Shown here one piece after another: positions 1 through 36,770 of a DNA stretch of 36,770 nucleotides (position 1 is its first letter; each line of letters begins with the position of its first letter). The position numbers and the translations under genes are program-made. This DNA is from a virus (taxonomy: Duplodnaviria; Caudoviricetes): the IMG/VR virus record IMGVR_UViG_3300012971_000016, positions 1 through 36,770 of that record; one strand, given 5' to 3'. Under the pieces are notes generated by a model that had not been told where the DNA came from, searched no databases, and saw nothing but the letters and a program-made list of their open reading frames with translations.

Positions 1-123
1 ACGGGTACCTCGGCACAAGTTCTCACGAGCAATGGATCGGGGTCTGCACCAACCTATCAAGCGGCTCCTTCGGGAGATGCCTTAGTATTTATTCAATCAC
101 AAACCGCATCTAACGCTGCATCT
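1..123 (+). repeat. Terminal direct repeat / circular assembly overlap (copy 1)
   Basis: 1-123 is identical to 36648-36770, and a reading frame runs through the junction. Confidence 0.97.
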
Positions 124-597
124 ATTACCTTTACTTCTAATATTAATTCTACCTATAGAACTTATTTTGTTGTTCTTTCTAACGTACTACCGGCAACGGG
201 TAATACTACGCTTCAAATGAGAGTTTCTACTGATGGTGGTGCTACCTATTTGGCAGATGCAAACTATCTGGGTATGCAACCCTATAATGCGTATAATGCC
301 ACGACGTGGACTGCCAGTGCGGTAGCGGGGGGCAGTAATCAGTGGAATGTAGTAGCTGCACAAGGTAATAGTGGGGTACCTGCTTCAGGATTTTTTTATT
401 TTTTTGATTTAACAAATGCAATACGACCTGCCTATGTTGGACTTATGTCATTTGTTCCCAATGCCGGTACATTTAGTCAAGCAGTTATTGGGGGAACTCG
501 TCAAGCTAATACGACAGTTAATGCTTTTGAGTTCTTTTATTCATCCGGAAATATTGCGACAGGTACTTTTACCGTATATGGAGTTAAAGAATCATGA
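1..597 (+). CDS. 3' part of tail fibre/spike paralog 3 (starts at ATG 36519, 241 aa across the circular junction)
   Basis: Frame continuous with 36519; ends GTFTVYGVKES like the paralogs at 35075 and 35797. Confidence 0.85.
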   Translation, partial: TGTSAQVLTSNGSGSAPTYQAAPSGDALVFIQSQTASNAASITFTSNINSTYRTYFVVLSNVLPATGNTTLQMRVSTDGGATYLADANYLGMQPYNAYNATTWTASAVAGGSNQWNVVAAQGNSGVPASGFFYFFDLTNAIRPAYVGLMSFVPNAGTFSQAVIGGTRQANTTVNAFEFFYSSGNIATGTFTVYGVKES

Positions 598-616
598 TAC
601 TTATTAAGGAGTTGTA

Positions 617-1756
617 ATGGCATATAAACGACAGAGTCCCATGCCAGTAGTTGAAGGGGGAACCGGTGATCAAACCCTGACTGCTCATGGGGTACTCGTA
701 GGAGAATCAACAAGTCCGATAACGGCACTTGCTGTTGGTACTAATGGACAAGTACTATTGGGAGCAACGGGTGCTGATCCGGCATTTGCTACCTTAACTT
801 CAACCGGTGGTACTATCACATTTACCCTTGGCGCACATAGTTTAAACCTTGAAGCCGCAACAGGAGGCGGTATGTTAATGACAACATTTACTTCATCCGG
901 TACGTGGACTAAGAATGCCAATACCGTATCCGTAACCGTTATTGGATTTAATGGTGGTTCTGGTGGTGGCTCGGGCAGACGTGCGACGTCTACTACTTCG
1001 AGTGGCGGAGGCGGCGGTGCTTCCGCCGGTGGTTGGTATATTTGGCAAGTTCCCGCTTCTATCTTTGGTGCAACTGAAACCGTAACCGTAGGGTCGGGGG
1101 GTGCAGGGGGTGTTGCCCAAGCAGTTAATAATACCAACGGTAATAATGGTGCGTTAGGTGGTCAATCTGCCTTTGGTAACTTTATGCCGGAAAGAACCGC
1201 AGCATCAATAGGAGGTGCGGGTGGTGCAGCAGTAGGAACCGGTGGAACGGGTGGTTTATATCCGTTAGTTGCATTAAGTCCTATTTCTTCTGAAGGTGCA
1301 CCACAAGGTGGTGATGGTAATAATATTGAAGGGAGTAATGCCGCGAGTGGTGGGGGTGATCCGACCTCATTACCATTTGGGTTTATTACGGCTACTGCCG
1401 GTGGTGGGGGTGGTGGTGCTGATTCGGTGGTTATTCGTTCAGGAGGAACTGGGGGCACTATCTTTAAGTGGGATACGACGACGAGTATTATAGCGGGTGG
1501 TACCGCAGGAATTGAAAGTGGCACGATTAATGGTGGTGCCGGTAATAATGCGCCAACTTCGGGTGGTTTATTTATGGGTGGCACCGGTGGTGGTGGGGGT
1601 GGTGGCCAATCGGCGGGTGCATCTGCCGGACTTGGTGGTGCTGGCGGTATACCTGGGGGTGGCGGCGGAGGCGGTGGTGGTTCGCTCAATGGTACCAATT
1701 CTGGTGCCGGAGGTGCCGGTGCTCGCGGTCAAGTGGTAGTAATAGAATATTTTTAA
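617..1756 (+). CDS. Glycine-rich tail fibre protein
   Basis: RBS AAGGAG; N-terminus MAYKRQSPMPVVEGGTGDQTL shared with 34267; FTSSGTWT plus poly-Gly domain ending VVVIEYF. Confidence 0.8.
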   Translation: MAYKRQSPMPVVEGGTGDQTLTAHGVLVGESTSPITALAVGTNGQVLLGATGADPAFATLTSTGGTITFTLGAHSLNLEAATGGGMLMTTFTSSGTWTKNANTVSVTVIGFNGGSGGGSGRRATSTTSSGGGGGASAGGWYIWQVPASIFGATETVTVGSGGAGGVAQAVNNTNGNNGALGGQSAFGNFMPERTAASIGGAGGAAVGTGGTGGLYPLVALSPISSEGAPQGGDGNNIEGSNAASGGGDPTSLPFGFITATAGGGGGGADSVVIRSGGTGGTIFKWDTTTSIIAGGTAGIESGTINGGAGNNAPTSGGLFMGGTGGGGGGGQSAGASAGLGGAGGIPGGGGGGGGGSLNGTNSGAGGAGARGQVVVIEYF

Positions 1757-1766
1757 GGGAATAGTA

Positions 1767-1931
1767 ATGAAGTATGCTATTATTAATGAAGATAATATCG
1801 TGATAAATATTATTGAATATGATGGTACCAGTAAATGGGCTCCTCCCTTTAATTGTTATATTATTCGGAGTGATGAAGCTGAGATTGGTGATATGTATCA
1901 TAAAGAGATGAATGCGTTTAGCAAAGGATAA
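1767..1931 (+). CDS. 54-aa protein, possible fibre chaperone (not in ORF track)
   Basis: MKYAIINEDNIVINIIEYDGTSKWAPP...; fills the gap after the Gly-rich fibre gene. Confidence 0.6.
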   Translation: MKYAIINEDNIVINIIEYDGTSKWAPPFNCYIIRSDEAEIGDMYHKEMNAFSKG

Positions 1932-1933
1932 CT

Positions 1934-2125
1934 ATGATCATTAAAGGTGCAGTTCAATTAGAATTAAATAAAGATAATAATCGCTTATATATATTTTCGA
2001 TTCCGTTAGGATCAGAATATACCCAAGCATACGAAGTTCTTGATGAGATGAAAGCTGCCCTTGAAAAGATGTCAGCAGATGCTGCAGCTTCAGAAAAACA
2101 AAAAACTGAAGAGATTGTATCATGA
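1934..2125 (+). CDS. Hypothetical protein
   Basis: RBS AAGGA; ATGA overlap with the next gene. Confidence 0.65.
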   Translation: MIIKGAVQLELNKDNNRLYIFSIPLGSEYTQAYEVLDEMKAALEKMSADAAASEKQKTEEIVS

Positions 2126-3588
2126 GTTTACGATTAAGTGGTATTAATCCGTTATCCTATGTTGGTGCCGAACCGTTACAACCCCCCAACCTGGTAGTTA
2201 TTCCCCGTTCACCGACTACCCGTGATTCTCAGAATTTTAATATTGGTACTTTGTGGGTCGTATTAATTCCGAGTAATCCGGCACAAGAGATCTGGATGCT
2301 CGTTAACCTGGCACAAGGTATTGCTACCTGGGTTCAACTCTATCCCGGTGCTGGCGGTGGTGCTACTGAATTTCCAACTGATGCGGGAACTGCCAATGAA
2401 GCTGGTGGGATTCTTAATGTATTTGGTGATGGAACGATTACCACATCCGGTGCCGGTAATACGATTACGATCCATGCTAACCTTGATATTGCAACTAACT
2501 TTGATACTGATGCGGGAAGCGCAGTTCCAGTGGCTGATACGCTTAATATATTTGGGGGAGATAATATTAATACGGCAGGTGCCGGTAATACGGTTACCAT
2601 TAATTTAAATACCTCTATTAGTCAACCTAATACGAATGCATCGGGAACTGAAGGATTATACTCATTAGGAAACCATAGATTTTTACATAATTTTGGCACA
2701 AGGAACACGTTTCTTGGACAAGACAGTGGTAATCAAACATTAGTCAATGCTGACGATAATACGGGAATTGGTTTTGCTGTATTACAATCACTAGTGAGTG
2801 GGGATGAGAATGTTTCTTTAGGATCAGGATCATTGTTGGATCTTCAGACAGGAAGTGATAATGTGGCCATTGGGTTTGGTGCCGGTTCTAATTATACTGG
2901 AGCTGAATCAGGCAATTTATTATTAGATAATGCCGGTGTTTTGGCTGAAAATGCGACAATTCGCATTGGAACTGCACAAACCGCCGCCTATATGGCGGGC
3001 GTTTATGGCGCTACTGTCGGTTTAACGAATCAGTTTGTTATTATTGATAATACGGGAAAACTAGGAACTGGTGGCGGTGCGGGTGGCTCGAGTGAATTCT
3101 TTTTTGCCCGTCAATCAGCAACTGCAGTTGGAGTAACGGGTAATCTTACCCAATATTCATTAGGTCAGAAAACAGTTTTATCAATTATTTATGATGATGG
3201 GGGCAATGTATATATTGGTGATGGATTAGGAACACCCGCTAGTTTTACGGCACCTTCAACGGGTAAATATTTCTTACAATTTACTTTTTGTATAGCTGCT
3301 GTTCCTGCAGCTAATTTAATTTTACTTCAACCTGCTGCTAGTATTGTTACTACTGCTCGTTCATATACCATGCAATTTCTGGGAGGATCTAACTCCTATA
3401 TTAATTTAAGTCCCTCAAGCGTCGCGATTCCAACGTATACGATAGAAACAGTCGCCGATATGACAATTGGTGATACTGCTACTTATCTTATTGAAGTTGC
3501 CATACCTACTGCAGGTGGTGATAAATTTAATGTGTTTGATGGTGGTGCTACTACTCCTCGAACTTGGATATGTGGCTATTTGATTTAG
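2122..3588 (+). CDS. Tail fibre/spike protein with adhesin-like repeats and probable beta-sandwich (C1q-like) C-terminus
   Basis: N-terminal RSPT..GTLWV..ATW motif shared with 30402; NTFLG/NTGIG/NVAIG repeats; FTAPSTGKYFLQF motif. Confidence 0.7.
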   Translation: MSLRLSGINPLSYVGAEPLQPPNLVVIPRSPTTRDSQNFNIGTLWVVLIPSNPAQEIWMLVNLAQGIATWVQLYPGAGGGATEFPTDAGTANEAGGILNVFGDGTITTSGAGNTITIHANLDIATNFDTDAGSAVPVADTLNIFGGDNINTAGAGNTVTINLNTSISQPNTNASGTEGLYSLGNHRFLHNFGTRNTFLGQDSGNQTLVNADDNTGIGFAVLQSLVSGDENVSLGSGSLLDLQTGSDNVAIGFGAGSNYTGAESGNLLLDNAGVLAENATIRIGTAQTAAYMAGVYGATVGLTNQFVIIDNTGKLGTGGGAGGSSEFFFARQSATAVGVTGNLTQYSLGQKTVLSIIYDDGGNVYIGDGLGTPASFTAPSTGKYFLQFTFCIAAVPAANLILLQPAASIVTTARSYTMQFLGGSNSYINLSPSSVAIPTYTIETVADMTIGDTATYLIEVAIPTAGGDKFNVFDGGATTPRTWICGYLI

Positions 3589-3592
3589 GAGA

Positions 3593-3880
3593 ATGATGAA
3601 AATTTCAGTTAATGATCAAGAACTTTATACCTTATCAGAAACTCAAATAAGAGTTCTTTTGGACGAGATTCCTAAAGATATATTTGAAGATGATATGAAA
3701 CGTAGATTACAGTATATTCTATTGCATAAATATCAGGAATGCTTCAGAAAATTAAAACAGCAATGGGAAGACAAACTGAGAGAACGCGGTATTAAAATGT
3801 TTCCAGCAGATCCTGATGAATTTGCTCAGTTAGTTTTTTCTCAATCTGATTATCAAAGTAGATCAGAACGAGATAAATAA
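3593..3880 (+). CDS. Hypothetical protein, last gene of late operon
   Basis: RBS AGGAG; followed by a terminator. Confidence 0.75.
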   Translation: MMKISVNDQELYTLSETQIRVLLDEIPKDIFEDDMKRRLQYILLHKYQECFRKLKQQWEDKLRERGIKMFPADPDEFAQLVFSQSDYQSRSERDK

Positions 3881-3882
3881 TA

Positions 3883-3918
3883 ATCATCCCCCGCATATCA
3901 CTGTAGCGGGGGAATGAT
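3883..3918. terminator. Bidirectional hairpin terminator
   Basis: ATCAT-CCCCCGC...GCGGGGG-A-ATGAT between convergent genes. Confidence 0.65.
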
Positions 3919-3947
3919 CATCATTACCAATAGGAGTAATAACATTG

Positions 3948-4244
3948 TTATAACTTTTTCCGTTCTTTTTCCGTAATTATCTGGGATATCTTATGGAGTG
4001 GTTTATCTTCATGATAATGAAACAATCTCAAACATTCATTGACAAACGGTTGATCACTAAAGAAATCACTAAATGCTCTTTCTAACATATCACCAATTTT
4101 AAGCCATCGTGGTTCATCTTCTTGAGATATCTGGATATAGACATCATAATTATCATTATCGTTGCTCATAACCTGACATTGTGTCTTATACGGTGCTTTT
4201 TCAAGCTTAGTGGGAACCGTATACCGTACAATAGTTTTCTCCAT
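3948..4244 (-). CDS. Hypothetical protein
   Basis: RBS AAGGA; in the leftward early operon. Confidence 0.7.
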   Translation of the reverse strand: MEKTIVRYTVPTKLEKAPYKTQCQVMSNDNDNYDVYIQISQEDEPRWLKIGDMLERAFSDFFSDQPFVNECLRLFHYHEDKPLHKISQIITEKERKKL

Positions 4245-4253
4245 ATAATCCTT

Positions 4254-4850
4254 TTATTTTTTAGCCGTTTTTAACTGTTCTTTTTTCTCTTTAATAAAAT
4301 TAAATACTTTAAAGAAAGAATGCTGAGGAAGTTCCGATAGCTTTCTTATTTTACATCCCTCAATGACCGTTCTATATAATTCAGTATACCCATCTAACTC
4401 GCGAATTAATTGATCTTCCTGTTCTTGATTTATATAGATTGTTTCAACCGGTTCCCGTTTCATTGACCGTTCACCGTCATCATCTTCATCTGATACTACG
4501 ACGCCTACCATCGATGCATAACTGTAGCGTCTCATATAACTGATATAACTTCCTAAGCTTTGTGGATCAGGTTTTAAGGGAGTTAACGGAATATAACTTT
4601 CTATCCATTGTCCGGAAGCATGCCCAATCCTGGTAAATAATACTAATTCATTCTCAATTCTTTTTGTTCCCTGGAGCACACTCAAACTATATTTAGCTAA
4701 TGCTGGTCTACTAGCTGCAACTATCTCATCAAGATCGGCATATTTTGACTTAAAGAATGGATTACTACTCGTTCTACCCGCAATACCCATCTCTCCCTGT
4801 GCTTTTGCTAATGCCGTAAATAGTTGATCTAACTGTTCTGAACTGTTCAT
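4254..4850 (-). CDS. erf: ERF-family single-strand annealing recombinase
   Basis: Motifs NPFFKSKYADL and PQSLGSYISYMRRYSYASMVGV...DDDGE. Confidence 0.92.
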   Translation of the reverse strand: MNSSEQLDQLFTALAKAQGEMGIAGRTSSNPFFKSKYADLDEIVAASRPALAKYSLSVLQGTKRIENELVLFTRIGHASGQWIESYIPLTPLKPDPQSLGSYISYMRRYSYASMVGVVVSDEDDDGERSMKREPVETIYINQEQEDQLIRELDGYTELYRTVIEGCKIRKLSELPQHSFFKVFNFIKEKKEQLKTAKK

Positions 4851-4852
4851 AA

Positions 4853-5098
4853 TTATTTTCCTTCTATTTGCTCTAGAAGTTTTAACATATTACAATAATG
4901 TTCATTTAATTTTTCAGTTAATATTCGGAGGGAAGAAATTAAGTATTTCATTTCTTCTTGTAATTCATATTCTTCTTTTTCTAAGTCATCTAATTCTGGT
5001 GATTGAGTGTTGCATAAAGACTTTATAAGTAATATTTCTTTCAATCTTTTAAAATTATAATCTATTTTATCCCTAAATTGTTTTATTAATTCTTTCAT
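4853..5098 (-). CDS. Hypothetical coiled-coil protein
   Basis: RBS AAGGA; operon position. Confidence 0.7.
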   Translation of the reverse strand: MKELIKQFRDKIDYNFKRLKEILLIKSLCNTQSPELDDLEKEEYELQEEMKYLISSLRILTEKLNEHYCNMLKLLEQIEGK

Positions 5099-5107
5099 AT
5101 AGTTCCT

Positions 5108-5431
5108 TTATGAGCAACAACCACGACTGCATTCATCATCGGCTGGTTGTAATTTTTTGTGAAGAGTACTGACATTCTGTTCATGCATCACTAATAAATG
5201 ATCAAAAAGCTTATTCATATATTGATGGTGTTTATATTTATCACGCAAGATATATTCAGCCGGTTTCAATCCATTAAGAATAGCAGCCATCTGCAGATAA
5301 ATTTCATGAATTGCCCGTGGCTCAATATGCTCTTCAATCATCTTTTTAGCTAATTTACCTAAGCGATGGAACTCATCCATTTGTGTTTCTATTTCTTTAT
5401 CAACTTCTGCTAACAAATGCGTTAATTTCAT
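5108..5431 (-). CDS. Hypothetical protein
   Basis: RBS AGGAG; first gene of the leftward operon. Confidence 0.7.
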   Translation of the reverse strand: MKLTHLLAEVDKEIETQMDEFHRLGKLAKKMIEEHIEPRAIHEIYLQMAAILNGLKPAEYILRDKYKHHQYMNKLFDHLLVMHEQNVSTLHKKLQPADDECSRGCCS

Positions 5432-5472
5432 ATCTTCTCCTATTAAGATATTAATAATATTAATAATAGCAA

Positions 5473-5503
5473 AAGTTGAATAATTATCAACTTACAGTAT
5501 AAT
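5473..5503 (+). promoter_or_regulatory. Sigma70-like promoter overlapped by palindromic operator in divergent control region
   Basis: TTGAAT(5476)-N16-TATAAT(5498); inverted repeat AAGTTGA-N7-TCAACTT at 5473-5493. Confidence 0.6.
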
Positions 5504-5532
5504 AGTTGACGTAAATTCTTTTTGAGGATACT

Positions 5533-5766
5533 ATGAATACGCCATTTAAATTTTTAATAGAGAATCAAGCATTATTAAGAAATAGATTAGAAACAATTAT
5601 ACGTAAAGATTTGGGGTCATTAATTGAATTAGCTAAAGTTATCAACATAACTCACACGACTTTAATGGCTTTTCTATTACAAAGGAAACCGGCAGATTTA
5701 ATAACACTGTGCAAAATTGAAAAATATATTATAATGAGAGAATCGTCGATAGCCGACGAAAATTGA
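5533..5766 (+). CDS. Cro/XRE-like HTH regulator
   Basis: SLIELAKVINITHTTLMAFL HTH pattern; sits at the divergent promoter. Confidence 0.75.
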   Translation: MNTPFKFLIENQALLRNRLETIIRKDLGSLIELAKVINITHTTLMAFLLQRKPADLITLCKIEKYIIMRESSIADEN

Positions 5767-5927
5767 AATAATTAAGGTTGGTATAACAAAAGAAGCGCCT
5801 CAAGAACGAATCTTGAAAGCGCCAACTTTTAACTTTTTACCCGTCACAGGTAACCCGTGAGAAAATTGAATTTTTTTTACAAACTTCAAAGTAATTCGGA
5901 ACACATAACAACCCAAAAGGAAATTAC

Positions 5928-7091
5928 ATGTTGAATTATTCTCATAGATTTCAAAGTAACAACAATTATAAACGAGTCCGTAGAAAAAATCAAGACTGGA
6001 TAAAAATAAATAAACAGTTGACTGAAGAGTGCCTCGAAGATTCGTGTAAACAACTTTCTTATAATGAACGGTTAGTTCTCAATTTTCTTCTTGGTTTAGG
6101 CAATCGTTTTATCAACATATATCCTACTCAAACCACCATTGCTTATGAAGTTGATTTAAGTCGTGAAGAAGTTAACAAAATATTATTACGATTAGAGAGA
6201 CTCGGATTAGTATTTTCTGAATATCGTCATAAAAGGAGCTGTATGTATCATTTACCTACTCTTTTTTCCCAATTGTCATTAAGAACTAAATTATCTCACT
6301 TATTTAGTGCACTTAGGGTATTTCCCTTGATCTGGTTAACAACCCTCGGAATTCCGTTCCAGTCGTATTCTACCACACAAGATATTGATAAATTTAATAA
6401 GTATATATATACAAACCGTAACTGTCCGTTGAATAACCTGCGCGCGCGCGCGAGGACAGACGAAACGGAGAAAAAGAGTATGGAAGCATATATTTCTGAG
6501 GAGGTAAAACAGTTGAAGGAGCTCAAGCTCACCCCATGGGGGCAAATTAAACTGTCCGGATTCCCTGATCAGGCACTTCTCTATGGAAAAAACCAACTGA
6601 AATATGCCCGTTCGGTGAAGAATCTGTTTAACTGGTTCTTTACGATCTGTCATGAGTACTGTCGATTAAACGGATTGACGGTTAACTGGGAACGGGTTGA
6701 TTTCTTAAAGAAAACATACGGAATGCCCGAACTGGCACCAATGACCTATGAAACCAAGCCATATACCGGCAGTGAGGCATTATCTGCTAACCCACAATAT
6801 CCAAAAAGGCCTCAAAAAGGGGATGCGCATAAACCGTACTCCGTACCGACTTCTTTTAAGCCAACCGTTCCTCTTCTTAACCGTGAAAAGGAAGCAGAGA
6901 AATTTGAGATTATGAAGCGCAATGAGCAACATGCAGAGCATATAAAGAACTTTAATCGGTTAATGGGATATCCGGAAGATCATAACCCGTTTTCTGCTTC
7001 TCCGACGCCGCCCTCTTCACCAATCGGATCTCCCCCAACCCCTACTCGTTCTTTACGGGATATTCTCCCTTATCTGTTACGGGAAGAGTAA
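5928..7091 (+). CDS. HTH-containing replication initiator
   Basis: IYPTQTTIAYEVDLSREEVNKILLRLERLGLV winged helix; RARAR linker; position before RusA. Confidence 0.7.
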   Translation: MLNYSHRFQSNNNYKRVRRKNQDWIKINKQLTEECLEDSCKQLSYNERLVLNFLLGLGNRFINIYPTQTTIAYEVDLSREEVNKILLRLERLGLVFSEYRHKRSCMYHLPTLFSQLSLRTKLSHLFSALRVFPLIWLTTLGIPFQSYSTTQDIDKFNKYIYTNRNCPLNNLRARARTDETEKKSMEAYISEEVKQLKELKLTPWGQIKLSGFPDQALLYGKNQLKYARSVKNLFNWFFTICHEYCRLNGLTVNWERVDFLKKTYGMPELAPMTYETKPYTGSEALSANPQYPKRPQKGDAHKPYSVPTSFKPTVPLLNREKEAEKFEIMKRNEQHAEHIKNFNRLMGYPEDHNPFSASPTPPSSPIGSPPTPTRSLRDILPYLLREE

Positions 7092-7489
7092 TGATCAAAT
7101 ATATCCTGCAGGGAGAACCTGCGCTGAAGTACCAGAAACGGAAGGGGAAGGGATTGGTATATGATCATGATTACCAGTTATTTCTGAATACCGTTGCTGA
7201 TCTTAAAGAGCAACATAATGGCCGCGAACTTTATCAGGGGCCACTTCAGCTGATTATTATCTTTTATTTCCCGATACCCGTTAAATACCGTAAACGTATC
7301 CCGTTACTCCGTCATAGTTGGTTTAGCAATAAGCCTGAAATAGATTTGTGTATTAAGTTTGTTTTACAGGCATGTCATAAAGTTCTCTACCAAAATGAAT
7401 CTCATATAACTGCTTTAAATGTAGAAAAATTATATCATGAGATACCACGAACTGAAATTATGATTAATGAGCTTGACATTCATATGTAA
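7091..7489 (+). CDS. rusA: RusA-like Holliday junction resolvase (degenerate active-site motif)
   Basis: GPL..IIFYFPIP, KPEIDLCIK...LYQNESHI...KLY...PRTEI pattern. Confidence 0.75.
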   Translation: MIKYILQGEPALKYQKRKGKGLVYDHDYQLFLNTVADLKEQHNGRELYQGPLQLIIIFYFPIPVKYRKRIPLLRHSWFSNKPEIDLCIKFVLQACHKVLYQNESHITALNVEKLYHEIPRTEIMINELDIHM

Positions 7490-7501
7490 ACATGTTATAT
7501 T
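7473..7501 (+). promoter_or_regulatory. Strong sigma70 promoter
   Basis: TTGACA-N17-TATATT with extended TG. Confidence 0.7.
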
Positions 7502-7534
7502 GTTATATATGTTTAATAATAATATGATGGAATT

Positions 7535-7966
7535 ATGATGAAATATATAAATCAAGAATATGCAGTAGATGAACTCATTGAAGTTCTTGAAAGCGTAAGA
7601 AGCGATACGAGGAAAATAGCTCACTCACGTTTTGATTATAAAATTGAAAATCCTCTTACTTCGACCGCTCAAGCTCTATTGGTAAAGCTTGATAATGTTT
7701 TAGTGGGAACATATCATTATATGGGAATAACTTATTTCTGGGCTCATGAATATCGACATATATTACGTGATAATTCTAAATATTGGGTTAAAATACATAC
7801 TGATTTTCTTAATGCAGGACTTAAAGTTTATGAATATTCTGCTAAACATTTAGAAATTATTAAAAGATATATCAATGTAACAGAATTAGACGAAATTTCT
7901 GCACATTGCAAAAATACACATGGTTTTATGGAGACATGTAATGAAGGTTGTATCCAAAAATTTTAA
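7535..7966 (+). CDS. Hypothetical protein (moron-like, own promoter)
   Basis: 143-aa ORF behind a near-consensus promoter. Confidence 0.7.
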   Translation: MMKYINQEYAVDELIEVLESVRSDTRKIAHSRFDYKIENPLTSTAQALLVKLDNVLVGTYHYMGITYFWAHEYRHILRDNSKYWVKIHTDFLNAGLKVYEYSAKHLEIIKRYINVTELDEISAHCKNTHGFMETCNEGCIQKF

Positions 7967-8114
7967 AGCATTTAGACTTCCCTTTGATCTTATTGAAAAA
8001 CTACGTCAATATGCTTTTGATGATCGTATATCACAACAAGAGCTTGTTATAACAGCTCTTGAAGAGTTTTTTAAAAAGAGAGAATTGTATGAAGGAAATG
8101 AAAAAAAAGGATAA
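7941..8114 (+). CDS. Ribbon-helix-helix DNA-binding protein
   Basis: FKAFRLPFDLIEKLRQYA...ISQQELVITALEEFF. Confidence 0.7.
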   Translation: MKVVSKNFKAFRLPFDLIEKLRQYAFDDRISQQELVITALEEFFKKRELYEGNEKKG

Positions 8115-8601
8115 AACCCCCCACTCTAACATAGCAAGTGAGGTTCTGCCCAATAAAGCCTGCAACTACGAAGACTATCTTGATATGTTTTCCTTTAAGA
8201 GAAAGCCCGTTCCATTAGCGTTTTTACTAGAAATAGCACAAAAAGTAATTAAATGGGCACAAGAAGAAGAGTCACTCAAGATGGATCAATTTCTGATTAA
8301 GTACGGGATAGAACAGAGTGATATGGATCGTTGGCGTGACCGGTGCCCGGAACTGAAGGATGCCTGGAAGTTTGCCAAGATGATTATTGGTACTCGGAGA
8401 GAATTAGGTGCATTAACGGGAAAACTTGACCGGAGTATTGTTGCCTTTACGATGCCCGTTTATTGTCGAGAGTGGAAAGAACAGGCAGAATGGCGTGCTA
8501 AGTTAAAACAGACCGAAACCGAATCAACCGGCCCTCAGTTTGTGGTACTTGAGAAATATCCAGATACCGTAGAAGTGCCCTCTAAGAAAGTTAAAGAATG
8601 A
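8089..8601 (+). CDS. terS: Probable terminase small subunit
   Basis: Helical pattern RWRDRCPELKDAWKFAK...RRE; upstream of TerL; start codon uncertain. Confidence 0.6.
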   Translation: MKEMKKKDKTPHSNIASEVLPNKACNYEDYLDMFSFKRKPVPLAFLLEIAQKVIKWAQEEESLKMDQFLIKYGIEQSDMDRWRDRCPELKDAWKFAKMIIGTRRELGALTGKLDRSIVAFTMPVYCREWKEQAEWRAKLKQTETESTGPQFVVLEKYPDTVEVPSKKVKE

Positions 8602-8945
8602 GTATTAAAGAATATTATCAAGCAATTAAGTTAGCAATTACTAATCGTGCTAAACTTCAAGAATTAAATGATCAATTAGAATTTTATATGCAGGAAAAGG
8701 AGCGAGTAGTATTTTCCCAAACAGAAAAATATACAGAATATTTAGCACATCTTTTTAGGTCTACGTTAACAACAGATTTTTATACCAAAGAAGATATTCA
8801 TAAGTTTGAAGAAGATTATTTCGATAAAATATTTGAGGCTAGATCAACCTGTGAATTTAACACTATAACTTTTTCTGATGGCTGTCTTTCCTCGAATCCT
8901 CTTGTTTTAAAATGTTATGGAATTTGTAAGAAAGATGAAGAATGA
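8598..8945 (+). CDS. Small protein with C-terminal 4-Cys motif
   Basis: ATGA coupling; motif shared with 9198. Confidence 0.65.
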   Translation: MSIKEYYQAIKLAITNRAKLQELNDQLEFYMQEKERVVFSQTEKYTEYLAHLFRSTLTTDFYTKEDIHKFEEDYFDKIFEARSTCEFNTITFSDGCLSSNPLVLKCYGICKKDEE

Positions 8946-9220
8946 GTATAAATCGAATTGTTCTTGAATTTAATGATAAACTAGTTTTTCTTAACCTGGA
9001 CAATAATAAACTCTATATTCCATGGGGGCATCTAGAGAACGCCGATGAAAAATATATAACAGTTTTTAAGGATATTAAGTTTCTTCCCATGTCATATGTT
9101 AAAGATTTCCATAAAGATGATAAAGCAATGACTACTAAACTAGAAGCGCTTGAGATAAAACTTTTAAATATTATTCATAAAAAATTAGAAAAAGAGTATG
9201 GCAATGAAAAAGATACATGA
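8942..9220 (+). CDS. Hypothetical protein
   Basis: ATGA coupling. Confidence 0.6.
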   Translation: MSINRIVLEFNDKLVFLNLDNNKLYIPWGHLENADEKYITVFKDIKFLPMSYVKDFHKDDKAMTTKLEALEIKLLNIIHKKLEKEYGNEKDT

Positions 9221-9410
9221 AGAGTTTCTCAAAGAACATGGTCATAAATTTACCTCTGAACAAATAGAACGTTTTAAGCAGGAATCATTAGAATCAGAAT
9301 CAAAAACTTCCTGTGATTATAATAAACGTTTTAAAGATGGATGTAATTCAACAGAAATTTTCGTGGCTAAATGTGTTGGTAAATGTAAGGAAAATAATGA
9401 GAATTTGTAA
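9198..9410 (+). CDS. Small protein with 4-Cys motif (paralog of 8598 C-terminus)
   Basis: CDYN..F.DGC.S....V.KC.G.CK. Confidence 0.6.
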   Translation: MAMKKIHEEFLKEHGHKFTSEQIERFKQESLESESKTSCDYNKRFKDGCNSTEIFVAKCVGKCKENNENL

Positions 9411-9561
9411 TAATTGTAAAAAAGAATTTTCAACTGATTTAGAATATCTTATTAATCATACGTTAGAATCAAGAAATGATCCTAAATTATGGGATAAAAT
9501 AGGAATGGGACTTATTTTAGTATGTGATACGAGGAGCACTTATGACACTCAAAACACTTGA
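9397..9561 (+). CDS. Small CxxC protein
   Basis: RBS AAGGA; MRICNNCKKEF. Confidence 0.55.
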   Translation: MRICNNCKKEFSTDLEYLINHTLESRNDPKLWDKIGMGLILVCDTRSTYDTQNT

Positions 9562-9718
9562 AGATCCAGAAGTACAACAAAAGTATATTGAACTTATGAC
9601 TCATATTCATAAATATCTTATCGAGAAAATAACTAAACCTGAGATGTGCAAAGATTGTGATATTATGCATGATTTAACGATTAATATTGATATAACTCAG
9701 CCGTGTGAGAAAGTATAA
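9542..9718 (+). CDS. Small Cys-containing protein
   Basis: RBS GAGGAG before ATG 9542. Confidence 0.6.
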   Translation: MTLKTLEDPEVQQKYIELMTHIHKYLIEKITKPEMCKDCDIMHDLTINIDITQPCEKV

Positions 9719-10141
9719 ATGAATCCTATTTGTAATGAATTAAATAATCAGATAATAGATAAAACATTATCTAATACTAAACTTTTATTTTTATGGTTTG
9801 AGGATATTTTTAATATTTTAGATAATTTTGATAATAAAAAAGATTTACTAAGTGAGCTTTTAGATATTAAAAATTCTATTATTATTCTTAATTATCATTT
9901 AATAAAGCCTTTGGTAAATGAAATGCATTATTCCTTTATGAGTGAAGAATCAAGGAATATAATTGAGATAATGAGACGTACTGAAATGGCAAAAGGCAAT
10001 GAAATGATAGAAAAAAAAATTAAACAGTATGAAAATATAAAACTTAAGAACCTACCTCATTTTACTCATCACCAATATACAGAATTTATGAAAGTTATTG
10101 AAAATTGTCGATCAATTCTAAAGAAATACATTAAACAATGA
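9719..10141 (+). CDS. Hypothetical protein
   Basis: Abuts previous stop; very AT-rich. Confidence 0.6.
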   Translation: MNPICNELNNQIIDKTLSNTKLLFLWFEDIFNILDNFDNKKDLLSELLDIKNSIIILNYHLIKPLVNEMHYSFMSEESRNIIEIMRRTEMAKGNEMIEKKIKQYENIKLKNLPHFTHHQYTEFMKVIENCRSILKKYIKQ

Positions 10142-10292
10142 TAAAAGTTGTGTAAATTACGAATGAACATAGAACAACACAAGGATAAAAATGGATAGTA
10201 TTTTTAATTTTATTAAATCTAAGATTTCTTTTAGAGACATTAATAAATGAAGGTAAATAACAACTTGATATAACACAACCATGTGGTAAGAA

Positions 10293-10469
10293 ATGATAGA
10301 ATTTAAAGGCTTAAGTATAGAGGATAATAATAATAATTCAACAATTGAGATGATTAAATTAGCTCATCTGAAATTATTATTATCTTTTGTTACAATATCT
10401 AATTTAGAATTAATTGAAATTAAACATATAATTCATGAGTTAGAAACAAAGATCAATGAAGGTAAATAA
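10293..10469 (+). CDS. 58-aa hypothetical protein (not in track)
   Basis: MIEFKGLSIED...KINEGK; lies between the 21-bp repeats. Confidence 0.5.
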   Translation: MIEFKGLSIEDNNNNSTIEMIKLAHLKLLLSFVTISNLELIEIKHIIHELETKINEGK

Positions 10470-10593
10470 CAACTTTTTTGAGAAATTTATTATTATTGCA
10501 ATAATAATTGCTTTTATTTTGGCTATTTTTAAAACGATATTTATTTATTACCATGGATTGCGATTACTTAATTATTTTATCGGGAATCAATGA
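10456..10593 (+). CDS. 45-aa single-TM protein (not in track)
   Basis: MKVNNNFFEKFIIIAIIIAFILAIFK...; ATGA overlap with terL. Confidence 0.5.
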   Translation: MKVNNNFFEKFIIIAIIIAFILAIFKTIFIYYHGLRLLNYFIGNQ

Positions 10594-11948
10594 ACATAGA
10601 ACAACAAGTTCATCTTAATCGTTTTAAACCTAGACCGTATCAGTTACCCATCCTTGATGCTATAGAAAATAAAGGATATAAGCGGGTACTAGCTATTCTT
10701 CCTCGGCGAGCTGGCAAAGATATTACGGCATTTAATTTAGCCATACGACAGTGTATTCGTAAAGTTTGTGTCGTTTATTATATATTTCCAACCTATAGCC
10801 AAGCTAAGAAAGTTATCTGGGATTCGGTTACTAATTCCGGTGATCGAGTATTAGATTTTATTCCCGATTCGTTAGTTGAATGTAAAAATGGTCAGGAGAT
10901 GAAAATACGGTTTAAGAATGGTTCTTTATTGCAATTAGTCGGATCAGATAACTATGATAGTTTAATGGGTACTAATCCTTTTATGTGTATTTTCTCAGAA
11001 TATGCGCTTCAAGATCCCCGCGCATATCAATATATACGCCCGATATTGACTGCTTCTGATGGAATTGCACTTTTTCTGAGTACCCCTCGAGGAAAAAATC
11101 ATCTTTTTGAGCTCTACCAAATAGCAAAAAACCTTGATAACTGGTTCTGTTATAAACTGACCGTAGAAGATACTCAACACATATCTCTTGCTGAAATAGA
11201 ACAAGAACGTGCAGAAGGAATTATGTCTGAGGATCTGATTCAGCAGGAATACTATACGTCGTTTGAAATGGGTGTTGAGGGAAGTTACTATGCTCATTAT
11301 CTTGATAAGATGCGGGTAAAAGGACAGATAGGACAAGTTCCCTGGGAAAATGGCTATAAAGTTCATTCGGCTTGGGATATTGGCTATCGAGATTCGACGA
11401 CTATTATATTTTTTCAGACTATTGGCATGACTGTTCGTATTATTGATTGTTATGAAAATAGCAAACAAGGACTTGAACATTATATTGATGTCTTAGAAAA
11501 CTTACCGTATTCATGGGGAAAACATATTGCCCCTCATGATATTAAAGTACATGATTTTTCGACAGGGAATACCCGATTTGAGAAAGCACGGCAATTAGGG
11601 TTTAATTTTACCGTAGCCCCCGATATATCTCTCCCCGATGGTATTGAAGCCGTACGTTCTACCCTGAGTAAAGTATGGATTGATGAACAAAACTGCAAAC
11701 CGTTACTTAAAGCATTAGAGAACTATCGACAAGAATATGATGCTAAGAAGAAGATCTATAAACCGCAGCCGTTGCATGATTGGTCTTCACATTTTGCTGA
11801 TGCCATGAGATATTTATGTATATCATTACCAAAAACACGTGATAGTTTATCGCCACAAGAGTTAGAGCGTCGTTATCAAGAAACATTAGGTGGTGGCGAT
11901 CAGAGTCATTTACCACCCGTTTTTAGAACTGATTTACCGGAATATTGA
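10590..11948 (+). CDS. terL: Terminase large subunit
   Basis: PRPYQ, Walker A RRAGKD, Walker B IFSEYA, STPRG coupling motif, nuclease WDIG and SHFADAMRY. Confidence 0.96.
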   Translation: MNIEQQVHLNRFKPRPYQLPILDAIENKGYKRVLAILPRRAGKDITAFNLAIRQCIRKVCVVYYIFPTYSQAKKVIWDSVTNSGDRVLDFIPDSLVECKNGQEMKIRFKNGSLLQLVGSDNYDSLMGTNPFMCIFSEYALQDPRAYQYIRPILTASDGIALFLSTPRGKNHLFELYQIAKNLDNWFCYKLTVEDTQHISLAEIEQERAEGIMSEDLIQQEYYTSFEMGVEGSYYAHYLDKMRVKGQIGQVPWENGYKVHSAWDIGYRDSTTIIFFQTIGMTVRIIDCYENSKQGLEHYIDVLENLPYSWGKHIAPHDIKVHDFSTGNTRFEKARQLGFNFTVAPDISLPDGIEAVRSTLSKVWIDEQNCKPLLKALENYRQEYDAKKKIYKPQPLHDWSSHFADAMRYLCISLPKTRDSLSPQELERRYQETLGGGDQSHLPPVFRTDLPEY

Positions 11949-11949
11949 A

Positions 11950-12183
11950 ATGAAATCAAAACATTATTTAATTCAAAAGATGTTGGAATGTTTTTGTTGT
12001 TGCGAATATATATATTTTCTTTGTAAAAAGGCGCGCGGAGATATATTATGGTCAAAGATGGATACAAAAGAGAGATACGATTATCTTATTGATTTTTTAA
12101 ATAATAAACCTGACTATTTATTTATTTGTATTCATAATGATTCATTAAAATGTGAAAATAAATGCGAATTACACTGTAAATAA
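11950..12183 (+). CDS. Small Cys-rich protein
   Basis: ATG just after terL stop; multiple Cys. Confidence 0.55.
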   Translation: MKSKHYLIQKMLECFCCCEYIYFLCKKARGDILWSKMDTKERYDYLIDFLNNKPDYLFICIHNDSLKCENKCELHCK

Positions 12184-12194
12184 AAAGCAAAATA

Positions 12195-12518
12195 ATGGAA
12201 GAAATAGATTATCATCTAAAAAATTATATAAGTTTCTTTAAAGAAATTAATAAAGGACATAAAACTATGAAACTTATACTATTACCATTTTTAATGATAT
12301 GTTCTCTTTCTGGTATGTTTATTGAAAAGAAGGCTAAGACTATTCGTCTTAAAGTAGCTGTTGATGATGATTATTGTACGATAATAGAAGTTTCTTCAGA
12401 CAGAAGAAATAGATCCAGTGATAATATAATTCTTGAAATACATAAAAATAGTACTCCTATTCAACTCCTGAATATAGAGGTACCTGAAATAATAAAAATT
12501 GTTGATCAAAAGAAATGA
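12195..12518 (+). CDS. Hypothetical protein, possibly secreted (alternative start 12267)
   Basis: MKLILLPFLMICSLSG signal-like segment preceded by AAGGA. Confidence 0.55.
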   Translation: MEEIDYHLKNYISFFKEINKGHKTMKLILLPFLMICSLSGMFIEKKAKTIRLKVAVDDDYCTIIEVSSDRRNRSSDNIILEIHKNSTPIQLLNIEVPEIIKIVDQKK

Positions 12519-12522
12519 TATT

Positions 12523-12843
12523 ATGAAAATAAAAACAACAGAAATAATATTTAATACAAAAACCTTTTTCCCTTCAGAAGTTAGCGATAAAATACTTATT
12601 TTTTGTGGTCGACCCACTGAAGATCAATTTAAAGAACTTATCAATGTTAATAGAGAAGTAGAAATGACAGTTATTGAATATAAAGTAAAAGATAAAGAAG
12701 AAGAACAACGAGGGTATTGGGTGGAAGAAGAGATAGCTCTTCCCTATCTAAAGAAAACATTACCAGAAGAAGAATACTGGTATATAAAAGTTTTATTAGA
12801 TCAATATAAACATTCATTTATTAATAATGAAATTATCCATTAA
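12523..12843 (+). CDS. Hypothetical protein
   Basis: ORF following the previous stop. Confidence 0.6.
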   Translation: MKIKTTEIIFNTKTFFPSEVSDKILIFCGRPTEDQFKELINVNREVEMTVIEYKVKDKEEEQRGYWVEEEIALPYLKKTLPEEEYWYIKVLLDQYKHSFINNEIIH

Positions 12844-12881
12844 TATCTATGATGTTAAACCAATATACCAGATAATTCTAT

Positions 12882-12910
12882 TTGATAAAAATATAAAAAT
12901 ATTATATACT
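12882..12910 (+). promoter_or_regulatory. Sigma70-like promoter
   Basis: TTGATA-N17-TATACT. Confidence 0.55.
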
Positions 12911-13022
12911 TATGCAGAAGTGTTATGATTCCAACTTACATTTCTTTATATTTTATTAGAAGGATTGATCGGCTTGATTGTCTTATTTCAATCCTTCCCT
13001 AATTACCAAAGAATGTTTATAT

Positions 13023-13415
13023 ATGAGTACCAATAGTAATTCTACTACCCTGTCATTAAAAGAATTAATAAAAGAAAAAGAAACCTTACTTAATTTATTA
13101 GATAAAGTTTCTAATTTGATACGTACCTGTGAGAATCAACTAGTAGAATTAAAGTTTCATTTTCCTTTTAAAGTCTGTATAAAAGAAGAAGATTCTATAA
13201 AAGTTTATATCTCTTGGGAATTGGTAAAAGAAGATTCAAAAAATTACCGGTTATTTTTACTTATTGAATCTGAAGTGGAACAAATCTTAAGAAAACCATT
13301 TATTGAAACTAATTTAGAAATAAGACTTAAATATTCATCTTATTTAGGTAAATTTATAGATAGATATACTGATTATTTAAAAGAAATAAATGAGAAATTC
13401 ATTGGAATACTATAG
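13023..13415 (+). CDS. Hypothetical protein (moron-like)
   Basis: AT-rich ORF with its own promoter; start uncertain (12978 or 13023). Confidence 0.6.
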   Translation: MSTNSNSTTLSLKELIKEKETLLNLLDKVSNLIRTCENQLVELKFHFPFKVCIKEEDSIKVYISWELVKEDSKNYRLFLLIESEVEQILRKPFIETNLEIRLKYSSYLGKFIDRYTDYLKEINEKFIGIL

Positions 13416-13441
13416 AGAAACTATTTTAACATAGTTTTTTA

Positions 13442-13470
13442 TTGCAATCTTACGACTGCCTTACTAGAAT
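13442..13470 (+). promoter_or_regulatory. Promoter for portal operon
   Basis: TTGCAA-N17-TAGAAT. Confidence 0.6.
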
Positions 13471-13510
13471 ATAACCAACTAGAATATCTTCTAATTAAGG
13501 GTAGTAATCT

Positions 13511-15523
13511 ATGTTATTCCCACAACTTGGCCCCCAATATTATGATGAACGTGATCGTGGTATGCTTTCTCGTATGGAGGCAGCCTATGCTGAATCTATA
13601 ACAATTAATCAATCTTTTTGGTCTGAAGCAGATACTGATACTCGTTTTGAATGTGGTGATCAAACTTTATGGAATGATTTATACGGTAATCTTCCCGCTA
13701 ACCGTCGCAGACAATTTAATTTTAATCGAATCCGTCGGGTTATTAATATGATTAGTGGCCATCAACGACGTAATCGGAAAAGTACTATTGTAACTCCGGT
13801 AGAGAATGGTGATAATGAAACTGCAGATCAATTTACCAAAGTTTTAATATGGTTAAACAATCAAGAAGGAATTCTTGAAACTATCTCTGAATCCTTTCAT
13901 GGTGCATTGGTGACTGGTATGAACCTACTTCATGTTTGGATGGATTATCGGGAAGATCCTATCAGTGGAAATATCAAAGTAGATAACTGCTCTTATAACT
14001 CGTTTCTGATAGACCCTTATTTCCGTAAACCGGATCTGTCTGACTGTAATTTTTTGTGGAAACGTTCATTTCTTACTAAGCGTGAAGTTATCTCATTAAT
14101 TCCAGATCATACAGAAGAAGTATTAGGTCTTATTGGTAATGATTCTGGTACGGGTCGTGATGGTAAATTTCAGTTTATGCCTGAATCATATAATTATGGC
14201 ATGAAGAATCTATTAACCTATGATGAATTTTATTATCGAGATTATCGCAAACAGAAGATGCTGGTTGATCGCCAAACGGGCGAAACAATGGAGTGGAAAT
14301 CAGAAGATCAAGATCGCTTAAAGTTATTTATTCAAACGTATCCCCAAGTAACCGTTATTGAACAAGATATTCCGACCGTACGTTTAGCAATTGTAGTCCA
14401 AGGAAAAGTATTTTATGATGCACCACAACCCTGTGGTATTGATCATTATCCGTTTGTGCCCGTATTAGGATACTATAATCCGCAACTTCCCTATTTTCCA
14501 TGGAGAATTCAAGGGGTAGTTCGCGGCTTACGCGATGCACAATATCTCTATAATCGTCGCCGCGTAATTGAACTTGATATTCTTGAATCACAAATTACCT
14601 CAGGATGGGTATATAAAGAAGATGCATTAATTAACCCTAAAGATGTGTTCTTATATGGACAAGGTCGTGGGTTAGCATTAAAAGCTGAAGCACAAATGAG
14701 TGATGTCCAACAAATACCAGCTCCTCAAATACCACCTTCAATGATTCAACTTTCAGAATTATTAGCGAAAGAAGTTGAACAGATATCGGGAGTTAATGAA
14801 GAATTACTTGGTTCAGCAATGGATGATAAAGCGGGTGTTCTTTCTATGCTTAGACAAGGGGCCGGATTAACGACCTTACAAAGTTTATTTGATCAATTAG
14901 ATCGCTCTCAAAAGTTACTGGGTAAAATTATGATTGATTTAATTCAGGCTAATTTTACCCCAGGCAAGATACAAAAAATATTAGAAAATCAACGACCAAC
15001 TCCACAATTTTATAATAAGGCGTTTGGAAAATATGATGCAACTGTTGAAGAAGGGCTCAACACTACCACCCAACGACAAATGCAACTCGCTCAAATGTTG
15101 CAACTGCGTGAAGTCGGGGTACCTATTCCCGATGATGTATTACTTGAAGCTGCTACCGTACAAAATAAAAAGAAAATTATCGAATCTATTACGCAAGCTC
15201 AGCAGCAACAACAACAAATGCAAAACATGCAACTCCAATCTGCCCTTCAGGAACAACAGGCGCGTACCGAATTGGCGCAGGCCCGTGCAAAAGCCGACGA
15301 AGGTCTTGGATTAGAACGGGTATCTCGTATACAAGAGAATCAAGCACTTGCGGTTGAAAGAAGAGCAGCTGCGGTTAAAGATGAAGAGCAAGCAATGCTT
15401 AATCTTATTAAATCTCTCAAGGAGATTGATGAGGTTGATCTTAATCATATAGAAAAACTCCTCTCTTTGGCCCATATTATTAAAAATGCTGAAAAACAAA
15501 CTCAAGGAACTATAAATGGATAA
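13511..15523 (+). CDS. Portal protein (P22/podovirus-like)
   Basis: 670 aa after terL; FNRIRRVINMISG, YPFVP, GVVRGLRDAQ..N motifs; Gln-rich C-terminal barrel. Confidence 0.92.
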   Translation: MLFPQLGPQYYDERDRGMLSRMEAAYAESITINQSFWSEADTDTRFECGDQTLWNDLYGNLPANRRRQFNFNRIRRVINMISGHQRRNRKSTIVTPVENGDNETADQFTKVLIWLNNQEGILETISESFHGALVTGMNLLHVWMDYREDPISGNIKVDNCSYNSFLIDPYFRKPDLSDCNFLWKRSFLTKREVISLIPDHTEEVLGLIGNDSGTGRDGKFQFMPESYNYGMKNLLTYDEFYYRDYRKQKMLVDRQTGETMEWKSEDQDRLKLFIQTYPQVTVIEQDIPTVRLAIVVQGKVFYDAPQPCGIDHYPFVPVLGYYNPQLPYFPWRIQGVVRGLRDAQYLYNRRRVIELDILESQITSGWVYKEDALINPKDVFLYGQGRGLALKAEAQMSDVQQIPAPQIPPSMIQLSELLAKEVEQISGVNEELLGSAMDDKAGVLSMLRQGAGLTTLQSLFDQLDRSQKLLGKIMIDLIQANFTPGKIQKILENQRPTPQFYNKAFGKYDATVEEGLNTTTQRQMQLAQMLQLREVGVPIPDDVLLEAATVQNKKKIIESITQAQQQQQQMQNMQLQSALQEQQARTELAQARAKADEGLGLERVSRIQENQALAVERRAAAVKDEEQAMLNLIKSLKEIDEVDLNHIEKLLSLAHIIKNAEKQTQGTING

Positions 15524-15734
15524 TCTAAACATTAAAAATGTTGAATTAGCATTTGTTTCTTTTTTGGAAAGCTTATTACCTAAAATATTGCCTGGAAAAA
15601 ATGAACATGTTATTGAATATTATGAAGCAGTTGAAGAACTTATTTCTTCGTTAACTAACTCGGAACAAAGAATGCTTATTGTTATGCTTGATGAAATATT
15701 TTCACGCGTAAAAGAGGCATATGGATTAGAATAA
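15516..15734 (+). CDS. Hypothetical protein
   Basis: RBS AAGGA; overlaps portal stop. Confidence 0.6.
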   Translation: MDNLNIKNVELAFVSFLESLLPKILPGKNEHVIEYYEAVEELISSLTNSEQRMLIVMLDEIFSRVKEAYGLE

Positions 15735-15821
15735 ATGCCCTTCCTCAGAACGTATCTGAGTAGTTAGAGGTGTTATAAACCTTGTCCTTTAAGAGGGACA
15801 GTTTCTACAAAGGAGCCAATC

Positions 15822-16223
15822 ATGGCAAAACGTTATCACCATTCAAAACGCAGACATGAAAAACATGTACACAATCCCGGTATCAATCATGAAGCGGATC
15901 GTTTTAATGATGAACATCATCGAGATAAAGATCCCCGTGATGGTGCCATGGGATTCAATAATAAATTAGCGATGCGTGCTAATATGAATGAATTCTATGC
16001 CGGTATGGAACCACGCCGACGTCAAGAGATTGAAGATATGGGAATGATTCATGAAGATCATCGAGCAATTGCTAATCTTCCGCAAGAAGTGATGATTAAG
16101 CCGTATCCGCGAACTGGGCCATATCTTCCCGAAGGTTTAGATGATACGATTCGTGGCGTTGACATGCAGATGGATTATGATGATGAACAACGTCGTAATC
16201 ACTTCTACCCGAAAAAGGTATAG
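15822..16223 (+). CDS. His/Arg-rich protein, paralog of 16475
   Basis: RBS AAGGAG; shared EFYAG..PRRRQE motif. Confidence 0.8.
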   Translation: MAKRYHHSKRRHEKHVHNPGINHEADRFNDEHHRDKDPRDGAMGFNNKLAMRANMNEFYAGMEPRRRQEIEDMGMIHEDHRAIANLPQEVMIKPYPRTGPYLPEGLDDTIRGVDMQMDYDDEQRRNHFYPKKV

Positions 16224-16264
16224 TTCAACTCGTGACAAAATGTCACGGATTGAAAGGAAAGATT

Positions 16265-16411
16265 ATGCCAAGTATGCCACGATTAAAAGGTAAACCAACT
16301 AAGATCGCCTATGCTATTTTAGGGGTTCCTGCTAATTTACGTAAACAACCGAATCGTGATCCACGGGTAGATCGTCGGTTGTTATTTGAAGAAACACAAC
16401 GGGTACGATAA
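16265..16411 (+). CDS. 48-aa basic protein (not in track)
   Basis: RBS AAGGA; MPSMPRLKGKPTKIAYAILGVP... Confidence 0.6.
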   Translation: MPSMPRLKGKPTKIAYAILGVPANLRKQPNRDPRVDRRLLFEETQRVR

Positions 16412-16474
16412 TAGTTCCTTTTTTCAGAGAAAGGGGGGATCCTGACGGGTCTTCCCTTGCCAAAGGAGAGTAAG

Positions 16475-16957
16475 ATGGCAAAAAAAATGAGATCAGAAGG
16501 GTTTAGTAAACCAATTAGAAACCGTGGTGAAGATATTGGACAACCACGTGCCAATGTTAAATATGATTATCAACCTCAAGATCAATATTCAGATAAAGCC
16601 CAAGAACGTGCTATAAGACGTCATGAAGTGCGGGCGATTTATGATCAAATGTATCGTGAAAATCAAGAGCGAGATCAACGGGCATTCGAACGTTTACGTG
16701 AAATGAAAAATGAGTTTTATGCGGGGGTAGATCCTCGGAGACGTCAGGAGTTATCTGATGCGGGTATGATAAGAGAAGATCATAATGCAATGGCTAATCT
16801 GCCACGTCAAGCACAACATCATGAATTTCCGCAACAACCCTTTTATGAATCACCCTATTTTGCTGATATAAGACGAGGAGTTGATCCTGAGCGTGATGAT
16901 GATGGTAAATCAATGGCTCGTTATTTAAATCCACGTGATTCCTATACGGAGAAATAA
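16475..16957 (+). CDS. Charged protein, paralog of 15822
   Basis: RBS AAGGAG before ATG 16475. Confidence 0.8.
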   Translation: MAKKMRSEGFSKPIRNRGEDIGQPRANVKYDYQPQDQYSDKAQERAIRRHEVRAIYDQMYRENQERDQRAFERLREMKNEFYAGVDPRRRQELSDAGMIREDHNAMANLPRQAQHHEFPQQPFYESPYFADIRRGVDPERDDDGKSMARYLNPRDSYTEK

Positions 16958-17175
16958 TGAAGAAAAAATTACATAAAAAACATCATGGTAAAAAATTAAT
17001 CAAGAAGAAAAAAAATAAAGAAGAGAAAGTAATGCATGAATTTAAAGAAGGCAAGCTTCATAGCGGCTCCAAAAAAGGGCCTCTCGTGAGTAATCGTAAA
17101 CAAGCCATTGCGATTGCATTATCAGAGGCTCGTAAAGCGGGAGAGAAAGTTAAGCCTAAAAAGAAAAGAAAATAG
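16957..17175 (+). CDS. DUF6496-like Lys-rich small protein
   Basis: KVMHEFKEGKLHSGS...NRKQAIAIALSEARKAG. Confidence 0.8.
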   Translation: MKKKLHKKHHGKKLIKKKKNKEEKVMHEFKEGKLHSGSKKGPLVSNRKQAIAIALSEARKAGEKVKPKKKRK

Positions 17176-17227
17176 CTCATATAGCGCTCTCTATTCCTCA
17201 TTCACTTACCTATTTTTTTGTGTTGCT

Positions 17228-17258
17228 GAAGAACCTCCTATTACGGAGGTTCTTCTAT
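17228..17258 (+). terminator. Hairpin terminator
   Basis: GAAGAACCTCC-TATTAC-GGAGGTTCTTC, 11-bp stem. Confidence 0.65.
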
Positions 17259-17387
17259 TGTCCCGGAGTTACCGCAGGACACACTTAAAATGAGTACATT
17301 AGTTGAATTATACCATAAAAAAGAGCATAGTATGATACAAATATCAGTTGTCGACAATTTGTCGACAGTTCAAAAGGGAAGAGCATA

Positions 17388-17867
17388 ATGAGAGATACCG
17401 TCGGAAAAATATCAACTGAATTATTGAAAAAAGAACCTGATACTCGAAGTCCGATAGAACTTGAACGAGAGATGCATAAAGAGTATGAGCAGAATATCTG
17501 GGAATGTGTTGATCTCGGTAAAAAAGAATATCCGTCTGATTTTTTTGTAGTTGTTATCACCAAAAAAGAACGGTTAATGCAGAATGTTATCCGTAACTAT
17601 TTCTTTTCCCGTCTGACCTGTCCAACCCCTGATTATGATCAAACAGTTTATCAATATATGCGTAAAGATGACGCATTGGATTTCTTATGGGTTATTCCCT
17701 CTCAAGATACCTGTCAGTTATTTATGCAAAATGCATTACAGATACATCCCGATGAAAAATGGTTATTACAATTTATCTTAGATTTTGCTGATGGATCACT
17801 CTTTAAGTTAGCTAAGAAACTTAATAAAGAGATATCATTAGAATCACCTCTTATAAAAAAGGATTAA
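17388..17867 (+). CDS. Head-module hypothetical protein
   Basis: 159-aa ORF immediately upstream of the scaffold gene. Confidence 0.75.
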   Translation: MRDTVGKISTELLKKEPDTRSPIELEREMHKEYEQNIWECVDLGKKEYPSDFFVVVITKKERLMQNVIRNYFFSRLTCPTPDYDQTVYQYMRKDDALDFLWVIPSQDTCQLFMQNALQIHPDEKWLLQFILDFADGSLFKLAKKLNKEISLESPLIKKD

Positions 17868-17868
17868 T

Positions 17869-18588
17869 ATGTTTGATGAACAAACCTTAGGTAGTTTACC
17901 TGAAGTCCCTCAAGAAGAAACTCAAGAAACTTTAGTGCAAGAGACTCAACCTGCTCAGGAAAAACCTCAAGACACCGCTGCGATACCGCAAGAAAGTTTT
18001 AAACAACTGCGTGATAAAGCAGAAAAGGCTGAACGTGAACGTGACGAGCTTTATCGCAAGTTAAAAGCATATGAATCAGCACAATCTAATACGACTGATG
18101 AAGATATTAATATCGGTGCAGACGAATTGGCAGAAGGTAAACATCTTAATAAGGTACAACAAAAGATTAAGAAACTTGAAGCTAAGATAAATCAATATGA
18201 ACAACAATCAACTAATCTTTCAGTTGAAGCTAAATTGCGTAATCAATATCCTGATTTTGAACAAGTAGTATCTAAAGATAATTTAGATCTCTTGAGTGCT
18301 TCATATCCGGAAGTTTATAATACGTTACGTGAATCACAAGATATCTATTCTAAAGCAGTGAGTGCCTATACCATGATTAAAAAACTTGGCATAATGCCAC
18401 AAGATACCTTTAAAGAAGAAAAAGAGATTATTCAACGTAATACCGCTAAACCGAAACCGTTAGCGAGTGTTTCCCCGCAACAAGGAGATTCGCCGTTATC
18501 ACGGGCAAATGCGTTTGCGAATGGCTTAACTGATGAGCTTAAAGCACAATTACGTAAAGAGATGGAAGAAGCGCGTCGTAATATGTAA
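17869..18588 (+). CDS. Capsid scaffolding protein
   Basis: Acidic N-terminus, coiled coil, YPDF motif, short C-terminal helix; upstream of the MCP. Confidence 0.75.
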   Translation: MFDEQTLGSLPEVPQEETQETLVQETQPAQEKPQDTAAIPQESFKQLRDKAEKAERERDELYRKLKAYESAQSNTTDEDINIGADELAEGKHLNKVQQKIKKLEAKINQYEQQSTNLSVEAKLRNQYPDFEQVVSKDNLDLLSASYPEVYNTLRESQDIYSKAVSAYTMIKKLGIMPQDTFKEEKEIIQRNTAKPKPLASVSPQQGDSPLSRANAFANGLTDELKAQLRKEMEEARRNM

Positions 18589-18593
18589 CAGAA

Positions 18594-18613
18594 ATGGGCC
18601 CAGCTGGGCCCAT
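18594..18613. terminator. Perfect 20-bp palindrome between convergent genes
   Basis: ATGGGCCCAG-CTGGGCCCAT. Confidence 0.55.
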
Positions 18614-18615
18614 CA

Positions 18616-18873
18616 TTACCGTGAGAAAAAATCAAAGATATAAGACCATATACCAAATGCCGGTAATTGGTAATAATATATAAACCAGGTAAAACCACCA
18701 AACCAAACTACTGCTAAAAATAATAACCAATATTTGTTGGTTAATGCAGGATCTCCTAACATTTCCGGTAAAGATCGGTAATCTTTTGTTATTAATTTTC
18801 TCAATAATAACAAAATGAAACCAATAAGAAATATTTCAATTTGACCGATTAATACCTGGATTATTGTCCTCAT
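18616..18873 (-). CDS. Small two-TM membrane protein
   Basis: Two hydrophobic segments. Confidence 0.65.
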   Translation of the reverse strand: MRTIIQVLIGQIEIFLIGFILLLLRKLITKDYRSLPEMLGDPALTNKYWLLFLAVVWFGGFTWFIYYYQLPAFGIWSYIFDFFSR

Positions 18874-18891
18874 TCTTATTCTCTCTATTAA

Positions 18892-19392
18892 TTAAAAAGT
18901 TGGTGCGGCAGTTCCTGCTGCTAATGCTACATTTGCGGCAACTTCAATTGCTTCAAATGTTTCAACCATATGAAGAGCGGCTTCTCCACCGGTTACATAG
19001 AGAGCAACACCATATCCAATGGCACCGACTGCCTTAGTACTCCAATAACAAATACTCCCCAAAATAGGGCCGCCACCTAATCCACGGACATGTGATGTTA
19101 ATTTAAAGTCACCATTATCGAGCTTATGGATAGAGATATAACCCTGCTTAATAAACTCTTTCATCTGTGCTTTAGTAGCATGTCTAATGAATTGATCTTT
19201 ATCATAGTTATTAACAACGGATGATATACCATTATTCTTTACGACGAAATTATTACTATTATCTCGAAATAGTTTTGTTTTACCGATATGATGCGGTACA
19301 TACAGCTGCGATCCCTTAAATTTAAGAATATCTTGTGTCGCATAATTTGTACTACCGACTATTAAACTCATAACTAATAATTTTTTAAACAT
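18892..19392 (-). CDS. Secreted protein with RGLGGG motif and hydrophobic C-terminal helices
   Basis: RBS AAGGA; signal peptide MFKKLLVMSLIVGS. Confidence 0.75.
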   Translation of the reverse strand: MFKKLLVMSLIVGSTNYATQDILKFKGSQLYVPHHIGKTKLFRDNSNNFVVKNNGISSVVNNYDKDQFIRHATKAQMKEFIKQGYISIHKLDNGDFKLTSHVRGLGGGPILGSICYWSTKAVGAIGYGVALYVTGGEAALHMVETFEAIEVAANVALAAGTAAPTF

Positions 19393-19474
19393 ATAGTTCC
19401 TTAATGTTTATTGATGATTAATATAATTTTACAGAACACTGCTTATATTATGTTTGTAACAGTATTTAATTTTA

Positions 19475-19924
19475 AAATATTAAATTATGGCATCGTAATT
19501 ATCCTCCATTTATTAACAATTGATTGAAAAGTATTTAAACAGATTAAGTATATTTTTATATTTTTCAAGATCTTACTATACGTATCAGAGTAAAAATATT
19601 TTTACCATACCCTAAAAAGTATGGGGTCTTTAAATCTTCTCTGATAGACTTGGAAGCCTTAACGTAAATACGAAGGTAACAAGGGGCAAGAATGACTCAA
19701 CAAATATGTAAAAAATGTGGAATAAATACTAAAAATACCATAGAAATATTCGCATATAATAAGTTTAATATATGCTATAAATGCGAAATTATTTTTTTTG
19801 ATATTGTTGAAGGATTTTTTCAGCCTGAACGTAGCAAGCGAGAAGACTCACATAAATGTGAGATGCGGTGCTCTGAACACTGTGGAAACACAGTGAGGGA
19901 TAAGTAGCCATATTCGTAATATTT
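19475..19924 (+). ncRNA. Circularly permuted group I intron ribozyme (split in P9.1) with 25-nt exon 19549-19573
   Basis: Core P3 TCTTCTC(19635)/GAGAAGA(19840), P4-P6, P7, P8, and P9 with GAAA loop, homologous to the MCP intron. P9.1 partner and omega-G lie upstream. P1 and P10 adjacent on IGS 19615-19630. Confidence 0.75.
19692..19907 (+). CDS. Small CxxC...CxxC ORF starting in L6 and reading through the ribozyme core
   Basis: AAGGGG SD-like; CKKC...CYKC; the C-terminal half is simply translated ribozyme core. Confidence 0.45.
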   Translation: MTQQICKKCGINTKNTIEIFAYNKFNICYKCEIIFFDIVEGFFQPERSKREDSHKCEMRCSEHCGNTVRDK

Positions 19925-19956
19925 ATTTTTTGATTAAAAGTGATATATAGTTACTA

Positions 19957-20040
19957 TAACGCAATAGGGAGTCGTTAACCCATTCCGGACGCAAAGAGGG
20001 ATTCGTCCTCCTTAGACGCAAATGAAGCTTCGTCAACTTC
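19957..20040 (+). promoter_or_regulatory. Three tandem mini-pseudoknot motifs in the capsid 5' leader
   Basis: RACGCAA..X..TCGTY..X' three times, with compensatory changes in both stems. Confidence 0.65.
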
Positions 20041-20083
20041 GAAATGTAATACTATATTTCAGGTTTTTTATAAGGAGAGGTCG

Positions 20084-21353
20084 ATGGCAATAACTACGAC
20101 CAGTACTTTACCGGCTGCGGTTCAACAGTCTTTTAGTTATAAACTGTTATCCGTTCCGGTTCCTAATATGATTCACAAAATACCTGCTATGCGTAAAAAT
20201 ATGCCTCGTAACGGTGGTACAACCTTACGTATGCGTCGGTAGATTTTGCCGACGATAAATTTCTGGTAATTGACTTGGAGACCGAAGTGATAGAATTGAT
20301 ATATAAAAAAAACCGCAGAATGTTAAATCCCATTCAAGTGACCATTCTACGGCGGTTTTTGAATAACATTACTATTATAAATGTTTTTAAATTTTTGTCA
20401 ATTTTATTAACTGGCAACAAGGGGCAAGTTTTAATACAGCCTGAACGACTAAACCCAGAAACCCGAAAGGGATGCGATAGTCTGAACATTACGGAGAACG
20501 TAATGAGATAGAGTCGAAGAACTTTATCCGCCTCAAAAGAGGTCATAAAAAGTAACAGATTGATAATCCGTTAAATACTGCAATGGTTCCGTTAGGAAAT
20601 AGCGGGATAACTCCGCCGCCTCAAAACCTTACTGCAGTTGATATTGATGCTAAGATTTCATTTTATGGTACCTATGTAACATTGAATGAACAAGTTACCT
20701 TACAAAACCAAGATCCGGTTCTTAATGAGTGCGCTGCTCGTCTTGGCGTATCATTGAGACAAACTGAAGATCAGTTAACCCGTGATATGTTAGCTTCAAC
20801 TGCTAGTTTTCTTAACTGTGTAGGAGGGGTAAATGGTGATAACCCTACTGAGATTACTCGTACCGATGTTGATAACATTGTGCGCGCATTGTTAAACAAT
20901 AATGCATATACCATTATGGACAATATTGAAGGTGAAGATAAGTTTGGTACGGCACCAGTTCGTGATGCCTATTTTGCTTTATGTTCAACTCAATTAACCG
21001 GTAATTTAGATTCAGTTGCGGGATTTATTCAAAAGAACCAATATCCGGCACCGATGAATGCATTACGTTCAGAGTGGGGCGCAATTGGGAACCTCAGATT
21101 TCTTGTTTCATCAATTGGCAGCTTTACTCCCGTTGCTTCATTGCTTGGTCAAACCGTATTTAACATATTTTGTGTCGGTATGGAAGCATATGCCTGTATA
21201 GAACAAGATGGCTATAGTGCAGCATTTATTTACCGACCACCAATATATGATGGCCCATTAGCACTTAATGCATCAGTTGGGTATAAATTCGCTGAAGTAC
21301 CGCGAATTACCAATGATCTGTGGGTGTTAAATTTACGTGCTACATTAGCTTAA
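20084..21353 (+). CDS. Major capsid protein, N4-gp56-like; spliced (exon1 20084-20240, exon2 20563-21353; 315 aa)
   Basis: RBS AAGGAGAGG; MAITTTSTLPAAVQQSF...TTLRMRR-Y-NPLNTAMVPLG restored by intron removal; YGTYVTLNEQV...DPVL motif. Confidence 0.9.
20241..20562 (+). mobile_element. Group I self-splicing intron (no endonuclease ORF) in the MCP gene
   Basis: P1 CGTCGGT/GCCGACG with U.G at the splice site; P3 TTTCTGG/CCAGAAA; P7 GACTA/TAGTC; P8, P9, P9.1, P9.2; ends in G; splicing restores the frame. Confidence 0.95.
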
Positions 21354-21363
21354 AGGAGATAAT

Positions 21364-22428
21364 ATGGATGGTACAATTATAGGACAAGGATCCTTTACGC
21401 AAGGTGCAACCGCGGTTGCTCAAACAATCGTAATCCCTTCTAATGTAGATTCTTTAGAAATATATAACTTTACTCAAGCAGCAGCGACTGCCGGTAATGG
21501 ATTTGAATTCTATTGGCAGCGCAGTATGCCATCAGGTAAAGGTATTGTTTGGTTAAGTGGTGCTGCTCATGCGGTAACCGTTAATCAAACTGCAGCTGGC
21601 GCATTTACGCTCTATGATCCAACTGCTATTAGTCCGGTAGGTGCTAATAATAATGGTTCTACCGGTGTCAGTGGATTTACTGCCGCTAATCCTGCAGTGG
21701 TAACCGTTGGGTCTACCTCAGGCATGGCAGCTGGTAATATTGTCAGATTTAATACCTTAGATAATCAACCGCAATATACCGGTATAGATTTTTCAATCGG
21801 ATATGGCACCTTAACAGGTACTACATTCAGTGTTGATTATCTTAATTCTACGGGCTCTATCCCTTCTACTTCAGGTAATTTCAGGGTAGTACAAGTAAAC
21901 CCACTCTTTTATCCAAGATGGCGGGTTATTACTAATGTTACTGCAGCAGCTCAAGCAGTAATTACTTTGAGTGTTGATCATGGATTTACCGTGGGCCAAG
22001 AAGTGAGATTATCATTCCCTGGTGGTACATTAATCTATGGTAATTATGCTGCTCTTGATGGTGTTCAAGCAGTTATTGTAGCGGTTGATACGGCAACAGG
22101 TGTTGGTCATAATACGATTACCGTAGATGTTGATACCTCTGGTTTCCCGACATTTAACTTCCCTTCACCAGGATTAGTACCGTTTAGTCCGGCATTGGTT
22201 ATTCCAATGGGTGAAGATACTGCTACTTCATTGGCCTCATTAGTAGCTCAAGTGCCCGTTGTTAATGGGGTACAAATACCTAATACGAATGTGGGTATTT
22301 TAGCTGATTCAACGGTAAATACGGCTTATTTAGGGATGACATTAGCAGCTGGTGCAGCATTACCTGCTGGATCTGCCAGTGATGTCGTATTCTGGGTAGC
22401 CCGTAAAGCTATGTTTGGTGGTATATAA
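21364..22428 (+). CDS. Virion structural protein (decoration/minor capsid; FCCH-like beta repeats)
   Basis: Follows the MCP; TAANPAVVT and AVITLSVDHGF..G..V motifs. Confidence 0.7.
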   Translation: MDGTIIGQGSFTQGATAVAQTIVIPSNVDSLEIYNFTQAAATAGNGFEFYWQRSMPSGKGIVWLSGAAHAVTVNQTAAGAFTLYDPTAISPVGANNNGSTGVSGFTAANPAVVTVGSTSGMAAGNIVRFNTLDNQPQYTGIDFSIGYGTLTGTTFSVDYLNSTGSIPSTSGNFRVVQVNPLFYPRWRVITNVTAAAQAVITLSVDHGFTVGQEVRLSFPGGTLIYGNYAALDGVQAVIVAVDTATGVGHNTITVDVDTSGFPTFNFPSPGLVPFSPALVIPMGEDTATSLASLVAQVPVVNGVQIPNTNVGILADSTVNTAYLGMTLAAGAALPAGSASDVVFWVARKAMFGGI

Positions 22429-22450
22429 TCGAATATTTTGAGACAGTTTT

Positions 22451-22478
22451 AAAGGGAGATGTAACCGTCTCCCTTTTT
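22451..22478 (+). terminator. Intrinsic terminator after capsid genes
   Basis: AAAGGGAGA...TCTCCCTTTTT. Confidence 0.75.
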
Positions 22479-22493
22479 ATAAAAGGAACACAA

Positions 22494-22925
22494 ATGACAA
22501 CAGCAACAAAAACAATGAAAACAGAACCGACGTTTGATAAGAATGATAAAGAATCGGTAAAAAAATATCTTAAATATCAACAAGCCAAAGATAAAGAGAT
22601 GGTTAAAGGTATTTTTAGATTTCATGAAGTACCTGGCGGCTGCGTAAGTTTTACCTATGGGCCTATGTATAAAGGTGATCAAACTGAACGATATGATTTA
22701 GTTGATGGACAAGTATATAGTTTACCATTAGGAGTTGCCCGTCATCTTAATAAAAATGTCTGGTATCCGGTTCATGCCTATTTACAAGATGAGAATGGTA
22801 ATAAGGTAGCGAAGGTAGGACAAAAAGTAAGACGTTGTAGTTTTCAAAGTCTTGAGTTTGTAGATATTGACGATTTAACACCAACTGGAACCCCGTTAGT
22901 AACCGTAGAAACCGTAGGATTGTAA
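22494..22925 (+). CDS. Hypothetical virion-module protein
   Basis: RBS AAGGA; YSLPLGVARHLN. Confidence 0.75.
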   Translation: MTTATKTMKTEPTFDKNDKESVKKYLKYQQAKDKEMVKGIFRFHEVPGGCVSFTYGPMYKGDQTERYDLVDGQVYSLPLGVARHLNKNVWYPVHAYLQDENGNKVAKVGQKVRRCSFQSLEFVDIDDLTPTGTPLVTVETVGL

Positions 22926-22926
22926 T

Positions 22927-23292
22927 ATGTCAACCTGTTACGCCGTGCAACACCCTTTTTTTCAGCCTGCTATGCGATTAATTGCCGCGATTACCCAATC
23001 TAACCCTGCTGAAGTGACGACCACTTTTGCTCATCAATATAAAGATGGAACTATCGTTAGATTAGATATTCCGCCGGCTGATGGCATGCAACAGGCAGAT
23101 CAATTTGTGGGTGCTCTTGTCGTAACAAGTGACACTACCTTTATTATTAATTTAGATACCACTAATTTTGATCAATTTGCAATACCAGGTTCTCCCGATC
23201 CTCACGTTAATACCTGTGCACAGGTAGTTCCTATTGGTGAAGTTAATGAAACATTAAAGGCAGCTACGCAGAATGTAGCACCATTTATATAA
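22927..23292 (+). CDS. Structural protein with FCCH-like beta domain
   Basis: AITQSNPAEVTT..HQY..G.IVRL motif, as in 21364. Confidence 0.7.
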   Translation: MSTCYAVQHPFFQPAMRLIAAITQSNPAEVTTTFAHQYKDGTIVRLDIPPADGMQQADQFVGALVVTSDTTFIINLDTTNFDQFAIPGSPDPHVNTCAQVVPIGEVNETLKAATQNVAPFI

Positions 23293-23301
23293 GGAGATAA
23301 T

Positions 23302-24417
23302 ATGGCAGTTGCGCCCGTTAGTACCTTAGCAGCAATAGAACAAAAGGTGAGGAGACTTACGAGAAGTCCTTCAACTGCACAGCTTTCAGATAGTGATTTA
23401 GATAACTATATAAATACATTCGTGGTATATGATTTCCCAGAGCATCTTAGAATGTTTAATCTCCGTACGACGTTTTCATTCTATACTAATCCTTATCAAG
23501 ATGTGTATCCTACTGATACTGCTTCTTTTGTAGGGGTTACCACGAATCCGCTCTATGACTTTCAAAATAAATATATTAGTGTTCATCCTCCTTTATATAT
23601 TGCCGGCTATAATTCATTTTTTTCACAAAGCAGAGAACAGTTTTTTGGTATTTATCCCATCGTTACCAGTATTGCTTCAATTGGATTCGTGGGTGATGGT
23701 ATTACGCAAACATTTACGGGTGTCATTAATGCCCAACAATCATTAGTTCCTGCCAATCTTACCCAACAAGTATCCTTATTACAAAATAATGTGCTCTTTA
23801 GCTCAGTGAATGTAAATGGTGCCGGATTAGCCATGATCGATGTACCCTTAGTTAATCCGACAACGGGTAATCCATCGCCGATTGGTAATTTATATGTACC
23901 AGGACAAACGCCAGTTACCCCACCATTATATCCAACAGATCTCGATCCTAATAATAATATTAACTATGCGACTGGTCAGTTTACTGTTACCTTTACGACT
24001 CCTCCTGATGTCGGCAGAGCAATTAATAGCCAGACGGTACCACAGGTAGATACCTTACCGCAGGCTATGTGTTATTACGATAATAAATTTATTTTAAGAC
24101 CCGTCCCTGATCAACCGTATACCGTTAATTTTGAAGCATATATTAGTCCCGTATTTTTAATGTCAACTGATTCTGAACCTGCTTTAAAAGAATGGTGGCA
24201 ATATATTGCGTATGGTGCTGCCAAGAAAATATTTGAAGATCGTATGGATATGGAATCAGTTCAAATGATTATGCCTGAATTTAAAAAACAGGAATCATTA
24301 TGTCTGAGAAGAACAATTGTTCAATATACTAATGAGCGTACTTCGACCATTTATACCGAACAAACCGGTGTTATGGGTTCAGGGTGGGGTTGGGGGTATG
24401 GCGGAGGGCCTTTCTAA
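23302..24417 (+). CDS. Head-tail adaptor / tail tubular protein A-like
   Basis: TL..I...VRRL N-terminus; LRPVPDQPYTV and IAYGAA motifs. Confidence 0.7.
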   Translation: MAVAPVSTLAAIEQKVRRLTRSPSTAQLSDSDLDNYINTFVVYDFPEHLRMFNLRTTFSFYTNPYQDVYPTDTASFVGVTTNPLYDFQNKYISVHPPLYIAGYNSFFSQSREQFFGIYPIVTSIASIGFVGDGITQTFTGVINAQQSLVPANLTQQVSLLQNNVLFSSVNVNGAGLAMIDVPLVNPTTGNPSPIGNLYVPGQTPVTPPLYPTDLDPNNNINYATGQFTVTFTTPPDVGRAINSQTVPQVDTLPQAMCYYDNKFILRPVPDQPYTVNFEAYISPVFLMSTDSEPALKEWWQYIAYGAAKKIFEDRMDMESVQMIMPEFKKQESLCLRRTIVQYTNERTSTIYTEQTGVMGSGWGWGYGGGPF

Positions 24418-24530
24418 TGAATATATTTGGTCTCGATAGCATTATCCCTTTATGTATTATTATTGGTATGGTTGTTATGATATTAGTTAATGAGATGGTA
24501 AAATTAATTGATAATAAAAAGGATGAGTAA
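24417..24530 (+). CDS. 37-aa single-TM microprotein (not in track)
   Basis: MNIFGLDSIIPLCIIIGMVVMILV...; TAATG coupling on both sides. Confidence 0.6.
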   Translation: MNIFGLDSIIPLCIIIGMVVMILVNEMVKLIDNKKDE

Positions 24531-25141
24531 TGGCATATAATGACGTACCATTGGCAGCCCAGCGTATAAAAGATTCACAAGCTCCTATTAGACAGAATTT
24601 TCAGGATATTCAAACTGATTTTTCAGCTAATCATGTGCCAATAGATGATCCATCAGGTAATGGGGGAAAACAACAATTTATTCAATTTCCCAATGTACAT
24701 ATTGATGCTGATATGCCGACTGCAGTTGGTGAAGTTGGCATATTACCTAAAACAGGATTTCTGGGGGCACCAGCCCTGTTTTTTAGAGCTGAAAATAATG
24801 CAACGGTACCGTCAACCGGTTTTACTGAATGTGTAGCAGCTGCCGTTGGCTGGACACGATTACCGTGTGGTATTTTAATTAAATGGGGAGTAGTTTCAGT
24901 TAACTCAAGTGGCAGTATTACCAGAAATTTTAATACTGGCCCAACTATTCCCGTTTTTGCCACTACTCCTTTTTATTATCAATTTACTCCTGAACGAGTT
25001 ACTGCTACTCCTCCGACGGCAACCATATATATTGATAGTTTTGGTGGTTTGCAAAGTGCAACTCAATTTACGATGTATATAACTACGAATGCTTCAGGAG
25101 GAAATACCTTAAGTGTTCGTTGGTTAGCGATAGGAACATAA
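24530..25141 (+). CDS. Short tail fibre-like protein (gp53-like C-terminal domain)
   Basis: GWTRLPCGILIKWG...WLAIG. Confidence 0.75.
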   Translation: MAYNDVPLAAQRIKDSQAPIRQNFQDIQTDFSANHVPIDDPSGNGGKQQFIQFPNVHIDADMPTAVGEVGILPKTGFLGAPALFFRAENNATVPSTGFTECVAAAVGWTRLPCGILIKWGVVSVNSSGSITRNFNTGPTIPVFATTPFYYQFTPERVTATPPTATIYIDSFGGLQSATQFTMYITTNASGGNTLSVRWLAIGT

Positions 25142-25142
25142 C

Positions 25143-27329
25143 ATGCCTTATGATCGGTTCTTAATAGCTCCCATGGCAACCGGTTTAGAAACTGATTTAA
25201 AGCCATGGATAATTCCTGATGATGCTTTTGCGCAACTTAATAATTCCTACGTATTTCGAGGAAGAGTCAGAAAACGATTCGGTTCTTATTTAATGAATGG
25301 TTCAGTTAATGATGCCGTTGCGCAACAACATTCACGACTTCGAATTAATATTGGCGTAACACCAGGCCCCATTAATATACCAGGTACTGCTACCCAACTT
25401 CAAATAGGACAAATGTTTTCAGTTGGTGATGATATGTTTACGATCTGGCAGTTAGGAGCTGGGGTAACCACGTTAAGTACTAATCCTTTAATAGTTGCTG
25501 TTATTGATAGTACCGTTAATCCTAATACCGTTACTTTTGTCGGAGCAGTTCCTGCTACAGCAGTCTATTATTATCCGGCCAATCCAGTGATGGGTCTTAT
25601 TACCTATGATATTCAAAATATTAATGATGAGCCGACCTATGCATTTGATACTCAATTTGCCTATGAATTTGTATTAGGTGGTTGGGAACGATTAGGTACT
25701 GCTATCTGGACAGGAAATGATTCACAGCTGTTTTGGGGTTATACTTATCGAGGGGTAAATGCGTATGATCGCTTGTTATTTGTTACTAATTTTAATGCAC
25801 CTGACCTGATAAAATATTGGGATGGTGCCGTTTGGACTGATTTACATCCCGTATTAAACACTGCGGGTGATACACTAGAAACATGTCGTATTATTGTTGG
25901 ATTTAAAAATAGATTATTAGCACTTAATACCGTCGAAAAAATTGGTGGTATTAATAGATCATTTGTAAACCGTTGCCGTTATTCCGTTAATGGGGATCCA
26001 ACTAATAATGCTACCTCTTGGAATGCAAGTATTCCTGGACAAGGATCATTTATTGATAATCAAGCTACTGAAGAATCTATTATTACCGTAGAATTTCTTA
26101 AAGATCGATTGATTGTCTTTTATGAGAGAAGTACCTGGGAATTGGTATATACGGGTAATGATGAACTACCATTTACTTGGCAACAGATTAATACTGAATT
26201 AGGAGCAGAATCTACTTTTTCCGTAGTTCCTTTTGATAAAGTTACGCTCGGTATTGGCAATGTAGGAATTCATGCCTGTAATGGATCAAACGTTGAACGT
26301 ATTGATGATAAAATTCCTACGGCGGTATTTGAAATTGCGAATGATAATCAAGGGGTATTTAGAGTTTATGGTATTCGTGATTATTTTGTAGAGATGGTCT
26401 ATTGGACATTTCCCGATCCTGAAATTGATACTAAATTTCCTAATCGTGTTTTAGTATATAACTATAAAACCGGATCATGGGCATTCAATGATGATTCTAT
26501 TACCGCCTTTGGTTATTTTCAGAATGTAACGGGATTGCGTTGGCAGGATATTCCTCAGACTTGGCAAGAATCAATAGAATCATGGAATAGTGCTACGTTA
26601 CAATCTAAATTCAGGCAAGTTATTGCTGGTAATCAAGAGGGATTTACTTTTATTATTGATCCTGATTCACCGCGTAATGCACCGGTATTGTCAATAACTA
26701 ATATAACTTATCCGGAATCAGATGTGGTTGAATTTACCGTTATAAATCATAATCTTCAAGAACAAGATTTTATTACCTTAGAGAATTTACAAGGAGTATC
26801 GGGGCCAATACATTCTATTTTTCAAATAGCTAAATTAGTGACTGCTGATCCTACCAATAAATTCCAGATATTTACCAGTGAAATAACCGGTGTTTATACG
26901 GGTGGTGGTACAATAGCCCGAGTTTCTCGTATCGATATTCTTACCAAACAATTTAATCCCTATATTGATAAAGATAGAAATGTATATGTTGCTAAAGTTG
27001 ATTTCTATGTTGATAAAACTGAGCATGGTGCTATTACGGTAGATTATTTTCCGTCAGCAACTACTTTATCGATGATTGATGCGGGTGTCTTATCAACTTC
27101 TATTATGGGAACTTCTATGTTAGAAACAACTCCCTATGCTCTATATCCATTAGAGCAAGTACAAGAACGATTATGGCATCCGGTATATTTACAAACACAA
27201 GGTGAAACTATTCAATTACATCTTTATATTAATGATGAACAAATGTTAGATTTTGATATTATGCAGAGTGATTTTGAACTACATGCAATGACCTTATTCT
27301 GTCAACCAACTACCGCACGCTTGGAGTAA
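25143..27329 (+). CDS. Tail tubular protein B / nozzle (P22 gp10-like)
   Basis: 728 aa, beta-rich; RGRVRKRFG near the N-terminus; operon position. Confidence 0.75.
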   Translation: MPYDRFLIAPMATGLETDLKPWIIPDDAFAQLNNSYVFRGRVRKRFGSYLMNGSVNDAVAQQHSRLRINIGVTPGPINIPGTATQLQIGQMFSVGDDMFTIWQLGAGVTTLSTNPLIVAVIDSTVNPNTVTFVGAVPATAVYYYPANPVMGLITYDIQNINDEPTYAFDTQFAYEFVLGGWERLGTAIWTGNDSQLFWGYTYRGVNAYDRLLFVTNFNAPDLIKYWDGAVWTDLHPVLNTAGDTLETCRIIVGFKNRLLALNTVEKIGGINRSFVNRCRYSVNGDPTNNATSWNASIPGQGSFIDNQATEESIITVEFLKDRLIVFYERSTWELVYTGNDELPFTWQQINTELGAESTFSVVPFDKVTLGIGNVGIHACNGSNVERIDDKIPTAVFEIANDNQGVFRVYGIRDYFVEMVYWTFPDPEIDTKFPNRVLVYNYKTGSWAFNDDSITAFGYFQNVTGLRWQDIPQTWQESIESWNSATLQSKFRQVIAGNQEGFTFIIDPDSPRNAPVLSITNITYPESDVVEFTVINHNLQEQDFITLENLQGVSGPIHSIFQIAKLVTADPTNKFQIFTSEITGVYTGGGTIARVSRIDILTKQFNPYIDKDRNVYVAKVDFYVDKTEHGAITVDYFPSATTLSMIDAGVLSTSIMGTSMLETTPYALYPLEQVQERLWHPVYLQTQGETIQLHLYINDEQMLDFDIMQSDFELHAMTLFCQPTTARLE

Positions 27330-27331
27330 TT

Positions 27332-27880
27332 ATGGCTGGATCATATTCATCAACGGTAAACCCTGGTGCTTTTGTCCCTACAACAAACGTATGGGATGTA
27401 AGTAGGTTATATGAAGTTGATGTTAAAAGTCCTGAGTTTAAAGAATTATTAGTTCGTCTATATCAAAATATTAATATTATTTCTCTAACACTTAATATAA
27501 AAGACTCTGGATATTATGTTCTTAATGAATTTGTTAATGGACAACTATTTTTTCCTAATACTGCTCTGGGAGCAACTCCTTCTACTCCTCTTTTTAGACA
27601 AGTTTATCGTAAAGTTATTAACTTTGGTGCATTACCGGCAGCGGGTACTAAATCAGTCGCACATACTATTGCCATAAGTAACACATTTATATTTACCAGA
27701 ATATATGCTACTGCTTCTGATCCAGTAGGATTAACCTATATACCGATTCCTTATGCATCACCGGTATTAGCTAATAATATAGAAATTAATGTTGATGCAA
27801 CTAATGTTAATATTACGGTAGGATCAAATAGAAGCAATTACACTATATGTTATGTTATATTGGAATATATAAAATCCTAA
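27332..27880 (+). CDS. Tail structural protein
   Basis: RQVYRKVINFG...VILEYIK fibre-like C-terminus. Confidence 0.65.
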   Translation: MAGSYSSTVNPGAFVPTTNVWDVSRLYEVDVKSPEFKELLVRLYQNINIISLTLNIKDSGYYVLNEFVNGQLFFPNTALGATPSTPLFRQVYRKVINFGALPAAGTKSVAHTIAISNTFIFTRIYATASDPVGLTYIPIPYASPVLANNIEINVDATNVNITVGSNRSNYTICYVILEYIKS

Positions 27881-27889
27881 GGAGATATA

Positions 27890-28639
27890 ATGGCAGCGCC
27901 TATACCCGCACAATTAGTACCACAAAATAATCAAATCCCAATGCAACAACAAAAAAAACCAGGATTTTGGGAAAATGTAGGTAATTACTTCTTAGGAACT
28001 CCAGGTGGTTATAAACAACAGTTATCCATTACACCGCAACAACAACAATTGCAAAATCAAGCCATTCAACAAACGATGCAATTATTACAGAATCTCGGTC
28101 AAGGAGCTAATTTTGAACCTATAGAACAGTTAGCACGGACGAATTTCCAACAAAAAACTATTCCGAGTATTGCTGAACGATTTACCAGGATGGGTGGTCA
28201 GGGTTCAGGTGCATTTCAACAAACACTCGGAGAAGCTGGTTCTAATTTAGAACAAGGGTTAGCAGCTTTAAAGTCTCAACATGGATTACAACAACAACAG
28301 CAATTAGAACGATTACTTCCTACATTGCTTGGATTTAGTATGCAAAACCCTTATGAATCTTTTTATGAAGAACCACAGTCAGGAGCTCTTCCCGGATTAC
28401 TTCAAGGACTAGGCAGTTTGGGATTAGGATATTTAACGGGAGGAGGATCTTTAATTCCTTCTTTATTAGGTGGTCTTGGTGGATTATTTTCAAGTGGTCG
28501 TCAACAACAACAACCAATGCAACAGCAACAAGCTCAATTAACTCCCCAAGGATTGGCTCAACGACTTAATTCATTACAACAACGTAATAGACAAAGTATT
28601 AATGCATTATTTCCTTCATTGGGTAATTTATCTTTTTAG
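27890..28639 (+). CDS. Probable DNA ejection protein
   Basis: Gln/Gly/Leu-rich, low complexity; follows the tail genes. Confidence 0.6.
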   Translation: MAAPIPAQLVPQNNQIPMQQQKKPGFWENVGNYFLGTPGGYKQQLSITPQQQQLQNQAIQQTMQLLQNLGQGANFEPIEQLARTNFQQKTIPSIAERFTRMGGQGSGAFQQTLGEAGSNLEQGLAALKSQHGLQQQQQLERLLPTLLGFSMQNPYESFYEEPQSGALPGLLQGLGSLGLGYLTGGGSLIPSLLGGLGGLFSSGRQQQQPMQQQQAQLTPQGLAQRLNSLQQRNRQSINALFPSLGNLSF

Positions 28640-28648
28640 GAGAGTACG

Positions 28649-29698
28649 ATGGCACAGATTGTTAAAGGATATGATAGAGCAGCACAATTAGGACAAATAA
28701 CCGGTTCTGCTTTAGGAAATCTTCTCGAAGGATTAGCTCAACATAAAACACAACAATTAGCCCATAGGCAACAAGGTGCTTTTTGGGAACAATTAGGATT
28801 AGCCCCAGAAATGGCTCATGCTTTATCTTCACAACCTGATGCTATACAAAAAGAAATACTAAGTAGATTAGAAGGTGTTTCATTAGGAGGACAACAAAAT
28901 CCACTAGAAGCACTAAAATCATTGGGTCAACCAACAGAACCACAAATACAATCTCAGATACAACAACAACCAAGTAATTTAATATTAGGCCCTGGTAAAC
29001 AAGAGCGTATGCATCGTGAACGGTTAGCTCAACAACGAGAATTATCAGAAAAAAAGATGGAAGCTCAAGAAAAACGAGAAGCATTTAAATTAACTAAAGA
29101 TGAACGAAAACAAATATTTCAAGAGGGAAAAGCAGCACGAGATGATCTTCATGAATTAGATCGATTAGAAGAGTTAGAAAAAGAAGGAGTAGATACTCCG
29201 GGATACGTTGAATTCTTAAAACGATCGGGATTAGATATACCTGCTTTAATGAATCCATCAAGTGAAGAATTTCAGAAAGTTGCACAAACATTTATGAGAA
29301 ATGCGAAAAACTATTTGGGATCTCGTATTTCTAATTTTGAATTAGAACAATTTCTGAAAACTATACCGTCTCTGTCCCAATCTCCTGAAGGAAGAAAAAG
29401 AGTTATTGCTGATTTAAAATATATGGCACGAGTTAAACTTGAGCATATGAAGGCTTTAAAGAAAATTCTTAAAAGAAATAAAAATATTCCACCGCTTGAT
29501 TTATTAGAACAAATAGATGACCTGGTAGGTAATAAAATGGATAAGATAGCTAAAAAGTTTAAGGATGATTTAGCTAAACCGGTTCCTGAAGGACAAAATC
29601 AACTTATTACTGCATCTCAAGCTCTTTTAGGAAGTGTAATAGGTGCCCCTGGTAAATTATTAGGTGGCTTAGGACATCTTTTAGGTGGGATATTATAA
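28649..29698 (+). CDS. Probable DNA ejection protein
   Basis: Helical; Gly-rich N-terminus; GSRISNFE motif. Confidence 0.6.
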   Translation: MAQIVKGYDRAAQLGQITGSALGNLLEGLAQHKTQQLAHRQQGAFWEQLGLAPEMAHALSSQPDAIQKEILSRLEGVSLGGQQNPLEALKSLGQPTEPQIQSQIQQQPSNLILGPGKQERMHRERLAQQRELSEKKMEAQEKREAFKLTKDERKQIFQEGKAARDDLHELDRLEELEKEGVDTPGYVEFLKRSGLDIPALMNPSSEEFQKVAQTFMRNAKNYLGSRISNFELEQFLKTIPSLSQSPEGRKRVIADLKYMARVKLEHMKALKKILKRNKNIPPLDLLEQIDDLVGNKMDKIAKKFKDDLAKPVPEGQNQLITASQALLGSVIGAPGKLLGGLGHLLGGIL

Positions 29699-29806
29699 TT
29701 AATCTAAGAATTTATAATATCTATTAATTAATAATAAGATCCAGGTTAATGGATGAAATATCAATGGCCAGAAAATAACATAAACAATTAATTTGAAAAT
29801 ATTCAT
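29699..29806 (-). CDS. 35-aa hydrophobic microprotein (not in track)
   Basis: MNIFKLIVYVIFWPLIFHPLTWILLLINR...; ATGA coupled to the upstream ORF. Confidence 0.45.
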   Translation of the reverse strand: MNIFKLIVYVIFWPLIFHPLTWILLLINRYYKFLD

Positions 29807-29943
29807 GATAAATATCTTTCTTTTATAACATCTATTGAAACACCATTCTTTAACAGAGAACGTATTTTTTTGTGATATTTTTTATCTATATATAAAGATA
29901 ATTTTAGAAGTGTTAGTAATTTATTATTTCTTTTAACTTCCAT
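29803..29943 (-). CDS. 46-aa basic protein (not in track)
   Basis: MEVKRNNKLL...; AAAGG upstream. Confidence 0.45.
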   Translation of the reverse strand: MEVKRNNKLLTLLKLSLYIDKKYHKKIRSLLKNGVSIDVIKERYLS

Positions 29944-30125
29944 TTTTTAACCTTTCCATTATAATAATAGTAAATATATCCTAAATATATTAGTCTACTT
30001 ACTCACTTAAATGCCGTGTAAGTAGACTCTTTTTTTATTCATGAAGCCATAGTTTTGTAAAGAAAACCCTGTTTAAACAAATCGTCATCTTCATTTATTC
30101 CATTGAACTTTTAAGCTATGGCTTT

Positions 30126-30278
30126 TTATTCATATTTCTGTTCTTGTGCTATAGCATCTAAAATTGCGCGTATAATCCATGCTTTCATGGTCATATTTCT
30201 ATAAGCAGCTCTTATCTTTATTTCTTTATGAAGTTCTTCAGGCATTTCAATAATCACTTGTTTCAATTTCTGTTCCAT
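30126..30278 (-). CDS. 50-aa ribbon-helix-helix (Arc/ParG-like) protein (not in track)
   Basis: MEQKLKQVIIEMPEELHKEIKIRAAYRNMTMKAWIIRAI; RBS AGGA. Confidence 0.75.
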   Translation of the reverse strand: MEQKLKQVIIEMPEELHKEIKIRAAYRNMTMKAWIIRAILDAIAQEQKYE

Positions 30279-30401
30279 TATATTCCTATAAATCTATATT
30301 TATAATATAACTATACCACAAAAAATAAAGATTGCAAATTATATTTAGGCCATAGTATGTTGGGTATGGTTTAAAATTTTTTACTCTTTAAAGGAGAGAT
30401 A

Positions 30402-33089
30402 ATGGCAGTTAATGATAGATTTCCCGGGGTGGCATCCACCCTTAATGGTTTGAGTGTTTTAGCTCAAAAACCGATTATTTCTAAACGAGCACCAACAAGC
30501 ACCGATTTTGCATTGTTAGGTACTTTATGGGTAGATTATCCCAATGATGCCGTCTACTGTATTACTTCAATTGTTAATAATGTAGCTACGTGGACAACGA
30601 GTCCTGCTTCTGGGGTTGGTATGTTTACCTCGGTAACCGTTAACCCTGGTGATGTCGATGTAACGGCAGGGGATGTTAATATACCGTTAGGTAACCTTGA
30701 TGTTACCGTTGGTGATGTTACCGTGGGAGGCAATGTATCTATTACCGGTGATTTAACAGTAGCGGGGGTTGCTACCTTTACCGGTGATTTAGATTTAACA
30801 TCAGCAGCACTTATTGATTTAACTTCTACTTTAGATGCAGCTCCTTCTATATTATTACATGCCGATGGTGGCACCAGTGAGTCGATAGAGCTTCATAGTG
30901 ATCAAGGTACTTCGCTAACCTCTATTAATATCCATTCAGATGTTGGTGGTGTTGCAGTGACGAGTGGATTAGCAAATGCTGATGCTATTACCTTAACTTC
31001 CAGTGCTGGTGGCTTAGATGTAGACGCTGCTTTGCAAGTTAATATTGATAGTTCACAAGCAGCAAGTACGGCTATTGTTCTTTCAGCTTCTAATGCAGCT
31101 GGTGGTATTAGTGCAACTTCTGGTACGGGTGGAATTGCTTTAGCCGCAACAAATGGTACGGTCGCGATTACTTCAGGAACCGGTGCTATTAATATTGGCG
31201 CAGATGCTGCTGCTCATGTGATAACAATTGGTAACGTAACGAGTACTACTGGTATTATCGAACATGTTGGTACCGGAAACTTTGTGCTTGATGGGGTAAC
31301 GAGCTCTACCTATGCAGTTGGTGCTTCAACAACGACCGGATCAATAACTATTGGTGGTACGGCACAAAGTGGTGATTTAGTTTTAGGTTCTTCAAGCGCT
31401 TCTAATGCAGTTAAGATTGCTAATGGTGCAGGAGCAACAACTTTAACGATTGCTAATGTACAAACAGCAGGAAGTGTTTCGGTTGGTGCCGCAATGACAA
31501 CCGGTACGATTAGTATTGGTGGTACCGGATTACAAACCGGTAACTTCGATTTAGCACCAGGTACCGGCGCACAAACAGTTACGCTTGCCAATGGTAGTGG
31601 CGTTAAAACTCTTAATATTGGGTCAGGTGTTTCTGGTAATACGGTCTCTATTGCTAATGGTATTAATACTTCAGCACAGATTCTTAATTTAGCAAATGGT
31701 GCGGCAGCTGCTGATTCTACCGTTAATATACTTTCTGGTGTCGCAACGGTAGGAACTCAAACATTAAATTTAGGGGCGGGTGCATCTGCTAAAGCAATTA
31801 ATATTGGTACGGGAGCGGCCGTTATTAATACGATTTCGATTGGCGGTACTGGTGCGAACGTTATTGCAATTGGTAATACACAAACAGGTGGTTCAGTAGC
31901 CATTGGTACAGCGATGACAACTGGTACCGTATCGATTGGCGGGACTGGTGCACAAACAGGTAATTTTGATCTAGCTCCGGGAACCGGTGCTCAAACCGTA
32001 ACACTGGCGAATGGATCTGGAGTTAAAACAATAAATATAGGTTCTGGAGTATCAGGTAACACGATCAGTATTGGTAATGGCATCAATACGAGTGCCCAAA
32101 CAGTTAATATTGCTAATGGTGCTTCAGGTGCCAATTCAACGGTTAATATTCTTTCTGGAGTTGGTACTACGGGAGCTGGCGTTCTTGCGCTTGGTAATAA
32201 TACGCGCGTAACGACGATCGGTTTGGGTAATATTGCTCCCGCCGCTGCCAGAACTATTACTATTGCCGGTGGTAACTCAGCACAAAATGATACCGTCAGT
32301 ATTCTTTCTGGAAATCCGTCTGCTAATACTCAAACAGTTACTATTCTTGGTGGTGCACCAAGTGGTGGTACTCAAGTTCTTAATCTTGGTACTCAAACTA
32401 CTACCGCTCTTACGGTCAATATTGGTAATGGTGCTTCAGTAGCTAATACGATAGCTATCGGTGGTAGTGGAGCCAATGTTATTACCATGGGTAATACGCA
32501 GACCGGTGGATCGGTTGCTATTGGTACGGCGATGACATCCGGCACTATATCAATTGGTGGAACGGGTGCTCAGACTGGTAATTTTGATTTAGCGCCAGGA
32601 ACTGGTGCTCAGACAGTTACTTTAGCTAACGGTGGAACTGGCGTTAAGACCCTTAATATTGCAACTGGTTCGGTAGCAAACGTAGTCACCTTAGGATCTA
32701 CCACGGCCAGTGCTCAAACAATTCTTCAAGCGGGTTCTGGTACTACTGGTCTTAAATTTAATGCAGGTGGTAATGTTCAAATGGTACCTTCAACCGCTAC
32801 TTCATCTGCGGCTGGTACTTCAGTTACTATTAATGCTCGGGTTGGCGTAGCAACTTTTACTGGTTCAACTACTGCTTCAGCCGGAACCGTAACCTTTACC
32901 GTTAATAACAGCACGGCTTCTGCAACCTCAGCAGTACTATATGGTATTAGTAACCAAGGTTCTAATGATGCTCAGATGACCTTACAGCGTCTAAAATTAG
33001 GGGCAACAACCATGGACTTTACCTTTAAGAATAATGGTGCAGCAGCTCTTAATGGCGATGTAATTATCTCATTCTGGATCATCGCGTAA
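30402..33089 (+). CDS. Long beta-helical tail fibre/spike
   Basis: Gly/Thr/Ala-rich xIxIG repeats; TGNFDLAPGTGAQTVTLANG three times. Confidence 0.8.
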   Translation: MAVNDRFPGVASTLNGLSVLAQKPIISKRAPTSTDFALLGTLWVDYPNDAVYCITSIVNNVATWTTSPASGVGMFTSVTVNPGDVDVTAGDVNIPLGNLDVTVGDVTVGGNVSITGDLTVAGVATFTGDLDLTSAALIDLTSTLDAAPSILLHADGGTSESIELHSDQGTSLTSINIHSDVGGVAVTSGLANADAITLTSSAGGLDVDAALQVNIDSSQAASTAIVLSASNAAGGISATSGTGGIALAATNGTVAITSGTGAINIGADAAAHVITIGNVTSTTGIIEHVGTGNFVLDGVTSSTYAVGASTTTGSITIGGTAQSGDLVLGSSSASNAVKIANGAGATTLTIANVQTAGSVSVGAAMTTGTISIGGTGLQTGNFDLAPGTGAQTVTLANGSGVKTLNIGSGVSGNTVSIANGINTSAQILNLANGAAAADSTVNILSGVATVGTQTLNLGAGASAKAINIGTGAAVINTISIGGTGANVIAIGNTQTGGSVAIGTAMTTGTVSIGGTGAQTGNFDLAPGTGAQTVTLANGSGVKTINIGSGVSGNTISIGNGINTSAQTVNIANGASGANSTVNILSGVGTTGAGVLALGNNTRVTTIGLGNIAPAAARTITIAGGNSAQNDTVSILSGNPSANTQTVTILGGAPSGGTQVLNLGTQTTTALTVNIGNGASVANTIAIGGSGANVITMGNTQTGGSVAIGTAMTSGTISIGGTGAQTGNFDLAPGTGAQTVTLANGGTGVKTLNIATGSVANVVTLGSTTASAQTILQAGSGTTGLKFNAGGNVQMVPSTATSSAAGTSVTINARVGVATFTGSTTASAGTVTFTVNNSTASATSAVLYGISNQGSNDAQMTLQRLKLGATTMDFTFKNNGAAALNGDVIISFWIIA

Positions 33090-33098
33090 GGAGTTACG

Positions 33099-33455
33099 AT
33101 GAGTATTACCTCAATAAGAATGTTTGCAGAACCGATACGAACGGCTGCATTTGGCTCAATTACGGGCACCTACACTGAAGTAGGTGCTCCCTTAACTAAT
33201 CCCGTAAGAGTATTTAATTTTCAGAATCAAACTGATGCTGATTTACTTATCTCTTTTAATGGAACTGACGATCATATATTTTTACCTTCTCATGGTTTTT
33301 TTGTACTGGATATTACCGCAAATAAGAATTCTCCTTCAGGATTCTTTATTTTTTCCAATGCTCCCATATTTGTTAAAGATAATGGTACTCCCCCTACCAC
33401 TGGCGCATTGTATGTAATGTCATTTTATGGGGTAACTAATCCAGCTATTGATTAA
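33099..33455 (+). CDS. Small beta-sandwich structural protein
   Basis: NQTDADLLISFNG motif; RBS AAGGAG. Confidence 0.7.
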   Translation: MSITSIRMFAEPIRTAAFGSITGTYTEVGAPLTNPVRVFNFQNQTDADLLISFNGTDDHIFLPSHGFFVLDITANKNSPSGFFIFSNAPIFVKDNGTPPTTGALYVMSFYGVTNPAID

Positions 33456-33465
33456 AGGAGAAACG

Positions 33466-34257
33466 ATGTCTCAGGCAGGTCAATTTCAATCAGGTACTCC
33501 CGGTATGACACCAGTAGAAACGATAACTGGTAATTCTGGAGGGCCGGTACCACCAAGTGCCGGTGGTAATATTAATCTCTTAGGTTCTGGTGATGTTACG
33601 GTAGCCGGTAATGCGGGGACTAATACCTTAACAATATCCCTATCTGGCGCAGTAGCAGATTCATTTCCTACTGATTCAGGCACCGCAGTCCCCGCTGCTG
33701 GTGCATTAACTATTCATGGGGGTAATAATATAGCAACCTCAGGAGCAGGTTCAACGGTAACAATAGACCTTGATGGTACCACAAACCATACTTTACAAAT
33801 TGGTAATGCATCAGGAAGTTTAACTTCGTTAGGAGTAGCCACGAATGGTCAATTACCGATCGGTTCTACCGGTGCTGATCCGGTACTTTCAACCTTAACT
33901 GCCGGTTCTGGTATTAGCATTACGAATGGGGCTGGAAGTATAACGATTGCCGCTACTTCTACTTCACTTCTCACCTATACCTTAGTTAATACAACTCCCT
34001 ATGTGGTATTAGCCGGGGATCAATATTTGGGTGTTGATACTACTTTTATGCCGATTACGGTGCAACTTCCCAACGCACCTTCAACCGGGAGAGTAATTGT
34101 TATTAAAGATAGAAGTGGTACGGCAGCATTAAATTCAATTACCGTAACTACCGTTGGCGGGGTTGTTCTCATTGATGGTGCCGCTACTTTTGTGATGAAC
34201 ACCGCATATGAAGCCATTCAGGTTATCTTTAATGGTACATTCTATGAAATATTCTAG
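33466..34257 (+). CDS. Tail fibre protein
   Basis: FPTDSGTA module shared with 2122; ITVQLP..P.TGRV..IKD C-terminal domain. Confidence 0.75.
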   Translation: MSQAGQFQSGTPGMTPVETITGNSGGPVPPSAGGNINLLGSGDVTVAGNAGTNTLTISLSGAVADSFPTDSGTAVPAAGALTIHGGNNIATSGAGSTVTIDLDGTTNHTLQIGNASGSLTSLGVATNGQLPIGSTGADPVLSTLTAGSGISITNGAGSITIAATSTSLLTYTLVNTTPYVVLAGDQYLGVDTTFMPITVQLPNAPSTGRVIVIKDRSGTAALNSITVTTVGGVVLIDGAATFVMNTAYEAIQVIFNGTFYEIF

Positions 34258-34266
34258 GAGATAATC

Positions 34267-35073
34267 ATGGCATATAAACGACAAAGTCCGATGCCGGTTG
34301 TAGAAGGTGGTACGGGAGATCAGACATTAACATCTCATGGTGTATTAGTAGGTGAAGGTACTTCTGCAATTACGGCATTATCCGTGGGTACCAATGGACA
34401 ACTTTTGATTGGATCAAGTGGAGCTGATCCTGCATTTTCTACGGTAACATCAACTGGATCAACGCTTACGTATACAACCGGAGCACATACCTTAAATATC
34501 GACGTTACTGCCCCGTTAAATGTGGCACATGGTGGTACTGGGGCGACGAGTTTAACGGCACACGGAGTTTTAGTGGGAGAAGGTACCAGTGCTATCACTC
34601 CCTTAACGGTTGGTACTAATGGTCAAGTTCTCATTGGTGCTACGGCGGCAGATCCAGCATTTGCGACGCTGACTTCTACCGGAGGAACTATTACGTTTAC
34701 TACCGGAGCTAATAGCCTCAATCTTGAAGCAACAAGCGTTCCCATGACCTGGACAGTTGTTACGGGTGCTTCTCAAACAATGGCAATTAATAATGGTTAT
34801 ATTGCTAATAATGCCGGTACTATAGCATTTGCTTTACCTTCAACTGCAGCAGTCGGTTCTATTTTAAGAATTACTGGTATCAATAATGCAACGGGTTGGC
34901 AAATTACTCAGGCTTCTGGGCAACAGATATTCTTTGGAACCTCAAGTACTACCTTAGGAGCAACGGGAACTCTTACCTCATCAGCTACCCGAGATTCAAT
35001 TTATTTGGTTTGCGTGGTAGCTAATACTACGTGGAATGTATTGAGTTCAATTGGTAATATAACGGTGGTGTAA
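34267..35073 (+). CDS. Tail fibre protein (N-terminus paralogous to 617)
   Basis: GGTG..LT.HGVL.GEGT repeat present twice. Confidence 0.8.
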   Translation: MAYKRQSPMPVVEGGTGDQTLTSHGVLVGEGTSAITALSVGTNGQLLIGSSGADPAFSTVTSTGSTLTYTTGAHTLNIDVTAPLNVAHGGTGATSLTAHGVLVGEGTSAITPLTVGTNGQVLIGATAADPAFATLTSTGGTITFTTGANSLNLEATSVPMTWTVVTGASQTMAINNGYIANNAGTIAFALPSTAAVGSILRITGINNATGWQITQASGQQIFFGTSSTTLGATGTLTSSATRDSIYLVCVVANTTWNVLSSIGNITVV

Positions 35074-35074
35074 T

Positions 35075-35797
35075 ATGGCTACCAATAATAGTATTAATAG
35101 TAATATACCAATAGAGATAGCTAAAGGAGGAACTAATGCTACTTCAATGGGTACTACTGATGGTGTTGTGTATTATGATGGTACTCGATTAGTAACAACA
35201 GGTGCGGGAACTTCTGGTCAAGCACTGACCAGTAATGGATCAGGATCAGCTCCTACCTATCAAGCTCTTTCTGGTACGAGTAAGTTAGTACTTATTCAAT
35301 CTCAACCGGCAAGTAGTTCTTCAACGATAGATTTTACGACGGGGATAACTTCAACGTATGCTACCTATTTGTTTGTTTTAAGCAATATTTTACCCACAAC
35401 AGCAGGAGATATTCTCACCTTACAAGTATCTACTAATGGTGGTAGTTCTTGGACAGCCGGAACTGGTTATACTTCAGGTTCTACGTATAGTGCTTTTAAT
35501 TCAGGTACCTGGTCTAATAAAAATGTAAATGCTGGTGCTATCTGGGATATTTCGGATGCTATTTCTACTTCTACTCCCAAATATAGTGCCTCTATTTATC
35601 TGTATAATATTACCAATAGTCTTACCCCTATGTATATGGGATATGGTTCTTTTACCCCCAATGGTGGTACGTTTGGCTATAATTTAGTAACCGGTAATCA
35701 ATCGGCAGTAACCAATATTAATGCATTTAGGTTTGCCATGAGTACGAGTACTATATCAACCGGTACGTTTACCCTTTATGGCCTTAAGGAGAGTTAA
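35075..35797 (+). CDS. Tail fibre/spike paralog 1
   Basis: MATNNSINSNIPI...GTFTLYGLKES. Confidence 0.8.
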   Translation: MATNNSINSNIPIEIAKGGTNATSMGTTDGVVYYDGTRLVTTGAGTSGQALTSNGSGSAPTYQALSGTSKLVLIQSQPASSSSTIDFTTGITSTYATYLFVLSNILPTTAGDILTLQVSTNGGSSWTAGTGYTSGSTYSAFNSGTWSNKNVNAGAIWDISDAISTSTPKYSASIYLYNITNSLTPMYMGYGSFTPNGGTFGYNLVTGNQSAVTNINAFRFAMSTSTISTGTFTLYGLKES

Positions 35798-36519
35798 TGG
35801 CAACAATCAATAGTATTAATAGTAATATACCCATTGAACTATCCAAGGGTGGTACTAATGCGACGAGTATGGCAACAACTAATGGTACTGTCTATTATGA
35901 TGGTACACGGTTGGTAACGAGTGCCACCGGTACTTCCGGACAAGTTCTTATTAGTGGAGGTGCCGGTGTTGCTCCGACGTATCAAACCGTTTCCGGTTCA
36001 TTGATATTTATTCAGTCACAAACGGCATCTGCTTCTACGACGGTAGATTTTACGACAGGTATTAGTTCTACTTATAATAATTATTATTTTTTGATTAGTA
36101 ATATGTTAGTAAATACGGCCGGTGCCATATTACAAATGCAAGTTTCTACTGATGGCGGTGGTACGTGGACGGCAGGAACAGGGTATAATTCAGGTTCTAA
36201 ACGGATCTCAACCGGTGGTACTACCTGGGCAGCAGGGTCTGCTTCAGGTACGGCACAATGGAATCTTTCTGAAGCAATATCAACTTCAGTTACTCCCCGC
36301 TATTTTGGGTATATTACTTTTTATAATATATCGAATGGTGGCGTTCCTTCTTATTCCGGTTGTGCTATTGATAATCCGAATGCGACGGGTGTTTTAGGTT
36401 ATAATGCGCTCTCAGGATATCAATCAGCAGTAACCACGATTAATGGATTTAGATTTACCGTAAGTTCTGGTAATATGACCACTGGATTTTTTACTCTTTA
36501 TGGGATAAAGGAGAGTTGA
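35797..36519 (+). CDS. Tail fibre/spike paralog 2
   Basis: MATINSINSNIPI...GFFTLYGIKES. Confidence 0.8.
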   Translation: MATINSINSNIPIELSKGGTNATSMATTNGTVYYDGTRLVTSATGTSGQVLISGGAGVAPTYQTVSGSLIFIQSQTASASTTVDFTTGISSTYNNYYFLISNMLVNTAGAILQMQVSTDGGGTWTAGTGYNSGSKRISTGGTTWAAGSASGTAQWNLSEAISTSVTPRYFGYITFYNISNGGVPSYSGCAIDNPNATGVLGYNALSGYQSAVTTINGFRFTVSSGNMTTGFFTLYGIKES

Positions 36520-36770
36520 TGGCTACCAATAATAGTATTAATAGTAATATTCCCATACAAATATCCAAAGGTGGCACTAATGCAACAACGATGGGAACTA
36601 CCGATGGCACTATCTATTATGATGGAACTAAATTAGTAACAACCGCAACGGGTACCTCGGCACAAGTTCTCACGAGCAATGGATCGGGGTCTGCACCAAC
36701 CTATCAAGCGGCTCCTTCGGGAGATGCCTTAGTATTTATTCAATCACAAACCGCATCTAACGCTGCATCT
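36519..36770 (+). CDS. 5' part of tail fibre/spike paralog 3 (continues at 124-597)
   Basis: MATNNSINSNIPIQISKGG; TGATG coupling. Confidence 0.85.
   Translation, partial: MATNNSINSNIPIQISKGGTNATTMGTTDGTIYYDGTKLVTTATGTSAQVLTSNGSGSAPTYQAAPSGDALVFIQSQTASNAAS
36648..36770 (+). repeat. Terminal direct repeat / circular overlap (copy 2)
   Basis: Identical to 1-123. Confidence 0.97.

Follow-up and report, generated by a model that had tools for sequence, protein, structure and literature searches.

A group I intron core outside any gene, upstream of a phage capsid gene: a displaced capsid-intron piece or a natural permuted intron?

PIE constructs are usually split in P6. In the engineered examples based on the Anabaena, Tetrahymena and T4 td introns, the 3′ half precedes the exon and the 5′ half follows it, both halves are intact, and circles of 71-1130 nt are produced (PMC4344496). 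A natural counterpart has been reported from corallimorpharian mitochondria, in which the ND5-717 group I intron starts from a permuted precursor and back-splices by way of a circular exon RNA (PMC6545197, a case also cited in PMC8637638). According to that report, the intron is split in P8 by an insertion of 18-19 kb, is permuted only by way of the circular genome, and restores an mRNA. CP group II ribozymes, by contrast, are described as free-standing elements with a reversed splice-site order that release small circles (15-86 nt) and repair no gene; about 290 members are reported, with covariation and in vitro proof (PMC8637638). Natural group I introns that are spliced in trans reportedly break in L8, L9 or after P9.1, an example being Pr.rnl.2 of Prasinoderma, which has a natural break near P9.1 and relatives whose loops carry ORFs (PMC3873408).

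Here we analyse an element in a complete virus record of 36,770 nt, from a soil phage, which we call the window. A preliminary description had proposed that this element is a natural permuted group I intron, and had stated that none was known; the latter is incorrect, given the report on ND5-717 (PMC6545197). Like ND5-717, the proposed element would be a natural group I intron with a permuted precursor, but its split would lie in L9.1, it is compact, it resides in a phage, its exon of 26-65 nt is non-coding, and it is known from sequence alone. It differs from the CP group II ribozymes in its chemistry and in being a single sequence, and it would share its order with the engineered PIE constructs if the relic upstream of its core is functional. 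Unlike Pr.rnl.2, which is organellar and joins real exons from two transcripts (PMC3873408), it consists of one stretch of phage DNA. A published analogue of the family to which its core belongs, not claimed to be sequence kin, is the capsid intron of mycobacteriophage LittleE (PMC3706429). In the literature searched, which included few subscription journals, we found no group I intron of a phage or bacterium that is naturally permuted; intron databases may list kin. We regard the element as real and unusual, and its reading as a permuted intron as a hypothesis worth weighing that is rather doubtful and that, even if true, would not be categorically new.

An undecayed group I core between genes

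The window has direct terminal repeats at its ends and encodes a terminase, a P22-like portal and a major head protein. Nothing close to this phage was found among cultured phages, the best capsid identity being 24.5%. The element is flanked by two reverse-strand ORFs (18616-19392) on one side and by the capsid gene's leader on the other; the capsid gene begins at 20084 and contains a conventional group I intron of the same family (Table 1; covariance model score 108.6 bits). Joining the exons of this gene gives an open capsid frame (phrog_1357, major head protein). Among the 80 closest capsid loci, the interval between the gene corresponding to 17869-18588, labelled 'scaffold' from its position only, and the capsid gene could be measured in 67 and ranges from 168 to 3386 nt. 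This slot is an insertion hot spot, and none of the 80 loci carries a free-standing core in it. A scan with the upstream neighbour ORF 18892-19392 gave no close relative, and its distant relatives occur in 6 loci, all of which lack the element. Promoter and terminator scans gave results at chance level.

Table 1. Positions in the window of the parts of the element and of the neighbouring capsid intron
Feature	Position	Strand	Remarks
Upstream arm, candidate long-range P9.1	19475..19505	+	19475-82/19917-24, 19486-91/19907-12, 19499-505/19897-903
Upstream tail-like segment, candidate omega-G 19548	19527..19548	+	GU and AAC separated by 5 additional nt; not preceded by P9.2
Candidate P10 strand	19549..19557	+	8 bp from 19550 (family register) or 9 bp (register of the preliminary description)
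Distal P1 target	19566..19574	+	7/9 nt like capsid exon end at QDP site; cut would follow U19574 in family register
Capsid 5′ exon remnant (QDP site), directly before intron	19604..19613	+	Local 5-bp P1 with U19613.G19623; 19609-19629 is 21/21 identical to L013
Intron 5′ end and internal guide, capsid QDP/V-site type	19614..19631	+	41 loci with guide, all conventional introns
5′ half of core: P3 5′ strand 19635-41, P4, P5, P6 5′ strand 19684-87	19632..19690	+	56 bits, covariation, covariance model match
71-codon passenger ORF	19692..19907	+	Starts in L6 behind AAGGGG, read through core
3′ half of core: P6 3′, P7, P3 3′ 19840-46, P8, P9 19879-94, P9.1 5′ strand, L9.1	19821..19907	+	86/87 identical to L013, 78 bits, covariation
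Downstream arm	19908..19931	+	19920-31 also weaker local partner for P9.1 5′ strand
Downstream tail-like relic, candidate omega-G 19950	19935..19950	+	12/16 like family tail, modal spacing from L9.1
Conventional group I intron, same family as element, in major capsid gene	20241..20562	+	Exons 20084-20240 and 20563-21353

Every string quoted in the preliminary description, including the three arm pairs and the guide at 19615-30, was recovered at its position. The core motifs occur in both the element and the capsid intron: GACTTGG at 19647 and 20272, AACAAGGGGCAAG at 19678 and 20416, CAGCCTGAACG at 19821 and 20437, and TCTGAAC at 19872 and 20481. That this is a genuine group I core, as had been proposed, is borne out by 28 compact relatives, in which P3, P4, P5, P6, P7, P8, P9 and P9.1 are 95.2% paired and 26 of 39 pairs show two-sided changes; slid controls are only 38-49% paired. 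P3 (99.5% paired) and P7 (100%) both show such changes in these relatives and have the same strands in the window, and the P4-P5-P6 domain, P8 and P9 are all present in the element. Both of its halves score inside the range of working introns with family profiles (Table 1), and in the 5′ half 61 of the 63 nucleotides at 19629-19691 are identical to a single relative, L327. The group I core at 19614-19907 shows no decay and comes from a large family of phage capsid introns. Rfam gave no match at E<=1 in the window, either for the element or for the conventional capsid intron; since the latter is missed too, the absent match reflects the reach of the model. The P7 strands lie at 19829-36/19869-74, with G19831-C19873 as the guanosine-site pair. 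This helix is a variant, common to a whole subfamily, in which an additional U is bulged next to the guanosine-site pair; it also has two compensatory pairs.

The core interrupts no gene and is broken off in L9.1, both as previously described, and its likeness to relatives ends at 19907. Conventional introns of the family (L013, L023, L049) share the core, the guide, the bulged-U P7 variant and an L6 ORF in the same frame, but they are inserted in a gene and have their P9.1, P9.2 and tail downstream, neither of which is true of the window copy.

Such a break could be an assembly artefact, in which a collapsed or chimeric join lies inside a core that the sample's other phages also carry. In run X1, a 20-kb contig that covers 18900-19889 without difference ends at 19889, at a 31-mer that other introns also have, and none of the contigs extends across 19890-19910. 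Coverage from independent runs confirms the phage only to either side of the element, leaving 19420-20160 uncovered (X2, X5, X7, X8 and X10 are uncovered at the element). On the other hand, X1, which may be the source sample, holds 259 of 259 sampled words of 18900-21400, and the stretch common to other introns is only about 31-41 nt long. In addition, the record is complete with terminal repeats and a gene order as in relatives, and the ORF recurs with the same stop on a second contig of 36,788 nt. We therefore consider an artefact extremely improbable.

Capsid ancestry of the guide and the passenger ORF

All 21 nucleotides of 19609-19629 are identical to the last five exon bases and the intron start in L013, and all 41 loci that carry the element's guide are conventional introns, nearly all of them at the capsid QDP/V site. 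Together, these matches imply that the ancestral 5′ splice site has been kept between 19613 and 19614. The core, the guide and the last exon bases derive from the capsid QDP/V-site intron type. This ancestral 5′ end, with a predicted cut after 19613 and a local P1 of 19609-13/19623-27, was overlooked in the preliminary description, whose P1, with U19573.G19624, is one base off the register of the family. A G stands 9 nt before AAAU in 230 of the 238 distinct 5′ ends compared for the family, and in 188 it supplies the G of the U.G pair in the longest local P1. This register places the G at G19623, so that cleavage would follow either U19574, in an 8-bp distal P1, or U19613, in a 5-bp local P1. 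The required U.G pair is present in both cases, although the local P1 is short compared with the 6-8 bp of 208 of the 238 family 5′ ends. A third hairpin, 19605-10/19619-24, competes with both forms of P1 and usually wins in computed ensembles. In longer folds the distal P1 has a probability of 0.001-0.15, and P10 is at about zero before cleavage. The proposed P10 has 9 bp and is flush in the original register, but in the family register it needs a 1-nt bulge.

At its own capsid QDP site (20705-20725) the phage has CCG/GTT, in which a G replaces the U that the guide requires. The phage's capsid message would therefore not be cut in register by the element's guide; relatives with CCT at this site would fit it. 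A 19-nt direct repeat (84%) at 19540-19558 and 19586-19604, with a P1 target after each copy, suggests a local duplication. The sequence TTGATT(G)AAAAGT recurs at about 19520 and 19930.

The passenger ORF runs through P6, P7, P3, P8 and P9, and its stop at 19907 falls exactly where likeness to relatives ends. Its protein has 76 relatives, 74 of which contain the core-coded QPERSK stretch. The frame is a property of the family, as 105 of 115 distinct L6 inserts of at least 60 nt open with ATG and enter the core in the same frame. Such overlap of an ORF with an intron core is known as 'core creep'. The 5′ half of the core is undecayed although the ORF does not need it, which points to either a recent arrival or selection on the ribozyme.

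The cargo of L6 differs widely within the family and includes unrelated small ORFs (CxxC proteins, DUF551; e.g. L002, L006, L010, L013, L244). These ORFs start just behind the conserved AAGGGG of P4/P6, and inserts in L8 keep the frame open too. Introns of this family seem to be vehicles for passenger genes and not for nucleases. Other QDP-site introns have ORFs of about 1 kb in L1, and an ORF with an HNH-like look lies in L9.1 of one relative (L023:2160-2670), in the loop where the window copy breaks off.

Candidate 3′ ends on both sides of the core

The expected downstream 3′ strand of P9.1, P9.2 and omega-G tail are absent from the element, and in the native order the family 3′ profile halts at node 45 of 89. 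The preliminary description placed the missing part upstream, with the upstream arm closing P9.1. With the register corrected, this model predicts that guanosine attacks after U19574 (or U19613), that the exon end attacks G19548, and that a 26-nt (or 65-nt) circle is freed. The arm pairs are present in the MFE structure with a pair probability of at least 0.97 and are the dominant feature of the computed fold. Taken alone, the arm does not exceed chance, being matched by 65 of 1000 and 403 of 3000 shuffles and by 60 of 245 real AT-rich windows. It speaks against the model that U-rich DNA is an easy pairing partner for the purine-rich strands of the guide and P9.1, as the 60 windows show. Given the P9.1 register, the extension of the arm by 6+8 bp was matched by 19 and 40 of 1500 shuffles and by 29 of 1234 real AT-rich segments (p about 0.02).

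The sequence AACAGATTAAG, which had been likened to an intron end, was verified at 19538-48, and its AAG ending is also found in L002. When 19495-19545 was placed behind the core in silico and the reordered sequence was aligned with an nhmmer profile, the family 3′ profile extended to node 87 of 89. Among 400 shuffles of the region, 12 reached the full profile length and 5 scored as high as the reordered sequence. The tail profile alone misses the upstream segment and finds only the capsid intron's own tail in the genome. The upstream segment lacks P9.2, which 141 of 141 evaluable relatives have, and its GU before AAC, intact in 136 of 143 relatives with a tail motif, is displaced by 5 nt.

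A tail, a P10 of at least 9 bp and a P1 of at least 7 bp occurred in this order in 4 of 20000 shuffles and in 0 of 245 real windows, and at lenient lengths the layout occurred in 0.8-4% of controls. All chance thresholds were set post hoc, with the sequence already in view. Each upstream feature is weak singly (p 0.01-0.24), and jointly they are unusual. Another post hoc observation is that joining 19916 to 19486 yields a 6-bp hairpin capped by a UUCG loop, with a 9-bp palindrome left behind, which is a hint of a 431-nt circle that was opened there.

Several of these observations favour back-splicing: the dominant arms, the profile extension, the ordered layout and the hint of an opened circle, as well as a distal P1 of the usual length for the family and the existence of natural group I splits near P9.1 (PMC3873408). 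Against it, no permuted homologue was found (see below), P9.2 and an intact GU-AAC are lacking, and the junction needs a 1-nt bulge in the family register. Furthermore, divergence is much greater in the upstream half than in the core, and a promoter-like site at 19534-62 (9 of 12 matches, not above chance) would start RNA after G19548. What stands of the original claim is a real, gene-free core with arms and an extended profile alignment; its P1 was misplaced, and the claim concerns a singleton. We judge back-splicing possible but doubtful.

A second tail-like relic, at 19935-50, had not been noticed before, and it is as unlikely as the upstream one (23 of 20000 shuffles). It suggests a different model, in which the element is a forward-splicing intron with a drifted 3′ end, spliced from a non-coding leader between 19613 and an omega-G at 19950. 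The family covariance model aligns end to end and ends its alignment at G19950, the tail match is at the modal spacing, and a local 12-bp P9.1 and, behind the relic, a 4-bp P10 can form with this end. The local P9.1 hairpin with 19920-31 was matched by 126 of 1000 shuffles. This model is contradicted by changes in the near-invariant AAC and G of the family tail, by the absence of P9.2, and by the profile, which does not proceed past node 45. In addition, the local P9.1 has a probability of only 0.001 when the upstream arm is present, and 19935-19950 likely lies in the capsid promoter zone, whose position was deduced from the leaders of relatives. We consider forward splicing quite unlikely. 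Both candidate tails score below the lowest training tail. As the two 3′ ends are mutually exclusive, either such coincidences are cheaper in U-rich DNA than the null models say, or both ends were inherited.

The core could also use the capsid intron's 3′ end, which lies 650 nt further downstream, through a hybrid P9.1 with 20523-29 and the omega-G at 20562. Capsid exon 1 would then be spliced out, in a regulatory or wasteful side reaction. The hybrid P9.1 duplex (-9.4 kcal/mol) equals the upstream P9.1 piece (-9.2), a 3-bp P10 is available in register, and the capsid intron has the only intact tail in the genome. Nonetheless, the hybrid pairing is expected, because the P9.1 strands of the family are alike; the capsid intron's own P9.1 is local and competes; and read-through transcription would be needed. 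We regard this arrangement as very unlikely.

Relatives, origin and likely activity of the element

The P7-variant pattern was found in 57 IMG/VR loci, with many more found by later scans. Among 174 distinct core matches, a tail follows within 170 nt in 156 and further off in 3. Another 2 lie in a capsid gene and have an intact P9.1, their tails being beyond the visible sequence, and the other 13 are truncated or spurious. Not one of the 161 cores that could be evaluated ends in L9.1 or is free-standing. A second permuted example was not found in these cores, in the 41 same-guide loci or in the 80 closest capsid loci, nor did IMG/VR scans by core, guide, 5′ motif and passenger-ORF pattern give a permuted copy. 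The 5′-motif scan returned 128 of about 680 stretches, 80 of them with full flanks. Of 200 family 5′ ends, 42 (cut or divergent) had no core by pattern, and these were assessed by eye on 40 nt of flank. Loci from a scan for an altered L9.1 in IMG/VR were rejected, since the pattern was too loose and none contained a core. A GTDB scan gave 3 copies, all conventional introns; 261 genomes of one host-candidate class gave only the conventional L531 and L532 and AT-rich noise; and a window-specific metagenome pattern matched only the window's own record.

The order of tail, exon and intron body, which the preliminary description took as the mark of permutation, is present in the window but is ordinary among the tandem introns of the family. 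A tail, a 22-nt exon and a QDP intron follow one another in 7 relatives (L029, L245, L264, L275, L276, L322, L244). Since this layout is natural in the family, inheritance could explain the upstream features without back-splicing. A displaced tandem fragment would be expected to have a worn tail upstream, an exon end like that at 19566-74, an intact intron and a worn tail downstream.

Our best explanation, which we hold to be somewhat probable, is that the element is a displaced piece of a multi-intron capsid gene, likely cut-only or inert, that carries a 71-codon passenger gene. A fragment consisting of the end of the preceding intron, a short exon and the QDP intron may have been copied into the variable slot ahead of the capsid promoter. 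The exon and the two intron ends would then have worn to AT-rich relics, with the stretch from P1 to the ORF stop being kept. Alternatively, the core may have arrived recently, in which case the relics would be chance. Displacement is consistent with relics on both sides of the core where a tandem fragment predicts them, with boundaries that fall at P1 and at the ORF stop, with the lack of an intact 3′ end on either side, and with the variable length of the slot. However, the combination of upstream features is one that shuffles seldom reproduce, and descent from a tandem leaves the 6+8-bp extension of the arm unexplained. Moreover, the linker 19549-19603 is not detectably capsid sequence: nhmmer gave no match, and 64 of 300 shuffles were as good. 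The idea that the linker is a worn capsid exon was accordingly dropped for all but its last 10 nt.

Group I cores without a 3′ end can still perform the first step of splicing, as in shortened Tetrahymena ribozymes. With an intact core and a 3′ splice domain that is not intact, the displaced piece is likely a one-step, GTP-dependent cutter, if it is active at all. Given read-through or local transcription of the element, P1 would form with U19613 or U19574, and free guanosine would attack there. The downstream RNA, comprising the core, the passenger ORF and possibly the capsid message, would thereby gain a new structured 5′ end. The second step would mostly fail, with no P9.2, P9.0 or well-placed omega-G. 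The first step may itself be poor, as the local P1 has only 5 bp and the competing hairpin is stronger. One RNA run, which holds mainly relatives and says little about back-splicing, contained no transcript of the element and no circular-exon joint. An RNA joint from 20712 to 19609 (run X11), considered as a possible back-splice, was read instead as a relative with an intron at its own QDP site.

Were the element cut-only, an intron would have turned into an mRNA-processing element or a vehicle for a passenger gene, which is a smaller but real novelty. We think it conceivable, but improbable on balance, that it is a compact, free-standing permuted phage group I ribozyme, split in L9.1, held together by its arms and born from tandem capsid introns. 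If so, it would back-splice a 26- or 65-nt circle and process a late transcript. It would then be a natural PIE element and the first compact prokaryotic group I counterpart of the CP group II ribozymes in the literature searched. Recombination among tandem introns would be a simple route to permutation, and the element would offer a new split point for circular-RNA production.

The family 5′ motif is present in about 680 IMG/VR stretches, marking a very large group I family that Rfam misses. Its capsid genes carry up to four or more introns at many different sites, with exons down to 22 nt. In one relative (L288), the core is followed after P9.1 directly by the P4 motif of another intron, in the manner of introns that are fused or nested. 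The MAG contigs that contain the conventional members L235, L234 and L236 have titles naming Ca. Babeliales, Nitrososphaeria and Actinomycetota and are probably binned phage contigs.

The capsid leader of the window (19960-20045) contains repeated units of the type GACGCAAA...TTCGTC, which gave no Rfam match. Similar repeats precede the capsid gene in many relatives (L071, L236, L006, L082, L097) and may represent a conserved RNA or protein-binding element.
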